IMG/VR virus record: IMGVR_UViG_3300045988_013110 | Coordinates: 1-23,439 of that record | Reading direction: 5' to 3' (one strand) | Length of the DNA stretch: 23,439 nt | Source: a virus | Taxonomy: Duplodnaviria > Heunggongvirae > Uroviricota > Caudoviricetes | Shown: positions 1 to 23,439 of the stretch, in pieces | Layout of the letters: the number at the start of each line of letters is the position of its first letter | Position numbering within the stretch: position 1 is the first letter of the stretch | Notes under the pieces: generated by a model | The model's input: only the letters and a program-made list of their open reading frames with translations | Databases searched by the model: none | What the model was told of the DNA's origin: nothing | Made by a program: the position numbers and the translations under genes

Positions 1-57
1 TGGGAATGATTAACAGCTAACTCATAGCAACTCATTCCTATTCAGATACTAATTTAA

Positions 58-88
58 CCCTCTGTTTTTACAGAGGGTTTTTGTTTTT
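58..88 (+). terminator. rho-independent terminator, probably of the flanking upstream gene
   Basis: Stem CCCTCTG (58-64) / CAGAGGG (71-77), 6-nt loop, followed by TTTTTGTTTTT. Confidence 0.6.
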
Positions 89-136
89 ATGTATTCATTT
101 CTATTCACTCTACACCATATTTTTCGTCGGTACAGG

Positions 137-174
137 TGACGGTATTACCTTAAAGGTATACTCTCATACCGTCA
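137..174. promoter_or_regulatory. inverted-repeat cluster upstream of int containing one operator-like site (TTACC-TTAAA-GGTAT, 145-159)
   Basis: TGACGGTAT (137-145) and ATACCGTCA (166-174) form a 9-bp inverted repeat; between them lies a one-mismatch copy of the TTACC-N5-GGTAA motif. Confidence 0.35.
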
Positions 175-201
175 TGAAAATGGTTTCTATACGGGTGAAT
201 T

Positions 202-1452
202 GTGCTTACCGATACAAAATTAAAAAACCTCAAGCCGCAGGACAAACTGTACAAGGTCTCCGATCGTGACGGGCTGTATGTAGCTGTGCTTACGTCAGGC
301 ACGGTCTCGTTTCGCTATGACTACCGTATCAACGGTCGCCGCGAAACACTGGTAATCGGGCAGTATGGGCGTGACGGTATCAGCCTGGCAGAAGCGCGGG
401 AAGAACTGATTGCTGCAAAGAAGCTGCTTAAAGCAGGCCAGTCACCGGCTGCGGCTAAACGTGACGGTATCAAAAAGATTCGTGGTGCCGAGACGTTTGC
501 GGTACATACCGACAGTTATATGAAACACGTTATCCTGGCTGACAGTACCCGCGCAATGAAGCAGGCGGTGATCGACCGTGACATACTTCCGGTTCTTGGC
601 AACAAAATGATGGCTGAAATTACCACATCGATGGTTCGTGATTTGTGTGACCGGATTGTCGAACGCGGTGGTCGGGCAACAGCAGTACAGGCCAGGGAGA
701 TCATCAGCAGCGTATACCGTCACGCCAATGACCGTGGTCATGGTTTGTTTAATCCTGCGGCTGACATTAAACCTTCGTCTATCGCCATATTTAAACCACG
801 AGAGCGAACACTGACACCAGAAGAAATTGGCCTGTTCTTCCGCACGCTGGATGCCATTGGTGCTATGGGCACTATGAAAATGGCTTTAAAGCTGGTGCTT
901 ATCACTATGGTTCGTAAAGGCGAATTCACCAATGCAACGTGGGATGAAATAGATTTTAAAAAATGGACATGGACAATTCCTTCAGAGCGCATGAAGGGAA
1001 GCCGGGCGCACGTTATTTACCTGCCTAAACAGGCACAGGATATATTGGTTGGGTTGCAGATGTGCGCTGGTGGAAGTGAATATCTGGTTCCTGGTCGTTA
1101 CAATTTCCGGAAGCCATTATCTAATGCCGCGCTGAACTCTCTGATCGACAGAACGGTGAAAATAATAAATGAAGATGGTGAGCATATTCAGGGCTTCACC
1201 GTACACGATATGCGCCGTACAGCCAGTACGTTGTTGCATGAGGCTGGTTATCCTTCAGACTGGATTGAAAAGGCTCTGGCACATGAGCAGAAAGGTGTGC
1301 GCGCCGTATATAACAAAGCGGAATACGCCAGACAGCGCGCCTACATGTTGCAGCAGTGGGCCGATATGATTGATTCCTGGATTAACGGGGAGCATACGGA
1401 TCTGATTCCGTTCTCCCCGTCGAAGTTTGAGAAGTGGATGGCGGGGGAATAA
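202..1452 (+). CDS. int: tyrosine recombinase / phage integrase (P4-type)
   Basis: 416-aa ORF with GTG start. N-terminal arm-binding-type region (LTDTKLKNLKP...YRINGRRETLVIG) and C-terminal catalytic region (HDMRRTASTLLHEAG ... VRAVYNKAEY) are typical of P4-family integrases. Confidence 0.9.
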   Translation: MLTDTKLKNLKPQDKLYKVSDRDGLYVAVLTSGTVSFRYDYRINGRRETLVIGQYGRDGISLAEAREELIAAKKLLKAGQSPAAAKRDGIKKIRGAETFAVHTDSYMKHVILADSTRAMKQAVIDRDILPVLGNKMMAEITTSMVRDLCDRIVERGGRATAVQAREIISSVYRHANDRGHGLFNPAADIKPSSIAIFKPRERTLTPEEIGLFFRTLDAIGAMGTMKMALKLVLITMVRKGEFTNATWDEIDFKKWTWTIPSERMKGSRAHVIYLPKQAQDILVGLQMCAGGSEYLVPGRYNFRKPLSNAALNSLIDRTVKIINEDGEHIQGFTVHDMRRTASTLLHEAGYPSDWIEKALAHEQKGVRAVYNKAEYARQRAYMLQQWADMIDSWINGEHTDLIPFSPSKFEKWMAGE

Positions 1453-1455
1453 CGT

Positions 1456-1650
1456 TTAATTATTCTGCTGATTTTCTTCCATCTCGGCTTCTGCTGCCAG
1501 TGATTCAATTTTGTTTTCGAATATTGCTGACAGTGTTGCAAATTCAGCATCAGTGACAGCGGGAATTGGAACAAACCTGATCCCGCTGTGTGCAAGCATG
1601 TTTGCAGTTTCAAGGCATTTTCTTAAATCTGCTGGTGATGCCCTGTTCAT
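1456..1650 (-). CDS. hypothetical small protein (64 aa), translationally coupled to the methyltransferase
   Basis: Internal ATG at 1650..1648 overlaps the methyltransferase stop (ATGA). Acidic C-terminus (EAEMEENQQNN). Ends 3 bp from the convergent integrase stop. Confidence 0.45.
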   Translation of the reverse strand: MNRASPADLRKCLETANMLAHSGIRFVPIPAVTDAEFATLSAIFENKIESLAAEAEMEENQQNN

Positions 1651-2297
1651 GCAGCACGCTCCCGCCCCTGGTTGTCTGTTGGTGACAGCGGAGCATTGCT
1701 GAATGCATTTGTTAATCTGGCAATATCCAACGCGTATCCAGGGTGTAGTTGCACTGCCGGGTCTTCGCACTGATTACCCCAAACATCGAAACCATGAGAC
1801 GACTGGCGGGCGAACAGTTCAATGCGAGAAACATCGCCTAACAATTGCACAAGTTTTTCACGAACGATATCTGGCTTTCTTGAATGCTCAAGCCGCGGTG
1901 CGGTAAATGACTGAACGATCCCTGCATTAATGCGCGTAGGTAGTTTTCCATTTACCGCAAACAGGCAATCTTCACTATTGGCGCGAGTCATGTGTCCCAT
2001 ACCCATAACCAGTTTATCTGGTTGTCGACTACCACATTTTATCCACGTGAAGCCCTTCATGGTCATCAGACGGAATCCCCAGGCTTCAACAACTTTTAGT
2101 GCTTCGAGTGGTTGTGTTGGCACCCACCACATGGCCAACAGACAGTTTTCATCGGCCAAATCCCACACAGGAAGGCGGCAGATATCCAGCACACTCATAA
2201 CCGGATATTTAAAACCGGCACCGCGATTACCATCTGCGGCTTTGTCCCGGTATACCCAGGGTGGATCTGCATAGATTAGTGTGTATTTCTTAGTCAT
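1647..2297 (-). CDS. DNA N6-adenine methyltransferase (MT-A70 / Dam-like, orphan)
   Basis: Motif IYADPPW matches the DPPW signature of N6-adenine methyltransferases. ATG at 2297 preceded by GGGGTGG; no adjacent restriction endonuclease candidate. Confidence 0.8.
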   Translation of the reverse strand: MTKKYTLIYADPPWVYRDKAADGNRGAGFKYPVMSVLDICRLPVWDLADENCLLAMWWVPTQPLEALKVVEAWGFRLMTMKGFTWIKCGSRQPDKLVMGMGHMTRANSEDCLFAVNGKLPTRINAGIVQSFTAPRLEHSRKPDIVREKLVQLLGDVSRIELFARQSSHGFDVWGNQCEDPAVQLHPGYALDIARLTNAFSNAPLSPTDNQGRERAA

Positions 2298-2589
2298 AAA
2301 CCACCCCACAACATCCTATGCCGCTATAGTCGCCACGGCGAAGGCCGTTACCTTTTGTGATACATTGGTCCCTGCGAACCGCGATCCTTGCACGTTCAAC
2401 ATCACCAGAAGCAACATCCATACACTGAAGCCAAAGGTGAGCGGCAATGCGGAACTGCCCTTTTTTCTCTCTTTCAATCGCGCGTTTTTCGATCTCTATC
2501 GCCGCAGGAGTAACGGCGATAACCTTTGAAGGACGGCGCATTGAAACCTTGTTCATGTGATATTTTTCAAGTCGGCTTAACTTTCTCAC
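2290..2589 (-). CDS. hypothetical protein
   Basis: 99-aa ORF; GAGGG Shine-Dalgarno about 10 nt upstream of ATG 2589; stop overlaps the methyltransferase start region. Confidence 0.4.
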   Translation of the reverse strand: MRKLSRLEKYHMNKVSMRRPSKVIAVTPAAIEIEKRAIEREKKGQFRIAAHLWLQCMDVASGDVERARIAVRRDQCITKGNGLRRGDYSGIGCCGVVYD

Positions 2590-2698
2590 TTAATCCAACC
2601 CTCTCTGAAAATTAATGCCAGCAGATAAAGCCATGCTGAAACAGAGGCCAGGAATAAGTACCATCCTGACCATTTGCTCCAGTGCCTTAGCAGCACAC

Positions 2699-2947
2699 TC
2701 ATGCAGCGTTTCTCACAGGACGATATACACGTTGCTGAACAGGAGGCTTTTTACCCTGGAACTCTGCCGGGCTTGCTGCCTGACGTTCATCAAGCCAACG
2801 CTCAACTTCGTCACGGTTCCATGCGCAGCGTTTGTCAGTGATATACCAGCGTTTAGGAAATTCACCTGCGCGCTCCATACGGTCGATAGTGCTCCATGAC
2901 AGTGGCACCACCGCCAGGAGTTTCTTCTTATCTAATGCACCTTTCAT
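2699..2947 (-). CDS. AlpA-family DNA-binding protein / probable excisionase
   Basis: Core LSWSTIDRMERAGEFPKRWYITDKRCAWNRDEVERWLDER resembles AlpA/Xis-type HTH proteins that pair with P4-type integrases. GAGAGG Shine-Dalgarno upstream of ATG 2947. Confidence 0.65.
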   Translation of the reverse strand: MKGALDKKKLLAVVPLSWSTIDRMERAGEFPKRWYITDKRCAWNRDEVERWLDERQAASPAEFQGKKPPVQQRVYRPVRNAA

Positions 2948-2996
2948 AAATACCTCTCTTGGTTGCAGTGCGGCGCGTGTGGCGCCGCGGTGGTGG

Positions 2997-3914
2997 TTAC
3001 ATAGATGTTTCGTTTAATTCTTCCCGACGAACGCTGTAAACGTCGGTGGCTTTTGCCAGCAGTTCGTCATCATCTGAAAGTTTTTGTGCAATGTATTTGT
3101 AAGCCTTATCCAGTTCGGAGACAGTGCTGTAATTCATCGCTGCGCTGGTAAAGGCCATCAGCACTTCTTCTGGATCACGGCTATCCGCTTTACGCGTTTG
3201 CTCATCATGCTTTTTCACTGGTTTAGCGTTGATCAGACTGTTCATGCTGGATGCTGTGCCGTGCTTTGCCTGACTTCTTGGAGTTACGTCACGTTCAATA
3301 ATGTCAGGTGAGTCGATATATTTACCTTCCATTTCCTCAGCTGTGGCTTGTTGACCAATCTCCGGCCATGCTTTACGTAATGCCTGTGCCTCTGCGCATT
3401 TTGCCAACTGCGCATAAGGGCGCTTTTTCCACATGGCATTTGGTGCCGATGTGTCACGCCCCCCAGTTGCATAGTTCTCAATCCAGTATTCTTTGGCGCT
3501 AAACTCTACGATTTCCCCGCTTGCCATTCGCTTGCTGACGGTGTACTTACACCACTGAGGGAAGGTAACCTCCACGCCTGAAAGCGTTTGTGTTACATCT
3601 GGACCGAACTCAGGTTCATTAGCGCCTGCGTAATCGCCGGAACGGTAGGCCTGAATGCGATAAAGTCCAATGCCAGGCATGACCACGTCGCGCCATTCAT
3701 TCTTTCCACTCTTCGAGTCTTTAACACTCATTGGTACCAGGTGTACCGGCTTAAGAAGAGGATCGAGTTGACGCGCCCGGCAGTAATCGACTGCCATCAT
3801 TACCGATTCATCTTTTGCCCCAGGGTAAATACTGTTTTTCAGAGCGCTCCATGTAACTTCATCGATTCCCCGAATAGCCAACACATCATTGGTGATTGCA
3901 ATTTCGTTGCTCAT
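2997..3914 (-). CDS. RecT/Red-beta family single-strand annealing protein
   Basis: Segments HLVPMSVKDSKSGKNEW and AMWKKRPYAQLAKCAEAQALRKAWPE resemble the RecT family by recollection. ATG 3914 overlaps the exonuclease stop (ATGA). Confidence 0.8.
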   Translation of the reverse strand: MSNEIAITNDVLAIRGIDEVTWSALKNSIYPGAKDESVMMAVDYCRARQLDPLLKPVHLVPMSVKDSKSGKNEWRDVVMPGIGLYRIQAYRSGDYAGANEPEFGPDVTQTLSGVEVTFPQWCKYTVSKRMASGEIVEFSAKEYWIENYATGGRDTSAPNAMWKKRPYAQLAKCAEAQALRKAWPEIGQQATAEEMEGKYIDSPDIIERDVTPRSQAKHGTASSMNSLINAKPVKKHDEQTRKADSRDPEEVLMAFTSAAMNYSTVSELDKAYKYIAQKLSDDDELLAKATDVYSVRREELNETSM

Positions 3915-4732
3915 ACGTACATATCCTGTTTGCGTGCCCACTCAGGGCGTTTAATAATTTCCACGCCGCCCCATTCATCGCTGATGCGGCATTCGTGATA
4001 GGTATTCAGATCCCGGCGGAACAGAGCGTGCCCGGCATCGACATCCGGCGCATCCAGCCCGAACACGCGTACCGGATACCGACCACAATCAATGCTTTCG
4101 CTCACGGCAAGAAAGAAAAAACCATGCGGCTGACCAGTAACCCTCATTGCGCCTTCGCGGTACATTGCGTCCTGCACGTGGTAGCGGAATTCCTCGATGT
4201 GACGTGCAAAACGGTCCATATCTGCAACCTTTTTCACGTCGACGATCACGTTGTGCTCGTTCAGCCATTTGTCTGGACGAATTCGGCACAACTCACCCGT
4301 CTCTTCATCGTTCCAGTACATTGATGCTTCGCAGTAACCAGGTGCTTCCAGCATCCAGCGTGCCGCCGGGTGAGCCATTGCGCTATCACGCATCAGCTCC
4401 AGTTTCCGCCACTGCTCGGCATCAAGTACCGTAATCCCCATATCCGCTACATCACGAAGAAATGCTTCTTCGTCAGCTTTACCTTGTTTCGTCCGACGAT
4501 CGAACTTCGGTGAAACAATGAAGCGTTTGTCGAATTCTCCAGGCTCCAGAAGCAGACAGTGCAATGCGGTTCCCATATCCAGTGCAGACTTTTTCTCTTC
4601 GTCTTCTGGTGCTGCCTGAACCCATTTAAGAAGCGCCGGATTCTTGGCAACCATGTCCAGTTGCGACTTACTCACGCCGTCACCGGCGTGGTAGTCTTCG
4701 TTGCTGATGTCGAAATAAATTCCCGGTTTCAT
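3911..4732 (-). CDS. RecE-type recombination exonuclease (PD-(D/E)XK fold)
   Basis: N-terminal GIYFDISNEDYHAGDGVSKSQL and downstream acidic/Lys residues resemble the RecE C-terminal nuclease domain. Sits directly upstream of the annealase, as in RecET modules. Confidence 0.75.
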   Translation of the reverse strand: MKPGIYFDISNEDYHAGDGVSKSQLDMVAKNPALLKWVQAAPEDEEKKSALDMGTALHCLLLEPGEFDKRFIVSPKFDRRTKQGKADEEAFLRDVADMGITVLDAEQWRKLELMRDSAMAHPAARWMLEAPGYCEASMYWNDEETGELCRIRPDKWLNEHNVIVDVKKVADMDRFARHIEEFRYHVQDAMYREGAMRVTGQPHGFFFLAVSESIDCGRYPVRVFGLDAPDVDAGHALFRRDLNTYHECRISDEWGGVEIIKRPEWARKQDMYV

Positions 4733-5028
4733 GCCGCGTCCCTCTGTCCATCAAGCTGATCCGCCAGATCCCAGCGCGCTATAATTGCCATTGCCTCGCG
4801 CCGGTAGGCATCCATCAGTTCTTCGAACTCAGGGCTGTCTTTAGCAGCCTCCAGCACTTCCTGACGAACGCCTTTGCCTGTTACAACGTCGAAAGTTGAG
4901 GACAGTTGATGAAGTCGGATGCTCTCAATCAGTTCAACTTGTCGGTCATATAGCTGTTCTGACAGGCGGTAGTCCTTGTCGAATGCCAGCATGATTTTTT
5001 GAAGATTTTTCTGCTGATTAACGTTCAT
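4729..5028 (-). CDS. hypothetical protein, possibly a Gam-like host-nuclease inhibitor
   Basis: 99 aa from ATG 5028 with GGAGG Shine-Dalgarno. C-terminal DSPEFEELMDAYRREAMAIIA loosely resembles the lambda Gam C-terminus by memory. Stop overlaps the exonuclease start (ATGA). Confidence 0.4.
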   Translation of the reverse strand: MNVNQQKNLQKIMLAFDKDYRLSEQLYDRQVELIESIRLHQLSSTFDVVTGKGVRQEVLEAAKDSPEFEELMDAYRREAMAIIARWDLADQLDGQRDAA

Positions 5029-5030
5029 TA

Positions 5031-5183
5031 TCAGCCCTCCCATATCTCGTTATCGTTGGCTACATCGCGAGCTTCTTTGCTGACGAAAGCCCACTTAATG
5101 CCTTCCTGTAAGGTGCGGAACTTCCAGCTCATGAATCCGCATGCAGTAACGCAGTACCAACCGTTGATGATTTTCCACTGCAT
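5031..5183 (-). CDS. small hypothetical protein (50 aa), first gene of the leftward operon
   Basis: Translated by hand as MQWKIINGWYCVTACGFMSWKFRTLQEGIKWAFVSKEARDVANDNEIWEG. GAGGT Shine-Dalgarno 8 nt upstream. Below the length cutoff of the ORF track. Confidence 0.35.
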   Translation of the reverse strand: MQWKIINGWYCVTACGFMSWKFRTLQEGIKWAFVSKEARDVANDNEIWEG

Positions 5184-5189
5184 AACTTG

Positions 5190-5279
5190 TTACCTCGGTC
5201 TGTTACCGTTGGGGTAATAATTATGCTTATTTGGTTTGGTGTCAATAGATATGAGTTAAAAAAATTACCCGTAAGGTAA
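5190..5279. promoter_or_regulatory. OL-like operator pair plus half-site upstream of the leftward operon
   Basis: Perfect TTACC-N5-GGTAA at 5203-5217 and 5265-5279 (centres 62 bp apart), plus a TTACC half-site at 5190-5194. Confidence 0.55.
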
Positions 5280-5291
5280 TCTATCTGGCAA

Positions 5292-5315
5292 TAAAAAAGC
5301 CGCCATGAGGCGGCT
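5292..5315 (-). terminator. rho-independent terminator downstream of the repressor gene
   Basis: Stem GCCGCC / GGCGGC with loop ATGA; on the minus strand it is followed by TTTTTT. Confidence 0.6.
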
Positions 5316-5336
5316 TACTTACTGAAAACTATAGTT

Positions 5337-5921
5337 TTATTGTTTGCTTTTTTCGTTCTGGTTGATGACAAATTCAATGTAACTTTCGATCTTTGCTTTC
5401 TCGGTTTCGGGTAACAATGCGTAGCGCGAGCGATCATAGTTGATGGTCGCAGGGTCGTGCGGGTGAATCAGTAATTCATAGCCGTGACGCCCGAATGCGG
5501 ATGCAACATTCTCCAGGGTGGAAATGGAAACGCTGACCTCATTGTTTAACAGGCGACTGATTGTCACCTGGGCGACGCCGGATGCGCGGTGAAGTTTTCC
5601 CTGCGTTGAAAGGTCGCGGCTTTCGCTCATCCAGCGTTCCAGGTTGTGAGCCGCCAGCTGACCAATGTCGCTTGGGCCGACAGGCTGAAAACCTTCCTGA
5701 GAAAGCGAGCGATCGATATCAAGCCAGTTACGGGGTTTATTGGCGGCAGCTTCAATTTTTCGCGCAACCTGGTCGCCGATAACCTTCTTGCCAAGAGCCC
5801 AGCGGTTTACCAGATTTGCCTGAGTTCCAAGTTTTTCTGCCATCCGCGTCTGAACACCATTGAATTCACGGTCGATCAAGTCGTTGAGATTTTGCCTGCG
5901 GACGTCCTGGATACTTTTCAT
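5337..5921 (-). CDS. prophage repressor (CI-like) with two HTH regions and no obvious S24 peptidase domain
   Basis: Two XRE-type HTH stretches (MAEKLGTQANLVNRWALGKK and ASGVAQVTISRLLNNEVSVSISTLENVA). No GDSM-type Ser/Lys autocleavage motif seen. Divergent from a Cro-like gene with operators in between. Confidence 0.7.
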   Translation of the reverse strand: MKSIQDVRRQNLNDLIDREFNGVQTRMAEKLGTQANLVNRWALGKKVIGDQVARKIEAAANKPRNWLDIDRSLSQEGFQPVGPSDIGQLAAHNLERWMSESRDLSTQGKLHRASGVAQVTISRLLNNEVSVSISTLENVASAFGRHGYELLIHPHDPATINYDRSRYALLPETEKAKIESYIEFVINQNEKSKQ

Positions 5922-5976
5922 TTTCTGGAAAATCGCCTCATATATGAATCAGTAGATGATTCAATTTAAAGCAATA

Positions 5977-6039
5977 TTACCCAACAGGTAAATGCACCCC
6001 ATAGGTAACTATCCTTGATTTTTGTTACCTTATGGGTGA
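5977..6039. promoter_or_regulatory. OR-like tripartite operator region between the repressor and Cro-like gene
   Basis: TTACC-CAACA-GGTAA (5977-5991), GCACC-CCATA-GGTAA (5994-6008) and TTACC-TTATG-GGTGA (6025-6039) lie in the 154-bp divergent intergenic region. Confidence 0.6.
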
Positions 6040-6075
6040 ATATTTATTATCTGAAATAAATATCAGGCAATAGCT

Positions 6076-6306
6076 ATGAGCGATAACGGACATTTCGATT
6101 TCAAAAAGCACTGGCTTGCACTTACTCCGGATGAGCGTGAAGCCTTCGCACAGGAAGCCGGAACGACGAGTCACTATATCCAGACTCACTTAACAGGTAA
6201 GCGCAAAATGCCAGGTAAGGTATTGATGAATGGGCTTTTTAAAGCCTGTAAAACAAGACAATGGCTGCGCTCAAAAGCAGAACTGGCATACTTCTTCTAC
6301 TCATGA
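6076..6306 (+). CDS. Cro-like HTH protein
   Basis: 76-aa ORF divergent from the repressor; HTH-like stretch TSHYIQTHLTGKRKMPGK; followed by a terminator. Confidence 0.55.
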   Translation: MSDNGHFDFKKHWLALTPDEREAFAQEAGTTSHYIQTHLTGKRKMPGKVLMNGLFKACKTRQWLRSKAELAYFFYS

Positions 6307-6327
6307 TATCCAGCCACAACCCTCTGT

Positions 6328-6351
6328 AGACCGCCATCCGGCGGTCTTTTC
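6328..6351 (+). terminator. rho-independent terminator after the Cro-like gene
   Basis: Stem AGACCGCC / GGCGGTCT with loop ATCC, followed by a short T-run (TTTTC). Confidence 0.5.
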
Positions 6352-6362
6352 ATATCTATTCG

Positions 6363-6377
6363 CACCTAAAAGGTAAC
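6363..6377. promoter_or_regulatory. operator-like site (GCACC-TAAAA-GGTAA) ahead of the replication operon
   Basis: Same left-half variant (GCACC) as the OR site at 5994-6008; lies just downstream of the terminator at 6328-6351. Confidence 0.4.
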
Positions 6378-6457
6378 AAAAAACCAAATCTGGTTGATCT
6401 TTTTTTTTGTGTCAGCACAAAATGACCGTAATCCCAATACTAATAACAGGGCTTACC

Positions 6458-6658
6458 ATGGAAATCATTACACGTATTGATGCCGCAAAGCGCGGACTTA
6501 AACGCTACTACACCGGAAAACCATGTAAGCATGGACATGACAGTGAACGCTGGGTTTACAACGGACACTGTGTTGAGTGCACCATGGAATCAAACCGTCG
6601 CATCAGGGCAGAGATTAAGCAGATCATGATTAATTCCTCCCCACAACACTCAAGCTGA
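6458..6658 (+). CDS. hypothetical Cys/His-containing small protein
   Basis: Start taken at MEIITRID (the upstream ATG at 6407 has no Shine-Dalgarno). Contains CKHGHD...CVEC, a possible zinc-binding motif. Confidence 0.4.
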   Translation: MEIITRIDAAKRGLKRYYTGKPCKHGHDSERWVYNGHCVECTMESNRRIRAEIKQIMINSSPQHSS

Positions 6659-6673
6659 TAGCGGAGATTAATC

Positions 6674-7507
6674 ATGAGCAGACATGCAACAGATTGGGCC
6701 TGGGAGACAGATCCAGGTAGCTCATCATTAAAGCTCATACTGCTCTCGATGGCTGACAGAGCCGATGAATATAACCTCTGCTACCCCAGCATAGAACGCC
6801 TCGTTAAAGACACTTGCCTGAATAAAAAAACCGTGCAGGCCGGGCTTATATCGCTCATGAAAATGGGGCTTATTTCAGATACCGGAGAGAGAAAGGGAGC
6901 GACAAAAAGAGTGCGGGTTTTCTCTCTTAATATAACCAAAAACGGGAACATTAAAGGCAACCTAGAAGGGTGTAATGAACCCGAAAACGGTAATGTTCCC
7001 GAAAACGGGAATATACCCAAAAACGGGATGTTGAATGATCCCAAAAACGGGATGTTGAATGATCCCAAAAACGGGATCCAGAACCAGTCATATAACCAGT
7101 CATTTAACCAAGAGAGGGAGAGCAGGACAAAAACCGGGGATTCTGTGCCTCATGACCCCGGCGCAAACAACGCCGTGATGAATAACTTTGTTCCTCCTGG
7201 TGGGCCAGGGCAATTAGGCAAATTTGTCATGCATGAACAATGGCAGCCATCAGATGACTTTCTTCGGAAAAGCTCATTGCAGGGAATCTACCTGGACAGT
7301 CTGCCAACGGCACAGGAACTTGCAGAGTTCAGAATTTACTGGATGGCTGAGGGTAAGGCATACCATCAGGCACAGTGGGAGCAGAAGCTGGCAAGGCGCA
7401 TCCAGTTCTGTAGACAGAAATCAGGTGAAGTCAGAAAGAGCCTTGACTGGCATAACACTGACTGGATAGATGAGGTGTGGGATGAAATCAACTCCAGAAC
7501 TTCTTAA
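6674..7507 (+). CDS. replication initiation protein (HTH N-terminus, DnaT-like C-terminus) with embedded iterons
   Basis: N-terminus (WAWETDPGSSSLKLILLSMADRADEYNLCYPSIERLVKDTC) resembles HTH domains of phage replication initiators; the C-terminal region looks DnaT-like. An iteron array lies inside the gene, as ori does in lambda O. Confidence 0.7.
   Translation: MSRHATDWAWETDPGSSSLKLILLSMADRADEYNLCYPSIERLVKDTCLNKKTVQAGLISLMKMGLISDTGERKGATKRVRVFSLNITKNGNIKGNLEGCNEPENGNVPENGNIPKNGMLNDPKNGMLNDPKNGIQNQSYNQSFNQERESRTKTGDSVPHDPGANNAVMNNFVPPGGPGQLGKFVMHEQWQPSDDFLRKSSLQGIYLDSLPTAQELAEFRIYWMAEGKAYHQAQWEQKLARRIQFCRQKSGEVRKSLDWHNTDWIDEVWDEINSRTS
6935..7104. repeat. iteron array, candidate origin of replication
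   Basis: Six copies of core CC(C/A)(G/A)AAAACGG(G/T) starting near 6936, 6980, 6998, 7016, 7040 and 7064 (spacing 18, 18, 24, 24 bp), then AACCAGTCAT twice (7082-7103). Confidence 0.6.
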
Positions 7508-8264
7508 TGAGTACGATCGCTTTCGTGGTGGGCATGACCACTCGACGGCGGTTGCTTCTGCTGACGATGAAAGGGCAAAGAAGGAGCAGGTTGCAAGAAT
7601 TTTCAACGAAATGTTTGTCCAGTTACAGGCTGCATTTCCAGGCAGCATCGCTGCTATCAGCGAGCAAGGAAAGCTAAACGAATTTCGAAAACAATGGATG
7701 CTTGCGTTTCTGGAGAATGGGATCACAACAATGGAACAGGTTAACGCTGGTATGCGCCACGCCCGCGCCAGTGAATCTCCGTTCTGGCCGTCGCCAGGGC
7801 AATTTATCAAGTGGTGCAAAGACAGCAAGATGGTTCTTGGCGTCACCATTGACGATGTGATGGCGGAGTTTCACCGGTACAGCAAGGAAAAAAGTTTATA
7901 TCCTGGTGGTCCCGAAAGATTCCCGTGGCGACATCCGGTTATGTACTGGGTCGTATGTGATACCCGCCGTGCAATGTATCAGCGCCAGCTTAGCGAGATT
8001 GAGGTTGAGAAACACGCGCGCAGGCTGCTCGATGATTGGGCGAAAAAGGTAGCTTCCGGACAGCAGATACCCGATCCGGTGATCAGCATACAGGCAAAGC
8101 GAGAGCCCATGAGTACACCTCCGGACACAGGGAGAGACGTTTACCATCCACCAGGGCGAAGTTTCGGGTGCATGCCTAACGCCGCCACCCTTGGGGGAAT
8201 AACACCGGCGCAGTGGCTGATGGAGGAATACAGGCGGGGAAAGGCGGCAGGATTTATCAAGTAA
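7482..8264 (+). CDS. replication protein P-like helicase loader
   Basis: KQWMLAFLENGITTMEQVNAGMRHARASESPFWPSPGQFIKWC matches, by recollection, the conserved core of lambda P. GAGG Shine-Dalgarno before ATG 7482; overlaps the initiator gene 3-prime end. Confidence 0.8.
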   Translation: MKSTPELLNEYDRFRGGHDHSTAVASADDERAKKEQVARIFNEMFVQLQAAFPGSIAAISEQGKLNEFRKQWMLAFLENGITTMEQVNAGMRHARASESPFWPSPGQFIKWCKDSKMVLGVTIDDVMAEFHRYSKEKSLYPGGPERFPWRHPVMYWVVCDTRRAMYQRQLSEIEVEKHARRLLDDWAKKVASGQQIPDPVISIQAKREPMSTPPDTGRDVYHPPGRSFGCMPNAATLGGITPAQWLMEEYRRGKAAGFIK

Positions 8265-8301
8265 TACCAGCGCGATAGCGCATTTTTTTACGTCTTGATA
8301 A

Positions 8302-8378
8302 TTACCTGTTGGGTAATAAAATATTCTAAAATCTATTGATTTCGTGTCTTATGTGGTTTTTAATTACCTCAGAGGTAA
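8302..8378. promoter_or_regulatory. operator pair upstream of the middle-gene operon
   Basis: Perfect TTACC-N5-GGTAA at 8302-8316 and 8364-8378, centres 62 bp apart. The proximal site overlaps the Shine-Dalgarno (AGAGG) of the gene starting at 8382. Confidence 0.5.
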
Positions 8379-8381
8379 ATC

Positions 8382-8726
8382 ATGAGAAAACAGATACAGG
8401 CTCTTGGTCGACTCAAAACAGGCCAGATGAACAAAACAGAATCTGCGTATTGCCAGCACCTTGAGCAGCGTAAACGTGCAGGGGAAATCGCTTGGTATCG
8501 ATTCGAGGGTATCAAGCTGCGGTTAGCTGACAACACGTTCTATACGCCCGATTTTGCTGTGATGCTCGCTACCGGCGAGATGGAACTGCACGAAGTGAAA
8601 GGTTTCTGGACCGACGACGCCAGAGTGAAAACAAAAGTCGCCGCAGATCAGTATCCGTTCCGAATAATCGGGGTAACGGTTAAACCAAAGAAAGCAGGTG
8701 GCGGCTGGAACATCGAAGAGTTCTGA
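8382..8726 (+). CDS. hypothetical phage protein (DUF1064-like by recollection)
   Basis: 114-aa ORF; pattern YTPDFAV...HEVKGFWTDDARVKTKVAADQYP. Confidence 0.5.
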   Translation: MRKQIQALGRLKTGQMNKTESAYCQHLEQRKRAGEIAWYRFEGIKLRLADNTFYTPDFAVMLATGEMELHEVKGFWTDDARVKTKVAADQYPFRIIGVTVKPKKAGGGWNIEEF

Positions 8727-8787
8727 ATCGACGATCTTTTTAGTTATCAATGTAATCAATAAGTTATGTGGATAAGCGAGGATAAAG

Positions 8788-9372
8788 ATGAAACCGAGTT
8801 ATGAAGAACTTGAAGAGCAACTGAACAGATCTCGACGTCTCTGTGATGCTGCTCTGGCTAATGAGCAGGCATGGGAAACAGCCATGATGCAGGCATGCGG
8901 TGAAGACGGTCCGAAGTCAGTAGCTGATAAGTTTGCGGAACTTGAAGCCAGATGCGCGGCGCTGGCGGCGGAGAGTGCGCTGGCTCGTAAAGCAGTTCAG
9001 GCATTTTGCGATGTTGTTGGCGACAGCACCGAGGTTATCTGCGAGGAGATTGGGCGAGATGGCGTTCTGGTTATTTTGGAGGCAATGAAGGCAACAGGAA
9101 ATATGTCAGCCACCGACGCTTTCCTGGCTGAAATACGTGCGGAGGCACGCAACGAGGGGATTAACTACACCGCAAGCCGTCTTGCTGCTGCGTTCAATCA
9201 CGGATTTATCAATAAGTCTTTGCGTGAAGTTTTCGACGTTACACGCATGATTTTGTCAGCGAAAGAAGAGTTGGCTAATGAACCGCATCCGATTGATGGC
9301 CTGTCCGGTGAATATGCGGAGAAATCCCTTGAAGAATGGGCGGAACAGATTCGCAAAGGAGGCAACCAGTGA
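8788..9372 (+). CDS. hypothetical protein
   Basis: 194-aa ORF with GAGGATAAAG Shine-Dalgarno; predicted helical/coiled-coil N-terminus. Confidence 0.5.
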   Translation: MKPSYEELEEQLNRSRRLCDAALANEQAWETAMMQACGEDGPKSVADKFAELEARCAALAAESALARKAVQAFCDVVGDSTEVICEEIGRDGVLVILEAMKATGNMSATDAFLAEIRAEARNEGINYTASRLAAAFNHGFINKSLREVFDVTRMILSAKEELANEPHPIDGLSGEYAEKSLEEWAEQIRKGGNQ

Positions 9373-9593
9373 GCGGAAAAAGAATGACTAACAGAGAGCT
9401 TGTCGATGCCGCGATTAAGCTTGCTGGTGATTTTTATTCAATGATGGGGTACACGCATCGCCCAGGCTTCAAATATTGGGAGTCTCCTCACCCGCAAGAG
9501 CAACTGGTATTTCAAATGGCCTGCCGTGCTTTTGAGGTTATTCGCGGTTCTGATGTGATGGACGCCGTTGCCGACTTGGAGGATGAAGAGTGA
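9369..9593 (+). CDS. hypothetical protein
   Basis: GTG start at 9369 overlaps the upstream stop (GTGA) and is preceded by AAGGAGG at a 6-nt spacing. Confidence 0.45.
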   Translation: MSGKRMTNRELVDAAIKLAGDFYSMMGYTHRPGFKYWESPHPQEQLVFQMACRAFEVIRGSDVMDAVADLEDEE

Positions 9594-9955
9594 GCGAGAT
9601 TGACTATCAGGCACTGCGTGAGGCGGCAGTAGCAATTGAAACAGTGGCAACGCCTCAAAAATTGCAGGCGTTTCGGATAAAGGTCACACCGTCGGTGGTA
9701 CTGGCGCTGCTGGATGAAATTAAGCGCCTGGAGGACACAAATATTGATGCTATGTGCCGAATTGCAGAACTGGAAGCGAGGGAAGTCGAGTTACCGGACG
9801 GCTACGAACCCCGTATGGGCCACCCAATAAATAGCGGTGAGCGGGTGGTAATGATGCCGCACCACTTTGGTGGATGGCTGGACCGCTTCGACGTCGAACA
9901 CGCATTGCAGGCAGCGGAGATCAAATTCAAAACAGCGGGGGGTGAGTACGAATGA
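9590..9955 (+). CDS. hypothetical protein, Ead/Ea22-like
   Basis: N-terminus MSEIDYQALREAAVAIE... resembles Ead/Ea22-like prophage proteins by recollection. Confidence 0.45.
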   Translation: MSEIDYQALREAAVAIETVATPQKLQAFRIKVTPSVVLALLDEIKRLEDTNIDAMCRIAELEAREVELPDGYEPRMGHPINSGERVVMMPHHFGGWLDRFDVEHALQAAEIKFKTAGGEYE

Positions 9956-10185
9956 TTGAGGGTATTAGCAATAAATCGTTGAACACAGCATGTGTCGACG
10001 GTGGGTTGTTGTACAAAGTGACGTTTACGCAAATCGACAACGAAGATAACGCATTCACTGTGATTTACACGTCGCCAGCGATGGCGCAGAAGTGGGTGGA
10101 TCTGCACAGGCTATGTGGTTTTCGTGTTGAGTGGGGGTGTTATGAGATGCGATGCAGATGGCATCATCGGGGGGATGAAAAATGA
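9952..10185 (+). CDS. hypothetical protein
   Basis: 77-aa ORF, start overlapping the upstream gene. Confidence 0.4.
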   Translation: MIEGISNKSLNTACVDGGLLYKVTFTQIDNEDNAFTVIYTSPAMAQKWVDLHRLCGFRVEWGCYEMRCRWHHRGDEK

Positions 10186-10559
10186 GCACTACGCTTGAGC
10201 AATGGCTGGAACAGCAGCACGGCAAAATTGATGTTGATTGCGGCTGTGTGAGCACTGAAACGCTTATGCACTGGATGCGTGTGGCGTATGAGGCTGGCAA
10301 CTCTCCGGTAACTCCGGAGAGTTGGATAAGCTGTAGTGAACGAATGCCAGAAATGGGAGAGCGACAATGCTATGTGTTAGCTGCTGACTTTAAAAACAAC
10401 TACCCACCAAGCATCCCCAACACTCAGGTCGGCGTATATGGCGACTGGTTTAATGATGGCAAGCCCACTTGGGATGACGGTGGTGGCGAAGACCTGTATC
10501 TCAAGGAGGTAACCCACTGGATGCCGCTGCCAGAACCGCCGGAGCAGGATGGTGAATGA
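10182..10559 (+). CDS. DUF551-like phage protein
   Basis: C-terminal THWMPLPEPP resembles the DUF551 family signature. Confidence 0.55.
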   Translation: MSTTLEQWLEQQHGKIDVDCGCVSTETLMHWMRVAYEAGNSPVTPESWISCSERMPEMGERQCYVLAADFKNNYPPSIPNTQVGVYGDWFNDGKPTWDDGGGEDLYLKEVTHWMPLPEPPEQDGE

Positions 10560-10645
10560 TGCCGCCAGTTAAAGTTGTGATTATCACTTTGGTGATGATA
10601 GTGATTGCGAGAATCATGTCTGGTGAAGTTTGGTGGATATGGTAA
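10556..10645 (+). CDS. candidate hydrophobic micropeptide (29 aa)
   Basis: ATG overlaps the upstream stop (ATGA); GGA-rich Shine-Dalgarno. Product MMPPVKVVIITLVMIVIARIMSGEVWWIW looks like a single transmembrane helix. Below the ORF-track cutoff. Confidence 0.25.
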   Translation: MMPPVKVVIITLVMIVIARIMSGEVWWIW

Positions 10646-10983
10646 TGGCTAAGGCAGCAGCAGAGCGCAAAGCCGCTCAGAGAGCCAGACAAGCTGCATC
10701 TGGTGTGCGTAAGCTGGAGATTGTGCTTGATGCTCAGGAAATTGAAATGCTGGAGCGTAACTGTGCCACACGTCGCCCCGGGCGTGCGCCTTACGAATTT
10801 GGTGAGTATATAGCGTTACTGATCCGCCAGGATGATGCGCGCGTGCACGGGCGTATAAAATCGATCAGCAGAAAACGTTGCGGTAAGTGCGGCGAGAGAG
10901 TTCCTGTGAATTCATGCCCGTGTAATGGTGACTCGCAATGCTGGGTGACTAAAGGCTGGCATGAAACGAAATTAATATTGTGA
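10630..10983 (+). CDS. hypothetical protein with C-terminal Cys cluster
   Basis: C-terminus RCGKCGERVPVNSCPCNGDSQC; last gene before the terminator that precedes the packaging operon. The start could instead be ATG 10645. Confidence 0.45.
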   Translation: MVDMVMAKAAAERKAAQRARQAASGVRKLEIVLDAQEIEMLERNCATRRPGRAPYEFGEYIALLIRQDDARVHGRIKSISRKRCGKCGERVPVNSCPCNGDSQCWVTKGWHETKLIL

Positions 10984-11032
10984 CATGTCACGAGTGGGTT
11001 ATGCATGATGAATTTGATGGGTTTTGAATACT

Positions 11033-11058
11033 GCCGCCAACTATGGCGGCTTTATTTT
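11033..11058 (+). terminator. rho-independent terminator upstream of the terminase genes
   Basis: Stem GCCGCC / GGCGGC with loop AACTAT, followed by TTTATTTT. Confidence 0.65.
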
Positions 11059-11066
11059 GCATGGTA

Positions 11067-11102
11067 CTATTACCACAACGGTAACTATTACCACGGTGGT
11101 TA
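11067..11102. promoter_or_regulatory. operator-like sites and direct repeat at the packaging-operon entry
   Basis: Perfect TTACC-ACAAC-GGTAA (11070-11084) and imperfect TTACC-ACGGT-GGTTA (11088-11102), within a 10-bp direct repeat CTATTACCAC (11067-11076 and 11085-11094), immediately before the TerS start codon. Confidence 0.45.
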
Positions 11103-11701
11103 TGATGCCTGCTGAACCTAAAACCTATAAACGCAAATCAACGCAATTTAAGCCACTAACAGCAATGCAGGAGGCTTATTGCCAGTCATACATCAAAACG
11201 CCTGAAAACCAGACTCAGGCTGCGATTAATGCAGGATTCTCCCCAAATACAGCGGCAGTTAAAGCCAGTGTCATGATGCGCGATGAACGCATTCAGAAAC
11301 GGATTGCCGAGTTGATGGAGGAGCGCAACAAACGAATGCGCGTCAGTGCTGATTACGTTCTCATGCGCCTGGTGGAGATCGACCAGATGGACGTGATTGA
11401 CATTCTCAACGACGATATGAGCATCAAGCCGGTCTCGGAATGGCCTAAGGTCTGGCGGCAGTACCTGACAGGTTTCGAACTGGCCGACATGTTCGAAGGC
11501 CGTGGAGACGAGAAAGAGCTGGTTGGCATCCTCAAAAAAATTAAATGGCCTGACAAGGTGAAGAACCTCGAACTGATTGGTAAGCACGTCGACGTCAACG
11601 CATTCAAAGAACGCCTGGATGTTAATGTGAATGTGACAATTGCTGATCGCATAGCGGCAGCCAGGAAGAGACTGAAAGAACGTCAGGATGGCAATCAGTG
11701 A
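11102..11701 (+). CDS. terminase small subunit
   Basis: Start set at ATG 11102 because the track start at 11024 is a TTG lying upstream of the terminator. HTH-like segment LTAMQEAYCQSYIKTPENQTQAAINAGFSPNTAAVKAS is typical of small terminase subunits. Confidence 0.8.
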   Translation: MMPAEPKTYKRKSTQFKPLTAMQEAYCQSYIKTPENQTQAAINAGFSPNTAAVKASVMMRDERIQKRIAELMEERNKRMRVSADYVLMRLVEIDQMDVIDILNDDMSIKPVSEWPKVWRQYLTGFELADMFEGRGDEKELVGILKKIKWPDKVKNLELIGKHVDVNAFKERLDVNVNVTIADRIAAARKRLKERQDGNQ

Positions 11702-13173
11702 CAGATACAGCGTTATCTCCTGAAGAGCAGTTAATCGAGGATATTGCAGGGTTCACTCACGATCCGCTTGGCTATGCCCTCTATGCGTTCCCATGGGGGG
11801 AAGAGGGGACTGAACTGGCACATGCCACCGGCCCACGTCAGTGGCAGGCTGATGCGTTCCGAGAGATACGTGATCACCTGCAGAATCCAGAGACGCGATA
11901 TCAGCCGCTTATGCTGGCACGTGCTTCTGGTCACGGTATTGGTAAATCCGCATTCATCTCAATGCTGATCAACTGGGGCATGTCCACTTGCGAGGATTGT
12001 AAGGTCGTGGTGACCGCCAACACCGACAACCAGCTACGAACGAAGACCTGGCCGGAAATTATCAAGTGGTCAAACCTTGCTATCACGAAAGACTGGTTTA
12101 CCTGTACCGCTACCGCGATGTACAGCAATGACCCTGGGCACGACAAGCGGTGGCGAGCTGACGCAATCCCCTGGTCTGAGCACAACACTGAGGCATTCGC
12201 CGGACTACACAACGAGCGTAAACGCATCATTGTGGTATTTGATGAAGCGTCGAACATTGCGGATCTGGTGTGGGAAGTTGCCGAGGGTGCGCTAACGGAC
12301 GAAGACACTGAGATTATCTGGGTGGCTTTCGGAAACCCTACACGTAACACCGGGCGTTTCCGTGAATGTTTCCGCAAATACAAACACCGCTGGAAAACTG
12401 CGCAGATTGACAGCAGGACGGTGGAAGGCACCAACAAACAGCAGTTGCAGAAATGGGTTGATGACTACGGGGAAGATAGCGACTTCGTTAAAATCCGTGT
12501 GCGTGGCATATTCCCTGATGCATCTGAATTGCAGTTTATCCCTACCGGTCTTACTGACGAGGCAATGAAACGGGTGGTAACCGCTGCGCAGGTTGCACAT
12601 GCTCCGGTGATAATCGGTGTTGACCCGGCATATTCAGGCGTTGATGACGCGGTGATATACCTGCGGCAGGGGCTACACAGTAAGGTGCTGTGGACTGGCA
12701 ACAAGACTACCGACGATCTGATTATGGCGAAGCGTATCGCTGACTTTGAAGACCAGTATCAGGCTGACGCGGTGTTCATCGACTTCGGTTACGGAACCGG
12801 TTTGAAGTCAATCGGTGACGGCTGGGGTCGTACATGGCAACTTGTTCCGTTCGGTGGCGCGTCTACTGACCCGCAGATGCTCAACAAGCGTGGGGAGATG
12901 TTCAACTCATGCAAGACATGGCTGAGGCTGGGCGGCATGCTGGATGACCAGGAAACAGCGGACGACCTGTCGGCGGCAGAGTACAAAGTTCGAGTGGACG
13001 GTAAAATCGTTATCGAACCGAAGGAAGATATCAAGGAGCGGCTTGGGCGTTCGCCGGGTAAAGGCGATGCGCTACTGCTGACGTTTGCTTTCCCGGTCTC
13101 GAAACGCATAAATATACCAGGACAGCAAAGCCAGCAGGGAAGGGCCATTACAGATTACGATCCCTATGCTTAA
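11698..13173 (+). CDS. terminase large subunit
   Basis: 491 aa; Walker A-like GHGIGKS; GTG start overlapping the TerS stop (GTGA). Confidence 0.9.
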   Translation: MTDTALSPEEQLIEDIAGFTHDPLGYALYAFPWGEEGTELAHATGPRQWQADAFREIRDHLQNPETRYQPLMLARASGHGIGKSAFISMLINWGMSTCEDCKVVVTANTDNQLRTKTWPEIIKWSNLAITKDWFTCTATAMYSNDPGHDKRWRADAIPWSEHNTEAFAGLHNERKRIIVVFDEASNIADLVWEVAEGALTDEDTEIIWVAFGNPTRNTGRFRECFRKYKHRWKTAQIDSRTVEGTNKQQLQKWVDDYGEDSDFVKIRVRGIFPDASELQFIPTGLTDEAMKRVVTAAQVAHAPVIIGVDPAYSGVDDAVIYLRQGLHSKVLWTGNKTTDDLIMAKRIADFEDQYQADAVFIDFGYGTGLKSIGDGWGRTWQLVPFGGASTDPQMLNKRGEMFNSCKTWLRLGGMLDDQETADDLSAAEYKVRVDGKIVIEPKEDIKERLGRSPGKGDALLLTFAFPVSKRINIPGQQSQQGRAITDYDPYA

Positions 13174-13221
13174 TCCGCTGCTGGGGATAATGTCGTTGAT
13201 ATCCTCTGATGAGGATAAAAT

Positions 13222-13250
13222 AAAGCCCGCCAAATGCGCGGGCTTTATTT
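13222..13250. terminator. bidirectional terminator between TerL and the reverse-strand gene
   Basis: Stem AAAGCCCGC / GCGGGCTTT followed by ATTTTT on the plus strand and a T-rich tract on the minus strand. Confidence 0.6.
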
Positions 13251-13258
13251 TTAAATAA

Positions 13259-13606
13259 TTATTTCTTGATAATATTTCCAGACATTGTGCTGGCGTTTCC
13301 ACCAACAGTTTCGCAGATTACATCTCCAGACATGGTGTTTACATTTCCCAATACATTGGAACAATGGACATCACCAGACATAGTTTTCACATAATGTGCA
13401 TCACCGCTTACAGTCACTGATCCATTTTCAATCTCAACACCTTCCACGCTTCCATTAATTGTTACGTTAATCTGTCCGTCAAGATTGCTATTTTTTTCGA
13501 CACCATCAACGATCACTTTTCCATTGTTAATCGTAATATGATGACCAGTGAAGTCTTCTCCGTTGACGCTAACGCTAGCACCACGTACGTTATTGATTTT
13601 AATCAT
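13259..13606 (-). CDS. reverse-strand accessory gene: Gly/Val/Asn-rich beta-helix repeat protein (bactofilin-like)
   Basis: 115 aa; repeated G-x-V/I pattern (ITINNGKVIVDGV..INVTINGSVEGVEIENGSVTVSGD..MSGDVHCSNVLGNVNTMSGDVICETVGGNASTMSGN). Only clear opposite-strand gene in the late region, bracketed by its own terminators. Confidence 0.6.
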   Translation of the reverse strand: MIKINNVRGASVSVNGEDFTGHHITINNGKVIVDGVEKNSNLDGQINVTINGSVEGVEIENGSVTVSGDAHYVKTMSGDVHCSNVLGNVNTMSGDVICETVGGNASTMSGNIIKK

Positions 13607-13714
13607 TATAAATCATCCTCTTTTTGAATCGAGATTAACCTCAGGAGATACTATGACATGTTTTTCATGTATGTCGTAATCTGCATCGATATCATAATTG
13701 TGACGTATCACGCC

Positions 13715-13739
13715 AAAAAAAATGCCCGGCGAACCGGGC
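13715..13739 (-). terminator. rho-independent terminator (minus strand)
   Basis: Stem GCCCGG / CCGGGC with loop CGAA; minus-strand T8 run follows. Confidence 0.6.
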
Positions 13740-13816
13740 GAACTGGAAGCAATGAGTTATGCCTTCCGTGGCTGTACTGGTTTACAGCATGAAGCCATCG
13801 CAATGGCGTCCTGCTG

Positions 13817-13859
13817 TAAAAAGGGCGGTGATAGTCCTTCAAGGGAAACCATCACCGCC
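13817..13859 (-). terminator. candidate terminator downstream of the tRNA
   Basis: 9-bp stem GGCGGTGAT / ATCACCGCC with an 18-nt loop, followed on the minus strand by CTTTTTA. The long loop lowers confidence. Confidence 0.4.
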
Positions 13860-13902
13860 AAGCCCCTGGAACTTCTGGCATCACGGTCCTTAGGCGTGAT
13901 TC

Positions 13903-13979
13903 TGGCGTGGCATGCAGGATTCGAACCTGCGACCAACCGCTTAGAAGGCGGTTGCTCTGTCCAACTGAGCTAATGCCAC
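13903..13979 (-). tRNA. tRNA-Arg (anticodon UCU)
   Basis: Hand-folded 77-nt cloverleaf with CCA: acceptor GTGGCAT/ATGCCAC, D-arm GCTC-AGTTGGACA-GAGC, anticodon stem ACCGC/GCGGT with loop CTTCTAA (anticodon TCT), T-arm GCAGG-TTCGAAT-CCTGC, discriminator G. Confidence 0.85.
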
Positions 13980-14301
13980 AACGCTGAGAGCACTTAGCCT
14001 GTTAAGGCGCCACACTTTGTCGCGGCTCCATAAATGCTCTCATCGTTGTACCCTCGTCTCTTCCGAGGCGTCACACCGAATCGCCGGGATGGTGAATCCC
14101 CGTGCGCGGAATAAAACCGCTCGACTTGCACATTCCGGCTACCTGGTTCGTTTGCCACAGCCAGGGAGGGTGCCCCTTAAACGCATCCAGACCGCTATCG
14201 GCGCATGTGCCATACGCCGTACTGCTCAAAATAAAAGCTCACTCCACCTGTTCAATTTAACGACAAGCCAGTCAGGTTAGTAACCGGAATGAACTCTTTG
14301 G

Positions 14302-14316
14302 TTACCTGAAAGGTAA
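14302..14316. promoter_or_regulatory. operator-like site upstream of the virion operon
   Basis: Perfect TTACC-TGAAA-GGTAA; a GGTAA half-site at 14374-14378 sits at the same 62-bp centre offset. Confidence 0.45.
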
Positions 14317-14406
14317 TAATTCGCGCGTTAAATGTCAACTGTCTACGATAAATAAATCATATGTGGTTAAATTGGTAATAATTTAATTGCGTACGGAGTC
14401 ATTGAT

Positions 14407-14613
14407 ATGTGCATGGGTAGCTCACCATCAGTGCCTGCAACACCAGAAGTTCAGGCAGCACCACAGGAGCAGGATGCCGCCGTTGTTGATGCCCGCGACG
14501 AAGAAACTCGTCGCCGTCGCGCTGCTGCTGGTCGTAGTTCTACGCTGCTTACCGGTTCTCAGGGCGACACATCAACTGCTAATACCAGCGGTAAAACGCT
14601 GCTTGGTCAGTAA
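14407..14613 (+). CDS. hypothetical low-complexity protein (68 aa)
   Basis: GGAG Shine-Dalgarno; its initiation region CGGAGTCATTGATATG is nearly identical to that of the portal gene (CGGAGTCATTGAAATG). Confidence 0.4.
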   Translation: MCMGSSPSVPATPEVQAAPQEQDAAVVDARDEETRRRRAAAGRSSTLLTGSQGDTSTANTSGKTLLGQ

Positions 14614-14627
14614 CCGGAGTCATTGAA

Positions 14628-16307
14628 ATGGCGGAAACAACTAAAGAGCGATTGAACAAACAGTTCGCACAACTTGAAAGCGAGCGTCAGTCGTTCGAGC
14701 CGCACTGGCGCGAGTTGAGTGATTACATCAACCCGCGTGGTTCCCGCTTTCTGACTTCTGAGGTTAACCGTAACGATCGACGCAATACACGCATTATTGA
14801 TTCGACCGGGACTATGGCGGCGCGCACTCTCGCCAGCGGCATGATGTCAGGCATCACAAGCCCCGCGCGTCCGTGGTTTCGCCTGGCTACGCCAGATCCT
14901 GAAATGATGGATTATGGCCCTGTTAAGTTGTGGCTTGAGGCGGTGCAGAACCGCATGAACGATATGTTCAATAAGTCGAATCTCTATCAGTCGCTGCCGC
15001 AGTTATACGGAAGCCTCGGCACATACAGCACTGGTGCAATGGCAGTGCTGGAGGATGACGAGGACATCATTCGCACAATGCCATTCCCGATAGGCAGTTA
15101 CTACCTGGCTAACTCACCTCGTGGCAGTGTGGACACCTGTTTTCGCAAGTTCTCTATGACTGTTCGTCAGCTTGTTCAGGAGTTCGGGCTAAATAACGTC
15201 AGCGAATCCGTAAAAAGCATGTGGGAAAGCGGAACCTACGAGAAGTGGATTGAAGTGATGCATTCGGTTTACCCGAACATTGACCGCGATACATCGAAGC
15301 TGGATAGCAAGAACAAGCCATTCAAATCGGTTTATTACGAGGTTGGTGGCGATAACGACAAGTTGTTGCGTGAGTCCGGATTCGATGAGTTTCCAATTAT
15401 GGCTCCGCGCTGGGAAGTTAACGGCGAAGATGTTTATGGATCATCATGCCCGGGTATGCTGGCGCTTGGACCTGTTAAGGCATTGCAGCTTCTCCAGAAG
15501 CGCAAGTCGCAGTTGATTGATAAAGCCACCAATCCGCCGATGGTTGCTCCGAATTCCCTCAAGAATCAGCGTGCCTCCCTTCTTCCTGGCGACATCACGT
15601 ATATCGATCAGATTACTGGTCAGGATGGTTTCAGGCCTGCTTATCTGGTTAACCCCAGTACAGCAGATTTGGTGGCAGACATTCAGGACACCCGTCAAAT
15701 CATTAACAGCGCCTACTTTGTCGATCTGTTCATGATGTTGCAGAACATCAATACCCGCTCGATGCCTGTTGAAGCGGTGATCGAAATGAAAGAAGAAAAA
15801 CTTCTGATGTTGGGGCCGGTTCTGGAGCGTCTGAACGACGAATGTCTTAATCCTCTCATTGACCGCGCTTTCTCGATGATGGTGCGTAAAAACATGCTGC
15901 CGCCACCGCCTGACGCGATGGAAGGTATGCCCCTGAAGGTCGAATACATTTCCGTCATGGCTCAGGCGCAGAAGTCTATCGGCCTGTCCAGTCTGGCGTC
16001 TACGGTCAACTTCATTGGTCAACTTGCGCAAGCGAAACCAGAAGCTCTCGACAAACTCAACGTTGATCAGGCGATCGATGCATTCGCTGATATGTCCGGA
16101 GTGTCTCCAACCGTCATTGTTCCGCAGGAACAGGTTGAGCAGGCTCGCCAGCAACGGGCACAGCAACAACAGCAGCAACAAATGATGGCGATGGGGATGG
16201 CGGCGGCACAGGGTGCCAAGACGCTAAGCGAAGCTAAAACTTCGGATCCGAGTGTTTTGTCAGCTATGGCGAATGCAGTTAGTGGTCAGGGTGGGCAATC
16301 ACAATGA
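14628..16307 (+). CDS. portal / head-to-tail connector (podovirus, T7 gp8-like)
   Basis: 559 aa. N-terminus and Gln/Ala/Met-rich C-terminus (QQQQQQQMMAMGMAAAQGA...) resemble the T7 connector by recollection. Confidence 0.8.
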   Translation: MAETTKERLNKQFAQLESERQSFEPHWRELSDYINPRGSRFLTSEVNRNDRRNTRIIDSTGTMAARTLASGMMSGITSPARPWFRLATPDPEMMDYGPVKLWLEAVQNRMNDMFNKSNLYQSLPQLYGSLGTYSTGAMAVLEDDEDIIRTMPFPIGSYYLANSPRGSVDTCFRKFSMTVRQLVQEFGLNNVSESVKSMWESGTYEKWIEVMHSVYPNIDRDTSKLDSKNKPFKSVYYEVGGDNDKLLRESGFDEFPIMAPRWEVNGEDVYGSSCPGMLALGPVKALQLLQKRKSQLIDKATNPPMVAPNSLKNQRASLLPGDITYIDQITGQDGFRPAYLVNPSTADLVADIQDTRQIINSAYFVDLFMMLQNINTRSMPVEAVIEMKEEKLLMLGPVLERLNDECLNPLIDRAFSMMVRKNMLPPPPDAMEGMPLKVEYISVMAQAQKSIGLSSLASTVNFIGQLAQAKPEALDKLNVDQAIDAFADMSGVSPTVIVPQEQVEQARQQRAQQQQQQQMMAMGMAAAQGAKTLSEAKTSDPSVLSAMANAVSGQGGQSQ

Positions 16308-16600
16308 CAGATTACGAAGACGATCAACTGAAAGAAGAAAACGCCCGTAAGCAACGTGACATGGCGCAGCGTGAAATTGATGACATTCGCTTTGTCATGA
16401 GCAGTGAACAGGGGCGTCGCGTTGTCTGGTCGGTGCTGGAGAAAGGCCGTGTGTTTTCCGCTATCTCACCGATGGACGCTATGGCAATGGCATTTAATGA
16501 GGGGCAACGCAATCTGGCGCTGGAACTGTTTCAGCGCGTTATGGCGCATTGCCCTGAACAGTATTTGAAGATGGCCAAAGAGGCCAGTGAACAGGAGTGA
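16304..16600 (+). CDS. hypothetical head-assembly-region protein
   Basis: 98 aa; start overlaps the portal stop (ATGA). Confidence 0.45.
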   Translation: MTDYEDDQLKEENARKQRDMAQREIDDIRFVMSSEQGRRVVWSVLEKGRVFSAISPMDAMAMAFNEGQRNLALELFQRVMAHCPEQYLKMAKEASEQE

Positions 16601-16602
16601 TC

Positions 16603-17298
16603 ATGAATTTATTTGAGCGTTTGCTGTATCGCCGTCTTTGCAATGAGCAACCAGTCGATGGTGGAGCAGCTCCGGCTGCGTCAGAACCGTCAGCGCCTGC
16701 AGGTGATAACCCTGCTCCAGTTGGTGATCCATCACAACAGGAAGGTGATAAGCCACAACCTGTTGCTGATGGCGATAAACCTGCTGATGACAAAAAGCCT
16801 GAAAACGATAAGCAGGATGAAAAAAAGGACGGCGATAAACCAGAGGGTGCGCCTGAAAAGTACGAGTTTCAGGCTGCCGAAGGCGTAGAGCTGGATACAG
16901 AAGCGTTGAAGGAATTCGAGCCGGTGGCGCGAGAACTAAACCTGACCAACGAGCAAGCGCAAAAGCTGGTTGATGCTTATCCGAAGATTCTGGCAGGTGT
17001 TCAGCAGCGCCAGGCAGAAGCCTGGCAGAAAACAACCGAGCAGTGGGCAGCGGATGTAAAAGCCGACAAAGAAATCGGTGGCGACAAGTTGATTTCTAAC
17101 CTTAGCGCCGCACAGCGTGCGCTTGACCAGTTCGGGACACCTGAACTCAAAGAATATCTGAACACCACCGGGCTGGGTAATCACCCTGATCTGGTCAAAA
17201 CGTTCGTGAAAATCGGAAAGGCGATGTCTGAAGATGGCATGGTCACCGGTGGTAATGAAGGCCAGTGTAGTGCGGCCGAAGTGCTCTATGGCAAATAA
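16603..17298 (+). CDS. putative scaffolding protein
   Basis: Acidic, Pro/Asp/Lys-rich low-complexity N-terminus and helical C-terminus; sits between portal and capsid genes. AGGAG Shine-Dalgarno before ATG 16603. Confidence 0.55.
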   Translation: MNLFERLLYRRLCNEQPVDGGAAPAASEPSAPAGDNPAPVGDPSQQEGDKPQPVADGDKPADDKKPENDKQDEKKDGDKPEGAPEKYEFQAAEGVELDTEALKEFEPVARELNLTNEQAQKLVDAYPKILAGVQQRQAEAWQKTTEQWAADVKADKEIGGDKLISNLSAAQRALDQFGTPELKEYLNTTGLGNHPDLVKTFVKIGKAMSEDGMVTGGNEGQCSAAEVLYGK

Positions 17299-17312
17299 GA
17301 GAGGAAATGACA

Positions 17313-18299
17313 ATGGCTGTTAAAGGCTTAACTGCGCTAACGCTGGCTGACTGGGGTAAGCGCGTCGATCCAAACGGGAAAGTCGATAAGATTATCGAGC
17401 TTCTCGGTCAAACTAACCCGATCCTTCAGGATATGCCTTTTGTCGAAGGGAACCTTCCTACCGGACACCGAACCACCATTCGTTCTGGTTTACCTTCAGC
17501 TACCTGGCGTTTGCTGAACTATGGCGTACAGCCAAGCAAATCAACCACAGTGCAGGTAACCGATTCCGTTGGCATGCTGGAAACCTATGCTGAAGTCGAT
17601 AAGTCACTGGCTGATCTGAACGGCAATACCGCTGAATTCCGCCTGTCTGAAGACCGCGCATTTATTGAAGCGATGAATCAGCAGATGGCGCAGACGCTGT
17701 TTTATGGTGATTCCAGCGTTAACCCTCAGCAGTTTATGGGACTGTCCTCCCGCTATTCCAGCCTGTCTGCGGGTAATGCTCAGAACATCATTGATGCTGG
17801 TGGCACGGGTACAGATAACACCTCAATCTGGTTAGTGGTGTGGGGCGAAAACACCGTGCATGGCATCTTCCCGAAAGGGAAGAAGGCTGGCATCCAGATG
17901 GAAGATAAAGGCCAGGTGACACTGGAAGATGCTAATGGCGGCAAGTACGAAGGTTATCGCACCCATTACAAATGGGACAACGGACTTGCTCTGCGTGACT
18001 GGCGTTATGTTGTTCGCATTGCAAACATCGATGTCAGCAATCTTTCAGAACCATCCTCTGCCGCAAATATTGCCAAGTTGATGGTTAAGGCACTGCATCG
18101 CATTCCAAACCGTGGCATGGGCCGCCCGGTGTTCTACATGAACCGCACTGTAGGCCAGGCTCTTGATCTGCAATCTCTGGAGAAAACATCTCTGGCTATC
18201 AGCGTAAAAGAGACTGAAGGCGAGTGGTGGACTTCATTCCGTGGTGTACCAATCCGTGAAACTGATGCGCTTCTGGAAACAGAAGCCCGCGTGGTGTAA
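17313..18299 (+). CDS. major capsid protein
   Basis: About 328 aa after the scaffold gene; AGAGGA Shine-Dalgarno 8 nt before ATG 17313; a stable hairpin and a terminator follow the capsid block. Confidence 0.65.
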   Translation: MAVKGLTALTLADWGKRVDPNGKVDKIIELLGQTNPILQDMPFVEGNLPTGHRTTIRSGLPSATWRLLNYGVQPSKSTTVQVTDSVGMLETYAEVDKSLADLNGNTAEFRLSEDRAFIEAMNQQMAQTLFYGDSSVNPQQFMGLSSRYSSLSAGNAQNIIDAGGTGTDNTSIWLVVWGENTVHGIFPKGKKAGIQMEDKGQVTLEDANGGKYEGYRTHYKWDNGLALRDWRYVVRIANIDVSNLSEPSSAANIAKLMVKALHRIPNRGMGRPVFYMNRTVGQALDLQSLEKTSLAISVKETEGEWWTSFRGVPIRETDALLETEARVV

Positions 18300-18350
18300 C
18301 GCCTGTTATTAACCTGTGGGTCGTAACAGACCCACTAATGGAGAAAGAAG

Positions 18351-18788
18351 ATGATCACCGACAAACTGTTGATGTTCTCCGAAGCTCAGGCGGTTACGAA
18401 TACCGCGGCTTCTACTGACGTAATCGATCTCGGTCCAATTGACGGAAAACGTCGTGATATCGGCGTGGGTTACCCGCTTGAGTTTTGGGCGCTGGTTAAC
18501 GCAGCCGCCGCGGCAAGCGGTGATGCAACTGTAAACATCCAGTTGCAGACGAGTGAGAATAACAGCTCATGGACCACTATTTATGATAGTGGCGCACTGG
18601 CAAAGACCGCCCTGACAGCAGGTAAACGAGTTGTTTCTGCAAAGGTGCCTGCCGGTGTTCAGCGATATCTGCGTGTTAACTACTCCGTCGCAACTGGCCC
18701 ACTAACGGCTGGCAAATTCACTGCGGGTATCAGTCTGGATGTTGATGCCAATACGCCGTACCCGATCCGCTCAAAAGTAACTGGTTAA
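18351..18788 (+). CDS. hypothetical virion protein (possible capsid decoration protein)
   Basis: 145 aa, Ala/Thr/Val-rich; assignment by position only. Confidence 0.4.
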   Translation: MITDKLLMFSEAQAVTNTAASTDVIDLGPIDGKRRDIGVGYPLEFWALVNAAAAASGDATVNIQLQTSENNSSWTTIYDSGALAKTALTAGKRVVSAKVPAGVQRYLRVNYSVATGPLTAGKFTAGISLDVDANTPYPIRSKVTG

Positions 18789-18798
18789 GGTGATATCG

Positions 18799-19134
18799 AT
18801 GTCAGGTGAGAAACCAAGATACCGCGTTCTGCGCCTCTCTCATATCCATAACACTCTGTGGCCGGAGGGGGCAGAAATCGAATACGAAGGTGAGCCTGGT
18901 AGCGCACTGGAACCTGTTAACGATGCAGCCAGACAGGCAAAAGCAAAAGTTGCAGGAAAGGTGTCAATGGCAGCAACCAGCACCAAAATCATCAACGATA
19001 TGTCAGATGATGGTGAACTGGATAAGCTCCGTGAAGAGTACGAATTGCTCTTTAACGAGAAGCCACACCATAACGCCAAAGCAGAAACGCTACGCGAGAA
19101 GATCGCAGATAAGCGTAAAGAACTGGGCGTGTAA
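18799..19134 (+). CDS. hypothetical protein
   Basis: AGGTGA Shine-Dalgarno 6 nt before ATG 18799; followed by a terminator. Confidence 0.45.
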   Translation: MSGEKPRYRVLRLSHIHNTLWPEGAEIEYEGEPGSALEPVNDAARQAKAKVAGKVSMAATSTKIINDMSDDGELDKLREEYELLFNEKPHHNAKAETLREKIADKRKELGV

Positions 19135-19150
19135 GCCTCGCGAATCAGAC

Positions 19151-19172
19151 AAGGGGCTTCGGCCCCTTTATT
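19151..19172 (+). terminator. rho-independent terminator after the capsid block
   Basis: Stem AAGGGGC / GCCCCTT with TTCG tetraloop, followed by TATT. Confidence 0.55.
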
Positions 19173-19190
19173 GCAGGAGTATAGAAACTT

Positions 19191-19796
19191 ATGGCCTCTG
19201 TAGTAGAGATCTGCAATCGTGCGCTGTCCAATATTGGCAACAGCCGCAGTATTAACAGCCTGACGGAAGCCAGCAAGGAAGCAGGGGAATGTTCGCTGCA
19301 CTTTGAGGCCTGCCGTGATGCTGTGCTTTCTGATTTTGACTGGAACTTTGCTACCAAACGCGTGGCGCTTGCAGATACGAGCAATCCACCGCCTGACTGG
19401 GAATATGCGTACCAGTACCCGTCCGATTGTCTGCGCATTACTGAAATTATGCTTCCTGGTGTACGCAATCCAACAGCAGCAATGCGCGTTCAGTACGAAG
19501 TTGGTGCAGACACCAACGGAACAGGAAAGTTGATCTACACAGACCAGCCGCAGGCATGGCTCAAGTATGTATCTCGCGTTTCAGATGTAAACATGTTTGA
19601 TGCCATTTTTATGGAGGCGCTGGCCTGGCGTCTTGCGGCAGCCATTAACATGGCGCTGACTGGGAATGCGGATCTCGGTACATTTGCTCTCAATATGTAC
19701 AATCGCGTGATTCTTAGTGCTGGCTCGCATAGCCAGAATGAATCACAGGAACCACAGCCACCGGTTGACGAGTTTACCATTGCGAGGTTGTCCTGA
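19191..19796 (+). CDS. tail tubular protein A-like (T7 gp11-like)
   Basis: 201 aa; N-terminal pattern VVEICNRALSNIGNSRSINSL is similar to the gp11 N-terminus by recollection; size and position before the gp12-like gene fit. Confidence 0.55.
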   Translation: MASVVEICNRALSNIGNSRSINSLTEASKEAGECSLHFEACRDAVLSDFDWNFATKRVALADTSNPPPDWEYAYQYPSDCLRITEIMLPGVRNPTAAMRVQYEVGADTNGTGKLIYTDQPQAWLKYVSRVSDVNMFDAIFMEALAWRLAAAINMALTGNADLGTFALNMYNRVILSAGSHSQNESQEPQPPVDEFTIARLS

Positions 19797-22267
19797 TGGC
19801 TATCAGTTGGATCCAGCCCAGCTTTGCCGGTGGTGAGATTGGACCGTCGTTGTACGGGCGTATTGACATGGCGAAGTACCAGGTGGCATTGCGCAAGTGC
19901 GATAACTTTATCGTGCGGCAGTATGGCGGCGTTGAGAATCGACCAGGTACGCGTTTTGTCGGTGCCGCCAAATACCCAAATCGGAAATGCCGCCTGATCC
20001 CGTTCCAGTTCTCGACGGTTCAGACCTATGCTCTGGAGTTCGGACACCAGTACATGCGCGTTATCAAAGATGGTGCGTTGGTGCTGAACAGCAGCAATGT
20101 TATTTATGAAATTGCCACGCCATATACTGAAGCCGATCTGTTCCGAATTAAATTCACGCAAAGCGCCGACGTGCTTACGCTTGTTCATCCGGCATACCCG
20201 CCGAAAGAGTTGCGTCGCTATGCGCATGACAACTGGCAACTGGTTGATGTGGTAACGAAGAACGGACCATTTGAAGATATCAATATTGACGAGTCAGTGA
20301 CGGTTTATGCCAGCGCCAGCACCGGGACAATTACGTTAACGGCAAGCGCCTCTATTTTTGGCGCGGAGCAGGTAGGCAAATTGTTCTATCTGGAACAGCC
20401 TGCAGTGGATTCTGTGCCGGTATGGGAAACCAGTAAGAGTACGTCAATTGGCGATATTCGCCGTGCAGACAGTAACTACTATCGCGCCGTTACAGTAGGC
20501 AAAACAGGCACTTTGCGCCCTTCGCATACAGAAGGCACATCATGGGATGGCTGGGGCGGATCCGGTGATGATGATACCGGCATTGAGTGGGAGTATCTGC
20601 ACAGTGGTTTTGGCATTGCCCGTATCTCTGCTGCAAATGGAACTACTGCAACTGCCGAGGTGATTTCCTATATCCCTTCGCAGGTAGTTGGCGAGGATAA
20701 TGCCAGCTATAAATGGGCTAAATATGCCTGGAACAGTGTTAATGGTTATCCTGGCACTGTTGTTTATTATCAACAACGTCTTTACTTCGCCGCATCGACT
20801 GCGTTTCCTCAGACTATCTGGGCCAGCCGTACCGGGGATTATAAGGATTTTGGCAAAAGCAATCCTACGCAGGATGACGACAGAATTATCTACACCTATG
20901 CCGGGCGTCAGGTTAATGAGATCCGCCACCTGATTGATGTTGGTTCGCTGGTGGCGCTGACTTCCGGAGGTGAGTACGTCATCACTGGCGACCAGAACAA
21001 AGTGCTTACCCCATCATCATTTGCATTCAGCTCTCAGGGATCAAATGGCTCGAGCAATGTCCCACCAATTGCCGTGGCGAATATTGCTCTGTTCGTCCAG
21101 GAGAAAGGCAGTGTTGTCCGTGATCTGGCCTACTCATTCGATGTTGACGGCTATCAGGGGAACGACCTTACTATCCTTGCCAATCATCTTTTTCAGAAGC
21201 ACAGCATTGTTGACTGGTGCTTCTCAATAGTCCCTTACTCCAGCGCCTTCTGCATCCGTGATGACGGTAAATTACTGGTGATGACCTATTTGCGTGATCA
21301 GCAGGTTTTTGCATGGGCACCACAATCCAGTACCGGAAAATATGAAAGCACATGCAGTATCAGCGAAGGCAATGAAGATGCGGTGTATTTCGTCGTTAAC
21401 CGAACCGTTAACGGGCAAACAGTGAGATACATCGAGCGACTGTCCAGCCGTTTATTTACCAGCGATGAAGATGCTTTCTTTGTTGATTCTGGCCTTAGCT
21501 ATGATGGAAGAAATACGTCTGACAGAACGATGATCATCACTGGTGGTTCTGGCGAATGGGATTACCGCGCGGAATATACAATCAGTGTTTCTGGTGGTGC
21601 GTACTTCACCAGTAGTGATGTCGGCGCGCAACTACAGTTCCCTTATACCGGAACTGATCCTGATACTGGCGATGAGGTGTCAAAAGAATTACGTTGCGAC
21701 ATTATTTCTGTAACCAGCAATACCGCTGTAGTGGTTCGTGCTAACAGGAACGTCCCGCCATCCCTCAGGAATGTGGCCACCACGAACTGGCAGATGGCGC
21801 GCCGGACATTTGGAGGCCTGTCTCATCTTGAAGGCCAGACCGTAAACATTCTCTCTGATGCGAACGTGGAACCACAGAAAGTTGTTTCCGGAGGTGCCGT
21901 CACGCTGGAATCTCCGGGGGCTGTTGTGCACATCGGCCTGCCAATAACTGCTGAATTCGAAACACTGGATATCAACATTAACGGACAGGAAACGCTGCTG
22001 GACAAAAAACAGGTGATCCCCTCCGTTACTCTGGTTGTGAATGCCAGTCGCGGCATCTGGGCGACTACGCCCGGCGGCAAATGGTACGAATATCCACAGC
22101 GTGAATTCGAGTTCTACGATGATCCTGTTGATGATGCTACCGGAAAAGTAGAAGTGAAACTGGACAGTAACTGGGGCAAAAACGGACGTGTAAAAATCCG
22201 TCAGCTTGATCCGTTGCCGCTGTCTGTTCTTGCCGTTATTCCTCGCCTTACTGTTGGTGGGTTCTGA
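19796..22267 (+). CDS. tail tubular protein B-like (T7 gp12-like)
   Basis: 823 aa; N-terminal ISWIQPSFAGGEIGPSLYGRI...GVENRPGTRFV resembles gp12 by recollection; start overlaps the upstream stop (TGATG). Confidence 0.6.
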   Translation: MAISWIQPSFAGGEIGPSLYGRIDMAKYQVALRKCDNFIVRQYGGVENRPGTRFVGAAKYPNRKCRLIPFQFSTVQTYALEFGHQYMRVIKDGALVLNSSNVIYEIATPYTEADLFRIKFTQSADVLTLVHPAYPPKELRRYAHDNWQLVDVVTKNGPFEDINIDESVTVYASASTGTITLTASASIFGAEQVGKLFYLEQPAVDSVPVWETSKSTSIGDIRRADSNYYRAVTVGKTGTLRPSHTEGTSWDGWGGSGDDDTGIEWEYLHSGFGIARISAANGTTATAEVISYIPSQVVGEDNASYKWAKYAWNSVNGYPGTVVYYQQRLYFAASTAFPQTIWASRTGDYKDFGKSNPTQDDDRIIYTYAGRQVNEIRHLIDVGSLVALTSGGEYVITGDQNKVLTPSSFAFSSQGSNGSSNVPPIAVANIALFVQEKGSVVRDLAYSFDVDGYQGNDLTILANHLFQKHSIVDWCFSIVPYSSAFCIRDDGKLLVMTYLRDQQVFAWAPQSSTGKYESTCSISEGNEDAVYFVVNRTVNGQTVRYIERLSSRLFTSDEDAFFVDSGLSYDGRNTSDRTMIITGGSGEWDYRAEYTISVSGGAYFTSSDVGAQLQFPYTGTDPDTGDEVSKELRCDIISVTSNTAVVVRANRNVPPSLRNVATTNWQMARRTFGGLSHLEGQTVNILSDANVEPQKVVSGGAVTLESPGAVVHIGLPITAEFETLDININGQETLLDKKQVIPSVTLVVNASRGIWATTPGGKWYEYPQREFEFYDDPVDDATGKVEVKLDSNWGKNGRVKIRQLDPLPLSVLAVIPRLTVGGF

Positions 22268-22731
22268 TGATCGATGTTCAAATTATTCCCGCAACCGAAG
22301 AGCATCTTCAGATGATTTTGCCGGATGTTCGTCAGGCTGATATTGACGAACTGTATGCGGTATCACTGATGACTACCGAAGATGCGCTGCGTGTTGGTCT
22401 TCGCACTGCGACTATGGCCTGGTCAGGATTTGCGAACGGAGAACTGGTAACCATGTTTGGCGTATCTCCGGCGTCAATGATCGGTGGCAATGGTACGCCC
22501 TGGCTGGTAGGAACCAGCCGTATTGAAAAATATCAGAAGACATTTCTTCGCCACTGCCGCCCTGTATTGCAGCAGATGCTGGCAGTTTATCCGCGCCTGG
22601 AAAACTACGTCGACGAGCGAAACCATGTTGCCAAAGCATGGCTGCACTGGCTTGGATTCAGGCTTGAAGAAGCCGCGCCTTATGGTGCTCTTGGTCTTAA
22701 TTTCCACAGATTTCACATGGAGAGAAAATAA
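22267..22731 (+). CDS. hypothetical virion-associated protein (gp13 position)
   Basis: 154 aa; start overlaps the upstream stop. Assignment by position only. Confidence 0.4.
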   Translation: MIDVQIIPATEEHLQMILPDVRQADIDELYAVSLMTTEDALRVGLRTATMAWSGFANGELVTMFGVSPASMIGGNGTPWLVGTSRIEKYQKTFLRHCRPVLQQMLAVYPRLENYVDERNHVAKAWLHWLGFRLEEAAPYGALGLNFHRFHMERK

Positions 22732-23276
22732 TGTGCGATCCGGTTATTGCTGGTGGCGCAATGCTCGCCATGAGTGGCATTCAGGCATACACCCAGTACC
22801 AACAGGGAAAGTATGCCTCGAAGGTTGCAGAAGCGAACGCAGATATAGCCACAGCTCAGGCAAATGATGCAATAAACAGAGGTAACGCTGAAGCTGAGCA
22901 ACGGCGCAGAGAGACCCGACAGCGGCTTGGTACACAGGCGGCGACAATGGGGGCTACCGGCGCTGATTTATCTACAGGTAACGCGCTGGATATATTTGGT
23001 GACACTGCTCAGTTCGGCGCTCTTGATTCGCTGACGACGGTGAATAACGCGCAACGCGAGGCTTACGGTTATCAGGTTCAGGCTGCCAACTATAAAGCAG
23101 AAGCCAGTTCAGCCCGTAAACAGGGGAATGTGGGAGCAGCAACAACATTGCTCACTGCGCCTCTGAAGGCATACGGTGCGTACCAGATGTTTGGTGGGAC
23201 GTGGAGTCCGTTTACTCAAAGCACTCCTGCGCCAATCGGGGCAGCAGCAGGAACCAGATTACCCGGAGGATTATAA
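22731..23276 (+). CDS. putative internal virion / ejection protein
   Basis: 181 aa, Ala/Gln/Gly-rich with a hydrophobic N-terminal stretch; GGAGAG Shine-Dalgarno. Assignment by position and composition. Confidence 0.4.
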   Translation: MCDPVIAGGAMLAMSGIQAYTQYQQGKYASKVAEANADIATAQANDAINRGNAEAEQRRRETRQRLGTQAATMGATGADLSTGNALDIFGDTAQFGALDSLTTVNNAQREAYGYQVQAANYKAEASSARKQGNVGAATTLLTAPLKAYGAYQMFGGTWSPFTQSTPAPIGAAAGTRLPGGL

Positions 23277-23439
23277 TGCCAGTCGTACCAACAGTATCCG
23301 GACGCCAGGTGCAAAGTCGTGGTGTGCAAACCGGTGGTTTTCAGACCTTCGATGTTCCTCAAGCAGGTCAGGTGCTGGCGAATGTCGCAGATCAGTATGC
23401 GGTGGCATATGGTGAAGCCAGGCAGAAAGCGAATGTTGC
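23276..23439 (+). CDS. partial CDS (N-terminal fragment) of the next virion protein
   Basis: ATG 23276 overlaps the upstream stop (TAATG), preceded by GGAGGA; open frame MPVVPTVSGRQVQSRGVQTGGF... runs off the window end. Confidence 0.5.
   Translation, partial: MPVVPTVSGRQVQSRGVQTGGFQTFDVPQAGQVLANVADQYAVAYGEARQKANV

Follow-up and report, generated by a model that had tools for sequence, protein, structure and literature searches.

Three overlapping genes lie on the minus strand at positions 1456–2589 of the window (the whole stretch of viral DNA analysed, 23,439 nucleotides): a 64-aa ORF, a 216-aa methyltransferase and a 99-aa ORF, all read directly from the sequence. The question raised by this locus is whether the trio acts as one anti-restriction or epigenetic module in which the two small proteins serve as cofactors of an orphan Dam-like methyltransferase, as the initial annotation had proposed. 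The arrangement described there, including the ATGA and ATGACTAA overlaps, is present. All three ORFs are genuine genes and not chance ORFs, as judged by Pfam matches above the gathering scores (DUF1382, E-value 1.8e-30, for the 64-aa ORF; MT-A70, 1.9e-21, for the methyltransferase; PerC, 5.7e-07, for the 99-aa ORF) and by full-length PHROGs matches. The small ORFs, which had been taken for unknowns, were identified by homology search as a relative of lambda Orf63 (downstream) and a member of the PerC family (upstream).

The region is a commonplace mosaic accessory module of phiV10-like E. coli prophages, and its genes have already been annotated. Across positions 1400–2650 the DNA is ~98% identical to phiV10, where the trio is annotated as p32–p34 (DUF1382, DNA methyltransferase and PerC transcriptional activator); gene order and annotations are identical, with essentially no differences, i.e., this is the same module. 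The trio was found in 569 of 5426 complete E. coli genomes. In other Uetakevirus (epsilon15-like) members, the genes that separate the methyltransferase from the PerC-like gene vary, as do those that follow the methyltransferase.

As initially described, the trio closes the leftward early operon on the integrase side. The P4-type tyrosine integrase (202–1452, plus strand; Pfam Arm-DNA-bind_3 and Phage_integrase) is convergent with the trio, the stop codons being separated by 3 nucleotides, and in the copy carried by E. coli AF14 it adjoins guaA. Upstream of the trio lie a 38-aa membrane protein gene (2586–2702, minus strand; phrog_17484, 4.7e-27), homologous to epsilon15 gp32, and the next gene of the operon, an AlpA-like excisionase/regulator (2699–2947, minus strand; Pfam Phage_AlpA, 6.4e-05; phrog_66). 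Transcription could start at a sigma-70-like promoter candidate (TTGACA-17-AATTAT; 5217–5245, minus strand) revealed by a consensus scan just beyond a terminator-like hairpin (5297–5316) that follows the repressor gene; presumably it is the promoter of the leftward operon. Zero terminators were predicted on the minus strand from this candidate to position 1456, and the consensus scan gave no promoter directly upstream of the PerC-like gene. In a phiV10-like prophage (Uetakevirus) residing beside guaA, the segment would form the end of the leftward early operon that lies next to the integrase gene, and could be the counterpart of the accessory region between exo and xis of lambda.

The methyltransferase (1647–2297, minus strand) belongs to the MT-A70 family of adenine-N6 enzymes (Pfam PF05063, 77.2 bits, cutoff 23.9); its residues 5–176 cover profile positions 1–172 of 172, and PADLOC places it with Type II methyltransferases (MTase_II, 9e-77). 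The ATG start gives 216 aa, while a GTG at 2309 would extend the protein by 4 codons. The DPPW motif (catalytic motif IV) occupies residues 11–14 within YADPPWVY (residues 9–16); D11, P12, P13 and W14 are invariant in alignment A1, and in alignment A5 W14 is invariant and D11–P13 nearly so. These features suggest a catalytically intact enzyme. Its orphan status agrees with the initial annotation: no restriction endonuclease was found by Pfam and PADLOC among the selected unannotated ORFs of the window, and none is listed in the E. coli AF14 copy or in the examined portion of the phiV10 annotation.

The Dam-like label, on the other hand, is incorrect: the enzyme is not a Dam-family member. Only MT-A70 (PF05063) was matched in Pfam at E up to 0.1, with no match to Dam-type profiles (MethyltransfD12, phage Dam), and the NCBIfam search with the methyltransferase gave zero matches. 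The AF2 model (pTM 0.70) has a Rossmann fold of the METTL3/MTA1 type, and the top Foldseek matches are METTL3 and Tetrahymena MTA1 (E ~1e-12, TM 0.6). All fold matches are limited to enzymes that are obligate hetero-oligomers (METTL3, MTA1c). An additional DNA-recognition or target-recognition domain is absent from the model, and the C-terminal tail (residues 188–216), which is specific to phiV10-type phages, is disordered in it.

The METTL3–METTL14 and Tetrahymena MTA1–MTA9–p1–p2 complexes provide the best PDB matches of the enzyme in both sequence and structure. Their catalytic subunits rely on non-catalytic or nucleic-acid-binding partners; identity to these eukaryotic proteins, however, is only ~20–25%, and a paralogous inactive MT-A70 subunit is absent from the window. 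The Dam family and the non-specific phage adenine methylases resemble the window enzyme in being orphan, prophage-borne and adenine-N6-specific, but E. coli and T4 Dam, Hia5 and M.EcoGII belong to another family with a different motif order. M.EcoGII, which is silent in lysogens, has 349 aa, a DPPY motif and a target-recognition domain; it was rejected as a relative, as were Hia5 (Dam-related, DPPY) and the plasmid-borne M.EcoGIX.

The closest studied relative is phiPA8 gp5 (M.EcoPA8orf6770P), with 154 of 187 residues identical (82% over residues 1–187). Together with PNB-2 it makes up the MT-A70 holoenzyme encoded by Stx2 prophages (Gong, Chakraborty and Koudelka, NAR 2024, PMC10810198). Alone, gp5 has weak activity; it forms a 1:1 complex with PNB-2, the product of the immediately upstream gene, and the holoenzyme was reconstituted from these two proteins without the DUF1382 product (PMC10810198). 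The holoenzyme prefers 16S rRNA and 30S subunits and is >13-fold more active on RNA, and the purified enzyme acts only weakly on DNA, unmethylated GATC included; the rRNA assignment comes from SAM-consumption assays without identification of the modified base (PMC10810198). The gp5 protein causes a DPPW-dependent increase in spontaneous prophage induction, and the enzyme is reported to tune induction and not to counter restriction (PMC10810198).

The phiPA8 locus has the same order as the window: integrase, convergent DUF1382 gene, MT-A70 gene and an overlapping upstream gene. In both cases these are the last genes of a leftward operon convergent with the integrase, and a small gene overlaps the methyltransferase start. 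The upstream gene of phiPA8, however, encodes the 143-aa winged-helix PNB-2, whereas that of the window encodes an unrelated PerC-family protein, which could not be aligned with PNB-2 at E up to 100; a search of the 80 genome loci gave no homologue of PNB-2. The C-terminal 27 residues of the phiPA8 enzyme, proposed to contact PNB-2 (PMC10810198), are replaced in the window by an unrelated tail of 29 residues, and for this reason the properties of the phiPA8 enzyme may not transfer. Unlike phiPA8, the window lacks a promoter or terminator in an intergenic stretch ahead of the two genes, and its phage is an epsilon15-like podovirus instead of a lambdoid Stx phage. For a cofactor, experimental precedent exists solely at the upstream position, in the form of PNB-2 of phiPA8.

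The upstream gene (2290–2589, minus strand; GTG start, 99 aa) matches Pfam PF06069 over residues 35–80 (30.2 bits, cutoff 22.6) and phrog_868 over the full length (1.6e-61); the related NCBIfam ANR model stays below its cutoff (23.6 against 32). Shorter forms are given in database calls (83 aa by PGAP, 88 aa in phiV10). The 99-aa start is favoured, since residues 1–16, with nearly invariant Y10 and H11, are conserved in diverged homologues that lack the internal Met codons; the annotation of epsilon15 gp31 likewise gives 99 aa and the identical 4-nt overlap. The PerC-like gene belongs to the backbone of epsilon15-like phages. Its AF2 model is a helical bundle without HTH, and the MIT/TPR-like matches are weak and non-significant (E >0.2). 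The designation 'transcriptional activator' comes from annotation only. So far, PerC-family proteins (PerC, Pch) are known solely as virulence 'transcriptional activators', and these are poorly understood.

Across 80 species-level loci, ORFs with a PerC domain form the largest immediate-upstream family. They occur within 3 kb upstream of the methyltransferase in 21 loci, in ~9 of which they abut or overlap its start and in 3 more lie ~150 nt away; within the same distance no PerC-like gene is present in the other 59. The pairing is found in two settings, near int in Uetakeviruses and among the replication/nin genes of lambdoid prophages, and spans two methyltransferase subclades (42–46% and 66–87% identical to the query). 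Long PerC-like forms carry a winged-helix domain fused to the PerC domain. In other Uetakeviruses one or two genes (DUF1317, a 75-aa wHTH protein or a DGQHR protein) intervene. The small upstream proteins of relatives are diverse; several look winged-helix-like by eye, only Tyrion gp30 being so annotated, and BLAST among them revealed no relationship except a weak match of the L107 long form to L148 (E 0.001). In a reverse survey of IMG/VR for MT-A70 genes following a PerC-like gene, single queries gave only 1 and 3 close relatives. Widespread PerC–methyltransferase fusions ('Rosetta stone') were rejected: only the rare variants P0005 (3 members) and P0003 occur, P0005 arises from a 1-nt deletion in the 8-nt overlap between the two genes, and both are probably mutations or sequencing errors. 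No pattern linking the methyltransferase tail type to PerC adjacency was found.

The downstream gene (1456–1650, minus strand; ATG start, 64 aa) encodes a homologue of lambda Orf63 (DUF1382; Pfam PF07131, 105.2 bits against a cutoff of 27). The protein matches the lambda Orf63 structure (PDB 8DSB, E 8e-13), its lambda match maps to orf63, and the IRFVPIP strand with invariant F-V-P is conserved, the conserved positions of Orf63 being described in PMC10869804. It is acidic, as had been stated (10 acidic against 5 basic residues, with an acidic C-terminus). Lambda Orf63 is a dimeric pro-lytic protein that functions without a nearby methyltransferase; its hydrophobic cleft binds an amphipathic helix (PMC10869804). 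Like the window gene, to which it has ~50% identity, lambda orf63 is an early leftward accessory gene situated between recombination genes and int, but it has orf60a and orf61 beside it and no methyltransferase gene. The gene in the window, unlike that of lambda, is the last of its operon and is coupled to the methyltransferase. Phages 434 and Stx1 phages likewise have orf63 without an adjacent methyltransferase.

The last position of the operon is exchangeable. Among the 80 loci listed with methyltransferases at least 97% identical, the downstream gene is Orf63-like in 59, a NinI-type phosphatase gene in 17 and another gene in 4. Across relatives, 54 families were distinguished among the genes that follow the methyltransferase (RusA, LexA-like, Q and C5-methylases are examples), and none of the 80 species-level loci has a DUF1382 gene within 3 kb of the methyltransferase. 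The methyltransferase tail was considered as an Orf63-binding element and rejected: the same tail precedes the Orf63-like gene, the NinI phosphatase gene or an 83-aa gene, and the Stx2 type, also with an Orf63-like gene downstream, bears a different one.

The initial annotation saw translational coupling of the methyltransferase to the 64-aa ORF, and the ATGA stop-start overlap (1647–1650, minus strand) was read directly, with a GGAG Shine-Dalgarno sequence inside the last methyltransferase codons, ahead of the Orf63-like start. Such coupling is not evidence of partnership, since most junctions of this leftward operon are 4-nt overlaps and the ATGA cassette is kept whatever gene follows. A 4-nt stop-start overlap ends the methyltransferase gene in 48 of 85 relatives irrespective of the next gene; such coupling is generic to the 3' end of the methyltransferase gene. 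The 8-nt overlap ATGACTAA in which the PerC-like gene ends and the methyltransferase gene starts (2290–2297, minus strand) is exact in 78 of the 80 IMG/VR loci listed. Another overlap, absent from the initial annotation, joins the PerC-like GTG to the TGA of the 38-aa membrane protein gene (GTGA, 2586–2589).

The joint reading that we favour, and hold with moderate confidence, is that the locus is the mosaic accessory end of a phiV10-like operon, with a phiPA8-gp5-type enzyme and an independent Orf63-like protein. A unit of all three proteins with anti-restriction or epigenetic function, the acidic 64-aa protein being a cofactor or DNA mimic, seems highly improbable. It could draw on the ATGA coupling and acidic C-terminus, on the recurrence of the DUF1382–methyltransferase pair in Stx2 phages (51% identity for the Orf63-like proteins of the window and phiPA8, 82% for the methyltransferases), and on the helix-binding cleft of Orf63. 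However, phosphatase or other genes replace the Orf63-like gene beside near-identical methyltransferases whose tail does not change, the pairing is absent from all 80 species-level loci, lambda, 434 and Stx1 phages keep orf63 apart from any methyltransferase, and methyltransferase and PNB-2 were sufficient for the phiPA8 holoenzyme. A smaller unit could be formed if the PerC-like protein were a functional PNB-2 substitute that associates with the MT-A70 subunit and dictates its substrate, the two genes being a holoenzyme cassette. Position and stop-start overlap match those of PNB-2 in phiPA8, the family is the commonest immediately upstream and recurs in two settings and two subclades, its long forms carry a winged-helix domain as PNB-2 is also predicted to do, and the helical-bundle model, weakly MIT/TPR-like and without HTH, could accord with such a role. 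Nevertheless this remains improbable: the proteins share no sequence similarity, the fold matches are non-significant, genes intervene in other Uetakeviruses, most species-level loci lack a PerC-like gene nearby, and the tail type does not follow PerC adjacency, which may reflect mere shared backbone synteny and a recombination-prone junction. PerC and Pch, moreover, function in EPEC and EHEC, where no methyltransferase is known to adjoin them.

Alternatively, the enzyme could be a classical orphan phage DNA methyltransferase, a homodimer of the lytic phase that methylates GATC or another short motif and shields the progeny against restriction when another host is infected; the flanking genes would be irrelevant. 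Besides the PADLOC assignment, relatives are entered in REBASE as GATC m6A enzymes, and one of them, M.EcoGV, methylates GATC in vivo upon overproduction (PMC10810198); Beta-class methyltransferases function as dimers (PMC7544214). Relatives adjoin C5-cytosine DNA methylases in five loci (L135, L140, L149, L152 and L168), and these neighbours, like the GATC annotations and the M.EcoGV result, count toward a DNA target. A DGQHR protein adjoins relatives in SPN1S and L097, and many relatives lie amid nin-region genes (NinB, NinG, RusA) without a small upstream partner. Against this stand the weak DNA activity of the purified phiPA8 enzyme, 82% identical, with its much stronger holoenzyme activity on RNA, the model without a target-recognition domain, and the redundancy of a GATC enzyme in dam+ E. 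coli; this alternative is considered rather unlikely. A lack of new methylated motifs in lysogens would be uninformative here, since the target may be RNA, or GATC already methylated by Dam, or the gene may be silent in lysogens.

In the favoured reading of a mosaic operon end, the three accessory genes would have been inherited separately and not as one co-evolved trio. The methyltransferase, sharing its catalytic core with phiPA8 gp5, would by homology have no target-recognition domain of its own, act poorly alone and take its substrate preference from a partner. The PerC-family protein, at the PNB-2-equivalent position with overlapping stop and start, would be the only candidate for this partner. 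The effect could be a tuning of prophage induction or lytic development via methylation of host or phage nucleic acid, which would be more likely than classical protection from a cognate restriction enzyme. The Orf63-like protein would be an independent pro-lytic developmental factor in the freely exchangeable last slot of the operon. It is a quite speculative extension that some PerC-family proteins may serve prophage MT-A70 methyltransferases as partners or as specificity subunits; such a protein may then form part of a two-subunit RNA/DNA adenine methyltransferase tuning prophage induction, in parallel to PNB-2/gp5 and METTL3/METTL14.

Approximately 1 in 10 complete E. coli genomes carry this module. 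For a close relative of its methyltransferase, a recent report describes higher spontaneous induction and virulence of Stx prophages, brought about by a two-subunit enzyme with a preference for rRNA. Since the phiV10-type version keeps the core and differs in the upstream gene and the tail, it provides a natural test of how a minimal MT-A70 enzyme chooses its substrate. If the PerC-like protein is not the partner, the locus is no more than a mosaic run of accessory genes that are already well annotated; if it is, it would give a mechanistic lead for the PerC/Pch family.

The window represents a prophage of the phiV10-like type (Uetakevirus, epsilon15-like) whose insertion adjoins guaA. Positions 1-3000 share 100% identity with E. 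coli AF14, and over 1400-2650 the identity to phage phiV10 is about 98%. The region of three minus-strand genes at 1456-2589 is found in 569 of the 5426 complete genomes of E. coli; this mosaic accessory region is already known and is widely distributed. The genes are annotated in phiV10 as p32 (DUF1382), p33 (DNA methyltransferase) and p34 (PerC-family activator). Direct reading of the sequence bears out the three ORFs of the initial annotation and their overlaps with the methyltransferase: an Orf63-like ORF (1456..1650, minus strand, 64 aa, net acidic), the methyltransferase (1647..2297, minus strand, 216 aa counted from ATG) and a PerC-like ORF (2290..2589, minus strand, 99 aa, GTG start). 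The methyltransferase stop and the 64-aa ORF start share ATGA (1647-1650, minus strand), the 99-aa ORF ends 8 nt inside the methyltransferase (ATGACTAA, 2290-2297, minus strand), and at its own start GTG forms GTGA (2586-2589, minus strand) with the TGA stop of a 38-aa membrane gene upstream. Since a profile search matched the ORFs to curated families above cutoffs (DUF1382, 1.8e-30; MT-A70, 1.9e-21; PerC, 5.7e-07) and PHROGs gave full-length matches, they are real genes and not chance ORFs. Database starts of the PerC-like gene (83 aa in PGAP, 88 aa in phiV10; region 2541-2589) look too short, because the N-terminal 16 residues are kept across genera, in homologues without internal Met codons, and epsilon15 gp31 is annotated as 99 aa with the same overlap.

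The trio had been placed at the integrase-proximal end of the early-left operon, and the leftward gene order agrees: 50-aa gene, hypothetical gene, PD-(D/E)XK exonuclease, Bet/RecT, AlpA-like gene, 38-aa membrane gene, PerC-like gene, methyltransferase, Orf63-like gene. Nearly all junctions are 4-nt overlaps. A promoter-like site (5245-5217, minus strand) lies directly past a terminator-like hairpin 3' of the repressor gene. The integrase gene and the operon are convergent, with 3 nt between stop codons (window 1452-1456), and no terminator is predicted in the operon ahead of the integrase; leftward transcription would thus continue into int in antisense orientation. No restriction enzyme was found among the window ORFs scanned or in the phiV10/AF14 annotation read, so the methyltransferase is an orphan, as first proposed. 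Between bet and the AlpA-like gene there is a GC-rich hairpin without a T-run (GCGGCGC-CACAC-GCGCCGC, 2970-2988, minus strand), with a folding z-score of only -1.6; a 'transcriptional pausing' stem-loop is annotated at the same place in epsilon15. The prophage also carries, between its terminase and portal genes, a tRNA-Arg gene (anticodon tct; 13903-13979, minus strand). The nin-like region (about 8788-11000), a mosaic replacement relative to the otherwise identical AF14 prophage, contains Ea22-like and DUF551 genes along with two ORFs, of 194 and 117 aa, that match no family.

The label Dam-like has to be replaced. Only PF05063 (MT-A70) matches the methyltransferase, DPPW occupies residues 11-14, and by sequence its top matches in the PDB are METTL3 and proteins of the Tetrahymena MTA1 complex. 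Its AF2 model (pTM 0.70) again matches METTL3 and MTA1 (about 1e-12), lacks an extra recognition domain and has a disordered tail (195-216). Nor are the small proteins unknowns, as a homology search assigns both. The 64-aa protein is, on sequence, a homologue of lambda Orf63 (PDB 8DSB, E 8e-13), with a conserved IRFVPIP strand; its tblastn match in lambda is orf63, flanked by orf60a and orf61. Lambda Orf63 is a dimeric, pro-lytic exo-xis protein with a cleft that binds a helix; no partner of it is known (PMC10869804). The 99-aa protein is assigned by similarity to the PerC family; AF2 predicts a helical bundle that lacks an HTH and shows only weak MIT/TPR-like resemblance.

The downstream slot was compared in 80 IMG/VR loci with an enzyme at least 97% identical to that of the window, and in 80 species-representative genomes carrying relatives of 36-87% identity. 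In the former, the gene 3' of the methyltransferase is Orf63-like in 59 loci; 17 have a NinI-type phosphatase there and 4 have another gene, and the ATGA junction is retained in all 80. In the latter, downstream neighbours fall into 54 families, including RusA, LexA-like, Q, excisionase-like proteins and C5-cytosine methylases. In 48 of 85 relatives the end of the gene forms an (A/G/T)TGA overlap with the next one, whatever its identity, and GGAG lies within the last codons; this coupling belongs to the 3' end of the methyltransferase gene. The phiV10-type tail is likewise unchanged with an Orf63-like, phosphatase or 83-aa gene downstream, and orf63 in lambda, 434 and Stx1 phages has no adjoining methyltransferase. 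The overlap behind the proposed translational coupling is present but does not mark a unit: the Orf63-like gene and the methyltransferase do not form one, and the Orf63-like protein is an exo-xis-type factor in its own right. Beside enzymes at least 97% identical, the last slot before int is taken by the NinI-type Ser/Thr phosphatase in L009 (1554-2213) and by an 82-aa gene with an antirepressor-like gene in L010 (3148-4371), both with the ATGA junction. A C5-cytosine methylase follows the MT-A70 gene in five loci.

The closest studied MT-A70 enzyme is gp5 of the Stx2 phage phiPA8 (Gong, Chakraborty and Koudelka, PMC10810198). Alone it is weak and non-specific. The gene directly upstream codes for PNB-2, predicted to be a winged-helix protein, which binds the enzyme 1:1 in a complex preferring 16S rRNA and 30S subunits; the enzyme increases both spontaneous induction and virulence, an effect that depends on DPPW (PMC10810198). 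A promoter is described as induced near stationary phase on the basis of preliminary RNA-seq, a personal communication cited by those authors (PMC10810198). In phiPA8 the integrase is followed by convergent DUF1627, DUF1382, methyltransferase, PNB-2 and PNB-1 genes. The gp5 core is 82% identical to the window enzyme (residues 1-187) and the Orf63-like proteins are 51% identical, whereas the enzyme tails are unrelated and PNB-2 has no detectable similarity to the PerC-like protein. The window therefore carries a phiPA8-type integrase-proximal module in which the enzyme tail and the gene upstream are swapped.

Whether the upstream PerC-like gene forms a unit with the methyltransferase is less clear than for the downstream gene. 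PerC-domain ORFs are the largest upstream family in the 80 species-representative loci, found on the same strand within 3 kb in 21 (about 9 adjoining the methyltransferase start, 3 more about 150 nt off), in two settings (Uetakevirus early-left region; lambdoid prophage replication/nin region) and with two methyltransferase subclades, so the PerC-like protein is a candidate partner. Yet a PerC-like gene within 3 kb is lacking in 59 of 80 loci, the tail type does not track PerC adjacency, other Uetakeviruses have intervening genes (DUF1317; a 75-aa winged-helix gene in Tyrion; a DGQHR gene in SPN1S), and PerC-methyltransferase fusions are rare and look like mutations; this partnership is unlikely. 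NinB and NinG are also frequent upstream neighbours. Many PerC-domain neighbours (140-170 aa) have an apparent N-terminal winged-helix part, with a weak PaaX match in L131; this long form (142-170 aa) lies between a replication gene and the MT-A70 gene in a group of lambdoid enterobacterial prophages (L105, L107, L108, L129, L131; about 2500-3000). Rare database variants comprise an in-frame PerC-methyltransferase fusion (P0005), arising from a 1-nt deletion within the 8-nt overlap, a deletion fusion (P0003) and a PerC-DUF1382 fusion without methyltransferase (P0237). The DGQHR domain, associated with DNA-modification systems, is found directly 5' of the MT-A70 gene in SPN1S (L175 2720-3715) and, apparently, by sequence motif, in a 355-aa protein of a Citrobacter prophage (L097 1937-3004). 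Small proteins directly 5' of MT-A70 genes in unrelated prophages (Tyrion gp30, annotated winged-helix, L176 2663-2890; L148 2642-3001 and L143 2645-2998, winged-helix-like by eye) echo PNB-2, their mutual relatedness not being detectable.

The initial model, in which both small proteins serve as cofactors of the enzyme, is very improbable: the downstream slot is exchangeable, and none of the 80 species-representative genomes has a DUF1382 ORF within 3 kb of the methyltransferase. A plain DNA anti-restriction methylase is a serious, if somewhat doubtful, rival; relatives are annotated as GATC enzymes, and overproduced M.EcoGV methylates GATC (PMC10810198). Lysogens without a new DNA motif had been proposed as a refutation, which fails: an RNA target, a GATC target in a dam+ host or repression of the gene in the lysogen would each lead one to expect this outcome. 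We consider it probable that the window encodes a phiPA8-type MT-A70 enzyme, which would act on prophage development and would take its choice of substrate from a partner.

Follow-up and report, generated by a model that had tools for sequence, protein, structure and literature searches.

Our analysis indicates that the 15-bp palindrome TTACC-N5-GGTAA, which recurs along a 23,439-nucleotide stretch of tailed-phage DNA (hereafter the window), is most likely the operator of this prophage's own Rep-type repressor, a member of a family that is controlled by an antirepressor. The copies that flank the repressor gene are very probably repressor operators. As such the motif is already known from the annotation of phage ε15: the RefSeq record (NC_004775) contains seven features labelled 'protein_bind, repressor, lysogeny', and all seven read ATTACC-N5-GGTAAT. 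Because the motif is annotated in this related phage, the window carries an ordinary copy of a known switch. A full-text literature search, which did not extend to the primary ε15 and SPC32H papers, gave no match to the motif strings.

The window is a phiV10/ε15-like (Uetakevirus) podovirus prophage, and guaA adjoins it. Among sequenced relatives, phiV10 (DQ126339) is the nearest: the immunity-region DNA is ≈ 98% identical in the two, and they have the same sites. They differ elsewhere: in the phiV10 record, recET is annotated as a fused gene and no tRNA is listed; in the window, the ORFs are separate and there is a tRNA-Arg. Close relatives of phiV10 are ZX5, TL-2011b and the O157 typing phages 9 and 10, and phiV10-like prophages are present in 561 of 5426 complete Escherichia coli genomes (about 10%). 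We compared the window with the genomes of phiV10, ε15, SPC32H and Tyrion and with further loci, among them L209, L210 and L211. A search for related loci by Rep alignment returned only loci that were 99 to 100% identical; since these were of no use for assessing diversity, we took instead IMG/VR loci selected by the motif and three contigs picked by protein similarity alone (Serratia, Raoultella and a metagenome), whose Rep proteins are 52 to 56% identical to that of the window.

Allowing at most one mismatch, we found 10 sites in the window (seven perfect and three with one mismatch), all of them intergenic. In 100 dinucleotide-preserving shuffles, the mean was 0.43 and the maximum 3. With up to two mismatches, there were 28 sites in the window and 6.1 in the shuffles. 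The spacer is exactly 5 nt in all seven perfect copies, and a scan of the window for perfect half-site pairs at any other spacing from 0 to 11 gave none, while lone half-sites are frequent (36 TTACC and 43 GGTAA). With its flanks, the operator is the 17-bp ATTACC-N5-GGTAAT. The comparison with host DNA that the initial annotation had proposed showed few sites there: 110,040 bp of E. coli chromosome contain one perfect and two one-mismatch sites, and the density of perfect sites is 0.009 per kb there against 0.30 per kb in the window. Two-mismatch matches occur at 0.77 per kb in the window and 0.55 per kb in the host, that is, near the host background. We therefore regard a match of this class inside the 76-aa gene (6186–6200) as due to chance; the two-mismatch sites 5994 and 6362 were kept only because of where they lie and because relatives conserve them. 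In 15 kb, the promoter scan gave 12 promoter-like hits, five of which overlap or adjoin a motif site, but these calls are consensus matches only (the shuffles gave more, 18.5), and the overlap is inflated because the operator flank itself looks like a -10 hexamer. The features are collected in Table 1; operators are referred to by their first position.

Table 1. Operators, promoter-like sites, terminators and genes in the window
Feature	Sequence	Position	Strand	Basis or remark
Operator-like site upstream of int	TTACCTTAAAGGTAT	145–159	.	One mismatch, right half
50-aa gene		5031–5183		Start ATG at 5183
Lone TTACC	TTACC	5190–5194	-	Read from sequence; 'half-site' of the initial annotation
Left operator 1	TTACCGTTGGGGTAA	5203–5217	.	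Perfect; motif scan
PL, promoter-like	TTGACA, 17 nt, AATTAT	5217–5245	-	10 of 12 consensus positions
Left operator 2	TTACCCGTAAGGTAA	5265–5279	.	Perfect; motif scan, alignment
Intrinsic terminator-like hairpin, end of repressor transcript		5297–5316	-	Scan; terminator annotated in phiV10 record
Repressor gene, 194 aa		5337–5921	-	Rep family of SPC32H and ε15 gp38
Right operator a, nearest the repressor gene	TTACCCAACAGGTAA	5977–5991	.	Perfect; motif scan, alignment
Right operator b	GCACCCCATAGGTAA	5994–6008	.	Two mismatches; weak left half GCACC
PR, promoter-like	TTGTTA, 17 nt, TATTAT	6022–6050	+	9 of 12 positions; exact hexamers uncertain
Right operator c	TTACCTTATGGGTGA	6025–6039	.	One mismatch (GGTGA); motif scan, promoter scan, alignment
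76-aa gene, Cro position (phiV10 p41, ε15 gp39)		6076–6306	+	phrog_35, AlphaFold
Terminator-like hairpin after 76-aa gene		6328–6347	+	Scan; terminator annotated in phiV10
Probable weak operator, just past the terminator at 6328–6347	GCACCTAAAAGGTAA	6362–6376	.	Two mismatches
Promoter-like site after replication genes	TTGATA, 16 nt, TAAAAT	8295–8322	+	10 of 12 positions, best in scan
Operator	TTACCTGTTGGGTAA	8302–8316	.	Perfect; motif scan, promoter scan, alignment
Operator	TTACCTCAGAGGTAA	8364–8378	.	Perfect; motif scan, alignment
Operator	TTACCACAACGGTAA	11070–11084	.	Perfect; between terminator 11033–11050 and small terminase gene
Neighbouring operator	TTACCACGGTGGTTA	11088–11102	.	One mismatch; ends 2 nt before ATG at 11105
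Operator	TTACCTGAAAGGTAA	14302–14316	.	Perfect; motif scan, promoter scan

The repressor matches SPC32H Rep (PDB 5D50_A; E = 3.5e-42) over residues 1 to 190 of its 194. It consists of an N-terminal helix-turn-helix (HTH), a central HTH_3-like part and a C-terminal region that is predicted to serve oligomerisation and antirepressor binding; this last part aligns with the oligomerisation and Ant-binding region of SPC32H Rep. Pfam, PHROGs and NCBIfam returned HTH families only, with no Peptidase_S24 or self-cleavage domain. Its identity is 99% with phiV10 p40, 78% with the Tyrion counterpart and 43% with those of ε15 and SPC32H. In 21 homologues with identities down to 41%, the putative N-terminal recognition helix, N36-L-V-N-R40-W41, shows little or no variation, and this constancy matches that of the half-sites. 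Both the 194-aa repressor ORF and the 76-aa ORF opposite it are as the initial annotation described them, and its five full or near-full palindromes around the repressor gene, at 5203, 5265, 5977, 5994 (GCACC) and 6025 (GGTGA), are all in place.

On the left side of the repressor gene, operator 5203 abuts the -10 hexamer and spans the start region of the candidate leftward early promoter PL; when it is aligned with its counterparts in ε15, Tyrion and SPC32H, its half-sites are invariant and its spacer is variable. PL would drive the 50-aa gene, a 104-aa gene and the exonuclease/RecT genes. The segment that contains its -35 hexamer, GTCAATAG, is invariant in four genomes. Operator 5265 is located upstream of this hexamer, at a centre-to-centre distance of exactly 62 bp from operator 5203, and the same spacing is found in phiV10, ε15, SPC32H, Tyrion, L210 and L211. 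On the repressor side, the hairpin at the end of the repressor transcript would shield PL against read-through. The lone TTACC at 5190–5194, which the initial annotation had counted as an operator half-site, is the reverse complement of part of GAGGTAA, a Shine-Dalgarno sequence 9 nt ahead of the start codon (ATG) of the 50-aa gene. Since it is the ribosome-binding site of that gene, an operator explanation is unnecessary, and it is probably not an operator element. The terminator scan also flagged 5187–5220.

This overlap bears on the possibility that the repeats act as RNA hairpins (5-bp stem, 5-nt loop) in termination or processing, or are by-products of GAGGTAA or of A+T-rich promoter DNA. 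Two GGTAA half-sites indeed coincide with ribosome-binding sites (5190 and 8374), the terminator flag lies over left operator 1, and RNase III sites are annotated near some copies in the ε15 record. However, a 5-bp A/U-rich stem would be very weak, and some copies precede a promoter, so that they would go untranscribed. Moreover, the half-sites stay the same in genomes that have diverged, without compensatory changes; this pattern is expected of a site read by a protein, not of a helix in RNA. As the shuffles and the host control also exclude chance or composition, we consider this explanation extremely improbable.

On the right side, three sites lie inside 63 bp: operator b is 17 bp from operator a, and operator c is 31 bp from b. 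The position of operator b is conserved: its weak left half GCACC recurs in Tyrion, and in ε15 and SPC32H the copy at this place is perfect (TTACC). The distance from a to c is 47 to 48 bp in all five genomes. Operator c overlaps a rightward promoter-like site that precedes a small HTH gene. Just upstream of this PR-like site, TTGATTTTT is invariant in four genomes. As regards PRM and PR of the lambda switch, the window has this PR-like site over operator 6025 and the candidate HTH gene, whereas the promoter scan gave no convincing hit for a promoter of rep itself. By eye, a possible rep promoter can be made out (-10 TAAATT, with a -35 TTACCT within operator 5977), but we did not adopt it because it is weak and would turn the best site into one of self-repression. 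Beyond the 76-aa gene and its terminator, the probable weak operator 6362 has ACC-N5-GGTAA invariant in five genomes, and phiV10 and Tyrion have a one-mismatch version (GTACC).

We predict that the 76-aa gene encodes a small HTH protein with five helices. The product hits phrog_35 ('transcriptional repressor'; E = 5.6e-13), and its AlphaFold model has five helices (pLDDT 86.6). The best-matching folds are the N-terminal domain of YdaS and the DNA-binding domains of the 434 repressor and the P22 c2 repressor (TM ≈ 0.6), but these matches are non-significant (E ≥ 0.5), and a search of the PDB gave no sequence match; for these two reasons, a Cro role is proposed here only provisionally. It is nevertheless conceivable, if somewhat doubtful, that this protein binds the palindromes, mainly or in addition to Rep, in a lambda-like competition that would be compatible with our main explanation. 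Its gene and rep diverge, with three operators between them. A putative recognition segment (AGTTSHYIQTHLTG) hardly varies among 20 homologues, in parallel with the invariant half-site, and the protein as a whole is as conserved as Rep, so that, by sequence, either of the two could read the motif. Against this stand, besides the poor fold matches, the ε15 record, which credits the sites to the repressor, and a published summary of the SPC32H work (PMC9638917) in which Rep is the protein that binds palindromic sites. Moreover, the remote sites at the terminase, head and int genes suit a lysogenic repressor better than a Cro protein.

These remote sites are distributed over several loci. Upstream of int, the right half of site 145 and its flank form a -10-like TATACT (157–162), 43 bp before the int start at 202; the variant TTACC-N5-GGTAT is found upstream of int also in phiV10, ε15, SPC32H, Tyrion, L210 and L211. 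After the replication genes, operator 8302 fills the spacer between the -35 and -10 hexamers of the best promoter-like site, which lies beyond the terminator that the phiV10 record shows behind the P-like gene and would drive the DUF1064 gene and genes downstream of it. The ε15 counterpart is an annotated repressor site (35906–35922). Operator 8364 is exactly 62 bp downstream of 8302 and overlaps the ribosome-binding site of the DUF1064 gene (ATG at 8382), with the same spacing in phiV10, ε15, SPC32H, Tyrion and L211. Near the small terminase gene, operators 11070 and 11088 form a pair 18 bp apart that has an equal in ε15, phiV10 and Tyrion; the counterpart of 11070 is annotated in ε15 as a repressor site (12–27). 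Finally, operator 14302 separates the leftward tRNA-Arg/p03 unit from the head genes, which run rightward. On both strands, this operator is flanked by -10-like hexamers (AATTAT/AATAAT), with a leftward promoter-like site at 14345 to 14316, and its ε15 counterpart is likewise an annotated repressor site (2931–2947).

Such a distribution could in principle reflect another kind of DNA target, namely a methyltransferase or restriction site, an integrase or excisionase arm site, or a packaging signal at the terminase pair. The phage does encode an MT-A70 adenine methylase, one pair falls where the two genome ends meet in the way the phiV10 and ε15 records are written, and one copy is near attP and int. 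Yet the copies are all intergenic and promoter-associated, which is unexpected for a methylation site, and seven or more loci of different function share this sequence, with copies flanking the repressor gene. The recurrent pair spacings of 62 and 17 to 18 bp also suit an oligomeric regulator, and we judge a target of this kind very unlikely.

The conservation of the motif points in the same direction as our main explanation, that is, an operator read by Rep. In alignments with ε15, SPC32H and Tyrion, the half-sites are invariant whereas the spacers and flanks have diverged. The motif search in related prophages that the initial annotation had suggested returned the same motif, position by position, at matching places in the window, phiV10, ε15, SPC32H and Tyrion; these places cover terS, the head genes, the left promoter, the rep-cro intergenic region, the region after the replication genes and int. 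Matching positions carry the motif in the three protein-selected loci (Serratia, Raoultella and metagenome) too. The spacing of pairs is also conserved. Among 120 IMG/VR loci, which were chosen for having a site pair and many of which are interrelated, 135 adjacent pairs are 62 to 63 bp apart, against at most three at any other distance in the range of 45 to 75 bp. The DNA between the pairs falls into five sequence-divergent classes. In the distant locus L209, the distance at the equivalent place is 75 bp. This spacing statistic is no more than suggestive of looping.

Comparison with known systems places the switch closest to those of ε15 and SPC32H. The ε15 gp38 system shares with the window an identical operator (ATTACC-N5-GGTAAT), the gene order and the guaA attachment site. 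It differs in having three full left sites, spaced at 76 and 62 bp, against two in the window, and a perfect middle site on the right where the window has the weakened GCACC. The three sites that our scan finds between gp38 and gp39 are without annotation in the ε15 record. In the SPC32H Rep–Ant switch (PDB 5D4Z and 5D50), the operator motif and layout are as in the window, and Rep is a full-length homologue (43% identical), likewise without a self-cleavage domain.

The initial annotation had likened the layout to OL and OR of lambda. As in the CI/Cro switch, a repressor gene and a small HTH gene diverge across three palindromic operators, operators are found at the leftward early promoter, and the sites would be read by HTH proteins. 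The right side, with three sites within 63 bp, bears out the comparison; the left side does not, since lambda has three adjacent operators at both OL and OR, whereas the window has on the left two sites 62 bp apart that bracket a promoter. Neither is this a switch of two operator regions: lambda operators are confined to the immunity region, whereas the window has operators at no fewer than five further loci (145, 8302, 8364, 11070, 11088 and 14302). In addition, lambda CI has an S24 self-cleavage C-terminal domain, whereas the repressor of the window belongs to a different family and lacks S24. Because of the widely spaced left pair around its promoter and of an induction logic that would also differ, the resemblance to OL and OR is partial only. 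The half-site sequence and the 5-nt spacer are, as first noted, not those of lambda, P22 c2 or 434 cI. The specificity that had been ascribed to the repressor on these grounds is thus its own with respect to these three phages, but it is not private, since the identical motif occurs in ε15, SPC32H, Tyrion and prophages of Serratia and Raoultella.

Dispersed operators have precedents. The C1 repressor of P1 has operators dispersed over the genome and shares the antirepressor theme (Coi and Ant), and the 'stoperators' of mycobacteriophage L5 gp71 lie within transcription units in one orientation. All three systems have many scattered sites for one repressor, including sites before late or accessory functions. 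The P1 and L5 sites are asymmetric, however, whereas those of the window are palindromic and mostly overlap promoter-like hexamers, and the P1 and L5 repressors are not known to be related to Rep.

According to passages in two published accounts, SPC32H Rep is a tetramer that binds palindromic sites and is disassembled by tetrameric Ant (PMC9638917; PMC9986798). By analogy, the N-terminal HTH domains of the window's Rep would read the two half-sites, and one tetramer may be able to hold, and perhaps bridge, two operators. In the lysogen, Rep would then occupy operators that overlap or bracket promoters: the 62-bp pair around PL, the three sites between rep and the gene in the Cro position (one of them inside PR), the 62-bp pair at the promoter after the replication genes, and the sites before int, terminase and head genes. 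With operators at so many promoters, Rep would repress most of the genome directly, beyond the two early operons. Over-expression of the ZX5 repressor, which is called identical to that of phiV10, lowers holin and endolysin transcripts by > 99.9% (PMC9782041).

Induction would proceed without self-cleavage of the repressor: a small Ant protein expressed from a LexA-controlled promoter would dismantle the Rep tetramer. phiV10 p24 is 88% identical to SPC32H Ant (PDB 5D50_E; E = 2.9e-46), and the matching region lies beyond the end of the window. Upstream of p24, phiV10 has a LexA box (CTGTATAAATACACAG), and a box of the form CTGT-N8-ACAG is present upstream of the Ant gene in phiV10, ε15, SPC32H and Tyrion. 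Kim and Ryu reportedly found in 2013 that SPC32H ant is under LexA control. The divergent C-terminal part of Rep led us to consider that the pairing of Ant with Rep might be the seat of immunity and induction specificity; we dropped this idea because, between phiV10 and SPC32H, Ant is 88% identical and Rep only 43%.

For the family as a whole, we put forward a tentative reading that is, in all its parts together, rather unlikely to hold. A Rep tetramer would clamp operators 62 to 63 bp apart (about six helical turns), both at PL and from the delayed-early promoter to the next ribosome-binding site, and Rep would in addition directly silence the units for int, terminase, head, tail fibre and lysis. 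Across prophages of Escherichia, Salmonella, Enterobacter, Serratia and Raoultella, there is next to no variation in operator, recognition helix and antirepressor, whereas the rest of Rep drifts as far as 41% identity. On this reading, all members of the family would belong to one cross-immune and cross-inducible group, in contrast to the lambdoid phages with their many immunity types.

In practical terms, the operator set annotated in ε15 can be transferred to phiV10-like prophages, whose GenBank records go without such features (that of phiV10 has none annotated). A divergent repressor/Cro pair need not mean a lambda-like switch in which the repressor is cleaved through RecA; the pair in the window belongs instead with the antirepressor-controlled Rep family. 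The 62-bp pairs and the constancy of the operator may offer modest leads on repressor oligomers, DNA looping and cross-talk between prophages.

A scan for the 15-bp palindrome TTACC-N5-GGTAA bore out the five full or near-full copies that the initial annotation had placed around the repressor gene, all within 5190-6039. The motif is enriched in the window beyond chance: allowing one mismatch, we found 10 sites, while 100 dinucleotide-preserving shuffles averaged 0.43 and never exceeded 3, and allowing two mismatches, there were 28 sites as against 6.1 in the shuffles. Lone half-sites are frequent (36 TTACC and 43 GGTAA). Using spacings of 0 to 11 nt, every perfect half-site pair in the window had a 5-nt spacer and none had any other spacing. 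For a host control we turned to the E. coli genome that carries the closest copy of the prophage; 110,040 bp of its chromosome contained one perfect and two one-mismatch sites. The density of perfect sites was thus 0.009 per kb in host DNA and 0.30 per kb in the window, and the similar density in the host that had been named as an argument against the operators was not seen. Two-mismatch matches were roughly equally dense in the window and the host (0.77 and 0.55 per kb) and therefore carry no weight by themselves. The TTACC at 5190, initially read as an operator half-site, is the reverse complement of GAGGTAA, the Shine-Dalgarno sequence 9 nt before the ATG (5183) of a 50-aa gene, and was therefore excluded from the operator elements.

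The ten sites with no more than one mismatch all fall in intergenic DNA, which we estimate from gene calls and annotation to be about one tenth of the window. Five of the 12 promoter-like matches in the first 15 kb, called by consensus match only, overlapped or abutted a site; the 17-bp motif (GGTAATAA) has a flank that looks like a −10 hexamer, and this resemblance both accounts for the overlap and inflates it. The same scan of the first 15 kb did not locate the promoter of the repressor gene. The pair before the small terminase gene (terS) may target a promoter or block read-through from the early right operon. In the phiV10 record this gene (window 11024-11701) starts at a TTG at 11024 (225 aa), so that both operators and a terminator-like hairpin would fall within the coding sequence. 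A start at the ATG of position 11105 yields a 198-aa product, as long as ε15p01, and makes the hairpin and operators intergenic, so the start in the phiV10 record probably lies too far upstream.

Operator sites, promoter-like matches and neighbouring features (window coordinates unless a genome is named)
Feature	Position	Strand or direction	Remark
Perfect TTACC-N5-GGTAA	5203, 5265, 5977		motif scan
GCACC-N5-GGTAA variant	5994		motif scan
TTACC-N5-GGTGA variant	6025		motif scan
Lone TTACC	5190		read from sequence
194-aa ORF	5337-5921	minus	flanked by sites
76-aa ORF	6076-6306	plus	faced by sites
Site	145		43 bp before int
Sites	8302, 8364		downstream of replication genes
Sites	11070, 11088		between terminator and small terminase gene
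Site	14302		between leftward tRNA-Arg/p03 unit and head genes
Promoter-like TTGACA-17-AATTAT	5245..5217	leftward	site 5203 begins at last −10 base; site 5265 is 20 bp upstream of −35
Promoter-like TTGTTA-17-TATTAT	6022..6050	rightward	site 6025 inside
Promoter-like TTGATA-16-TAAAAT	8295..8322	rightward	spacer filled by site 8302
Promoter-like match	14345..14316	leftward	abuts site 14302
Weak promoter-like match	8350..8323	leftward	between sites of 8302/8364 pair
LexA box; Rep operator	phiV10 20822 and 20877 (unordered pair)		ant/tail-fibre intergenic region
LexA box; Rep operator	SPC32H 19958 and 20013 (unordered pair)		ant/tail-fibre intergenic region
LexA box; Rep operator	ε15 19841 and 19896 (unordered pair)		ant/tail-fibre intergenic region
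(A/T)TATGTGGTT box	8349-8358, 14359-14368, also 10112-10120
(A/T)TATGTGGTT box	phiV10 3309, 20922, 35117; ε15 2989, 24752; Tyrion 4026, 21439
tRNA-Arg (anticodon TCT)	13903-13979	minus	ARAGORN; Rfam 73.3 bits
ORF p04	13722-13973	plus	hypothetical protein in phiV10 record
LexA-box core CTGTACTGGTTTACAG	13772-13787; phiV10 2722		perfect, by sequence match
Terminator-like hairpins	13859..13824, 13739..13724	minus
RecT and exonuclease ORFs	2997-4732	minus	314 aa and 273 aa
DnaT-like gene	6674-7507		tandem repeat at ~7020-7070

The RefSeq record of ε15 contains seven features labelled 'protein_bind, repressor, lysogeny', all seven of which read ATTACC-N5-GGTAAT. The motif search in related prophages proposed initially gave 8-11 perfect copies per genome at matching positions in ε15, phiV10, SPC32H and Tyrion. 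The shared positions are a one-mismatch TTACC-N5-GGTAT before int, a left-promoter pair exactly 62 bp apart (ε15 and SPC32H add a third site 76 bp away), three sites, spaced by 17 and by 30-31 bp, between the repressor and Cro-position genes, another pair with a spacing of exactly 62 bp downstream of the replication genes, an 18-bp pair before terS, and single sites before the head genes, in the ant/tail-fibre intergenic region and before the holin genes. When four intergenic regions were aligned, the half-sites were invariant, the spacers varied and the flanks diverged; intergenic alignments also back the weaker sites at 5994 and 6362. To avoid motif-based selection, we took three distant homologues of the repressor (52-56% identity; Serratia, Raoultella and a metagenome). 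Their loci carry the motif upstream of int, between rep and cro, downstream of the replication genes and at the left promoter, where the spacing is 62 bp in two of the three and 75 bp in the third.

Searching IMG/VR for perfect sites paired at a distance of 45-75 bp yielded at least 120 loci. Among the 120 loci listed, at least 116 adjacent pairs were spaced by 62 bp and at least 19 by 63 bp, and any other distance within the selected range occurred in at most three pairs. At least 25 adjacent pairs lay 17 bp apart, a distance outside the selection. The DNA between the 62-63-bp pairs of these loci falls into five classes with < 70% identity between classes, and in 83 of the 120 loci the stretch of DNA covered encodes a repressor homologue (30-100% identity). 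Since the loci were chosen for having a pair and many are related, the spacing is suggestive, and not proof, of a geometric constraint of about six helical turns between paired operators, as would be expected if one tetramer bridges two operators.

The 194-aa repressor (Rep) matches SPC32H Rep (PDB 5D50 chain A) over residues 1-190 (E = 3.5e-42). It shares 99% identity with phiV10 p40, 78% with its Tyrion counterpart and 43% with those of ε15 and SPC32H. A Pfam search returned HTH families only (HTH_3, residues 106-147, and, more weakly, a YdaS-like HTH, residues 21-61) and no S24 peptidase domain. Among 21 homologues the N-terminal domain is the best-conserved part; identity to ε15 is 53% in residues 1-72 and 35% in residues 91-150. 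Residues Q24, R26, E29 and N36-L-V-N-R40-W41 are invariant or nearly so in this set, which fits one operator specificity across the whole Rep family. In two papers that cite the SPC32H structure (PMC9638917, PMC9986798), SPC32H Rep is described as a tetramer on palindromic sites, with the DNA-binding pair coming from domains of different dimers and a C-terminal tetramerisation domain resembling that of p53; the small antirepressor Ant is described as a tetramer that binds two Rep dimers and breaks the Rep tetramer.

The window does not include the ant gene. The phiV10 protein p24 shares 88% identity with SPC32H Ant (PDB 5D50 chain E, E = 2.9e-46), and a CTGT-N8-ACAG LexA box is present upstream of ant in phiV10, ε15, SPC32H and Tyrion. 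Kim and Ryu are said to have described control of ant by LexA in 2013. Complete relatives have a Rep operator ∼ 55 bp from this LexA box, in the ant/tail-fibre intergenic region, so LexA and Rep may both control the promoter of the antirepressor or of the tail fibre.

The 76-aa protein matches phrog_35 ('transcriptional repressor', E = 5.6e-13); searches of Pfam and of PDB sequences gave no match. It is strongly conserved, above all AGTTSHYIQTHLTG. The predicted structure is a five-helix bundle (pLDDT 86.6), and its nearest folds, at TM ∼ 0.55-0.62 with E-values that are not significant, are lambda-repressor-like HTH domains (YdaS N-terminal domain, 434 repressor and P22 c2). A function like that of Cro is plausible for this protein.

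The immunity region shares 97-98% identity with phiV10 and a group of its close relatives, and 76-78% with the Enterobacter phages Tyrion and BUCT554, all ε15-like temperate podoviruses of the genus Uetakevirus. Positions 1-11 ('tgggaatgatt') fall within the attachment core and are the last bases of attgagtgggaatgatt, given as attP for phiV10, ε15 and ZX5 (PMC9782041). The closest E. coli genome carries the prophage directly 3' of guaA. Gene order in the window runs from int through early genes to terminase, portal and tail genes. The immunity region (5000-6700) was found in 561 of 5426 complete E. coli genomes. Since 541 of the 564 matching records are at least 95% identical to it (15 at ≥ 99% and 526 at 95-99%), the E. 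coli members of this prophage family have, as judged by sequence identity, very little immunity diversity. When the repressor of the close relative ZX5, described as identical to the phiV10 repressor, was over-expressed, free phage disappeared and holin and endolysin transcripts fell by > 99.9% (PMC9782041).

The likeness to lambda OL/OR in the initial annotation held in part. The right side looks like lambda OR, and the system works like a phage immunity switch. However, the features that define the lambda family are lacking: an S24 domain is absent from Rep, the left side does not form a tripartite operator of adjacent sites, and operators also occur beyond the immunity region. The system agreed with the ε15/SPC32H Rep family in every test that could be run.

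We propose that, in a lysogen, Rep tetramers would bind the two sites on either side of the left early promoter and the three sites separating rep from the Cro-position gene, where they would block the rightward early promoter. They would further occupy the site pair of the delayed-early promoter and the operators, single or adjacent, that precede int, terS and the head genes. In complete genomes, Rep would also sit before the tail-fibre/ant and lysis units. Upon DNA damage LexA would leave the ant promoter, and Ant would take the Rep tetramer apart, so that all units would be freed together. The scheme starts from the observed sites, their statistics, positions and conservation, and the homologies; it posits that Rep binds and bridges the sites, that the promoters are those named, that rep is autoregulated and that the 76-aa protein has the role assigned to it.

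Several other features were seen. A second conserved box, (A/T)TATGTGGTT, begins 45-57 bp downstream of the Rep operator start in several rightward units, namely those that follow the replication genes or precede the head, tail-fibre and holin genes. Its exact 9-mer occurs three times in the window versus ∼ 0.18 expected for a random 9-mer, and one ε15 copy coincides with an annotated RNase III site. The tRNA-Arg overlaps the p04 ORF, which may be spurious; the tRNA is annotated in SPC32H and in the E. coli MS 196-1 prophage, and not in the phiV10 record. Downstream of the tRNA, CTGTACTGGTTTACAG lies between the two terminator-like hairpins. RecT and a PD-(D/E)XK exonuclease are encoded by separate overlapping ORFs, and are separate also in ε15 and Tyrion, whereas the phiV10 record has one fused 'recET' gene. 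In the DnaT-like gene, two minus-strand copies of TGGGATCATTCAACATCCCGTTTTTGGG, 24 bp apart, were called as hairpins by the terminator scan; we rejected this call, as they form a tandem repeat encoding repeated PKNGMLND peptide units.

The finding is already known, because ε15 has this motif annotated and, for the repressor family, a structure has been solved and a mechanism published. That the fixed 62-bp pairs, together with the constancy of the operator and Ant across genera, are both true and new seems to us unlikely. The phiV10 record has no operator features, and the useful output is therefore an operator annotation that can be transferred to phiV10-like prophages.

Follow-up and report, generated by a model that had tools for sequence, protein, structure and literature searches.

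The stretch of DNA analysed here, called the window in the following, is 23,439 nt long and aligns at 97-98% identity with podophages of the phiV10 type (Uetakevirus, epsilon15 group) and with prophages of many E. coli chromosomes. Judged by these alignments, the window covers roughly the leftmost 23 kb of a ~40-kb Uetakevirus prophage similar to phiV10, integrated at the 3' end of guaA. The integrase gene int is followed by a leftward early operon (methylase, PerC, AlpA, RecT, RecE-like), by rep and by a divergent cro-like gene, beyond which come genes for replication, terminase, portal, capsid and part of the tail and ejection functions. The right end of the window corresponds to about 12.6 kb in phiV10 coordinates and stops short of the tailspike region. 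Within the early operon, RecT and the RecE-like PD-(D/E)XK nuclease are encoded by separate overlapping ORFs at 2997-3941 (-) and 3911-4732 (-), as they also are in the prophage of E. coli SY033; for phiV10 the counterpart is annotated as a single RecE-RecT fusion CDS (PhiV10p37). The features on which the analysis is built are collected in Table 1.

Table 1. Features of the window around the repressor gene and sites of the palindrome TTACC-N5-GGTAA, in window positions
Feature	Position	Strand	Remarks
att core end (attgagTGGGAATGATT)	1-11		3' end of guaA; left prophage junction
Palindrome, 1 mismatch, 5' of int	145..159		Identical site 5' of int in phiV10 and SPC32H
Integrase gene (int)	starts at 202		Follows att end
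Perfect palindrome pair, 62 bp apart	5203-5217, 5265-5279		Brackets leftward promoter TTGACA-17-AATTAT (5245 to 5217), just downstream of rep
Terminator-like hairpin directly 3' of rep	5297..5316	(-)	8-bp stem with 6 GC pairs, then T-run
rep, predicted lysogeny repressor, 194 aa	5337..5921	(-)	SPC32H Rep / phiV10p40 / epsilon15 gp38 family; ATG-to-stop ORF, stop included
Rep C-terminal module, aa 148-194	5340..5480	(-)	Predicted equivalent of SPC32H CAD ('TetDloop'); aligns with 5D4Z/5D50 through residue 190
Rep middle domain, aa 85-147	5481..5669	(-)	Second XRE/HTH_3-like fold; five helices in AF2 model
Rep N-terminal domain, aa 1-72	5706..5921	(-)	Cro/CI-type HTH; predicted helices 24-31 and 35-43 (AF2)
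rep/cro-like intergenic palindromes	5977-5991, 5994-6008, 6025-6039		Perfect; 2 mismatches; 1 mismatch
cro-like gene, 76 aa	6076..6306	(+)	phrog_35 'transcriptional repressor', E=5.6e-13; syntenic with phiV10p41 and SPC32H_042
Terminator after cro-like gene	6328-6347		
Degenerate palindrome, 2 mismatches, after cro-like terminator	6362..6376		1-mismatch copy at the same place in phiV10 (33112)
Second perfect palindrome pair, 62 bp apart	8302-8316, 8364-8378		Just 5' of DUF1064 gene at 8382
Adjacent palindromes, perfect and 1 mismatch	11070-11084, 11088-11102		Inside 5' end of small-terminase gene terS
Perfect palindrome 5' of head/tail (late) operon	14302..14316		Kept in phiV10 (3252) and SPC32H (3175)

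The product of rep (Rep) is 100% identical to RefSeq entry WP_000836293.1 from E. coli SY033 and 99.5% identical to each of PhiV10p40 of phiV10 and ORF21 of vB_EcoP_ZX5. Searched against the PDB, it matched the Rep protein of phage SPC32H (5D50_A, 'Repressor') with E=3.5e-42, residues 1-190 aligning onto 2-197, and the C-terminal fragment of SPC32H Rep (5D4Z) with E=3.6e-20. BLASTP gave 43% identity between the two repressors (E=1e-53), and the homology extends over the full length of the protein. Entry 5D50 is the complex of SPC32H Rep with its antirepressor Ant; the Rep/Ant lytic switch of this Salmonella phage is the subject of Kim & Ryu (2013, J Virol) and Kim et al. (2016, PNAS). The orthologue is annotated 'repressor' in epsilon15 and SPC32H, and the GenBank note on PhiV10p40 reads 'two helix-turn-helix motifs (PF01381); similar to putative repressor epsilon15p38'. 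The RefSeq label for proteins of the WP_000836293.1 type is only 'helix-turn-helix domain-containing protein'.

The position of rep is that of a classical immunity gene, as it is divergent from the cro-like gene with operator-like palindromes in between, and this arrangement is syntenic with SPC32H_041/042. For phiV10 a terminator is annotated at the position equivalent to the hairpin found 3' of rep in the window. In ZX5, overexpression of ORF21 abolished free phage, and transcripts for holin and endolysin fell by more than 99.9%.

Further we wanted to describe the domain architecture of Rep. Pfam matched HTH_3 (PF01381) to two stretches of the protein (E=1.2e-9; 38.5 bits, cut-off 23), with residues 106-147 matching best, and the N-terminal HTH (about residues 20-61) gave sub-threshold YdaS_toxin and DUF739 Cro/CI-type matches as well. 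Residues 1-72 form the best-conserved part of the protein; they are basic (pI 10.3) and contain the motif NLVNRW, which is invariant (N36, R40, W41). This N-terminal HTH is the probable DNA-binding domain. The middle domain is neutral (pI 7.0) and, at 30% identity to SPC32H Rep, the most diverged part, and the C-terminal module is 51% identical to that of SPC32H. A later structural paper assigns DNA binding to the N-terminal domain of SPC32H Rep (DBD), dimerisation to its middle domain (MDD) and tetramerisation to a p53-like domain at the C-terminus (CAD, 'TetDloop'), and describes the CAD as doubling as the Ant-binding site.

An AlphaFold2 (AF2) model of Rep was built on 36 homologues and has a mean pLDDT of 79.5. 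Its N-terminal domain (4-59) is helical, the linker (75-83) is modelled with low confidence, the middle domain (85-151) comprises five helices, and a long helix follows at the C-terminus; in this monomer model the tetramerisation motif lacks its strand, and pLDDT is below 50 at residues 157-162. When the model was compared with the PDB by Foldseek the best matches were 5D50 and 5D4Z, and its C-terminal half, that is the middle domain and the C-terminal module, superimposed on 5D4Z with a target TM-score of 0.78 and an rmsd of 3.0 A. The three-part layout of SPC32H Rep was found in Rep by the model as well as by alignment. The initial annotation had claimed two XRE-type HTH stretches, and the second of them is indeed genuine at the profile level, but its XRE fold is most likely reused for dimerisation as the equivalent of the SPC32H MDD. 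By the same comparison the C-terminal module is the predicted equivalent of the tetramerisation and Ant-binding part, and not a peptidase.

Rep was also claimed to lack the S24 peptidase domain and the GDSM motif of self-cleaving repressors, and this claim held in every search. Pfam gave no match of Rep to Peptidase_S24 at E<=10, and when 36 relatives were scanned at E<=1 the family was not among the 25 most-matched Pfam families, the top matches being HTH families only. A precomputed S24 domain is recorded for none of 86 database homologues; about 78 of these are full-length, with 190-235 aa. The 194 residues of Rep, read through directly, contain no cysteine, no G[DNS]SM and neither an AG nor a GG dipeptide; as there is neither an AG dipeptide nor a cysteine, Rep therefore has no Ala-Gly or Cys-Gly cleavage site. 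The 47 residues that follow the second HTH are too few for an S24 domain, and among the structural matches of the AF2 model there was no peptidase or S24 fold. Both features that define the autocleaving LexA/lambda-CI family, the S24 domain on the one side and a cleavage site with a Ser/Lys dyad motif on the other, are absent from Rep. Rep thus has no protease domain and, by homology to SPC32H Rep, would not be inactivated by RecA-stimulated self-cleavage.

The initial annotation saw no antirepressor gene in the window, and our own searches agree. With the phiV10 Ant homologue as query tblastn found no match in the window at E<=10, with a Bro-N protein it found chance-level matches only (best E=0.29), and none of the ten uncharacterised window ORFs matched an antirepressor PHROG. 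The ORFs at 13259-13606 (-) and 13722-13973 (+) were considered as ant and rejected, as they match neither Ant nor any other meaningful PDB entry. LexA boxes were searched for in the window as CTGT-N8-ACAG with <=1 mismatch, which gave 6 sites against 8.6 expected. Two of the sites are perfect, 13772-13787 (CTGTACTGGTTTACAG) and 18314-18329 (CTGTGGGTCGTAACAG), a number not above chance; their spacers are not AT-rich, and they are probably not LexA sites.

In relatives of the window, an antirepressor gene is found. The 85-aa product of phiV10p24, annotated 'hypothetical protein', matches chain 5D50_E ('Anti-repressor protein') with E=2.9e-46 and is about 88% identical to SPC32H Ant. The SY033 prophage, which has a Rep 100% identical to that of the window, carries the same 85-aa ant gene. 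The gene is divergent from the tailspike gene, which in the SY033 prophage places it ~13 kb beyond the point matching the window end; it is because ant lies beyond this end that none was noticed at first and none was found by tblastn. About 20 bp before the ant ATG there is a canonical LexA box in phiV10 (TACTGTGTATTTATACAGTT) and in SY033 (TACTGTATAAACATACAGTT), at the position that the box of SPC32H (TACTGTATGTTTATACAGTG) occupies, and the upstream regions of all three align. Ant was found in 35 of the 36 phage records with a full-length Rep homologue, the one Rep-bearing record with no Ant match being BP9. Among 5426 complete E. coli genomes rep is present in 537 and ant in 529. From these relatives we assume that this particular prophage would carry ant with an intact LexA box. 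The LexA-boxed ant of phiV10 and SY033 and the homology to SPC32H speak for the earlier suggestion that induction depends on an antirepressor that is encoded elsewhere and possibly LexA-controlled; induction of this kind is textbook for this phage group and not new.

A gene with a Bro-N domain lies beside ant in phiV10 (19646-20230 (-)) and in L002 (34797-35507 (-)). As its C-terminal region resembles Ant, phiV10-like phages may carry two Ant-type modules; SPC32H has only the small one.

To look for candidate operators we made an unbiased search for over-represented palindromes, which resulted in a single clear winner, TTACC-N5-GGTAA. The window contains 7 perfect copies against 0.02 expected, and 10 copies against 0.43 expected at <=1 mismatch, most of them in promoter or intergenic regions. 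Downstream of rep, the stretch 5203..5279 probably holds the left operator together with the promoter from which the early-left operon is read, and its paired layout is seen in SPC32H too. Between rep and the cro-like gene, a rightward promoter lies at 6022-6050, and the rightmost copy overlaps its -35 element; the equivalent cluster of SPC32H has three sites, at 34390, 34407 and 34437. The pair inside terS is kept in phiV10 (87 and 105) and SPC32H (12 and 30). More generally, the palindrome occurs at syntenic places in phiV10, SPC32H and the Klebsiella Uetakevirus BUCT711, the ant/tailspike intergenic region included, and in phiV10 and SPC32H also at the lysis operon. In a covariation comparison that included SPC32H and the Klebsiella Uetakevirus, the operator motif and the recognition helix of Rep were both invariant across the genus.

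From their positions, the TTACC-N5-GGTAA sites are probably operators of Rep, as opposed to those of the cro-like protein or another regulator, and the paired copies would suit a tetramer, in which the DNA-binding domains form two pairs. As a tentative extension, with the odds against it, we speculate that all sites are Rep operators, so that one tetrameric Rep would silence every transcription unit directly; the Bro-N/Ant-like fusion may moreover provide phiV10-like phages with a second, SOS-independent route of induction. Were all palindromes Rep operators, ant would be locked doubly, by LexA and by Rep, and phages with Reps ~43% identical might share immunity specificity. This reach of Rep over all units may be the one part not found in the literature.

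The switch mechanism we propose follows the SPC32H system. SPC32H Rep reportedly stays uncleaved in the SOS response, and a LexA site is said to overlap the ant promoter. Reviews ascribe induction of the SPC32H type to LexA-controlled synthesis of Ant and not to repressor cleavage, and secondary sources describe SPC32H Rep as bound to DNA as a tetramer, which is broken when two Rep dimers are bound by an Ant tetramer. It is for SPC32H Rep alone, 43% identical to the window Rep, that binding to Ant, assembly into tetramers and resistance to RecA-dependent cleavage have been demonstrated.

Transferred to the window, Rep would act as an oligomer in which the N-terminal HTH contacts DNA, the XRE-like domain dimerises and the C-terminal module both tetramerises and offers the docking site for Ant. 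Its operators would be the 15-bp palindromes TTACC-N5-GGTAA on the early-left and early-right promoters and before most other units. After DNA damage the host LexA would be inactivated and the small ant gene (85 aa, outside the window) derepressed, as we infer from the relatives. Tetrameric Ant would then bind the C-terminal domains of Rep dimers, the DNA-binding tetramer would be broken up, and the lytic promoters would be released. Altogether we hold the ORF at 5337-5921 to be an SPC32H-type antirepressor-controlled lysogeny repressor of a phiV10/epsilon15-like prophage, with a probability of about 0.88. The repressor type as such is already known biology, as near-identical proteins are annotated, partly tested and common in E. 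coli.

Three other explanations were weighed. Rep could be inactivated mainly by another antirepressor or trigger, either the Bro-N protein beside ant or a non-SOS signal, with the small Ant being secondary. In favour of the Bro-N protein, phiV10p23 has, next to its Bro-N domain (E=1.6e-21), a C-terminal region 40-48% identical to Ant over ~75 residues, and the 'anti-repressor' tested in ZX5 (ORF4) is this Bro-N protein; when it was overexpressed, titres of the prophage dropped from 1e9 to 1e6 and rep transcripts decreased by 75%. Lysogens of ZX5 also release 1e7 PFU/mL spontaneously. However, the ORF4 result comes from overexpression only, and the small Ant shares 88% identity with the Ant crystallised from SPC32H, with the LexA box kept at the same position. 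Moreover, SPC32H has no Bro-N gene beside ant, and Bro-N is therefore dispensable for the switch in SPC32H. We consider it improbable that the small Ant plays the secondary part.

That Rep is RecA-sensitive after all and cleaves itself through a cryptic non-S24 catalytic site can appeal to the cleavage known for most lambdoid CI repressors as a general precedent, but to nothing in the sequence. It would have to be reconciled with the lack of an S24 domain in Rep and among the precomputed Pfam domains of 86 relatives, with the missing AG/CG site and GDSM motif, and also with the fact that the whole chain of Rep consists of three domains that align to the solved SPC32H Rep, the induction of which is attributed to Ant binding. 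We find this account very hard to believe. Just as implausible is the possibility that the ORF encodes an accessory XRE regulator or an antitoxin (HigA- or VapI-like) and not the master repressor. One record does label the identical gene 'plasmid maintenance system antidote protein VapI', and HigA antitoxins are among the weaker structural matches (E about 0.1-0.3), but no toxin partner gene adjoins rep, which is divergent from a cro-like gene and has operator-like palindromes over both early promoters. The SPC32H orthologue is a characterised repressor, and overexpression of the ZX5 protein, 99.5% identical to Rep, switches lytic transcription off.

Of the known systems, SPC32H Rep/Ant shares with the window the genus Uetakevirus, the position and orientation of rep, the three-part layout of Rep, the lack of an S24 domain and the palindromes at syntenic sites, and in relatives that have this Rep, Ant is 88% identical to that of SPC32H, with the LexA box in the same position. 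The two differ in that the window Rep has diverged, chiefly in the middle domain (30% identity) and the linker, in the host (Salmonella for SPC32H, E. coli here), in the left operator region, which has three sites in SPC32H and two in the window, and in the Bro-N/Ant-like fusion gene that phiV10-like phages add beside ant. The repressors of phiV10 and ZX5 show essentially no difference from the window Rep at the protein level and are embedded in DNA that is 97-98% identical; the ZX5 study differs in having tested the Bro-N protein as 'anti-repressor' and not the small Ant.

A repressor that has no cleavage domain and is inactivated when a small LexA-repressed antirepressor binds it, the gene of which lies away from the immunity region, is also seen for GfoR, GtgR and GfhR of Gifsy-1/-2/-3 (Lemire et al. 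2011) and for CI/Tum of coliphage 186. The Gifsy repressors, however, belong to other protein families; at about 136-150 aa against 194 they are shorter than Rep, and in place of its three domains they have one, which resembles the lambda CI N-terminal domain. Their antirepressors are not related to Ant. The likeness is one of analogy and not of membership. Rep resembles lambda CI, P22 C2 and LexA as an N-terminal HTH repressor, divergent from cro, with palindromic operators over the early promoters. In contrast to them it has no S24 domain, Ala-Gly site or Ser/Lys dyad, and its oligomerisation would proceed by the XRE-like domain and the p53-like tetramerisation motif. The combination of an N-terminal HTH with a C-terminal strand-helix tetramerisation motif is found in Rco of the Bacillus plasmid pLS20, which together with the p53 tetramerisation domain represents the 'TetDloop' fold class, to which SPC32H Rep has been assigned. 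Rco differs in that it has no middle dimerisation domain, loops DNA by means of several tetramers and controls a conjugative plasmid.

About one in ten complete E. coli genomes (10%) carries rep, and these genes can be annotated as SPC32H-type antirepressor-controlled prophage repressors. We predict that the guaA prophages are SOS-inducible via LexA and Ant and not via repressor cleavage, which is of relevance for induction by antibiotics and for possible cross-talk among co-resident prophages; otherwise the finding matters little beyond correct annotation.

Some further features of the window lie outside the immunity region. Just 5' of terS, a 117-aa ORF at 10630-10983 (+) matches phrog_536 'transcriptional regulator' with E=3e-54 and no Pfam family; it is the counterpart of phiV10p55 and possibly regulates the late genes. 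A tRNA-Arg (anticodon TCT) at 13903-13979 (-) separates the genes for large terminase and portal, as it does in SPC32H, ZX5 and the SY033 prophage, and the ORF at 13722-13973 (+), which largely overlaps the tRNA on the opposite strand, is probably not a gene. Also between terminase and portal is a moron ORF of 115 aa at 13259-13606 (-), which belongs to phrog_3163 (function not known) and equals phiV10p03, annotated as 'similar to Sf6 gene 66'. Its product is repetitive and rich in Gly, Val and Asn, with a weak bactofilin-like match (E=0.29), and in related prophages a different ORF is found at the same position.

Follow-up and report, generated by a model that had tools for sequence, protein, structure and literature searches.

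The segment from 6935 to 7135 of the window (the whole 23,439-bp stretch of viral DNA analyzed here) is most probably the origin from which a phiV10-like temperate phage or prophage replicates vegetatively, laid out on the lambda plan. The best reading of its parts is a lambda-style origin that is nonetheless served by an initiator from outside the lambda O family. The locus is a well-supported new example of an already known design, and no existing concept is challenged by it. An origin embedded in the initiator gene had been put forward in the original prediction, and this reading is supported by (i) the PHROG and Pfam identity of the gene that carries the repeats, (ii) the P-family gene next to it, (iii) the position of the repeats in the interdomain linker, and (iv) a constraint at the DNA level that is tied to the N-terminal domain, origin function being what these features together predict. 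The parts of the locus are as follows.

5337-5921, minus strand: two-HTH repressor gene, divergent and upstream
6022-6050, plus strand: pR-like promoter candidate between the repressor and cro-like genes, which would transcribe through the origin
6076-6306, plus strand: cro-like gene
6328-6347, plus strand: tR1-like intrinsic terminator (terminator scan), between the cro-like and replication genes
6674-7507, plus strand: replication initiator gene (277 aa) that holds the repeats (open reading frame list, Pfam, PHROG 1032)
6674-6934, plus strand: coding region of the N-terminal winged-helix domain (aa 1-87; AlphaFold2), the presumed iteron reader
6935-6946, plus strand: iteron 1, ACCAAAAACGGG, with a degenerate left arm; site 2 starts 45 bp on
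6980-6991, plus strand: iteron 2, CCCGAAAACGGT
6998-7009, plus strand: iteron 3, CCCGAAAACGGG
7016-7027, plus strand: iteron 4, CCCAAAAACGGG
7037-7078: three GATC (Dam) sites (at 7037, 7061, and 7075) in and around iterons 5 and 6, the sole cluster of three GATC in 60 bp in the window
7040-7051, plus strand: iteron 5, (GAT)CCCAAAAACGGG(AT), with extended dyad arms ATCCC/GGGAT
7064-7075, plus strand: iteron 6, (GAT)CCCAAAAACGGG(ATC), with 6-bp arms GATCCC/GGGATC; the first 12-mer lies 17 bp after its start
7081-7092, 7093-7104, and 7105-7116, plus strand: tandem 12-mers GAACCAGTCATA, TAACCAGTCATT, and the degenerate TAACCAAGAGAG, a candidate unwinding or helicase-entry element
7108-7134, plus strand: purine/A-rich tract CCAAGAGAGGGAGAGCAGGACAAAAAC to the right of the 12-mers, in the position of the A-rich tract of other lineages and of lambda
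7223-7423, plus strand: coding region of the DnaT-like C-terminal domain (aa 184-250; Pfam PF17948, E = 1e-14)
7470-8264, plus strand: lambda-P-type helicase loader gene, which overlaps the 3′ end of the initiator gene; an alternative ATG lies at 7482

Six copies of [A/C]CC[A/G]AAAACGG[G/T] occupy positions 6935-7075 of the plus strand, and a search for CCCRAAAACGG with at most one mismatch returns exactly six matches in the 23,439-bp window, all on that strand. Dinucleotide-preserving shuffles (n = 100) contain a mean of 0.81 cores and a maximum of three, and none of the 100 reaches six. The core starts (6935, 6980, 6998, 7016, 7040, and 7064) are separated by 45, 18, 18, 24, and 24 bp. TRF resolves an 18-bp array at 6972-7026 and a perfect 24-bp array at 7016-7077 (2.6 copies, 100% matches), followed by a 12-bp repeat, AACCAGTCATAT, at 7082-7110 (2.4 copies, 94% matches). 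Match search, shuffles, and TRF thus agree that the six 12-bp cores with 18- and 24-bp periodicity described in the original prediction are real, and TRF recovers the tandem repeat that the prediction had placed after them; the limits given there, 6935-7104, run exactly from the first core through the second 12-mer. The prediction was also right to place the repeats within initiator coding sequence as a repetitive NG/KNG peptide: all six cores lie in frame 0 of the 6674-7507 open reading frame, where they encode TKNGN, PENGN, PENGN, PKNGM, PKNGM, and PKNGI, respectively.

With its flanks, the site consensus is RAATRWW-CCCRAAAACGGG-AW, and sites 5 and 6 read GATCCC-AAAAAC-GGGAT(C/G), i.e., an A-tract between inverted arms of 5 to 6 bp. 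Single-strand folding gives z-scores of -3.1 for the plus strand and -2.65 for the minus strand, which arise because every dyad can make its own small hairpin, with no larger structure. Rfam has no match in the repeat region; its sole match in the window is a tRNA at 13906-13979. GATC occurs 90 times in the window, with 91 occurrences expected.

The initiator matches PHROG 1032, “replication initiation protein”, with E = 3e-102, and Pfam assigns it an HTH_36 domain at residues 18-67 and a DnaT DNA-binding domain at residues 184-250. AlphaFold2 models the N-terminal 95 residues as a winged helix (pLDDT 86) with helices at residues 40-47 and 51-63 and a β-hairpin wing at residues 67-85, the tip of which carries the family-invariant motif DTGERKG. 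The last strand of the wing ends at residue 85 and the first site begins at codon 88; the array fills the interdomain linker, with the winged-helix N-domain before it and the DnaT-like C-domain after it. Foldseek comparison of the N-domain with the PDB retrieves generic winged-helix DNA binders only (TM 0.5-0.6, E ≥ 2.7e-3), with no Rep or O-type relative. Pfam family PF04492 (Phage_rep_O) does not match the initiator at E values up to 0.01, and hhalign of the N-domain alignment against residues 1-171 of lambda O returns a probability of 2.7%, i.e., no detectable homology. Membership in the lambda O family was rejected on both counts. Some PHROGs labeled “O-like” match initiator residues 1-150, a label that does not establish a link to lambda O itself. 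The parallel with lambda ori drawn in the original prediction therefore holds for the design and fails for the protein family.

The C-domain (residues 180-255) resembles the single-stranded DNA (ssDNA)-binding domain of E. coli DnaT (PDB 6AEP, 4OU6, and 9ZBT; E ~1e-19), with the match confined to DnaT residues ~85-160 and the initiator N-terminus being HTH_36. Assignment of the whole protein to DnaT/primosomal protein I was rejected because homology is limited to this domain; the rest of the initiator and its proposed origin-specific role are not DnaT-like. The phiV10 reference record calls the gene “replication initiation protein (DnaT family)”, and E. coli genomes carry the label “DnaT-like ssDNA-binding domain-containing protein”. 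Since only the C-domain is shared with DnaT, the database names “primosomal protein I” and “DnaT” are misleading.

The genes around the initiator follow a lambda-like order. The helicase loader matches Pfam PF06992 (E = 4e-53) and PHROG 109, “P-like helicase loader”, and shares 41% identity with lambda P. The pR-like candidate is weak, with 9 of 12 consensus positions matched and a number of sites in the scan no higher than chance. For the terminator, the phiV10 annotation places one at the site equivalent to 6328-6347. A small Zn-ribbon-like open reading frame just upstream of the initiator gene (6407-6658) belongs to a PHROG of unknown function. Judged by its sequence, the window is a phiV10-like (Uetakevirus) E. 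coli prophage: it is collinear with Escherichia phage phiV10 (Uetakevirus, epsilon15-like) at 94-98.6% identity with a few mosaic gaps (97-98% near the replication genes), and covers the part of phiV10 from coordinate 26,726, across the genome end, up to 12,589. The phiV10 reference record lists no origin feature. The initiator gene is present in 424 of 5,426 complete E. coli genomes and is almost always chromosomal.

All repeat units in the window are multiples of 3 bp, so the window by itself is ambiguous between coding and DNA constraint, and the decision falls to relatives. These comprise two sets. Named relatives are Edwardsiella phage GF-2, Vibrio phage Her, Acinetobacter phage SPB, Burkholderia phage Bcep176, and E. 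coli PPompW prophages, the initiators of which are 43-56% identical to the N-domain of the window (MAFFT). All of them carry CCC-W6-GGG arrays just past the N-domain. The diverse set, found by a profile search of genome contigs with a four-sequence alignment, holds 65 species-dereplicated genomic loci with N-domains 36-87% identical, from Vibrio, Proteus, Providencia, Pseudoalteromonas, Marinomonas, Acinetobacter, Desulfovibrionaceae, Sphingomonadales, and others. Across these 65 loci, CCC-W6-GGG dyads occur at 13.5 per kb in the 300 bp that follow the domain vs 0.81 per kb elsewhere, a 17-fold enrichment, and 44 loci have at least three. Dyad spacing is quantized, at 24 bp (57 pairs), 17 bp (18 pairs), or 18 bp (11 pairs).

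Judged across these loci, the AACCAGTCAT repeat is a second conserved element beside the dyads. Past the last dyad, most lineages carry 12/13-mers that fit [AGT]AAYCNNYCA, in tandem runs of two or three copies; enterics and Vibrio, for example, have GAACCAGTCAT, and Acinetobacter and Desulfovibrionaceae have GAATCTCCCAA or GAATCTACCAA. The density of the motif is 5.1 per kb in the zone after the domain vs 0.28 per kb elsewhere (18-fold, 65 loci), and 52 of the 65 loci have at least two copies, spaced by 12 bp (34 cases) or 13 bp (12 cases). The distance from the start of the last dyad to the first 12-mer is exactly 17 bp in 37 of 43 loci, and 31 of 43 loci have a distance of 24-25 bp between the two dyads closest to the 12-mers. 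An A-rich tract (AAAAATAAAAAAA) frequently comes next, as seen in Acinetobacter and Vibrio loci.

Duplex stability in the window has a local minimum at 7080-7120 (-37 kcal per 30-mer; mean -42.6, sd 3.2), the position of the 12-mers, and a second low-stability point lies at 6926 (z = 2.4). This AT-rich, low-stability segment is modest, with z of ~1.7-2.4 vs 3.6 for the AT-rich region of lambda. The least stable 30-mers of the window fall outside the initiator gene, at 13246, 8313, 6036, 8737, and others.

That these 30-mers do not lie beside the array is a point in favor of the strongest alternative, namely that the repeats bind the initiator mainly for control (autoregulation, titration/handcuffing, exclusion, or incompatibility) and that opening takes place elsewhere, e.g., in the AT-rich intergenic DNA at ~5940-6050 or 8300-8340. 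Plasmid iterons serve both roles, initiation and control. Copy number bears on the question as well. A search of viral contigs returned near-identical loci only, which are informative on copy number and not on diversity; among 86 phiV10-type loci, the array varies from four to nine copies in whole 18- or 24-bp units, the arrangement in the window is the commonest, and the 12-mers number one to three. Variation between four and nine copies would be tolerable for a titration element. Against a control role stands the anatomy of the loci: 12/13-mers set at a constant offset of 17 bp, in many cases with an A-rich tract behind them, are what is expected of an initiation site and not of a pure binding array, and the same arrangement in lambda is the origin. 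Moreover, the dyad is rare outside the post-domain zone of these loci, the arrays having been counted in that zone only. A purely regulatory array is accordingly considered improbable.

Somewhat less probable still is a coding repeat made by slippage, i.e., a flexible P-K/E-N-G linker with no function at the DNA level. The units of the window are all in frame, the peptide is of low complexity, and copy number in the population shifts by whole units, all of which such a linker would share; nor does population polymorphism reveal extra constraint on the cores (7/72 in cores vs 11/69 in spacers across 62 near-identical loci, p = 0.32). The relatives, however, carry the same DNA core in all three reading frames with unrelated peptides. 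Across the 65 loci, arrays with spacings such as 17, 17, 24, and 24 bp place successive dyads in frames 2, 1, 0, 0, and 0; spacings of 17, 22, 23, and 25 bp occur, with Bcep176 having dyads 17 and 22 bp apart, neither a multiple of 3. The core peptides of relatives include TQKRE/TQKRD in frame 1, DPKTE in frame 2, and PKNG, PKIG, PIYG, and PKFG in frame 0, such that the central residue can be N, I, Y, or F while CCC-W6-GGG stays. The 12-mers are likewise read in at least two frames: a spacing of 13 bp puts neighboring 12/13-mers in different frames, and in loci L128, L120, and L113 the element falls in another frame. A peptide linker needs neither dyad symmetry nor a fixed 17-bp offset. Because the DNA core is kept across frames and peptides, a purely peptide-level repeat is ruled out, and the pattern across relatives indicates that the constraint is on DNA and is tied to the N-domain.

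The least probable alternative, that the sites are read by another protein (host DnaA or IHF, or the small Zn-ribbon-like product of 6407-6658), can draw on the retention of the CCC...GGG arms across very different hosts with no measurable covariation with the N-domain and on the PHROG of unknown function to which the upstream reading frame belongs, but neither a DnaA box (TTWTNCACA, at most one mismatch) nor an IHF consensus is present in 6500-7600, and the array accompanies the N-domain in Gamma-, Alpha-, and Deltaproteobacteria despite differing neighbor genes. The covariation result comes from Mantel tests of N-domain distance against iteron profile, which give r = 0.035 overall (608 of 2000 permutations reach it, not significant) and a marginal r = 0.20 within Acinetobacter (103 of 2000). 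Since these tests are not significant, co-evolution of reader and site is not claimed.

For the preferred reading of the segment as an origin, we infer that the N-domain does the binding, that the duplex unwinds at the 12-mers, that recruitment goes through the C-domain, and that the segment is active as an origin at all. The winged helix of the N-domain would bind the six CCC-W6-GGG dyads, probably as dimers, and the bound N-domains would assemble an O-some-like nucleoprotein complex. Such a complex may stress and open the adjacent 12-mer and A/purine-rich segment at 7081-7135. The DnaT-like C-domain could then bind the exposed single strand and/or recruit the P-type loader with host DnaB. 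As in lambda, a contribution may also come from transcripts that start at the pR-like promoter and read through the terminator.

The closest model, and the positive control of the analysis, is lambda ori, the four annotated iterons of which read ATCCCTC-AAAAC-GAGGGAT and are spaced by 20, 24, and 23 bp in the middle of gene O. Both origins place dyad-symmetric direct repeats in the linker that joins the DNA-binding N-domain of the initiator to its recruitment C-domain. The two also share an ATCCC arm, an A-tract, and a GGGAT arm, and an A-rich top strand (42% A and 17% T at 6925-7135; 44% A and 16% T in lambda ori). In each, a P-family loader lies directly downstream and overlaps the initiator, and a cro-like gene and a terminator precede the module. 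The original prediction had called the iteron sequence different from that of lambda; this is correct for the center, which is 3 bp shorter here, and incorrect for the outer arms and A-tract, which sites 5 and 6 share with lambda. The origins differ in that (i) the initiator N-domain is HTH_36 here and not Phage_rep_O, (ii) the C-domain is DnaT-like and not the lambda O C-terminus, (iii) there are six sites of 16-18 bp set 18 or 24 bp apart, in contrast to four of 19 bp in lambda, and (iv) tandem 12-mers and a weaker A/purine-rich tract take the place of the strongly AT-rich 40 bp of lambda.

Inferring an origin from repeats within a gene is accepted practice for lambda, P22, and L (PMC8022706, PMC7466680). 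The Stx phages 933W and P27 have six iterons in gene O, and copy number varies between related phages (PMC7466680). They resemble the window in the six in-gene iterons and the variable copy number; their O proteins and iterons are close to those of lambda, unlike the phiV10-type family. Gene 18 of P22 and gene 18 of phage L encode initiators distant from lambda O with their own short mid-gene repeats read as the origin (PMC8022706). These differ from the present case in repeat sequence (TGTCCAACGGA in phage L) and in that the initiator is paired with the DnaB-type helicase gp12 and not with a P-type loader.

Iteron plasmids (RK2 TrfA, F RepE, and pPS10 RepA) share with the window winged-helix initiators and direct repeats beside short tandem unwinding repeats. 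Their iterons, in contrast, usually lie outside the rep gene, have no dyad symmetry, and are accompanied by DnaA boxes; an origin of this type was rejected because the stretch around the array (6500-7600) has no DnaA boxes. In RK2 and F, Rep is reported to bind DUE repeats as single strands (PMC4081077), and the DUE 13-mers of these plasmids offer a possible analogy for the 12-mers of the window. The Rac prophage oriJ was considered as an experimental anchor and rejected, as ydaU encodes a DUF1376 protein of a different family. Literature searches on the repeat motifs and on phiV10 “iterons” yielded nothing relevant, with a prior description possible in the 2006 review by Weigel & Seitz, and experimental work on the phiV10-type initiator family was not found in the literature.

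The analysis places the predicted origin of phiV10-type phages, which serve as reporter phages for E. coli O157:H7. It also provides a simple, portable rule for origin annotation across a large initiator family: an HTH_36 winged helix, CCC-W6-GGG dyads 17/18 or 24 bp apart, and, 17 bp on from the last dyad, the 12-mers. Of the by-products of the analysis, the 12-mer element that recurs family-wide at a fixed offset is the most interesting, and the conserved 12-mers present a target for studying how lambda-like initiators open DNA and pass it to varied helicase-loading partners. A broader generalization is advanced only tentatively and is thought less likely true than false. The dyads and fixed-offset 12/13-mers might constitute a widespread class of origins in phages and prophages of Gamma-, Alpha-, and Deltaproteobacteria, in which the 12-mers would act as a sequence-specific unwinding or single-strand element, like oriC/RK2 13-mers or DnaA-trios, read by the winged helix. 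The whole would form a portable “origin plus reader” cassette with at least 13 recruitment domains.

Within the family, the N-domain, dyads, and 12-mers stay linked while the C-terminal part is swapped. This unit is joined to at least 13 C-terminal types that are unrelated to one another in BLASTP; Pfam finds no matches for 10 of the types, and the DnaT-like type alone has a Pfam match. In GF-2, the phiV10-type N-domain and iterons are joined to a lambda-O-homologous C-terminus (...NTDWIYGVQL), followed by a P gene, and in an Acinetobacter phage a DnaB-like helicase gene adjoins the initiator. In lambda O, the N-terminus sets origin specificity and the C-terminus partner specificity, a two-domain logic that the apparent module swapping matches.

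A related initiator also occurs in NZ_CP148379.1, a circular 8,461-bp E. coli record that resembles lambda-dv and may be natural evidence for autonomy, no rep gene being present besides the initiator and P. The 8.46-kb circle could instead be an excision or assembly product and not a maintained replicon. A similar 8.6-kb Klebsiella record was rejected as evidence for autonomy because it is a linear contig. Apart from the initiator and P, the E. coli circle carries only an immunity region; it encodes an HTH repressor, a Cro-like protein, YdaT, the initiator, and P, and its initiator has an N-domain 49% identical to that of the window and carries CCCAAAAACGGG-type repeats.

The compared locus L160 (NZ_CP148379.1) is a circular E. 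coli record of 8,461 bp that encodes an HTH repressor, a Cro-like gene, YdaT, an initiator, P, rem, hokD, and a few other genes, and resembles the small circle lambda-dv. Its initiator is related to that of the window and bears the same dyads, and no further rep gene besides this initiator was found in the 8,461 bp. Two other E. coli records, NZ_CP079771.1 and NZ_CP079768.1, encode an initiator N-domain that is 100% identical to that of the window. Both are filed as plasmids, but at 41,027 bp they have the size of a complete phiV10-like genome, and they are probably not true plasmids but circular, extrachromosomal copies of the phage.

The junction between the initiator and P genes differs from that of phiV10 in a single divergent block (7399–7733), which covers ~35 codons at the 3′ end of the initiator gene and ~85 codons at the 5′ end of P, while the flanks on either side retain 96–98% identity to phiV10. 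The initiator of the window ends in ...SLDWHNTDWIDEVWDEINSRTS, a tail present in 12 of the 86 related loci and similar to the ...LDLTNTDWIYGVDL tail of lambda O. The P protein of the window shares 41% identity with lambda P, versus 31% between phiV10 P and lambda P. On the basis of these comparisons, the block looks like an initiator/loader interface cassette in which both partners were swapped together.

Two kinds of site are superimposed on the iteron array:

7037–7078: three GATC sites clustered within 60 bp, situated in the arms of iterons 5 and 6 and adjoining the 12-mers
7024–7067, minus strand: two hairpin-plus-T-run sites inside the array, from a terminator scan

The GATC cluster is the only one of its kind in the whole window, which holds 90 GATC sites in total versus 91 expected. 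Initiator binding may possibly be under Dam methylation or SeqA control via these sites. Each minus-strand hairpin joins the right arm of an iteron to the left arm of the following one, after which comes the core's TTTTT. These terminator-like matches are probably a by-product of the tandem dyads, though the hairpins could terminate antisense transcription.

Many database ORFs of the initiator end early, at 97–158 aa, at or just past the array; the truncated proteins P0001 and P0002 comprise 62 and 48 member sequences, respectively. In phage YDC107_2 (locus L004, 2117–2166), CCCAAAAAACGGG occurs with one additional A, and the initiator gene is split. Such gene calls are probably broken within the A-runs of the iterons, either by frameshifts or by errors in sequencing. 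Two large phage records, BP9 (L005; 138 kb, Vequintavirus) and PH444 (L006; 115 kb, UNVERIFIED), also contain a phiV10-like segment for immunity and replication with ~97% identity to the window. In BP9 the segment lies at the end of the record, and finding a temperate podovirus module in a Vequintavirus points to a chimeric assembly.

Two further features were identified in the window:

6407–6658, plus strand: small ORF directly 5′ of the initiator gene, matching PHROG 1081 (E = 1.6e-42)
13903–13979, minus strand: tRNA-Arg, anticodon TCT (ARAGORN; Rfam, 73 bits)

PHROG 1081 is annotated as unknown function. The product of the small ORF contains the motif CKHGHDSERWVYNGHCVEC, possibly a Zn ribbon, and counterparts are kept in phiV10 (p42) and epsilon15 (p40). 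The tRNA gene sits between the terminase and portal genes. No tRNA is annotated at the collinear site of the phiV10 record, which lists hypothetical protein p04 there, encoded on the opposite strand.

Follow-up and report, generated by a model that had tools for sequence, protein, structure and literature searches.

A conserved pair of putative repressor operators brackets a candidate promoter behind the replication genes of an epsilon15-type prophage

The intergenic region and its phage

The window, i.e., the whole stretch of 23,439 nucleotides that was analyzed, matches the Uetakevirus podophages vB_EcoP_PAS61, phiv142-3, ZX5, and phiV10 with 95–97% identity; many E. coli prophages also match. 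Judged by its sequence, it is the prophage of a temperate podophage of the epsilon15/phiV10 type (Uetakevirus), and a lambda-like siphophage is excluded. Its start falls within the att core reported for ZX5 (tgggaatgatt, 1–11), which the paper on that phage, vB_EcoP_ZX5, places at the 3' end of guaA. Operators were not mapped in that paper, whose transcript measurements concern the lysis genes only.

The genes of the window and the regulatory elements discussed below are listed in Table 1. The region of interest (8265–8381) separates the replication genes from a gene whose product matches both DUF1064 and phrog_190 (“Holliday junction resolvase”; 6e-43). Further downstream, the gp49-like gene is the last gene on the plus strand ahead of the next terminator-like hairpin; its product may have a role in late gene expression, and it probably shares a transcript with the gene at 8382. 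An Rfam search of the window recovered only a tRNA-Arg gene and no RNA element at 8302–8378. Within the DnaT-like gene, positions 6928–7105 contain six direct repeats of ~18–24 nt (core CCCnAAAACGGGA) and a 12-nt tandem duplication, which resemble origin iterons within an initiator gene, as in lambda O.

Table 1. Genes and putative regulatory elements of the window, and positions of the homologous operator pair in reference genomes (in the coordinates of the respective genome)
Feature	Position	Strand	Remarks
One-mismatch operator TTACCTTAAAGGTAT	145–159	.	Between att core (1–11) and integrase gene
Integrase	202–1452	+	
Leftward recombination operon	2997–5183	−	
PL module	5203–5279	−	Proximal operator 5203–5217; −10 AATTAT 5217–5222; −35 TTGACA 5240–5245; distal operator 5265–5279
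Repressor (Rep)	5337–5921	−	193 aa
OR triple	5977–6039	.	Between rep and cro-like gene; 5977 perfect, 5994 two mismatches, 6025 one mismatch
Cro-like small HTH protein	6076–6306	+	phrog_35 “transcriptional repressor”, 5.6e-13
DnaT-like replication protein	6674–7507	+	
Lambda-P-like replication protein	7470–8264	+	Stop at 8264
Terminator-like element GCGC-GATA-GCGC + T7	8270–8289	+	Putatively closes the replication operon; RNA fold −8.4 kcal/mol, z −2.3
Distal operator TTACCTGTTGGGTAA	8302–8316	.	Perfect; 17-bp form ATTACC-N5-GGTAAT at 8301–8317
A/T-rich spacer TAAAATATTCTAAAATCTA	8317–8335	+	19 bp ending in ATCTA; AAAATAT block and ATCTA ahead of the −35 element conserved
−35 element TTGATT of the bracketed promoter (PM)	8336–8341	+	CTATTGA near-invariant across lineages
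−10 element TTTAAT of PM	8359–8364	+	After 17-bp spacer; last T is first T of proximal operator
Proximal operator TTACCTCAGAGGTAA	8364–8378	.	Perfect; covers predicted start site (~8371) and GAGG at 8372–8375
DUF1064/Holliday-junction-resolvase-type protein	8382–8726	+	First gene of the putatively controlled operon; Pfam DUF1064, 3.4e-07
Eae/Ea22/DUF551-type genes	8788 to about 10560	+	
gp49-like transcriptional regulator (epsilon15 gp49)	10630–10983	+	phrog_536, 3e-54; annotations of phiV10p55 and epsilon15 gp49
Tandem operators	11070–11102	.	Before small terminase start 11102/11105; 11070 perfect, 11088 one mismatch; 18 bp apart
Terminase, then head genes	from 11105	+	
Single operator	14302–14316	.	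Perfect; adjoins leftward promoter-like TAGACA-18-AATTAT (14345–14316)
Operator pair of phiV10	35070 / 35132		
Operator pair of epsilon15	35907 / 35969		
Operator pair of Tyrion	37265 / 37327		
Operator pair of BUCT554	11580 / 11642		
Operator pair of SPC32H	35972 / 36034		

The terminator-like element, whose homolog in phiV10 is annotated as a putative rho-independent terminator, lies 12 bp upstream of the distal operator. Because its stem comprises only 4 bp, termination may be partial, and read-through from PR may also feed the operon. The preliminary description of this DNA had reported two perfect TTACC-N5-GGTAA sites at 8302–8378, with the proximal one overlapping a Shine-Dalgarno sequence. 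A pattern search recovers both sites at a distance of 62 bp, start to start as well as center to center, and the right half of the proximal site (GAGGTAA) indeed contains the sole Shine-Dalgarno-like sequence before the ATG at 8382, from which the operator is separated by 3 nt (ATC). With transcription starting at the predicted position, the leader would comprise only ~11 nt, with its Shine-Dalgarno sequence inside the operator.

The −35 and −10 elements of the candidate promoter PM lie between the two sites. A consensus promoter scan did not call TTGATT-17-TTTAAT because its −10 element lacks the usual A at position 2; together with a −35 element that matches the consensus at four of six positions, this makes PM weak by consensus. 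It may require an activator, or the main start may lie elsewhere. The A/T-rich spacer upstream of the −35 element (about −37 to −55) is located where an UP-element or a bend could be expected. An IHF-like sequence (AATCAATAGATTT, one mismatch) is present at 8329–8341, but an IHF-assisted bend between the operators was rejected because such matches occur at chance level (24 in the window vs. 21.4 expected).

The same geometry recurs at PL, as had also been pointed out before; both operators are perfect and lie 62 bp apart. Read along the minus strand, the distal operator (5279–5265) is followed by 19 bp ending in ATCTA, TTGACA, 17 bp, AATTAT, and the proximal operator, which begins on the last T of the −10 element just as it does at 8302–8378, and the two modules have the block ATCTATTGA in common. 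This agreement in layout, base for base, goes beyond equal spacing and indicates that the modules are two copies of one design.

The operator motif and its putative repressor

Perfect copies of the motif are strongly enriched in the window, with 7 in 23.4 kb vs. 0.01 expected from 100 dinucleotide-preserving shuffles, none of which reached 7; when up to two mismatches are allowed, 28 sites are found vs. 6.1 expected. In the window, six or more separate regions contain perfect or near-perfect operators, including several that the preliminary description had left out (the OR triple and the sites at 11070/11088, 14302, and 145). In the OR triple, the site at 6025 lies inside the spacer of a PR-like promoter (TTGTTA-17-TATTAT, 6022–6050). 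The spacings at OR and ahead of the terminase genes (17–18 and 31/48 bp) differ from 62 bp, which makes the latter one of several arrangements of these sites. Altogether, operators of the same word precede the integrase gene, PL, PR, PM, the terminase genes, and the head-gene region of the window, and in complete relatives also the tail-fiber/antirepressor and lysis genes.

The surroundings of these additional sites show several features of their own. Downstream of the cro-like gene (6328–6376), a terminator hairpin (6328–6347) is followed by a degenerate operator with two mismatches, GCACCTAAAAGGTAA, whose counterparts in phiV10 (33112) and Tyrion (35365) have one mismatch; this is another junction of terminator and operator, located before the gene at 6458–6658. 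Ahead of the terminase genes (10980–11105), a promoter-like GTGACA-18-CATGAT (10980–11009) and a strong terminator hairpin (11033–11050) precede the tandem operators, an arrangement that resembles a late promoter-terminator unit downstream of the gp49-like regulator gene. The true start of the small terminase gene is likely the ATG at 11102/11105; the Pfam match starts at residue 18, and the starts annotated for terS in PAS61 and phiV10 appear to take in both hairpin and operators. The tandem sites occur in the same arrangement in epsilon15 (12/30), phiV10 (87/105), and Tyrion (67/85).

On the minus strand downstream of the promoter-like sequence at 14302, ~320 nt without a database match are followed by a tRNA-Arg(TCT) gene (13979–13903); the region further contains two terminator hairpins and an ORF of 115 aa (13606–13259; phrog_3163). 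The location of an operator and a promoter-like sequence ahead of the tRNA gene suggests that the repressor may control the transcript of a phage tRNA. At the left end of the window, the one-mismatch site near the integrase gene has counterparts with the same GGTAT right half in phiV10, epsilon15, Tyrion, and SPC32H, whereas that of BUCT554 has its mismatch in the other half; the site and its counterparts suggest that Rep weakly controls int or the att arm.

The repressor gene of the window encodes a full-length homolog of the Rep protein of phage SPC32H (PDB 5D50; E 1.7e-41), with about 45–50% identity. In a Pfam search, the protein yielded an HTH_3 domain (aa 105–146) and a weak N-terminal HTH but no Peptidase_S24 domain; all families recovered were of the HTH type. 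An N-terminal NLVNRW, presumably the recognition helix, hardly varies among 47 variants of Rep, all of which co-occur with the operator motif. Several observations tie the motif to Rep, namely the OR array between rep and the cro-like gene, the co-occurrence of motif and Rep homologs, the near-invariance of NLVNRW in these variants, and the label “repressor” on seven such sites in the epsilon15 record. Rep is therefore the presumed binder of the operators at 8302–8378; the Cro-like protein may bind them as well. The Rep/Ant switch of Salmonella phage SPC32H is represented by PDB entries 5D50 and 5D4Z (Kim and Ryu 2013; Kim et al. 2016).

The seven protein_bind features in the epsilon15 record (NC_004775) share the motif ATTACC-N5-GGTAAT and are, as far as the record shows, predictions. 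One of them (35906–35922), located between the replication gene and a resolvase gene, is the homolog of the distal site; others match the sites of the window at PL, before the terminase genes, and at 14302 (homolog at 2931–2947). Of the pair, the record marks only the distal member and leaves its partner (35969) as well as the OR sites (33341 and 33358) unmarked. The downstream gene of epsilon15 encodes a RuvC-like resolvase, in contrast to the DUF1064 protein of the window. The pair analyzed here thus combines a palindromic site, a cognate Rep in the same element, and positional homology with an annotated site of epsilon15. SPC32H has the same motif and a 62-bp pair before its DUF1064 gene, and a Rep tetramer, which offers two DNA-binding pairs, would suit operators arranged in pairs.

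According to a secondary source (PMC9638917), Rep of SPC32H binds palindromic DNA as a tetramer, one tetramer being sufficient for repression; each DNA-binding pair is built from domains of different dimers, and the antirepressor disassembles the tetramer. A further secondary source (PMC9986798) places the two pairs of middle domains in the structure about 100 Å apart, describes a tetramerization fold that also occurs in Rco, a DNA-looping regulator of plasmid pLS20, and mentions crystal contacts that suggest octamers formed from tetramers. Induction is by antirepressor (PMC9782041; PMC9638917); the antirepressor gene lies outside the window.

Conservation of the operator pair

A 62-bp pair follows the replication genes in all five reference genomes (Table 1), although the gene downstream of it differs, encoding a DUF1064 protein in phiV10, BUCT554, and SPC32H and a RuvC-like resolvase in epsilon15 and Tyrion. 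All five, including those with diverged repressors, use the operator word TTACC-N5-GGTAA, so that there is no second word to compare. In a scan of viral contigs that allowed two perfect sites to be 47–77 bp apart, a spacing of 62 bp was found 117 times and one of 63 bp 19 times; any other value in this range occurred at most 9 times. When the contigs were oriented by their Rep gene, the pair was present in dozens of them, across Rep lineages with 41–100% identity. Its distance from rep varied between 1574 and 3021 bp and the downstream genes differed, whereas the internal spacing was constant.

The consensus of the stacked modules reads GCGC-N4-GCGC-T7, ~14 bp, operator, AAAATAT, CTATTGA, 17 bp, T(T/A)AAAT, and operator, often with GGTAAATCATG; that of the PL modules runs parallel, with CTATTGACA and AATTAT. 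The hairpin sequence GCGC-N4-GCGC-T7 is kept across Rep lineages, and relatives have TTAAAT or ATAAAT in place of the −10 element of PM. These viral contigs (Rep identity down to 41%) were retrieved by the motif itself, on perfect sites, and a second set of 80 loci was therefore chosen by the DUF1064 protein alone.

In this motif-independent set, both perfect sites are kept in 67 of 69 distinct upstream sequences. Among 78 distinct loci, nucleotide diversity (pi) at the twenty half-site positions is 0.000–0.001, with no diversity at all in the half-sites of the distal operator and zero variation in the GCGC-N4-GCGC-T7 element. The −35 and −10 elements are essentially invariant, with minor-allele fractions of 0.002 and 0.005, respectively. 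By contrast, pi reaches 0.46 in the central pentamer of the distal operator and 0.23 in the 12 bp outside of it (8290–8301). This juxtaposition of invariant pentamers and the most variable bases of the region is the strongest evidence in this analysis for selection on the half-sites.

The variable positions themselves deserve attention. Diversity hot spots (pi 0.19–0.46) among the 78 loci comprise positions 8290–8301, 8307–8311, 8369–8373, 5270–5274, 5280–5292, and 5999–6003, which correspond to the centers and outer flanks of the distal operators and to the centers of two other sites. No other short stretches in about 6 kb of alignable sequence vary as much as the centers and outer flanks of the distal sites. 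Third codon positions have a mean pi of 0.048 (1248 positions), which the distal center exceeds about tenfold; four of its five positions are at or above the 99th percentile. The distal site has 28 different central pentamers among 69 sequences, and variants appear reshuffled among loci. An extreme hypervariability of the operator centers was nevertheless rejected, because a pairwise analysis shows the loci to be less alike than presumed (flank pi 0.044) and leaves a real excess that is smaller than minor-allele counts had suggested. Possible causes of the diversity at centers and flanks are unconstrained drift with recombination, a tuning of affinity via bases that are not contacted, or local hypermutation.

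A model for the repression of PM and its alternatives

Considered together, the features of the locus make it quite probable that 8302–8378 is a repressible promoter cassette under the direct control of Rep. The hairpin and its T-tract would end the rightward replication operon, at least in part, and PM, a sigma-70-type promoter, would restart transcription into the next operon, which probably extends from the DUF1064 gene to that of the gp49-like regulator, immediately ahead of the terminase genes. PM would be flanked by two palindromic Rep operators of 15 bp, the proximal one overlying both start site and ribosome-binding site. The distal operator is located ~62 bp upstream, i.e., roughly six helical turns, which places it on the same face of the DNA. 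In a lysogen, Rep bound to both operators would keep RNA polymerase off PM; at the proximal site, it would block the −10 element and the start site, and at the distal site (about −62), it would stabilize binding via the tetramer and may also cover the UP-like A/T tract. The operon would thereby be shut off directly, independent of the repression of PR, and induction would occur when the phage antirepressor removes Rep from all operators at once.

Since the homologs of Rep are tetramers with two DNA-binding pairs, two operators that are located six turns apart around a promoter would be a natural substrate for the two operator-binding units of a single tetramer. The most likely form of repression, to which we assign about an even chance, is that the two operators are held by one Rep tetramer and the intervening promoter DNA is bent, in the same way as at PL. 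The required bend, roughly 200 degrees over 62 bp, is demanding. Looping had already been suggested in the preliminary description; a loop within the pair seems more likely than one between the pair and OL.

The direct control of a further operon, likewise proposed there for the repressor (or Cro), gains support from the conserved −35 and −10 elements between the operators, the terminator-like element upstream, the PL-like layout, and the invariance of half-sites and spacing in all relatives examined. The lambda frame, however, was wrong: Rep is of the SPC32H type, with two HTH regions and no S24 domain. Because almost all transcription units of this phage group bear the operator motif, speaking of “a third operon” counts too few and makes too much of the surprise. 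Rep appears to control almost every transcription unit directly.

The sites could also serve mainly a Cro-like protein that damps early and middle transcription during lytic growth, with Rep in a secondary role. The gene for a small HTH protein of this kind lies divergent to rep, an arrangement known from lambdoid switches, and in lambda, Cro and CI share operators. The Cro-like protein of the window also aligns weakly with the N-terminal HTH of Rep (27% over 41 aa), but the putative recognition helices differ (SHYIQTH vs. ANLVNRW), the 62-bp pairing suits a multivalent tetramer better than a small Cro, and the annotators of epsilon15 assigned the motif to the repressor. As the principal use of the sites, this is unlikely, although binding by Cro would be compatible with control by Rep. 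Even less probable is a promoter that lies further upstream, TTGATA (8295)-16-TAAAAT (8322), which would have the distal operator in its spacer and the proximal operator as a downstream roadblock, located at about +35 to +50. No sequence of the region matched the consensus better in the promoter scan (10 of 12 positions), and the TAAAAT downstream of the distal operator is conserved; its −35 element, however, falls into the most variable stretch of the region (8290–8301, pi 0.23) and is missing in epsilon15/SPC32H-type sequences (CTAATG/CCAATG) and in Tyrion, whereas TTGATT-17-TTTAAT is essentially invariant.

The pair might also lack a promoter of its own and act as an anchor that strengthens repression at OR or OL by looping over 2–3 kb. 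There are precedents in the OL-OR looping of lambda and the flanking sites of phage 186, and many operators are spread along the genome; moreover, the octamers suggested by crystal contacts (PMC9986798) would provide a means. This is nonetheless very unlikely, given the conserved −35 and −10 elements between the sites, the adjoining start codon, the terminator-like element upstream, and a distance to rep that varies (1574–3021 bp) while the internal 62 bp remain constant. That the palindromes arose by chance or as a side effect of ribosome-binding sequences (GGT/AGG) has next to no probability. Shine-Dalgarno sequences do coincide with two proximal-type sites (8364 and 11088); against this stand the chance expectation of only 0.01 sites, a distal site that is free of any ribosome-binding sequence, and half-sites that are invariant beside highly variable neighbors.

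The Rep-bound cassette favored here resembles OL and OR of lambda in its palindromic operators over early promoters and in the divergent pair of repressor and cro genes with a three-site OR. It differs from lambda in two respects: CI combines an N-terminal HTH with a self-cleaving, LexA-like S24 domain at its C-terminus, which Rep of the window lacks, and the operators, which in lambda are adjacent, in tandem, and restricted to OL and OR, occur in at least six regions, with the present pair 62 bp apart around a promoter. Repressor regulons with dispersed operators are known from C1 of phage P1, gp71 of mycobacteriophage L5 (stoperators), and c of phiC31, where one repressor with sites throughout the genome silences many units directly. 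The sites of P1 and L5 are asymmetric, however, and the stoperators of L5 lie within transcribed regions and depend on orientation, whereas the sites of the window are symmetric and located at promoters or start codons.

A parallel to the geometry is provided by Rco of pLS20 and by the lac O1-O3 and gal OE-OI pairs, where two in-phase sites, a multivalent repressor, and a promoter at or between the sites are combined. The loops of lac and gal are longer (92 and 113 bp); the distance of 62 bp (5.9 turns) likewise corresponds to an integral number of helical turns and is conserved. The operators of Rco are 75 bp apart and the protein shares the tetramerization fold of SPC32H Rep (PMC9986798), but Rco recognizes arrays of direct repeats, whereas the operators of the window are single palindromes. 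The pair appears to work like operator pairs that bracket a promoter and like dispersed regulons such as that of P1 C1, but is itself a member of the operator set of epsilon15-type Rep.

The layout is typical of epsilon15/phiV10-like phages, where it is already partly annotated, and ordinary for the group. In view of the homologous distal site marked in the epsilon15 record and the structures solved for the repressor family, the pair adds to a known kind, and the type of regulation itself is not new. A literature search, whose reach did not extend to the primary papers on SPC32H and epsilon15, yielded no account of these operators. The proximal partner, the strict promoter-bracketing geometry of 62 bp shared with PL, and the diversity pattern may be undescribed.

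In a common prophage family of E. coli and Salmonella, the repressor would probably silence the post-replication operon directly and, by the same motif, nearly every other transcription unit, and would thus act independently of a lambda-style cascade from two operators. This bears on the prediction of gene expression in lysogens and on the question of how antirepressor-driven induction frees the whole genome at once, and is relevant for the engineering of reporter phages of the phiV10/SPC32H type. For the published tetrameric structure of Rep, the strict 62-bp geometry constitutes a concrete prediction from the side of the DNA. A more far-reaching combination of ideas can be put forward only tentatively: the 62–63 bp would represent the docking geometry of one tetramer (a micro-loop); the cassette would be a portable, insulated unit that was duplicated at PL and PM and is kept at a mosaic junction across the genus; and the diversity at distal centers and flanks would reflect either a tuning of affinity under diversifying selection or a local hypermutation of repressor-bound prophage DNA.

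Rep proteins that are 41–100% identical share one operator word and NLVNRW, suggesting that the specificity of immunity may not lie in operator recognition. In this genus, it may instead reside in the C-terminal part of Rep that binds the antirepressor.

Follow-up and report, generated by a model that had tools for sequence, protein, structure and literature searches.

An antiterminator encoded just 5' of its target terminator is classical phage logic, as illustrated by the N and Q proteins of lambda. The Q antiterminators of phages lambda, 82 and 21 use a binding element located in a constitutive promoter, which is followed by a short leader and a terminator. Other small phage proteins, namely P2 Ogr and P4 Delta, carry a Cys4 cluster. 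A further set of regulators, including the repressors and antitoxins Arc, Mnt, CopG, ParD, TacA and MazE, is built on a beta-strand, helix, helix (RHH) fold paired with palindromic operators, and most RHH proteins are repressors. MatP, the organizer of the E. coli Ter macrodomain, is also an RHH protein, and its 13-bp site, matS, is GTGACRNYGTCAC (PMC6907758). Finally, the zinc fingers of the TraR/YbiI family reside in proteins that bind RNA polymerase.

The DNA under study (hereafter 'the window') is a stretch of 23,439 nucleotides that represents a prophage of the TL-2011b/phiV10/epsilon15 type; this region shares 92-99% identity with the Escherichia phages TL-2011b, phiV10, ZX5 and PAS61, and Salmonella phage epsilon15 is also a relative. 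Phage phiV10 serves as a reporter phage in O157 detection (PMC11854483). The window carries, in order, an integrase gene, a leftward early operon, a cI-like repressor gene, a cro-like gene, replication and nin-like genes, the gene that is the subject of this report, and the terminase and structural genes (Table 1). A sequence-only reading of this DNA had singled out a Cys-rich ORF as the last gene before the terminator that precedes the terminase genes, and this placement is borne out by the terminator at 11033-11058 and by the Pfam and PHROG assignments of terS and terL that follow it.

For this formerly unannotated ORF we define a predicted domain make-up and a candidate operator, so that a putative regulator and its target can be placed to the base. 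Of the new results, the principal one is a 12-bp palindrome that the protein most likely binds; the site spans the stop codon of the gene itself, where the early genes give way to the packaging genes.

Table 1. Positions of the features discussed, in window coordinates
Feature	Position	Strand	Basis
cI-like repressor	5337-5921	-	
cro-like gene	6076		
Gene for the RHH and Cys4 protein (epsilon15 gp49 / N15 gp46 family, PHROG 536)	10645-10983	+	ORF, homologue lengths, PHROG 536 at 3e-54, AlphaFold2 pLDDT 92.3
Predicted N-terminal basic helix, residues 4-19, AAERKAAQRARQAASG	10654-10701	+	Model helix 5-19; column conservation
Predicted RHH core: strand ~22-29, helix 30-42, helix 52-75 continuing as a long stalk	10702-10869	+	
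Predicted Cys4 zinc knuckle (C79, C82, C91, C99), then C-terminal helix 100-108	10879-10941	+	AlphaFold2 model and column conservation
Perfect 12-bp palindrome overlapping the TGA stop; proposed operator	10980-10991		
Intrinsic terminator, GCCGCC-AACT-ATGGCGGC plus TTTATTTT	11033-11058	+	Consensus scan and MFE fold
Tandem pair of prophage-repressor operators of the epsilon15 type (ATTACCACAACGGTAAC, ATTACCACGGTGGTTAT), directly next to the start of terS	11069-11103		Direct repeats; NC_004775 annotation
Small terminase subunit (terS), first gene past the boundary	11105-11701	+	Pfam Terminase_2 2e-29; PHROG 51 1e-57
Large terminase subunit (terL)	11698-13173		
Degenerate palindrome copy GTGACGTATCAC, one half-site mismatch	13700-13711		Beside minus-strand terminator hairpin 13739-13724

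A conserved protein family with a predicted RHH core and Cys4 knuckle

The frame named by the sequence-only reading, 10630-10983 (+), is present, but the TTG at 10630 is only a mechanical start. Of 691 relatives, almost all of the 120 listed are 112 amino acids in length, and aligned family members begin with MAK or MPK. Therefore, the real gene is 10645-10983 (+), which begins with ATG, encodes 112 amino acids and has the sequence GGTGGA 9 nt 5' of the start codon. A 551-bp segment around the gene is found in 852 of 5,426 complete E. coli genomes; PGAP labels the gene 'hypothetical protein' in them. Neighbouring genes overlap, and the 85-nt gap that precedes this gene (10560-10644) is unusual; an inverted repeat, ATCAC-N4-GTGAT, resides within it at about 10583-10596. 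Homology among E. coli prophages begins at ~10632, about 13 nt before the ATG, and a mosaic junction therefore lies just 5' of the ribosome-binding site.

The protein matches PHROG 536 ('transcriptional regulator') over residues 6-116 of the 117-residue ORF and positions 2-114 of the 115-position profile (E 3e-54). Its orthologue in epsilon15 is gp49, which carries the RefSeq note 'similar to N15 gp46', occupies the same genomic position, and has the same palindrome over its stop codon with a terminator after it. The window protein is no different, and is an ordinary member of the epsilon15 gp49 / N15 gp46 family. Searches with tblastn located the protein in 147 phage records (phages of Vibrio, Escherichia, Salmonella, Klebsiella, Yersinia, Enterobacter, Aeromonas and Pectobacterium), and an exhaustive HMMER scan of 1.84 billion cluster representatives recovered only 149 at E <= 0.001. 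Pfam and NCBIfam scans of the protein and 61 relatives gave no model above threshold, and the family has no Pfam entry. Likewise, phmmer found no match among PDB sequences, and the sole Foldseek match among viral structures is a fragment of the same protein. Literature searches on this family, which covered late transcription of epsilon15 and phiV10, late activators combining RHH and zinc, the palindrome, Uetakevirus regulators and the SPC32H repressor, found no study or experimental work on it. Identity with P22 NinX was considered because of the equal length of 112 amino acids and a neighbouring 'NinX' label, but the two are unrelated, and P22 carries neither the gene nor the site. We conclude that the protein is a real, conserved and uncharacterised phage regulator.

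An AlphaFold2 model, generated from an alignment of 61 family members (28-76% identity) that was also used to score column conservation, is confident (pLDDT 92.3) and includes a helix (residues 5-19), an extended segment (~22-29), a second helix (30-42), a long helix (52-75), a knuckle (76-99) and a final helix (100-108). This model strongly supports an RHH fold with a basic N-terminal arm, followed by a helical stalk with a Cys4 knuckle that presumably holds zinc. Curated RHH models match below threshold only (RHH_5, 0.013; RepB-RCR_reg, 0.028; RHH_1, 0.071), each in one or two of the 61 members, and NF008671 (YbfE) is also sub-threshold at E 0.051. The best-conserved stretch of the entire protein is the N-terminal ERKxxQRxR, in which R13 is invariant and R8 is present in 59 of 61 members. 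We propose that this basic helix reads the invariant half-sites of the palindrome described below. Compared with RHH proteins of the Arc/Mnt/CopG type, the window protein adds this conserved N-terminal helix and the Cys4 knuckle on its long stalk, and its candidate operator is placed not in the promoter but over the 3' end of the gene that encodes it.

The cysteine cluster noted from the sequence alone, C-x2-C-x9-C-x-C-x5-C, is real and conserved, but the true spacing is C-x2-C-x8-C-x-C-x5-C and only four of its cysteines are kept in the family. In the 112-residue numbering, cysteines occur at positions 40, 79, 82, 91, 93 and 99. Those at 79, 82 and 99 are invariant in the 61 members, all of which have a fourth in the intervening loop (C91 in the window protein), and the commonest spacing is C-x2-C-x7-C-x9-C. 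C40 is present in 35 of 61 members, and C93 in just nine, as a lineage-specific residue. By column conservation, then, the cluster is a Cys4 unit, not a Cys5 unit.

A zinc finger of the Ogr or Delta kind had been suggested, with structure prediction as a way to examine it. The AlphaFold2 model does provide a conserved Cys4 knuckle, mounted on an RHH domain and stalk, but the kinship with Ogr and Delta fails. Ogr spaces its cysteines as C-x2-C-x22-C-x4-C (2, 22, 4, against 2, 8, 1, 5 in the window protein) and has no RHH fold, hhalign gives a probability of 0.3% against Ogr, and the window protein has no Pfam match to it. Moreover, the DNA-binding part of the modeled protein is the RHH domain, not the zinc cluster. 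The protein is very probably a zinc-binding, DNA-binding regulator.

A palindrome at the stop codon

Bases 2-4 of the perfect palindrome GTGACATGTCAC are the TGA stop codon of the gene. This arrangement is widespread, in that 83 of 93 distinct full-length homologues with flanking DNA carry GTGAC-N2-GTCAC no more than 3 nt from the stop. Measured from the end of the stop codon, the offset is -3 in 78 homologues and +3 in five, and ten have no copy nearby. The five homologues with the +3 offset end in TAA or TAG, and the palindrome follows as non-coding DNA. Stop-adjacent copies occur in seven of ten protein clusters (70% identity), and these clusters include a podovirus, myovirus ZF40, a P2-like Yersinia phage, N15-like telomere phages and lambdoid prophages. 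In 1.30 Mb of related loci there are 235 copies of GTGAC-N2-GTCAC where 1.2 are expected, with three in epsilon15, three in N15 and one in the P2-like Yersinia phage, and there are none in lambda, P22 and P2 (124 kb, all lacking a homologue). These data strongly support a tight and specific association between the protein and GTGAC-N2-GTCAC over its own stop codon.

The two GTGAC half-sites never vary and the spacer is always 2 bp, and the central dinucleotide can be AT, GC, TG, AC, CA, CT or CG. The identity of this dinucleotide tracks the sequence of the predicted beta-strand, which is RKLEIVLD with AT, TELRIKLE with GC and TRRDWVLE with TG. The covariation is phylogenetically structured and comes from few, related lineages, and it is consistent with binding rather than proof of it. 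At one locus (L171), the protein resembles the family in its N-terminal RHH part alone, its C-terminus being different and free of cysteines, and GTGACCGGTCAC is found near the 3' end of the gene, ~50 nt before the stop. Because the site is kept there without the knuckle, the palindrome appears to be linked to the RHH half of the protein and not to the zinc knuckle.

The association does have exceptions. Approximately 10% of the homologues lack a stop-adjacent site and yet have the terminator, some have no copy within 6 kb, and members of the Vibrio type have the site 138-226 nt downstream. It is conceivable that the palindrome is not the protein's site at all but a conserved element belonging to boundaries or terminators, or a site for some host factor, and merely travels with the gene while the protein acts elsewhere, for example on RNA polymerase in the manner of TraR. 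The homologues without a copy within 6 kb would be accommodated by this proposal, as would the frequent location of the palindrome at mosaic junctions abutted by different morons, and the behavior of gene, palindrome and the sequence into terS as a single inherited block, judging from the E. coli prophage homology that starts ~13 nt before the ATG. We nevertheless regard it as improbable, given that phages of unrelated types (podo-, myo-, sipho- and telomere phages) have the palindrome only when they also have the gene, that lambda, P22 and P2 lack it, and that extra copies lie far from the gene, one of them within a coding region. Furthermore, a 12-bp dyad with invariant half-sites and a variable center that co-varies with the beta-strand is what an RHH dimer would be expected to read.

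The half-sites GTGAC and GTCAC are the same as those of matS, raising the question of cross-talk with host MatP. A MatP-like role can be envisioned in which dimers on one to three palindromes per genome bridge or organize phage DNA through the Cys4 domain, serving replication, packaging or interference with host chromosome handling instead of transcription. Aside from the shared half-sites, this idea draws on the several dispersed copies in epsilon15 and N15, one of which is inside N15 repA, and on the extra C-terminal domain, which could mediate dimer-dimer contacts. However, the phage palindrome is 12 bp and its spacer is always 2 bp, never 3, one base shorter than that of matS; no 13-mer matS-like site is present in the six phage genomes scanned. 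No sequence homology to MatP is detectable (hhalign 0.5%), and the model has a zinc knuckle and lacks the four-helix bundle and coiled coil of MatP. A single copy is present in one complete P2-like genome and in several partial loci, where there would be nothing to bridge. We consider this architectural role improbable as well.

Two other interpretations of the palindrome were rejected. A perfect RNA hairpin is not feasible because the 5-nt arms are just 2 nt apart, and the MFE fold is instead a shifted 6-bp stem with a 4-nt loop. A CRP site is also excluded, in that the spacing of TGTGA...TCAC is 4, not 6. A weak promoter-like match (9 of 12) starts at the palindrome.

Ends of transcription units and repressor operators

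In the window, the palindrome is followed 41 nt later by an intrinsic terminator whose stem (11033-11050) has seven pairs, six of them G-C, ahead of TTTATTTT, and which also appears in the MFE fold. The corresponding distance in epsilon15 is 22 nt, and the spacer is not conserved. Across 129 unique contexts, a hairpin with a T-run is found within 80 nt of the site, on either strand, in 82, mostly at 0-41 nt. The stretch from palindrome to terminator (10972-11057, +) also coincides with a sub-threshold Rfam match to rseX, an Hfq-binding sRNA (29.9 bits against a gathering score of 50, E 0.04-0.13). Most of this score comes from the terminator, and the spacer portion is not conserved in epsilon15; an sRNA derived from the 3' UTR may nonetheless be encoded there.

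The additional copies of the palindrome occupy similar locations. All three in epsilon15 lie at ends of transcription units: the first is over the gp49 stop, 22 nt before an annotated terminator; the second is just past terL, beside a hairpin, at the point where a moron on the minus strand ends; and the third is over the gp18 stop, abutting the annotated terminator at 19531-19556. TL-2011b has an extra copy after ant with a terminator-like hairpin immediately downstream of it, and in many relatives terL is followed by a perfect copy that is 2-4 nt away from a hairpin and bordered by differing morons. N15 (locus L174) carries perfect GTGAC(TG/CA)GTCAC sites at 28550, 33237 and 39269. Of these three, one overlaps the gp46 stop, another falls inside the 5' part of repA, and another separates gene 33 from the terminator that precedes the ant (antirepressor) operon. 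Overall, the sites mark the ends of transcription units, and their distance from and orientation to terminators are variable. The degenerate copy in the window and the terminator beside it, GCCCGGTTCGCCGGGC plus T8 on the minus strand, lie at 13700-13739, with a minus-strand moron (13259-13606, PHROG 3163) on one side and the next gene of the plus strand on the other.

The region between the terminator and terS has a different character from the one first proposed for it. Direct repeats of ACTATTACCAC at 11058-11101 had been put forward as the target for a late-promoter reporter, but they are part of two tandem copies of ATTACC-N5-GGTAAT, a sequence annotated as the prophage-repressor binding site in the epsilon15 RefSeq record (NC_004775). 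The region thus comprises two repressor operators rather than late-promoter elements, and a reporter placed there would mainly read repressor control. In epsilon15, these operators are found in the immunity region and just before terS, gp3, gp20 and gp43. The copies in the window (5203, 5265, 5977, 8302, 8364, 11070 plus 11087, and 14302) fall in the immunity region, before internal early genes (8382), before terS and in the region before the portal gene. This distribution suggests that the prophage repressor acts directly at several units, late ones included. The operators before terS, gp3 and gp20 in epsilon15 suggest that late units may start on their own. A consensus scan revealed no sigma-70-like promoter at the terS operators. 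Copies of the palindrome are not at fixed distances from the repressor-operator regions.

Blocking or permitting read-through

Our preferred explanation, which we hold tentatively and at somewhat less than even confidence, is that the protein functions as a dimeric, site-specific DNA-binding protein that would bind the palindrome and serve as a roadblock or insulator at operon boundaries, blocking rather than permitting read-through. A dimer would place its beta-ribbon on the variable central 2 bp and its basic arms on the invariant GTGAC half-sites. Placed where the early-right operon finishes, 41 nt short of the terminator that sets terS apart, the bound protein would gate RNA polymerase traffic across this and similar operon boundaries. 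Polymerase would be stalled by the bound dimer in the last codons of the protein's own gene, before the stop codon has been transcribed, and this could create feedback on the synthesis of the protein. LacI bound near the end of lacI reportedly offers an analogy for such self-regulation. The bound protein might also strengthen termination next to it and thereby keep early or moron transcription out of neighbouring units, whereas transcription of the packaging genes would begin in a repressor-controlled region of their own (operators 11069-11103). If correct, such a roadblock would explain how morons and operons remain separate in mosaic genomes.

Several observations bear on this choice. First, adjacency to the stop codon is kept even where a co-transcribed gene comes next and no terminator is present (N15 gp47, a PHROG 1541 gene, xis). 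Negative gating is favoured because these terminator-free contexts leave a local antiterminator nothing to act on; it fits every context, these included. Second, a promoter or a fixed contact geometry is disfavoured because neither the sequence nor the length of the stretch from site to terminator is kept constant. Third, a site no more than 3 nt from the stop would make sense under negative gating because the stalled polymerase has not yet transcribed the stop codon. The repressor operators ahead of terS, gp3 and gp20 in epsilon15 and the prevalence of repressors among RHH proteins also favour negative gating. There are, however, points against the proposal. A roadblock immediately before a terminator looks redundant, and the scan that found no sigma-70-like promoter at the terS operators implies that the packaging genes may need read-through. 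In addition, the ~10% of homologues without a stop-adjacent site keep the terminator, and the Vibrio-type sites are too distant for feedback through non-stop mRNA.

The opposite possibility is that the protein is the late switch of epsilon15-like phages, suppressing termination locally or after loading onto the polymerase, with the Cys4 unit contacting RNA polymerase. Transcription of the early operon would then read into terS-terL and past further moron-associated terminators. The location of the gene is as expected for such a switch, in that no other early gene comes between it and the terminator ahead of terS, an order matching the classical logic of lambda N and Q, and a scan of 22 window ORFs turned up no antiterminator of the Q type. 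The order of gene, site, terminator and later genes recurs in several independent contexts (terS, the lambdoid ninB-HNH-Q genes, a Vibrio-type lysis cassette), and along the rightward path of epsilon15 each terminator-bearing boundary has one of the three copies. Even so, we judge this arrangement possible but rather unlikely. After terL, the palindrome precedes a terminator on the minus (moron) strand only; spacing from site to terminator ranges from 0 to 41 nt; and the family is also found at sites with no downstream terminator and in phages with their own Q or Ogr.

This last point also limits the suggestion that the gene holds the slot of Q, which is valid for this phage but not family-wide. 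N15 has gp46 alongside a Q-like gene of its own (gene 40), and its late promoter and terminator are separate, at 41162-41250. The P2-like Yersinia phage has its homologue after gene A plus an Ogr that is 61% identical to P2 Ogr. In ZF40 and in the lambdoid loci L094 and L098, the family gene is upstream of ninB, HNH and a PHROG-confirmed Q. The window phage resembles lambda in the order of gene, DNA site, terminator and late genes, but the protein is not homologous to lambda Q (hhalign 0.1%; no Pfam or PHROG match to Q) and, unlike the Q systems, the window has no conserved promoter between site and terminator. The analogy to Ogr and Q is positional only and the protein is not an activator of either type, although a role in switching on late genes is plausible.

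The C-terminal half of the protein is weakly similar to the RNA polymerase-binding TraR/YbiI zinc-finger family (HMMER E 0.015-0.03, with the top three PDB matches all in this family; hhalign 39%). The protein shares with the TraR/DksA C4 zinc finger (PF01258) the order helix, C-x2-C-G-x-x-(I/L)-P ... G-x-x-x-C, helix, and a span of 16-17 residues from the second to the last cysteine. However, PF01258 is C-x2-C-x17-C-x2-C, whereas the family is C-x2-C-x7-C-x9-C, and Thr occupies the position of the fourth TraR cysteine in 37 of 61 members. The absence of this cysteine, together with that of the acidic N-terminal tip of TraR, weighs against a polymerase-contacting switch. A more elaborate version, which we consider unlikely, is a DNA-tethered antitermination device that would be of a third phage kind: RHH dimers on 12-bp 'tags' at selected intrinsic terminators would employ a diverged TraR-like zinc module to engage RNA polymerase, causing read-through at tagged terminators only. 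If such a device exists, it would supply the early-to-late switch that is missing in epsilon15-like podoviruses, and in some lambdoid phages it would act as a timer upstream of Q. More broadly, a modulator of termination that acts from a DNA site would, if true, constitute a new mechanism in the timing of phage gene expression.

In many epsilon15-like relatives, an umuD-like moron with a LexA box, or another small gene, resides between the RHH-Cys4 gene and terS. Many relatives (L093, L107, L108, L121 and others) have a near-consensus sigma-70 promoter, TTGACT-17-TATACT, 6 nt past the palindrome, and this promoter overlaps the LexA box TACTGT-N8-ACAGTA. The LexA-boxed promoter drives a truncated UmuD-like gene (PHROG 3469) inserted before terS, and these elements lie 10-110 nt past the palindrome. 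Elsewhere in the window, the leftward operon encodes a PerC-family 'transcriptional activator' at 2290-2589 (-) (PHROG 868; Pfam PerC, 6e-07), which is a second candidate activator or regulator in this prophage.

Follow-up and report, generated by a model that had tools for sequence, protein, structure and literature searches.

The stretch of DNA analysed here, 23,439 nucleotides long and referred to below as the window, is a prophage of the epsilon15/phiV10/SPC32H type (genus Uetakevirus), a common prophage of Escherichia coli. Megablast comparison of positions 10000–12500 gave ~95% identity to phiV10, TL-2011b and ZX5 and ~80–83% identity to epsilon15, Tyrion and SPN1S. The 401 bp around the terS-proximal site examined below were present in 503 of 5426 complete E. 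coli genomes (~9%). The attP core reported for ZX5 was absent from the window. The genes are arranged as follows:

202–1452, integrase gene, the first gene in the order
leftward early operon, with MT-A70 methylase, PerC-like, AlpA-like, RecT and exonuclease genes
2290–2589, PerC-like ORF within this early-left operon
5337–5921, minus strand, rep, encoding the prophage repressor, a full-length homologue of SPC32H Rep
6076–6306, cro-like gene
between the cro-like gene and the phrog_536 gene, replication genes (DnaT/O-like and P-like), then several small ORFs
10645–10983, plus strand, phrog_536 regulator gene (112 aa), last gene of the early-right operon
11105–11701, plus strand, terS (198 aa; Pfam Terminase_2, E = 2.2e-29)
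11698–13173, terL, directly after terS, with the portal and head/tail genes next

In the intergenic stretch before terS, the early-right operon would give way to the packaging operon. This stretch carries the following elements:

10980–10991, perfect 12-bp palindrome GTGACATGTCAC, overlapping the TGA stop of the phrog_536 gene
11001–11027, plus strand, 8-codon ORF remnant (MHDEFDGF and stop), recognised by comparison with positions 6712–6923 of a relative, L005
11033–11058, plus strand, intrinsic terminator, the putative end of the early-right operon
11062–11070, plus strand, predicted extended −10 promoter P_terS, TGgTACTAT, with a predicted start at ~11076–11078
11070–11084, predicted operator O1, TTACCACAACGGTAA, a perfect TTACC-N5-GGTAA
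11088–11102, predicted operator O2, TTACCACGGTGGTTA, a 9/10 match with one mismatch in the right half

The terminator consists of a 7-bp stem with six GC pairs (GCCGCCA, 11033–11039, and TGGCGGC, 11044–11050), a four-base loop (ACTA) and a U-run, TTTATTTT, directly after it (11051–11058). O1 starts 12 bp after the T-run, in agreement with the original prediction of a terminator followed within 45 bp by a perfect operator copy. Three upstream architectures were seen among the relatives. In type A, to which the window and epsilon15 belong, the regulator stop is followed by the terminator; in type B an extra small ORF lies between the two; and in type C (L075, L076, L079 and L083) a different ORF is present and the terminator is absent. 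Across type A and type B loci, the terminator is nearly unchanged in sequence and shows no compensatory changes. The layout can do without the terminator, to judge from the four relatives that have the promoter and O1 but no terminator. Type B relatives such as L005 have an intact ORF of ~70 aa, of which the 8-codon ORF represents the start codon and the final seven codons. By this comparison, 11001–11027 is the scar of a deletion, and the interval from the regulator gene to the terminator is a variable slot.

The palindrome to which O1 belongs is strongly overrepresented. We counted seven perfect copies of TTACC-N5-GGTAA in the 23.4-kb window against 0.01 expected (5203, 5265, 5977, 8302, 8364, 11070 and 14302), one-mismatch copies at 145, 6025 and 11088, and a total of 28 copies with ≤2 mismatches against 6.1 expected. 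The perfect and one-mismatch copies are confined to intergenic control regions, namely the leftward early promoter, the rep/cro interval, the internal rightward promoter, the terS leader, the terL/portal interval and the region upstream of int. Besides those in the terS leader, the main groups are:

5203–5217 and 5265–5279, operator pair 62 bp apart, around the leftward early promoter
5977, 5994 and 6025 (span 5977–6039), three operators between rep and the cro-like gene
8302–8316 and 8364–8378, operator pair 62 bp apart, at the internal rightward promoter TTGATA-16-TAAAAT
14302–14316, operator in the terL/portal interval, directly next to a leftward −10, AATTAT

The spacing of neighbouring operators is 17–18 bp at terS as well as in the rep/cro interval, and is exactly 62 bp for 5203/5265 and 8302/8364. 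The 62-bp centre-to-centre spacing of the two pairs recurs in nearly all relatives and suggests looping by one Rep tetramer around the promoter. The integrase start is preceded, at a distance of ~45 bp, by the one-mismatch operator TTACCTTAAAGGTAT (145–159), and int may be under Rep control as well, because this integrase-proximal operator is kept with the identical mismatch in epsilon15 (26882) and SPC32H (26960). Operators also repeatedly overlap the Shine-Dalgarno sequence of the next gene, as at 8364–8378 and 11088–11102 in the window and at ~1886–1900 in the distant locus L105 (TTACCTCAGAGGTAAatcATG; TTACCACGGTGGTTAtgATG; TTACCAAGGAGGTAAttattATG); in such operators, the ribosome-binding site includes the GG of the right half-site.

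Several lines of evidence connect these palindromes to the prophage repressor. The rep gene lies in the same element, with copies of the motif at the rep/cro positions 5977, 5994 and 6025, and its product matched PDB chain 5d50_A over residues 1–190 (phmmer, E = 3.5e-42) as well as Pfam HTH_3 and phrog_8. The inverted repeat (A)TTACC-N5-GGTAA(T), perfect in O1 and 9/10 in O2, is the same motif as the sites annotated in epsilon15. Because the motif recurs at rep/cro and coincides with the repressor-site annotation of epsilon15, we read the palindromes, on sequence comparison, as the operators of the prophage repressor. Rep relatives of 42–100% identity, from E. coli, Salmonella, Klebsiella, Enterobacter, Citrobacter and other hosts, are accompanied by identical operator half-sites, leaving no variation for covariation. 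According to a secondary description of the SPC32H switch (bioRxiv 10.1101/2021.09.07.459249), Rep is a tetramer on palindromic sites that is dismantled by a tetrameric antirepressor; the paired operators would fit a tetramer with two DNA-binding pairs. In ZX5 (~95% identical), overexpression of Rep lowered holin and endolysin transcripts by >99.9%, an experiment that does not separate direct from indirect repression (PMC9782041). Neither the ORF at 13259–13606 (minus strand) nor that at 13722–13973 (plus strand) matched the 5D50 chains, and both were rejected as candidates for an antirepressor; in SPC32H, ant adjoins the tailspike gene, a location outside this window.

The terL/portal interval has further features of its own. 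The leftward promoter-like site at 14316–14345 (minus strand), whose −10 abuts the operator at 14302, lies upstream of a tRNA-Arg(TCT) gene (13903–13979, minus strand). Between this tRNA and the minus-strand gene at 13259–13606 is a perfect LexA-box-like palindrome, CTGTACTGGTTTACAG (13772–13787). The plus-strand ORF at 13722–13973 (83 aa; phrog_4647), annotated in TL-2011b and phiV10, overlaps the tRNA and two terminator-like hairpins and may be spurious. A 40-nt block, TAAATAAATCATATGTGGTTAAATTGGTAATAATTTAATT (14349–14388), precedes the small gene that lies before portal; epsilon15 has exactly this sequence, in surroundings that are ~83% identical. The block holds a GGTAA half-site 61 bp from the 14302 operator.

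Within the terS leader, the original prediction had also listed a 10-bp direct repeat. The repeat, CTATTACCAC, does occur twice (11067–11076 and 11085–11094). It is, however, simply the left half-sites of O1 and O2 with 4–5 flanking bases and not an independent element: taken by itself the pair of 10-mers is not significant, with 20 of 100 shuffles giving at least two matches with ≤1 mismatch, and epsilon15 does not keep it (ACTATTACCAA vs ATTATTACTTC).

The predicted promoter P_terS begins four bases past the terminator T-run, and the last T of its −10 is the first T of O1. The nine bases at 11062–11070 comprise TGn followed by a hexamer with T at −12, A at −11 and T at −7, as in extended −10 promoters. 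There is no −35 element, the −10 matches the consensus at 4/6 positions, and the promoter was not called by a consensus promoter scan. Counted from the first base of O1, T-8, G-7, T-5, A-4, A-1 and T0 were invariant in 26 distinct upstream sequences, with variation at −6 and −3; the variants found against O1 were TGgTACTAT, TGtTACTAT, TGgTATTAT, TGaTACTAT, TGtTACAAT, TGtTAGTAT and TGaTAGTAT. The positions that vary are exactly those that are degenerate in an extended −10 promoter. Moreover, TG-n-TA-nn-AT abuts O1 in all three upstream architectures, including type C, with its unrelated upstream DNA and no terminator. The combined promoter-operator motif is unique in the window, and a like geometry, with a −10 that ends on the first base of an operator, occurs at the leftward early promoter (TTGACA-17-AATTAT, 5245–5217) and at 14321–14316. 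In the more distant loci L105 and L113, too, a −10-like hexamer adjoins a TTACC half-site, and the terS ribosome-binding site is covered by an operator. The extended −10 abutting O1 was unannotated in every record examined.

We then asked what the site is linked to. In an IMG/VR set of 80 loci encoding TerS relatives 76–100% identical to that of the window, a perfect O1 motif lay 35–38 bp before the terS match in all 80, whether the accompanying Rep was 99% or ~41% identical and whatever DNA lay upstream. The half-sites of O1 are invariant and its 5-bp spacer varies. Among GTDB species-representative genomes, 11 loci lay in a Rep or phrog_536 context; 10 of these had the site and the remaining one (Ca. 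Erwinia dacicola) had it with one mismatch. The site was found at none of 69 TerS relatives (49–63% identical) in other, Rep-less phage types. Two lambdoid phages with a Q gene, a lysis cassette and a 56%-identical TerS had no such site anywhere. Since all 80 loci and 10 of the 11 Rep-context loci have the site against 0 of 69 Rep-less ones, the distribution indicates that it travels with the Rep system and not with TerS.

The position of O2 depends on where terS starts. The original prediction placed an imperfect operator copy over the TerS start codon, and a 9/10 copy is indeed present and touches the ATG at 11102 by one base; the start conserved among relatives, however, is the ATG at 11105, and that at 11102 is not conserved. 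O2 ends 2 bp before ATG 11105 and covers the Shine-Dalgarno sequence GGTGG (11095–11099), so that, with the start at 11105, it overlies the ribosome-binding site and not the start codon. TTG 11024 is the terS start in RefSeq/PGAP (WP_001090122.1, 225 aa) and in the phiV10 record; because this TTG is taken as the start, the terminator, the promoter and both operators are annotated as coding sequence. In epsilon15, an in-frame TAA stop lies within the terS extension. The annotation of terS is thus corrected from TTG 11024 to ATG 11105. Neither the over-extended terS start of the E. coli lineage nor the dispensability of the terminator was noted in any record examined.

No Q, N or other antiterminator family matched any of the ORFs between 6076 and 10983 in Pfam, PHROGs or NCBIfam. 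The original prediction of no Q-like antiterminator or lysis cassette between the replication and packaging genes was borne out by these searches. In the relatives, the lysis genes follow the tailspike gene, far downstream.

The last gene before this boundary, at 10645–10983, was assigned to phrog_536 (E = 3e-54), a family labelled 'transcriptional regulator'. Its product gave no Pfam, NCBIfam or PDB sequence match, and its low-confidence AF2 model (pLDDT 64) had no Foldseek match in the PDB (E > 5). Residues C79, C82, C91 and C93, a C-terminal Cys4, are invariant (alignment A1), and from the sequence pattern and predicted helices we call the protein RHH-like. The gene is paired with the palindrome at its stop codon in 93–95 of 100 loci, with invariant arms GTGAC/GTCAC and a variable central 2 bp, and the regulator itself probably binds at GTGACATGTCAC. 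The palindrome lies anywhere between 107 and 470 bp from terS, and was therefore rejected as an activator site that serves the terS promoter from a fixed distance. Gene and palindrome are also found together in unrelated phages, namely Pectobacterium myovirus ZF40, Pantoea AH07, a P2-like Yersinia phage and an N15-like Klebsiella phage, and the pair is common to podovirus, myovirus and siphovirus backgrounds. In a Vibrio phage, two palindrome copies lie elsewhere, one of them 30 bp before its terS. Copies lie at 2142, 19517 and 39612 in epsilon15 and at 2145, 19634 and 38629 in SPC32H, and further ones at 7288 (L086), 7276 (L087), 3298–3313 (L090), 3269–3282 (L091) and 3511 and 6226 (L092). 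The extra copies in epsilon15 and SPC32H mark the junction of terL with a minus-strand gene and that of the tail operon with ant, both 3′ ends of units pointing into late operons. We found no mention of GTGAC-NN-GTCAC in a literature text search and no annotation of it.

Taken together, these observations point to a simple scheme for the packaging operon. Early-right transcripts would arise from the cro-side promoter and from the internal promoter at 8295–8322 and would stop at the terminator at 11033–11058. Transcription of terS-terL would begin at ~11077 from the sigma-70 extended −10, as the conservation of that element implies, giving a ~28-nt leader with the Shine-Dalgarno sequence GGTGG before ATG 11105. 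Rep, a member of the SPC32H tetrameric family that would be released by an antirepressor and not cleaved, is predicted to bind O1, which covers the last −10 base and the predicted transcription start, and O2, 18 bp downstream over the ribosome-binding site. Bound there, it would occlude RNA polymerase and keep terS-terL silent in the lysogen; upon removal of Rep, P_terS would fire like the other Rep-controlled promoters, without antitermination of the Q or N type. We consider it probable, at roughly 60%, that the early operon ends at the terminator and that terS-terL is transcribed from its own Rep-occluded promoter, opened by the antirepressor. We favour direct repression of a dedicated terS promoter over the other readings because the operators are those of Rep, no Q or N gene was found and a conserved extended −10 abuts O1. 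The original suggestion that entry into late expression is governed by direct repression is, on comparative sequence evidence, largely supported to that extent. Points against this reading are the 4/6 match of the −10 and its missing −35, the degeneracy of O2 in L075, L076 and SPC32H, and the fact that a repressor-only model provides no obvious delay between early and late expression. The PerC-like protein (2290–2589) and the conserved phrog_536 regulator could add positive control.

In one rival scheme, the late promoter depends on an activator, so that the Rep-covered extended −10 also needs a phage-encoded positive factor and repression acts as a safety lock and not as a timer. We regard this as unlikely. 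The candidate factors are the RHH-like phrog_536 regulator just upstream and the PerC-like protein of the early-left operon; the PerC-like ORF is present, and the phrog_536 gene is the last or next-to-last before terS in almost all relatives, the usual place of a late regulator. The promoter also has no −35, although extended −10 promoters can work without one. Against this scheme, the promoter region from −12 to −60 is unrelated between types A/B and type C, which leaves no conserved upstream activator site, and the phrog_536-linked palindrome sits at variable distances from terS (−107, −125, −311, −414 and −470).

It seems less plausible still that there is no functional promoter and that terS is reached by read-through of a leaky terminator, Rep on O1 and O2 serving to block stray elongating polymerase in the lysogen. 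The operators do lie immediately downstream of the terminator, and in the type C relatives, which lack it, read-through is possible; the terminator hairpin of the window, however, is GC-rich with a good U-run. Such a roadblock would be redundant, since the upstream promoters all carry operators, and the invariant TG-n-TA-nn-AT with its promoter-like degenerate positions would be left unexplained.

An arrangement resembling that of lambda is very improbable. Here a promoter, GTGACA-18-CATGAT (10980–11009), would yield a short RNA ending at the terminator, and the regulator, acting on GTGACATGTCAC, would be a Q-like antiterminator. A 9/12 match in the promoter scan does overlap the palindrome, which is itself conserved and tied to the regulator gene. 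Yet the regulator has no similarity to Q families, the palindrome of type B loci is followed directly by an ORF with no −10, type C loci have no terminator, and the gene-palindrome pair also occurs in N15-like and P2-like phages with Q or Ogr systems of their own. The absence of any Q-family protein, the lack of conservation of the 9/12 site in types B and C, and the distance of the lysis cassette all differ from a Q module of the lambda type; the promoter, short RNA and terminator module was rejected, the 9/12 match not being conserved. Finally, the idea that the repeats are a pac site recognised by TerS has next to no credibility, even though they adjoin terS and several genome records open at this point: identical palindromes lie at rep/cro and five other control regions, TerS relatives in Rep-less phages do without them, and a packaging signal is excluded because the presence of the site follows the Rep system and not TerS.

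On the preferred reading of a dedicated, Rep-occluded terS promoter, the lysogeny repressor, and not a lambda-style antiterminator, most likely controls the packaging genes directly in a prophage of ~9% of complete E. coli genomes. This is relevant to inducing, engineering or modelling such prophages and phiV10-based reporter phages. A broader proposal, which we put forward only tentatively, is that the lytic programme of Uetakevirus-type phages runs without a dedicated late activator or antiterminator and that, in addition, phrog_536 and its palindrome constitute an undescribed regulatory module at operon ends. Under this proposal, each transcription unit, the packaging operon included, may have its own sigma-70 promoter, with one tetrameric Rep holding all of them shut; the operators differ in strength and geometry, and the gradual departure of Rep from them would set the timing. 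The phrog_536-palindrome module may be common to Uetakevirus, ZF40, AH07, P2-like and N15-like phages.

The layout as such is already known and is ordinary for this phage group, in that a terminator and a repressor site before terS are annotated in epsilon15 (AY150271.2). Its rho-independent terminator is annotated at 39646–39672, the end of the record and directly upstream in the circular map, and 'protein_bind, repressor, lysogeny' is annotated at seven palindromes, including 12–27 before terS (47–643), 2931–2947, the counterpart of the 14302 operator of the window, and others at the starts of further units. The order of elements is the same, with the regulator stop and GTGACATGTCAC, the terminator, TGtTACTAT, a perfect TTACC-N5-GGTAA, a 9/10 copy and terS. 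The two differ in overall sequence (~83% DNA identity, Rep ~42% identical) and in the 8-codon ORF remnant that the window has between palindrome and terminator. O2 is again a 9/10 copy in the epsilon15 lineage, but with the mismatch in the opposite half-site (left in epsilon15, right in the window). Unlike epsilon15, the E. coli-lineage records (phiV10, PGAP) leave the sites unannotated and extend terS over them. SPC32H, source of the Rep-Ant switch (PDB 5D50/5D4Z), shares a homologous Rep and the same terminator, promoter and O1 layout before terS, and differs in having two mismatches in O2. With the Rep family already structurally characterised, the conceptual gain is small.

Further afield, three systems invite comparison. 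Phage P1 has a C1 repressor with many dispersed operators, which are asymmetric 17-mers, and its late genes need the activator Lpa. The likeness lies in a single repressor with operators spread across the genome, by which it acts on numerous separate transcription units; the sites of the window, however, are palindromes, one of them directly on the promoter of the packaging operon. The stoperators bound by gp71 of mycobacteriophage L5 are asymmetric and orientation-dependent and block elongation inside operons. There, too, many repressor sites outside the immunity region, including late regions, keep the prophage silent, but those of the window are symmetric and at promoters, being perfect palindromes in intergenic promoter regions and not orientation-biased sites in transcribed ones. 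Late control in lambda runs through PR'-qut-tR'-Q, and the two share a terminator between early-right and late genes. In lambda the promoter precedes that terminator, whereas the window has no Q gene, lysis cassette or conserved promoter upstream of it, and its conserved promoter lies downstream.

Follow-up and report, generated by a model that had tools for sequence, protein, structure and literature searches.

The window analysed here, a stretch of 23,439 nucleotides, is an epsilon15/phiV10-type (Uetakevirus-like) prophage of Escherichia coli IAI39. Its late region carries a short minus-strand gene with TerL on one side and a tRNA-Arg(UCU) gene, then the portal gene, on the other (Table 1). 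The open reading frame starts with ATG, and a Shine-Dalgarno sequence read directly from the DNA lies 8 nt 5' of it. A CDS with the same coordinates, encoding a product of 100% amino acid identity, is annotated in Escherichia phage TL-2011b as F365_gp23 (gp23), and the IAI39 chromosome has a CDS at matching coordinates, WP_000590811.1, named ‘hypothetical protein’. At the nucleotide level, positions 13200-13730 of the window are 100% identical to the IAI39 chromosome, and a stretch of ~1.8 kb around the gene is 98.4% identical to TL-2011b. The product matches PHROG 3163 with an E-value of 7e-37, and because this match comes with 1,096 homologues in a word-indexed search and 4,442 clusters in an exhaustive profile search, the reading frame is a real gene and not a chance occurrence. 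All other minus-strand ORFs of at least 90 residues downstream of position 11024 are embedded in longer plus-strand ORFs, which are annotated genes of TL-2011b (annotation compared to approximately position 17700). The sole other minus-strand feature of the late region is the tRNA-Arg(UCU) gene.

Table 1. Features in and around the antisense cassette of the late region (window coordinates)
Feature	Position	Strand	Description or basis
TerL gene	11698..13173	+	
Bidirectional intrinsic terminator, common to TerL (+) and the antisense gene (-)	13217..13251	both	Folding, A-run/U-run flanks
Exchangeable cassette differing from phiV10	13228..13715		Pairwise alignment with phiV10, annotation, Pfam, composition
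β-solenoid protein ORF, PHROG 3163	13259..13606	-	115 aa, 11.9 kDa, pI 5.1; no transmembrane segment or signal peptide
Truncated repeat coil 3 and basic tail, aa 107-115: TMSGNIIKK	13262..13288	-	Alignment A1: T107, M108, S109, G110 conserved
Repeat coil 2, aa 91-106: TMSGDVICETVGGNAS	13289..13336	-	Alignment A1: T91, M92, S93, G94, D95, C98, G103 conserved
Repeat coil 1, aa 75-90: TMSGDVHCSNVLGNVN	13337..13384	-	Alignment A1: T75, S77, G78, D79, V80, C82, V85, G87 invariant or at least 90% conserved
Shine-Dalgarno sequence AGAGGAT	13615..13621	-	Read from sequence
Candidate sigma-70 promoter ACGACA, 16-nt spacer, TGT-CATAGT (extended -10)	13650..13677	-	By eye; putative
Near-palindrome GTGACGTATCAC	13700..13711		Between the U8 terminator and the candidate -35
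Insulating terminator GCCCGG-UUCG-CCGGGC + U8, upstream of the antisense gene	13716..13739	-	Folding/sequence scan; stops minus-strand transcripts from tRNA-Arg
83-aa ORF (gp24 in TL-2011b, p04 in phiV10)	13722..13973	+	Probably a spurious annotation
14-bp hairpin between tRNA-Arg and the antisense gene	13824..13859	-	Terminator-like
tRNA-Arg(UCU)	13903..13979	-	
Stretch of ~430 bp with short overlapping ORFs	13980..14406		ORFs of 52-87 aa
Promoter-like site	14316..14345	-	
Portal gene	14628..16307	+	

The gene forms part of a compact cassette in which an insulating terminator, a candidate promoter, the Shine-Dalgarno sequence, the ORF and a bidirectional terminator follow one another. The hairpin on the TerL side has a folding energy of -21.4 kcal/mol on the plus strand and -21.7 kcal/mol on the minus strand (z-scores of -4.2 and -5.2), with U-runs on both strands; since it folds equally well in both directions and is bordered by A- and U-runs, it could terminate transcripts of both TerL and the antisense gene. 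The same hairpin gives sub-threshold matches to attenuator-leader families of Rfam, again on both strands. On the side of the tRNA gene, the cassette is bounded by a GC-rich hairpin with a run of eight U residues, and a further hairpin lies between this element and the tRNA. The GC content is 37% across the cassette, compared with 51-56% in the TerL and tRNA/portal flanks, and the cassette is a horizontally acquired, foreign and self-contained unit.

A consensus promoter scan with a threshold of 9/12 returned no site upstream of the antisense gene, and the candidate that we identified by eye is weak, scoring 8/12 against the consensus. Its extended -10 element is nevertheless retained, at an equal distance from the start codon, in three diverged alleles (TGT-CATAGT here, TGG-CATAAT in L018 and TGC-TTTAAT in L020). 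These alleles, which share 100%, 66% and 55% amino acid identity with the protein studied here, all occupy the slot downstream of TerL in the antisense arrangement. From this conservation we infer a candidate promoter, one that would be consistent with transcription in the lysogen. The near-palindrome GTGACGTATCAC directly follows the U8 terminator and immediately precedes the candidate -35; in the upstream region of the 66%-identical allele (L018) it reads GTGACATGTCAC. It may serve as an operator or belong to the context of the terminator. The initial annotation had proposed an antisense accessory gene between TerL and the portal, the only well-supported opposite-strand gene of the late region, insulated by terminators and likely expressed from the lysogen. 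The family match, together with the annotations in TL-2011b and IAI39, upholds the gene, and the nesting of the other minus-strand ORFs its singular orientation, the tRNA aside. The two hairpins agree with the proposed insulation. The promoter-gene-terminator layout of a moron, with an extended -10 common to three alleles, likewise fits expression from the lysogen, the promoter itself being putative.

Alignment with phiV10 indicated near-identity up to approximately position 13227, resuming from 13716, and in phiV10 the intervening slot is occupied by an unrelated antisense gene, p03 (L002, 2278-2649), of the N4 gp49/Sf6 gp66 family (PF13876). The phiV10 gene resembles ours in position, antisense orientation, similar size and the lack of an assigned function, but its sequence family is unrelated to the β-solenoid protein. 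Other occupants of the slot include a 64-aa antisense ORF in SPN1S (L010, 1073-1267) and a 201-aa antisense ORF in EC.W1-9 (L011, 1273-1878). As different antisense cargo is found at one slot in phiV10 and other Uetakeviruses, the position just downstream of TerL is a hotspot for accessory cargo, or morons. In L020 and L021, an additional 361-aa gene (L020, 6462-7547), for which no Pfam match was found, follows the β-solenoid gene. The cassette is rare in E. coli, being present in 11 of 5,426 complete genomes.

The features associated with morons that we found here are a terminator, placement between conserved genes, deviant GC content and variability among relatives, along with a putative promoter. 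As in classical phage morons, the cassette is an autonomous unit of deviant GC content between two late genes, with alternative cargo in sister phages. It differs from them in that prophages carry PHROG 3163 cargo far less often than virulent phages and plasmids do, and for this reason a role in lysogenic conversion cannot be assumed.

The neighbouring segment has several features of its own. The tRNA-Arg(UCU) gene lies inside the late region and is followed by the two terminator-like hairpins listed in Table 1. The tRNA segment has been conserved in Klebsiella phages as well as in phiV10-like and Salmonella SPN1S-like phages, and it accounts for the many megablast matches to Synechococcus phages. 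The 83-aa plus-strand ORF annotated as gp24 in TL-2011b and p04 in phiV10 overlaps both terminators and runs antisense through the tRNA; it has no Pfam match and no PGAP call in IAI39, and is probably a spurious annotation. Between the tRNA and a 68-aa epsilon15p03-like ORF is a stretch of ~430 bp that holds only short overlapping ORFs, none of them annotated in the relatives examined. It is 75-81% conserved in Salmonella and Klebsiella phages and gave no Rfam match at E≤1. A promoter-like site is also present on the minus strand (positions 14345-14316).

The 115-residue product has a net charge of approximately -5 and lacks any hydrophobic segment. Its maximum Kyte-Doolittle value over 19 residues is 0.62, a transmembrane segment occurs in only 1 of 263 relatives, and the median pI of the family is 5.1; because of these properties the protein is predicted to be soluble and cytoplasmic. 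DNA mimicry was considered and set aside, as the family is only mildly acidic (median charge -3.3). Glycine, valine and asparagine make up 48 of the 115 residues. Three in-register 16-residue units, the last of them truncated, are conserved across the family in alignment A1, and these C-terminal coils follow the consensus T-M-S-G-D-[VI]-x-C-x-x-V-x-G-x-V-x. Residues M92, S93, G94, S109 and G110 are invariant, the repeat T, D, V and C are at least 90% conserved, and the N-terminal part of the alignment contains an invariant V-D-G. In the wider family the motif T-[MVT]-[SN]-G-[DN]-[VI]-x-C is present in 3-4 copies, and most members share the net-basic C-terminal tail. No tandem repeats were detected at the DNA level at the gene; the 16-residue units are ancient protein repeats.

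AlphaFold2 predicts an all-β solenoid (pLDDT 86) in which an irregular N-terminal β region is followed by three 16-residue coils, and the product can be modelled with confidence as a single-chain β-solenoid. A structural role is probable for the conserved inward-facing M/V/C/V/V ladder and for the T-x-S-G-D turns. Comparison of the model with solved structures placed it near a putative pectinase (3lyc; score 7.3, 2.2 Å over 86 residues), a Ca-dependent antifreeze protein (3p4g; 7.2), Ag43 (7koh; 6.9), TibA (4q1q; 6.7), the C-terminal domain of MinC (1hf2; 6.4) and a putative adhesin (4ygu; 6.2), with the bactofilin 6ria at rank 28 (5.7). A Foldseek search of the model against the PDB gave nothing significant, nor did sequence searches of solved structures with the single sequence or the family profile. 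Among predicted structures in BFVD, viral homologues match the model with TM scores of 0.82-0.94, as does, less closely, one 199-aa protein named ‘Bactofilin’ in UniProt (E 2e-6, TMq 0.54). Giant-virus proteins of Sylvanvirus, Klosneuvirus and Fadolivirus (A0A3G5AK49, A0A1V0SLU0 and A0A7D3R166) are also matched by Foldseek, with E-values of 1e-6 to 1e-9 and 24-32% identity, so mobile elements of bacteria may not be the only carriers of the PHROG 3163 family or of its fold.

The initial annotation had noted Gly/Val/Asn-rich repeats and likened them to those of bactofilins, with the prediction of a β-helix as a check. The composition, the three repeats and the AlphaFold2 model bear out the first and last of these points; the likeness to bactofilins did not withstand comparison. 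The protein gave no match to PF04519 at E≤10 in Pfam and no match in NCBIfam. A single-sequence phmmer search matched 6ria at E 0.29, a match that was lost with the family profile. We also aligned A1, which comprises 56 family members, with a bactofilin profile (A3) of 38 proteins, all of them PF04519; the full-length bactofilin of an Acetoanaerobium replicon, used as seed, had given 42 PF04519 proteins. The hhalign probability was 9.1%, over 30 columns. The bactofilin consensus lacks the TMSGD-C signature, and the coil period of the PHROG 3163 protein is 16 residues. Bactofilins (PF04519; BacA, CcmA and Thermus 6RIA) are likewise small, cytoplasmic, Gly/Val-rich β-helical proteins with a core of similar size, but they differ in repeat signature and period and show no sequence or profile kinship, and the PHROG 3163 protein has neither their proline-rich tails nor their N-terminal membrane-targeting sequence. 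We rejected homology on these grounds; as judged by the sequence and profile comparisons, the protein is not a bactofilin, and the likeness is one of fold class only.

Searching Pfam with the 56 members at E≤1 returned weak matches to 40 families, the commonest being the DUF4097 ‘Toastrack’ family (17 of 56 members, best E 0.0016), followed by FapA and YabP with three members each; bactofilin was absent from the 25 most frequent. The query itself matched none of the Toastrack models (DUF4097, DUF2154 and DUF2807), and the best relative, P0131, reached 19.3 bits, the gathering cut-off being 22.9. Toastrack is the nearest neighbour in sequence, with all scores below threshold. Toastrack domains (LiaG, the LiaF C-terminal domain, YvlB and VraT) have at least 200 residues and an intertwined N-terminal region of seven strands, are usually fused to transmembrane segments and belong to envelope-stress operons, whereas the PHROG 3163 proteins stand alone at ~115 residues and are carried by phages and plasmids. 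The usual Toastrack fusions (PspC, LiaI-LiaF-TM or other transmembrane segments) are absent from this stand-alone protein, and none of the neighbourhoods examined contains Psp or Lia genes. We file the protein under neither bactofilin nor Toastrack.

The family to which it belongs is very large and uncharacterised, with no Pfam model, solved structure or defence-model match. The exhaustive profile search was conducted on clusters at 50% identity with a cut-off of E≤1e-3, and 1,729 of the clusters recovered are at E≤1e-10. Members nearly always stand alone at ~115 residues, and the extensions of the longer relatives have no Pfam or PDB match. Our literature searches, which used the protein accessions, PHROG 3163, bactofilin with prophage and IncX4 with the PGAP name, returned nothing. 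Carriers of the family are virulent phages, whose hosts may be Gram-negative or Gram-positive, as well as temperate phages, conjugative plasmids and giant viruses. By tblastn it was found in 161 phage records, mostly of large virulent phages, which include KVP40-like Vibrio phages, Vequintavirinae of Klebsiella, Proteus and Raoultella, Bastille-like Bacillus phages, Erwinia, Serratia, Yersinia and Cronobacter phages of ~350 kb, and Acinetobacter phages. These phages are mostly virulent jumbo, T4-like, Vi1-like or SPO1-like phages, with the gene in early or accessory arrays. The IMG/VR sample comprised 146 confirmed stretches, of which 80 loci were kept, and 185 plasmids carry the family, 110 of them conjugative. 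The suggestion that such cargo is unusual for phages is not supported by these counts. Across species-representative genomes, members occur sporadically and are dispersed over many phyla, CPR bacteria included, as fits carriage on mobile elements.

In KVP40 and Klebsiella phage DP the homologue has RNA ligase 2 on one side and rIIA/rIIB on the other, in Bacillus and Acinetobacter phages it is found within long arrays of small hypothetical genes, and in Vibrio phage 234P10 it is flanked by exonuclease genes. In one Enterobacter prophage the homologue is on the late strand and is flanked by the scaffold and capsid genes. Of 79 IMG/VR loci, 58 have the gene in the same direction as both its neighbours and only 6 have it antisense to both, the latter being the layout of the lineage of the present phage. 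After dereplication to 31 groups, these 79 loci disclosed no conserved partner gene. The top neighbour family, Tad2-like (PF11195), occurs within ±6 genes in 5 of the 31 groups, with DNA methylases and DUF4406 next, and within ±3 genes it accounts for only 1 of 148 neighbour proteins. A Pfam census of those 148 proteins showed scattered replication, recombination and accessory functions (among them RecT, dUTPase, methylases, Tad2-like and DUF4406), and each family was confined to at most two proteins.

The plasmid homologues were confirmed as members by the A1 profile (E 1e-20 to 1e-47). On IncI2 plasmid pUIH-1 (L094, 5923-6339) and IncX4 plasmid pBS512_33 (L095, 4839-5213), they are backbone genes in a co-directional array of small genes. 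The order in IncX4 is a J-domain protein, several hypotheticals, the family member, a hypothetical, a hicB remnant, taxA and taxC, and from gene order we infer that the IncX4/IncI2 homologue is in the leading region. RefSeq/PGAP names these plasmid proteins ‘phage tail protein’ or ‘tail-associated lysozyme’; neither name is backed by a model in NCBIfam or Pfam, and both are probably propagated misannotations. The possibility that the plasmid homologues are RiPP precursors was rejected, since their TigB matches are weak (E 1e-3, 19 bits against a cut-off of 70) and no modifying enzyme is nearby.

The β-solenoid protein has no catalytic motif or enzymatic signature. Because such a signature is lacking, no partner gene is conserved and the gene occurs in contexts of early or constitutive transcription, a binding or sequestering role suggests itself. 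Our preferred, though tentative, reading is that the protein is a cytoplasmic binding module for host takeover or for counter-defence and establishment, rather than a part of the virion or an exclusion factor specific to lysogeny; we hold this at somewhat less than even confidence. The gene would be transcribed by the host RNA polymerase, immediately or constitutively, whether in the early arrays of phages, in the small-gene arrays upstream of the relaxosome genes of plasmids, or from an autonomous promoter in the prophage. Its product would then act in the host cytoplasm as a rigid β-helical binding surface, and this surface may bind a bacterial component that is widely conserved, sequestering or occluding it. 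Anti-defence functions are enriched among the genes of plasmid leading regions, and ~10% of the uncharacterised leading-region families analysed have phage-associated annotations (PMC11541004), which makes a host-takeover or counter-defence role plausible; the PHROG 3163 family is absent from the supplements of that study under the names searched. Several observations speak against our preferred reading: the link with anti-defence genes is weak, and the antisense, self-promoted layout seen here is typical of lysogenic conversion. The Enterobacter homologue between scaffold and capsid genes is a further point against it, as is the weakness of the candidate promoter by consensus. A bolder and rather doubtful version of it is that the TMSGD-repeat mini β-solenoid is a pan-mobile-element effector, expressed at or just after entry, that neutralises a conserved bacterial factor, either an immune component or, through mimicry of a docking platform, the PspA/Toastrack envelope-stress network.

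A rival explanation, in line with the initial annotation, is a lysogenic-conversion moron, expressed constitutively from its own promoter, which would protect the lysogen through abortive defence or superinfection exclusion. In its favour, the gene runs antisense to the late operon and has its own Shine-Dalgarno sequence, a conserved extended -10 and terminators on both sides; it is of low GC content, and three diverged alleles share the same antisense arrangement in the Uetakevirus cargo-hotspot slot. The wider family makes this explanation unlikely. Most members reside in strictly virulent large phages, where they are co-directional and early, or on conjugative plasmids, so protection of a lysogen would not apply to them. 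The protein also lacks the membrane segment of many exclusion proteins, and a search of PADLOC-DB 2.0 found no match to a defence system at E≤1. A role in the virion, as a small β-helical spike, needle or decoration protein, is suggested by a glycine that recurs every ~8 residues, reminiscent of the C-terminal repeats of T4 gp5, by the position of the Enterobacter homologue and by the PGAP and author annotations as ‘phage tail protein’ and ‘tail-associated lysozyme’. We consider such a role extremely improbable, given that the PGAP names are without model support, that the gene is antisense to the structural operon here, and that homologues are found on conjugative plasmids, which make no virions, and within the early arrays of virulent phages.

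Two further explanations draw on the fold. If the protein were a free, soluble copy of the sub-membrane docking β-helix of LiaF, LiaG, YvlB or VraT, it could titrate or rewire Psp/Lia-type envelope-stress signalling during infection or transfer. The Pfam matches to Toastrack are, as described above, all sub-threshold and none comes from the query, the family profile retrieves no solved Toastrack structure and Foldseek against the PDB offers nothing significant. Moreover, the envelope-stress systems of the hosts are very different across taxa, and adjacency to the rII genes may merely reflect placement in the early region; we regard such mimicry as quite unlikely. Less probable still is a bactofilin-like polymer, in which β-helices stacked end to end would form cytoplasmic filaments that reorganise the host cell. 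Besides the failure of every sequence link to PF04519 and 6ria, the 16-residue period and TMSGD-C signature are not found in the bactofilin consensus, and the charged, basic C-terminal tail would be expected to disfavour end-to-end stacking.

In conclusion, the antisense gene belongs to a known kind, a phage moron that encodes a small β-solenoid; its family is unexpectedly widespread, and mechanistically there is nothing surprising as yet. For the window, the bactofilin label is corrected and the slot downstream of TerL in Uetakeviruses is identified as a hotspot for accessory genes. The family is carried by clinically important elements, including EHEC-associated prophages and the backbones of IncX4 and IncI2 plasmids, which also bear resistance genes. 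A small, strongly conserved, stand-alone β-helix that conjugative plasmids, prophages and virulent phages alike have kept makes a good candidate for a general factor in host manipulation or counter-defence and, if the notion of a pan-mobile-element effector is true, would represent a structurally new class among proteins for counter-defence or establishment.

Follow-up and report, generated by a model that had tools for sequence, protein, structure and literature searches.

Why would a temperate phage keep a tRNA gene on the minus strand between its terminase and portal genes, and what does this tRNA really do? The question is raised by a stretch of 23,439 nucleotides (the whole of the DNA analysed, hereafter the window), in which ARAGORN detected one tRNA only, a tRNA-Arg with the anticodon tct at positions 13903-13979 of the minus strand. 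The window phage is a temperate, epsilon15-like podovirus of the genus Uetakevirus, with phiV10 and the O157 typing phages 9 and 10 as close kin, and the 1.1-kb query region is about 99% identical to Escherichia phage TL-2011b. The integrase gene (202-1452) is followed by an early operon running leftward, the repressor gene (5337-5921, minus strand), a cro-like gene (6076, plus strand), the replication genes, terS and terL (11698-13173, plus strand). A 1.2-kb minus-strand insert separates terL from orf68 (14407), and the portal gene (14628-16307, plus strand) precedes the head and tail genes. Both flanking genes, terL and portal, were assigned by homology to TL-2011b and the prophage of E. coli IAI39, which confirms the location of the tRNA between terminase and portal. 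In IAI39 the same prophage adjoins guaA, and the 3' end of guaA has been given as attB in the ZX5 paper (PMC9782041). Since the prophage integrates beside guaA and the integrase gene lies at 202-1452, the tRNA is not the attachment site, in agreement with the sequence-only reading, where it was taken for cargo.

The tRNA is 77 nt long, with an encoded CCA and G as the discriminator base. The cloverleaf with the anticodon UCU, first read on the minus strand from the letters alone, was recovered by both ARAGORN and Rfam; the RF00005 match (13906-13979, minus strand) scores 73.3 bits against a gathering score of 29 (E 1.4e-14) and covers the full model, so that the fold is accepted by a covariance model at full length. 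Escherichia coli argU decodes the rare codons AGA and AGG, and the identity elements of tRNA-Arg for ArgRS are A20, C35, U36 and A/G73. In the alignment with K-12 argU 63 of the 77 bases are identical, and the acceptor and anticodon stems depart from argU as the sequence-only reading had it: both bases are exchanged in three pairs of the acceptor stem and in two of the anticodon stem, in addition to two changes in the variable loop and one in the D loop. The anticodon and its loop, the T arm, the D stem, A20, G73 and the CCA end are unchanged, and all ArgRS identity elements (A20, C35, U36, G73) are readable in the phage tRNA. The tRNA is nearly invariant in about 30 related copies from phages of E. 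coli, Salmonella and Klebsiella, and across these three host genera it is kept with pair-preserving changes only, while its flanks fall to 72-82% identity. Variation in the acceptor stem among the phage copies is confined to the 3' strand, where it yields G.U wobbles. Judged by its sequence, the tRNA is genuine and intact, with all charging and decoding features kept.

As such, the tRNA is a known and ordinary feature for a temperate coliphage. The RefSeq pipeline already annotates tRNA-Arg in prophage copies, the tRNA is also annotated in typing phages 9 and 10, phiv142-3, SPN9TCW, SPC32H and one Klebsiella phage, and the ZX5 paper mentions 'one tRNA' without comment (PMC9782041). The TL-2011b record has no tRNA feature; a plus-strand CDS covers the place instead. 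This CDS corresponds to an 83-aa ORF antisense to the tRNA (13722-13973 of the window, plus strand) and is probably a mis-annotation. Two points were absent from the sequence-only reading: that the tRNA is publicly annotated, and that it ends a transcript opening with a conserved structured RNA.

The approximately 245 nt directly 5' of the tRNA (14221-13976, minus strand) constitute this structured RNA, which includes a pseudoknot. Its core (14044-14221, minus strand) is matched by a covariance model, R1, with 149 bits in the window and consists, all on the minus strand, of helix P1 (14219-14199), helix P2 (14195-14188 with 14145-14138), helix P5 (14100-14086), the pseudoknot (14094-14091 with 14077-14074) and helix P6 (14068-14052). 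The near-invariant 19-mer GGUAGCCGGAAUGUGCAAG (14143-14125, minus strand) is exact in 114 of 120 copies, which had been retrieved via a different conserved block. Viral contigs supplied 130 copies, of which 111 are distinct, and enterobacterial genomes a further 24. In a MAFFT alignment of 45 representatives the five-helix structure, pseudoknot included, pairs in 97.0% of cells, compared with 27-51% when the strands are slid, and 11 pairs change on both sides, in 104 cells against 31 +/- 7 after shuffling, a value reached in 0 of 500 shuffles. The alignment made with R1, for which 72 copies (65 distinct) score 107-170 bits each, gives the same picture among the distinct copies: pairing holds in 97.5% of cells, both sides have changed in 12 of the 28 pairs, and these changes fill 150 cells against 39 +/- 9.5 in shuffles, again with 0 of 500 shuffles attaining the real value. 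A pair of the pseudoknot is C:G in 58 copies and A:U in seven, with no mismatches. Its near-universal G.U pairs place the element on the same strand as the tRNA.

No Rfam 15 family matches 13980-14300 at the gathering threshold or at E<=5, except for a chance-level hit to ZEB2_AS1_2 (E 4.4). A small protein gene was rejected as the source of the conservation, since no reading frame stays open across the copies, 424 of the 513 gap runs have lengths not divisible by three and the substitutions have no 3-periodicity; the ORFs that annotators have placed over the element are, on these sequence features, probably spurious. A pairing proposed by RNAalifold between GCACAU in the P1 loop region and AUGUGC in the 19-mer was also rejected, as it clashes with the covarying helix P1. 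Both strands of this pairing are invariant, so that covariation is unable to test it, and it would be a possible alternative conformer.

The boundary between the two RNAs is of particular interest, because they overlap. The element is closed by a terminal helix, P7 (13976-14050, minus strand), whose 5' strand (14050-14035) and 3' strand (13992-13977) enclose a variable insert. The conserved end of P7, GUUGUGG (13982-13976, minus strand), is found in 56 of the 63 distinct tails with a GTTGT motif, whether or not a tRNA follows, and its last four bases are G1, U2, G3 and G4 of the tRNA; in every tRNA-linked copy the tRNA begins at the fourth base of GUUGUGG. The basal part of P7 pairs in 114 of 114 cells (17-75% when slid), its 5' strand varying by transitions only, with pairing to the invariant 3' strand kept. 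Between classes the P7 stems are wholly different and still pair (GAGAGCA/UGCUCUC, AAGAGCA/UGCUCUU, GGAAAAGGCG/CGCCGUUUCC and GAGAGCGCAC/GUGCGCUC), a covariation of the upper helix that was judged by eye. The overlap explains two peculiarities of the tRNA: the acceptor stem carries GUGG and not the GCGC of argU because nucleotides 1-4 are the end of the element, and its variation is found on the 3' strand only because the 5' strand is the P7 end. During folding of the precursor, the pairing of P7 with tRNA nucleotides 1-3 could compete with the acceptor stem.

The element is not restricted to this setting. With the lambdoid phage 2H10 the match was limited to the stretch upstream of the tRNA, and a search with that stretch alone matched 86 phage records, nearly all of them unannotated there. 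The carriers are Uetakeviruses, lambdoids of the SfV/cdtI/mEp460/Ayreon type and of the Stx2a/Stx2c type, P1, P7, D6, SJ46 and RCS47, as well as one Klebsiella and one Stenotrophomonas phage. Among complete E. coli genomes 1,840 of 5,426 (34%) contain the element, at 2,472 places, 554 of which are on plasmids, and it occurs in about 20 enterobacterial species; in 40 of 40 sampled E. coli genomes there is no RefSeq annotation under the match. In phage P1 the order is reversed: the element follows the end of tRNA-Ile2 at a distance of 13 nt, within the ban operon, which C1 controls. Lambdoid-type copies, roughly 70 of the 111 distinct ones, have no adjacent tRNA; there the element comes about 45 nt past the predicted start site of a strong P_L, which is itself preceded by cI and a terminator, in that order. 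In the BUCT708 type the element is separated from the early genes on the same strand by a strong terminator, and downstream of the element in the lambdoids no N-type antiterminator was found by Pfam or in the annotation.

Several single copies deserve mention. In the lambdoid copies L035, L048, L091 and L168 a hairpin with a boxA-like sequence (GCTCTTTAA(C/T)AA), resembling nutL, takes the place of P7, and one viral contig, L029, has two full copies of the element on the same strand (3992-4154 and 4799-4959), about 800 nt apart. A full-length element (L136 2937-3104, 114 bits) also occurs after the lysis genes of Klebsiella phage SopranoGao (Lastavirus), near the genome end; this 61-kb siphovirus belongs neither to the lambdoid nor to the P1-like phages. 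A full-text literature search for the invariant sequence returned no paper, and searches on phiV10 and tRNA, on P1 ban and trnI and on SfV antitermination returned no description of the element; the Minerva preprint proved unrelated.

From where is the tRNA transcribed? The promoter scan found no promoter-like site on the minus strand between 13980 and about 14316, and the sole minus-strand site that it reported in 13100-14700 is TAGACA-18-AATTAT (14345-14316), which abuts an operator. An alternative candidate of our own reading consists of a -35 hexamer TTGACA (14338-14333), a 17-nt spacer and a -10 hexamer TACCTT (14315-14310), the latter being under the -10 threshold of the scan; the TTGACA hexamer is kept in the Salmonella and Klebsiella relatives, and the -10 hexamer and start site of this reading are covered by the palindrome TTACCTTTCAGGTAA (14316-14302). 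The candidate promoters of the transcript (14302-14345, minus strand) are both predicted from sequence and stand about 325 nt upstream of the tRNA.

The palindrome belongs to a set: the window has 10 copies of TTACC-N5-GGTAA (at 145, 5203, 5265, 5977, 6025, 8302, 8364, 11070, 11088 and 14302), where 0.43 would be expected. One pair of sites is on the left side of the repressor gene, another separates this gene from the cro-like gene, and further pairs precede the DUF1064 gene and terS; the copies occupy OL-, OR- and terS-proximal positions, and the copy at 14302 fronts the portal operon. The curated annotation of epsilon15 marks 'repressor' sites at the equivalent places, including the homologue of the 14302 site. 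The palindrome is present at every major promoter region, those of terS and the portal operon included. This arrangement suggests direct control of the structural operons by the phage repressor, by a logic that would be P1-like and not a lambda-like cascade. Since the promoter-like sites overlap or abut a repressor operator, the tRNA is probably expressed early, and not in the lysogen or late. We infer that the transcript would be off in the lysogen and on at derepression, running divergently from the portal operon.

A 5' leader of about 80 nt (14222-14301, minus strand), with a weak hairpin (14287-14268), links the predicted start site, at about 14303, to helix P1. The leader contains a motif, CUUGUCGUUAAAU...GGUGGAGUG(A/C)GCU (14235-14270, minus strand), which is found again in other lambdoid copies, within P7 or past it, and, in L044 and L079, downstream of the element cores; it may be the trace of a tandem duplication or a separate module. 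At the other end, directly past the CCA, a trailer hairpin (AUCACG ... CGUGAU; 13880-13900, minus strand) is kept in the Salmonella and Klebsiella relatives. The claim that the tRNA has terminators of its own holds, as two intrinsic terminators follow on the minus strand: T1 (13815-13859), with a 14 bp stem and then CTTTTT at 13859-13824, and T2 (13714-13739), with six G-C pairs and then ATTTTTTTT at 13739-13724. Homology with phages of the phiV10 type ends just past T2, at about 13716.

Beyond T2 lies a swap site for accessory genes (13259-13716 of the window, minus strand, with equivalents in L002, L007, L008 and L009). In the window it is occupied by a variable cargo ORF (13259-13606, minus strand) coding for 115 aa, repeat-rich and assigned to phrog_3163; phiV10, TP9 and epsilon15 have PF13876 (N4 gp49/Sf6 gp66) there, SPN9TCW an unclassified 168-aa protein and a Klebsiella relative a Tad2-like Thoeris anti-defence domain (PF11195). 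PADLOC found no defence-system match among the cargo ORFs. Between the end of this ORF and the end of terL (13173-13252) there is a hairpin resembling a bidirectional terminator, with weak Rfam matches to amino-acid leaders.

If the tRNA decodes AGA and AGG, which genes would profit from it? The sequence-only reading had suggested the late genes and had proposed a count of these codons, which was made over the arginine codons of 34 gene calls of the window with 42 annotated K-12 genes as the host baseline. The phage is higher in both gene classes: AGA+AGG reach 15.4 per 1000 codons in the early, regulatory and replication genes (odds ratio 8.3 relative to the host, p 4e-20) and 5.8 per 1000 in the late genes (odds ratio 3.1, p 2e-4), compared with 1.9 per 1000 in the host, that is, an excess of about 8-fold and about 3-fold, respectively. 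The early genes exceed the late ones (odds ratio 2.7, p 9e-5), and in the DnaT-like replication gene 11 of 15 arginine codons are AGA or AGG. The idea of AGA/AGG supply therefore agrees with the enrichment over the host, but the demand peaks early, not late; the only promoter-like sites leading into the tRNA also speak against late genes as the target, since they overlap or abut the repressor operator and point away from the portal operon.

The demand does not track the presence of the tRNA. Epsilon15, which lacks it, uses AGA+AGG at 13.7 and 5.0 per 1000 codons, the same as the window phage (p 0.56 and 0.58), and the authors who described Tyrion likewise report no tRNA. Since close relatives do without it, the tRNA is dispensable, and since epsilon15 has the same AGA/AGG usage without the tRNA, it is to be regarded as a dispensable helper to which the codon usage is not tuned; its benefit may be small or conditional. 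Epsilon15 keeps a decayed remnant of the structured RNA (41 bits, L009 2742-2847, corresponding to about 2618-2723 of the epsilon15 record), from which the tRNA has been lost; this remnant adjoins a region that its annotators labelled as an RNase III site.

Taken together, we consider it probable that the locus encodes a functional argU-like tRNA-Arg(UCU), an accessory tRNA that is transcribed with the structured RNA from a repressor-controlled promoter, is helpful for AGA/AGG codons but dispensable, and has an acceptor stem shaped by the fusion. Leftward transcription would start at a sigma-70 promoter that overlaps or abuts the operator of the phage repressor, the tRNA, unlike argU, having no nearby promoter of its own, and the transcript would be silent in the lysogen and active at infection or induction. 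It would extend for roughly 400-450 nt up to T1, the first approximately 325 nt comprising the 80-nt leader and the approximately 245-nt RNA, and the tRNA forming the last 77 nt. RNase P would presumably cut at G1 of the tRNA and so free both RNAs, and the tandem terminators would close the unit and shield terL from antisense transcription. The freed tRNA could then boost the decoding of AGA and, more weakly, of AGG. The 3' strand of the acceptor stem would have changed to match the GUGG that is fixed by the closing helix of the upstream RNA, a helix that the 5' end of the tRNA, and not that of argU, overlaps.

On the other hand, the tRNA could be mainly a built-in processing signal for RNase P which gives the structured RNA an exact 3' end, with decoding as a secondary role, and in P1 the tRNA-Ile located 13 nt upstream could likewise set the 5' end of the element. 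This agrees with the constraint of helix P7 on the 5' strand of the tRNA, and with the joining of a tRNA to the element in two unrelated phage groups on opposite sides, as tRNA-Arg overlaps the 3' end by 4 nt in Uetakeviruses and tRNA-Ile2 stands 13 nt before the 5' end in P1-like phages. However, most copies of the element manage without an adjacent tRNA, and the 90 nt that follow GUUGUGG in the 2H10-type copies are not tRNA-like, a degenerate tRNA being rejected there by the lack of any Rfam match at E<=10 and by a fold z-score of +1.1. As the tRNA moreover retains every feature needed for charging and decoding, processing as its main role is unlikely.

Another proposal of the sequence-only reading was that the tRNA replaces a host tRNA depleted by an anticodon nuclease. 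In a wider form, host tRNA-Arg(UCU) would be lost to such a nuclease or to another tRNA-targeting defence, the altered stems of the phage tRNA conferring resistance. It is known that some phage tRNAs escape anticodon nucleases, this tRNA does differ from argU in its acceptor and anticodon stems, and the neighbouring slot holds the Tad2-like counter-defence domain in the Klebsiella relative. The place of the changes speaks otherwise: the anticodon loop (CUUCUAA) and its closing pair 31:39 are identical to argU in all phage copies, the changed pairs of the stem, 29:41 and 30:40, do not adjoin the loop, and the divergence of the acceptor is already accounted for by the overlap with P7. No nuclease with specificity for tRNA-Arg(UCU) is known to us from these hosts; with no positive evidence in its favour, the proposal is improbable. 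Finally, a neutral passenger or relic of recombination without present function would fit the lack of the tRNA in the close relatives epsilon15 and Tyrion, with codon usage equal either way, but a perfect cloverleaf of 73 bits with pair-preserving changes only across three host genera makes this improbable as well.

What, then, could be the function of the structured RNA to which the functional argU-like tRNA is attached? Phages offer several precedents for parts of the arrangement. Stx phage 933W has an ileZ-argN-argO tRNA cluster, and the trnA, trnT and trnI genes of P1 (ban operon) are also accessory rare-codon tRNAs of a temperate phage, trnI being in a repressor-controlled early operon where it adjoins the same structured RNA. 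The tRNA of the window differs in being single, in belonging to a divergent RNA-only unit between terL and portal and in being fused to the 3' end of the element, whereas the P1 tRNA precedes it. Stable RNAs are known from tRNA precursors, such as species 1 and 2 of the T4 tRNA cluster and the c4 RNA of P1, processed by RNase P. They resemble our case in that a structured non-tRNA is joined to a tRNA in one transcript and tRNA-processing enzymes could set its ends; the element, however, has a different fold, is much larger and is in most members not linked to a tRNA. Rfam presumably includes a C4 family, and the element matches none of the Rfam families. The Pas sRNAs (PasA-D) are found in Escherichia and Shigella only, in at most 12.4% of genomes; by distribution alone they are set apart from an element present in 34% of complete E. 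coli and about 20 enterobacterial species, and an identity with them was rejected.

A further likeness is to put (putL and putR of HK022, the putL-like RNA of HK639), another structured RNA encoded in cis on an early transcript, whose terminator read-through depends on the zinc-binding domain of the RNA polymerase beta' subunit; the lambdoid element lies within about 45 nt of the P_L start. Antitermination is an attractive function because the element occupies the nutL or putL position: lambdoid copies are preceded by an early promoter, with no recognisable N gene downstream. This put-like context (past the early promoter, before terminators and N-less) is seen in lambdoids of the SfV/cdtI/BUCT708 type, whereas P1 and the Uetakeviruses differ. 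The element shares neither sequence nor structure with put, and the suggestion that the two are the same was rejected: R1 has no match at E<=10 in the whole HK639 genome or in HK022 24000-32000 (8 kb), and the annotated putL-like RNA of HK639 gives no convincing alignment. Whereas put has about 70 nt and two stem-loops (PMC9378689), the element has 160-245 nt and a pseudoknot, which makes it two to three times larger. It is also present in one copy per phage, and it is found mid-operon in P1 and in a non-lambdoid podovirus. The replacement of P7 by a boxA-like sequence in some lambdoid copies suggests that N/nut can coexist with the element, which speaks against antitermination, and in the window an antiterminator would be counter-productive ahead of two tandem terminators that protect terL.

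Considering both sides, a processed, stable RNA acting in trans, whose ends would be set by tRNA-processing enzymes or by a terminator, has a chance somewhat short of even, antitermination is a tentative possibility, and the rest of our expectation goes to some other function. Equally tentatively, the element may represent an undescribed class of pseudoknotted phage RNA at the start of repressor-controlled early transcripts of P1-like, SfV/Stx-type lambdoid and epsilon15-like phages, which would act on RNA polymerase as a protein-independent processive antiterminator, an analogue of put and not a relative, with tRNAs recruited to its ends as processing signals.

Taken by itself, the tRNA adds little, as phage-borne tRNAs for rare codons are well known. 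The overlap shows how the structure of a neighbouring RNA can reshape the acceptor stem of a captured tRNA, and the value of the locus lies in the attachment of this tRNA to a common structured RNA, which 34% of complete E. coli genomes carry, as do the model phage P1 and Shiga-toxin phages. If the element is a processed stable RNA, it would be a very common phage RNA expressed early. If it acts as an antiterminator by RNA alone, the problem that put solves in HK022 would have been solved a second time, independently, and the element would explain how the SfV-type lambdoids, which are N-less, read through their early terminators.

Follow-up and report, generated by a model that had tools for sequence, protein, structure and literature searches.

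The locus ahead of the portal gene raises the question of what its operator copy and repeated elements control, and of whether the similarity between the repeats marks a local duplication or a shared translational control element. The window, i.e., the whole 23,439-nt stretch analysed, is an epsilon15-like (Uetakevirus) prophage, a temperate podovirus of the phiV10/epsilon15 type, with 98.8% identity to phiV10 and 98.7% identity to TL-2011b. Its clade and that of Tyrion are sisters, sharing 86% identity in the 5′ region of the portal gene, as against ~75% to all others. The interval under study is an intergenic control region (Table 1). On one side lies a leftward unit, consisting of a structured RNA, a tRNA-Arg, and possibly the minus-strand gene 13259-13606, whereas the other side is occupied by the rightward head operon, which contains gp3, the portal gene, and the genes onward. 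In every lineage, all genes lying between terL and gp3 are carried on the minus strand. The explanation favored here has five parts, namely a repressor operator, a leftward promoter, the gene gp3, a copied leader, and a chance match between the two GGTYAGTAACCGGA elements; taken together, these parts probably give the right account. Neither the operator nor the small gene is spurious, and both are of a kind already known. The finding as a whole is ordinary and its value lies mainly in a cleaner annotation, while the neighboring structured RNA is more interesting.

Table 1. Sequence features of the control region and its surroundings (window coordinates).
Feature	Coordinates	Strand	Basis or context
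Bidirectional terminator-like hairpin	13222-13252	none	Read from sequence, no call by the scan; between terL (+) and gene 13259-13606 (-)
Two terminator-like hairpins after the tRNA	13724-13859	-	Scan; between the tRNA and gene 13259-13606
tRNA-Arg (UCU)	13903-13979	-	ARAGORN; Rfam tRNA, 73.3 bits; immediately downstream of the RNA element
Conserved structured RNA, unannotated, no Rfam family	14031-14227	-	nhmmer and blastn matches; downstream of the candidate leftward promoter
Upstream copy GGTTAGTAACCGGA	14275-14288	+	In unconstrained polymorphic spacer
Operator O1, candidate Rep-binding dyad TTACC-TGAAA-GGTAA	14302-14316	none	Exact dyad, homologous to an annotated site
Candidate -10, TACCTT (TAnnnT), inside O1	14310-14315	-	17 nt from the -35
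Candidate -35, TTGACA	14333-14338	-	Conserved at a fixed distance from O1
Palindrome TTAAATT-GGTAAT-AATTTAA (20 bp, perfect)	14367-14386	none	Encloses the distal half-site; unique in the window
Distal GGTAATAATT, right half-site plus TAATT, left half missing	14374-14383	none	Exact repeat of 14312-14321
gp3 initiation region, CGGAG-TCATTGAT-ATG	14394-14409	+	Orthologous to the AT-rich gp3 leaders elsewhere
gp3 gene, 68 aa, PHROG 831, invariant Met-Cys N-terminus	14407-14613	+	Profile match and codon constraint
Downstream copy GGTCAGTAACCGGA	14605-14618	+	Last two gp3 codons (Gly-Gln), TAA stop, start of the portal SD
Portal initiation region, CGGAG-TCATTGAA-ATG	14615-14630	+	gp3-type leader replacing the GC-rich portal leader of other clades
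Portal, T7 gp8-type head-to-tail connector	14628-16307	+	PF12236, E=2.4e-187; PHROG 332

The perfect operator that had been predicted at 14302-14316 is present there as an exact TTACCTGAAAGGTAA. This copy, O1, is one of seven perfect TTACC-N5-GGTAA copies in the window, and when up to three mismatches are allowed, the pattern matches 15 times against 0.45 expected. O1 aligns with the feature annotated as a 'repressor' protein_bind site in epsilon15 (GenBank AY150271, 2931-2947), its positional homologue upstream of gp3, and the homology of the window to both epsilon15 and Tyrion begins exactly at 14302. The half-sites are almost invariant in 79 close relatives, with a single T-to-C change (at 14302), and they are also kept across lineages. 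The window encodes a repressor on the minus strand (5337-5921), flanked by operators at 5265 and 5977, that matches SPC32H Rep (PDB 5D50) with E=3.5e-42 over residues 1-190. SPC32H Rep is reported to bind palindromic sites as a tetramer, in which the DNA-binding pairs are drawn from different dimers (PMC9638917, describing Kim et al. 2016). The likeness to the epsilon15 and SPC32H systems thus extends to the same 15-bp dyad (the epsilon15 version is TTACCTAAAAGGTAA), to the position of the site upstream of gp3, to a 62-bp pairing of sites at 32554/32616 in epsilon15, and to a repressor homologous to that of the SPC32H Rep/Ant pair. On these comparative grounds, the dyad at 14302-14316 is very probably a genuine operator, recognized by the predicted prophage repressor, a homologue of SPC32H Rep. 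Unlike the epsilon15 record, those of phiV10 and TL-2011b contain the operator site without annotation, and neither the ZX5 paper nor the 2025 structural paper on epsilon15 mentions operator sites or gp3. The putative leftward promoter, the exact repeat of GGTAATAATT, and the apparent additional constraint on the N5 spacer, which are discussed below, are likewise absent from the annotations examined; we infer them here.

A right half-site had been noted 62 bp beyond O1. It is real and stronger than claimed, being an exact 10-mer repeat, GGTAATAATT, at 14312-14321 and 14374-14383. There is no second full dyad at 14364-14378, where only GGTAA and the adjoining TAATT match and the left half reads TGGTT. 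The 62-bp spacing is identical to that of the full operator pairs 5203/5265 and 8302/8364, and the distal GGTAATAATT is conserved in all Enterobacteriaceae lineages examined. It lies with the palindrome in a 48-nt block, 14346-14393, that hardly varies even between lineages with ~25% divergence in the portal gene and is far more conserved than coding sequence. In one lineage (L225), one arm of the palindrome is mutated and GGTAATAATT is retained. O1 and GGTAATAATT would reproduce the layout of the early promoters of the phage, in which a promoter is enclosed by two sites at a distance of 62 bp, and a single Rep tetramer might bridge the two, given the reported binding of Rep as a tetramer.

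A comparable arrangement is that of the lambda-type OL/OR operators, where a repressor oligomer touches two sites some distance apart, on either side of a promoter or overlapping it, cooperatively and with DNA looping. As in that system, the spacing is in whole helical turns, 62 bp corresponding to ~6 turns. In contrast to lambda, the repressor fold and the oligomer, here a Rep tetramer, are different, the window operators are also scattered before late and structural genes, and the second site beside O1 is a half-site only.

The original prediction placed these sites ahead of the virion module. Their position is as described, but the promoter-like elements conserved over the operator face leftward, away from the virion genes. 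A minus-strand TTGACA-17-TACCYT arrangement that overlaps the operator is conserved across lineages. Its -35 candidate, TGTCAA on the plus strand, stands exactly 16 nt past O1 in 46 of the 49 distinct haplotypes and matches the consensus at 6/6 positions, with a spacer of 17 nt. The -10 candidate, TACCTT, matches at 3/6 positions with A2 and T6 present, and the whole falls below the threshold of the promoter scan. Within the N5 spacer of O1, all 49/49 haplotypes have A at position 4 (14310) and either A or G at position 5, so that the -10 reads TACCYT, whereas the other window operators vary at both positions. The layout around O1 is analogous to the 5203 operator region of the window and to the left-operator region of epsilon15, and the same TGTCAAT motif appears to be the best -35 candidate for a leftward early promoter at the window 5203 and epsilon15 32555 operators. 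Because of this conservation, and on that basis only, the promoter overlapped by O1 most likely fires leftward. It would consist of TTGACA at 14338-14333, the 17-nt spacer, and TACCTT at 14315-14310, and repressor bound at O1 would silence the RNA/tRNA unit. This likely orientation alters what the repressor is thought to control here. The sole minus-strand promoter called by the scan, TAGACA-18-AATTAT, was set aside in favor of the conserved TTGACA, as the hypervariable triplet 14340-14342 falls within its -35.

The first reading of the locus, which is implicit in the epsilon15 annotation too, was that O1 and the half-site at +62 mainly repress a rightward promoter of the head operon; block 14346-14393 would be that promoter. 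O1 does lie 90 nt upstream of gp3, and the block shows the exceptional conservation noted above. The distal GGTAATAATT would then overlap a possible extended -10, TGgTTAAAT or AATAAT, and the terS operator at 11070 directly follows a -10-like TGgTACTAT. Moreover, given the terminator-like hairpin past terL, whose equivalent is annotated as a terminator in the phiV10 record, expression of the head operon would call for antitermination or for a promoter in this region. Yet, no plus-strand sigma-70 promoter was recognized in the region by the promoter scan, no conserved -35 is found at a suitable distance, and the constrained positions in and beside O1 fit a minus-strand promoter. As the main function of the sites, rightward repression deserves to be taken seriously, though on balance it is doubtful. 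It is compatible with a leftward promoter, since the two could be divergent, and control of the head operon by the repressor through O1 is possible.

If the promoter fires leftward, as preferred here, the RNA element would be its first transcript. This element of ~190 nt contains at least six helices and a candidate pseudoknot. For its 28 pairs, the paired fraction is 98.3%, as compared with 31-42% after sliding, with compensatory changes at eight pairs, and its assignment to the minus strand follows from 55 G-U cells against one A-C cell. In Rfam 15, only the tRNA reaches its gathering score, and nothing credible corresponds to the element at E values up to 5. A degenerate tRNA or a known sRNA was likewise considered as the leader and rejected, as ARAGORN and Rfam return only the one tRNA. 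The same RNA class is common to unrelated temperate phages, including epsilon15-like, lambdoid, and P1/P7/D6-like phages, a Lastavirus, and a Stenotrophomonas siphovirus, and roughly one in three complete E. coli genomes carries it without annotation. Its usual site is just downstream of a repressor gene or an early promoter; in lambdoid phages it is immediately 3′ of the repressor gene. This location would suit a leader that acts in cis, such as a processing module or a factor-independent antiterminator, and it would equally suit a stable RNA made upon induction. Like putL of HK022, the element would lie just downstream of a repressor-controlled promoter of the early type. However, put RNAs are ~70 nt long with two stem-loops (PMC9378689), far from the size and the number of helices found here, and nhmmer detects no copy of the element in the 24-30 kb region of HK022. 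The element also resembles the stable RNAs of phage tRNA clusters in that it adjoins a tRNA gene in both the window and P1. It is quite conceivable, if short of probable, that the operator is the switch for a leftward repressor-controlled promoter whose first product is a previously undescribed ~190-nt RNA (14227-14031, minus strand). The likely orientation of the operator also draws attention to this abundant, unannotated structured RNA beside it, a candidate for study as a phage regulatory RNA of a new type.

On the rightward side, the 68-aa ORF is present as described, at 14407-14613. A comparison with related phages had been proposed for it, and this yielded 146 homologues, nearly all of 66-72 aa. 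Residues 1-68 match PHROG 831 on profile positions 3-70 of 70 (E=2.4e-36). Substitutions at codon positions 1/2/3 number 2/0/31 relative to Tyrion and 6/3/33 relative to epsilon15. A profile search of genome contigs returned only seven loci. At the loci with an identifiable portal start, gp3 adjoins the portal gene. On this comparative evidence, the ORF is the conserved gp3 gene, under strong purifying selection, and it can be annotated as a real, selected gene, presumably translated from its own GGAG-N8-ATG leader. In position, gp3 is comparable to the gene of T7 gp6.7 (DUF5476), a small virion protein that is ejected and whose gene precedes that of the T7 portal, as both are small genes shortly upstream of a T7-type portal. 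Both proteins begin with Met-Cys and have a Pro/Lys/Ser-rich start followed by a V-x-x-AP-x-x-Q stretch. Homology between them is not established, however: hhalign gives E=0.012 with a probability of 3.5%, covering the N-terminal 24 columns only. No Pfam family matches gp3 at E up to 10, and a PDB sequence search with the gp3 profile returns nothing beyond low-complexity ribosomal-protein matches. A role as a small virion protein, by analogy with T7 gp6.7, is conceivable for gp3.

Near-identical initiation regions had been reported for gp3 and the portal gene. Indeed, 15/16 positions are identical and the regions are anchored on the two start codons; CGGAGTCATTGAAATG is at 14615-14630 as given, while CGGAGTCATTGATATG occupies 14394-14409 rather than starting at 14393. 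The similarity is clearly non-random. It is confined, however, to the phiV10 and Tyrion clades. At least ten lineages outside these clades keep both genes and lack the repeat, among them epsilon15, SPN9TCW, BUCT554, two Klebsiella phages, Kluyvera, Superficieibacter, and several IMG/VR and E. coli lineages. There, the gp3 and portal leaders have in common only the SD, a similar spacing, and the ATG. The gp3 leaders of other clades are AT-rich (e.g., CTATTGCT, TTAATGCT, and TCATTGAA), whereas their portal spacers are mostly GC-rich (TAGGCAGAG, ACCTGAGAG, CGCGCAGAG, and CAGGCGGAT). Tyrion carries ACGGAGTCATTGTTATG and ACGGAGTCATTGTCATG, and three lineages (L118, L171, and L193) have GGAGTCATTGAAATG before gp3 and not before the portal gene. 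These comparisons suggest that before the phiV10-like and Tyrion-like clades split from their common ancestor, the 14-nt spacer between the gp3 stop and the portal ATG was overwritten by a copy of the 14 nt preceding the gp3 ATG. Either selection in favor of an efficient leader or recurrent conversion would since have preserved the copy. The short flanking identity available for such copying, only 5-6 nt, counts against it, and the event rests on two sister clades, i.e., effectively on one event. The proposed local duplication therefore holds only in the narrow sense that two initiation regions are related by copying. As far as these alignments indicate, the copied leader is a trait of one lineage and not a family-wide regulatory element. 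It represents a small, datable case in which sequence from the initiation region of one gene has been transferred ectopically to that of its neighbor.

The other half of the original suggestion was a shared translational control element, with one regulator, protein or RNA, binding both blocks and thereby co-regulating gp3 and the portal gene. Apart from the near-identity of the blocks at two start codons, this reading can draw on TCATTG, which is the same in all four phiV10/Tyrion leader copies, although 31/68 gp3 third positions (~46%) differ between the clades, and on position -2, which co-varies (A/A in the window, T/T in Tyrion; a single observation). Against it, the identity is missing in every other clade with both genes, an outcome that the original suggestion had itself named as refuting; the window contains no reverse-complement copy of the block at up to three mismatches, and none of its other genes has the block. 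The RNA structure prediction that had been proposed shows no excess either, the two leaders folding no better than shuffled sequences (z = +1.44 and -1.20); a 391-nt fold (z = -3.1) does not bring the repeats into pairing, and gp3-internal helices and the palindrome hairpin dominate it. A shared regulator is therefore unlikely. The targets of T4 RegA are translational operators common to several mRNAs. The present case is alike in that different genes of a phage resemble each other in their initiation regions, but it differs in being confined to one sub-lineage and to two genes, with no regulator known, and the comparative data count against a conserved operator here.

The repeats could also be a coincidence arising from the shared need for an SD and a start codon. 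An SD-N7-9-ATG layout is indeed found at gp3 in all lineages and at the portal gene in most, and the GGTYAGTAACCGGA pair is only marginal, its local-alignment score being reached by 2.7% of shuffles. However, eight further identical spacer positions in two clades go beyond SD and ATG. For 14-mer pairs with at most one mismatch within 500 nt, shuffles give 1.15 per window against 12 in the window itself, both repeats included, the genuine non-chance pairs being tandem repeats. For the two repeats jointly, coincidence is highly improbable; it is disfavored for the initiation block and preferred for the GGTYAGTAACCGGA pair.

The sequences of that pair are present as reported, with coordinates off by one (14275 and 14605, not 14276 and 14606). 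In near-identical prophages, GGTTAGTAACCGGA is polymorphic at 14280 (G/A, 49:30) and 14286 (G/A/T, 63:15:1), and 14285 is also variable. It is missing from every other lineage examined, including Tyrion, epsilon15, and Klebsiella. The downstream GGTCAGTAA, being coding sequence, has been kept in most lineages. The upstream GGTTAGTAACCGGA thus most likely matches the downstream copy by chance, to judge from its pattern of variation. A more elaborate possibility is that the GGTYAGTAACCGGA repeat and the initiation blocks together are what remains of a single local tandem duplication or insertion by which the gp3 module arose or was moved, as both motifs appear upstream in an unchanged order, separated by 105 nt, and are fused downstream. 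Such an event is very unlikely. O1 and the conserved block are ancestral to all lineages, the upstream GGTTAGTAACCGGA is specific to phiV10, and in the lineages of Proteus and Morganella, too, gp3 adjoins the portal gene (no portal start was obtained at the Arsenophonus locus). Moreover, the 320-nt upstream region aligns with gp3 and the portal start at the 14-mer alone. Indeed, GGTTAGTAACCGGA was rejected as a relic of the gp3 3′ end or of a duplicated module, since Smith-Waterman alignment of 13980-14301 with 14394-14700 returns only this 14-mer (p ~0.03).

Two further features of the spacer were considered. Complementarity of 14280-14291 to the RNA core at 14131-14142 was dismissed, as chance alone would give ~0.6 such pairs in 750 nt and the match is not conserved elsewhere. 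The zone 14275-14345 varies in excess of 4-fold sites; DGR-like targeted hypermutation was rejected for it, the changes affecting all four bases and being mostly transitions.

The DNA of the window belongs to a temperate podovirus within the epsilon15 group (genus Uetakevirus). Over 13200–15200, it shares 98.7% identity with Escherichia phage TL-2011b, 98.8% with phiV10, and approximately 78–85% with Tyrion, SPN1S/SPC32H, and epsilon15. The arrangement from the operator at 14302–14316 (O1) to the portal gene does exist but is nothing unusual: the operator is of a known type, the small gene is a known hypothetical gene, and the copied leader is lineage-specific. The approximately 430 nt between the tRNA-Arg gene and the 68-aa ORF contain no credible ORF. 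The plus-strand ORF 13722–13973 (PhiV10p04 in the phiV10 annotation) lies antisense to tRNA-Arg and is probably spurious. A 19-nt inverted repeat (arms 13978–13996 and 14031–14049, 89% complementary, 34 nt apart) directly borders the tRNA-Arg gene at its 5′ end, and a minus-strand precursor would form a long hairpin there.

Features between the large terminase and portal genes
Feature	Coordinates	Strand	Remarks
Large terminase (terL)	11698–13173	+	
Bidirectional terminator-like hairpin	13222–13252		between terL and convergent gene 13259–13606; 9-bp stem, 7-nt loop, T-runs on both strands
PHROG 3163 gene	13259–13606	−	
Two terminator-like hairpins	13724–13859	−	3′ of tRNA-Arg
tRNA-Arg(UCU)	13903–13979	−	
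Structured RNA, ~190 nt	14031–14227	−	covariation; unannotated
Conserved 48-nt block	14346–14393		ahead of gp3; near-invariant across lineages with portals 25% different
Perfect 20-bp palindrome TTAAATT-GGTAAT-AATTTAA	14367–14386		inside the 48-nt block; single occurrence in the window
68-aa ORF (gp3)	14407–14613	+	
T7-type portal	14628–16307	+	

As predicted, the operator TTACCTGAAAGGTAA is matched exactly at O1. Seven perfect TTACC-N5-GGTAA dyads are present in the window (5203, 5265, 5977, 8302, 8364, 11070, and 14302), and the pattern with up to three mismatches occurs 15 times versus 0.45 expected. The right half-site proposed at a 62-bp offset holds in its spacing and right half and is in fact an exact 10-mer, GGTAATAATT, at 14312 and 14374. 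The same spacing separates the full operator pairs 5203/5265 and 8302/8364, as well as 32554/32616 in epsilon15. In the GenBank record of epsilon15, seven sites carry a “repressor” binding annotation; that at 2931–2947 (ATTACCTAAAAGGTAAT) lies before gp3 at the position homologous to O1. The minus-strand gene at 5337–5921 encodes a 194-aa homologue of Rep, the SPC32H repressor (PDB 5D50, E = 3.5e-42); Rep binds palindromic sites as a tetramer according to a later paper’s account of Kim et al. 2016 (PMC9638917). By its sequence and position, O1 is already known in kind, as an operator of the epsilon15/SPC32H repressor type. Elsewhere, the operator before the small-terminase gene (11059–11084; epsilon15 counterpart, site 12–27) lies directly 3′ of an extended −10-like TGgTACTAT and a terminator-like hairpin, a layout suggesting that the packaging genes may be under direct repressor control.

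The 68-aa ORF corresponds to gp3 of epsilon15. Its product matches PHROG 831 over the full length (E = 2.4e-36) and no Pfam family; 146 homologues occur in prophages of Enterobacterales, almost all of them 66–72 aa long. Met1-Cys2, an RRRR motif, and the C-terminal KTLLG(Q) are invariant or nearly so in the alignment, and substitutions are strongly concentrated at third codon positions (2/0/31 by position versus Tyrion, 6/3/33 versus epsilon15). The location ahead of a T7-type portal and the Met-Cys start are reminiscent of T7 gp6.7 (MCFSPK...), but a profile comparison between the two was not significant. The Met-Cys start (14407–14412) is invariant among the homologues; its Cys could be exposed or modified after Met removal.

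All the repeated sequences described around gp3 are present, with coordinates off by one for three of the four copies. Across the window, only 12 pairs of 14-mers match with at most 1 mismatch within 500 nt, versus 1.15 in shuffles, and the two direct repeats belong to this set. The 20 nt ahead of the gp3 and portal start codons were compared in approximately 210 related loci and further lineages. Near-identity of the two leaders is limited to the phiV10-like clade (gp3 ACGGAGTCATTGATATG, portal CCGGAGTCATTGAAATG) and the Tyrion-like clade (ACGGAGTCATTGTTATG; ACGGAGTCATTGTCATG), which are sister clades with portal 5′ regions 86% identical to each other versus approximately 75% to all others. 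In the other clades, the leaders have in common only the SD, a similar spacing, and the ATG: gp3 spacers are AT-rich and mutually related (CTATTGCT, TTAATGCT, TTATTGAA, TCATTGAA), and portal spacers are mostly GC-rich and likewise mutually related (TAGGCAGAG, ACCTGAGAG, CGCGCAGAG, CAGGCGGAT). In three further lineages (L118, L171, and L193), GGAGTCATTGAAATG, i.e., the portal leader of the window, stands ahead of gp3 only. By parsimony, this distribution points to a single overwrite: the 14-nt intergenic leader of the portal gene would have been replaced once by a gp3-type leader in the ancestor of the phiV10-like and Tyrion-like clades. The original prediction of a local duplication holds in this narrow sense, as an inferred gp3-to-portal copying of the leader, and is confined to the two sister clades. 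A shared translational control element fails as a family-wide feature, since relatives keep both genes without near-identity. TCATTG is unchanged in all four leader copies, 31 of 68 gp3 third positions have diverged between the clades, and leader position −2 co-varies (A/A versus T/T); these two clades hint that selection or repeated conversion may maintain the copy. The folds of both leaders are unremarkable, and the initiation block has no complementary partner within the window. In Klebsiella phage ST512-KPC3phi13.3, a divergent 67-aa gp3 (1894–2103) stops 3 nt before the portal ATG (TAATCCATG) and a separate SD is missing, which marks the portal leader as labile in evolution.

The other repeat, GGTYAGTAACCGGA (14275–14288 and 14605–14618), is marginal by itself, its score being reached in 2.7% of shuffles, and local alignment found no similarity between the copies outside the 14-mer. 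The downstream copy comprises the gp3 Gly-Gln-stop and the start of the portal SD, and is conserved because of these elements. The upstream copy is missing from Tyrion, epsilon15, Klebsiella phages, and all other lineages compared, and the spacer in which it lies is polymorphic even where prophages share an identical gp3 protein (14280, G/A 49:30; 14286, G/A/T 63:15:1). We read the upstream copy as apparently fortuitous.

Phylogenetic footprinting of the region ahead of gp3 in approximately 20 lineages gave, in order, TTACC-N5-GGTAA, TAAT(T/A) in most lineages, ~11 variable nt, TGTCAA(T/C), 3 variable nt, CTACG-N-(T/A)AAATAA, TAT(G/A)TGGTTAAATTGGTAATAATTTAA(T/A), 5–7 variable nt, and SD (GGAG or GAGG)-N7–8-ATG. 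On the minus strand, TGTCAA reads TTGACA, separated by exactly 17 nt from TACC(T/C)T, which covers the operator right half and two spacer positions. Of 49 distinct haplotypes, 46 carry this TTGACA box, and spacer position 14310, the would-be −10 T6, is A in all 49; the corresponding position varies in the other operators of the window. TGTCAAT recurs between the operators 5203/5265 and in the left-operator region of epsilon15, where it may be read as the −35 of a leftward early promoter. These features, the minus-strand orientation of everything between terL and gp3 in all lineages, and the minus-strand RNA described below argue for a leftward Rep-controlled promoter at O1, with O1 proximal and the GGTAATAATT half-site at 14374–14383 distal; this direction, too, we infer. 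The candidate −10 matches only 3/6 of the consensus, and the scan tool gave no call for it. A rightward promoter ahead of gp3 may also exist, in line with the terminator-like hairpin 3′ of terL (itself given no call by the scan tool) and with the 48-nt block and its palindrome, conserved far above coding sequence, but the scan recognized no sigma-70-like promoter on the plus strand. The block might bind a further regulator, act as an UP-like element, or form a 5′-UTR hairpin. Around O1, 41 unconstrained positions (14275–14345) form a hot spot with pi = 0.15 versus 0.047 at 4-fold degenerate sites in 79 near-identical sequences, and three or more alleles occur at 24% of free spacer sites versus 6.5% of 4-fold sites. 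Amid this, the operator half-sites, TAATAATT, and GCGTTAAATGTCAA are near-invariant, with rare single variants only.

To the left of O1, the structured RNA has no Rfam match, and copies 72–82% identical occur in unannotated intergenic DNA of several unrelated phage groups: just 3′ of the repressor gene (cI) in lambdoid phages; in P1-group phages (P1, P7, D6, SJ46, and others), between trnI and ban in P1 and beside a dnaB/ban homologue in SJ46; and in a Lastavirus and a Stenotrophomonas phage. Among complete E. coli genomes, 1840 of 5426 contain the element, and none of the 40 records listed has an annotated feature at the matching site; epsilon15 retains only its 5′ third. Six helices find support in an alignment of 15 sequences (98.3% of cells paired versus 31–42% in slid controls), with compensatory changes at 8 pairs. 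The alignment contains 55 G-U cells versus one A-C cell, indicating that the RNA strand is the minus strand, and adjoining genes run on this strand in every context examined. A single event, CACC:GGUG to AACC:GGUU, in a loop-to-downstream pairing suggests a possible pseudoknot. The HK022-type put RNA is far smaller (PMC9378689), and an nhmmer search of the 24–30 kb stretch of HK022 detected no relative. As the element follows repressor-controlled promoters and precedes terminators, a putative role as a cis-acting leader is a reasonable lead. Short near-identical direct repeats also lie within coding regions (6929–7065, 13320/13368, 16768/16828, and 369/459), including a cluster of 18–129-nt periodicities at 6929–7065 and, within gene 13259–13606 on the minus strand, a 48-nt repeat.
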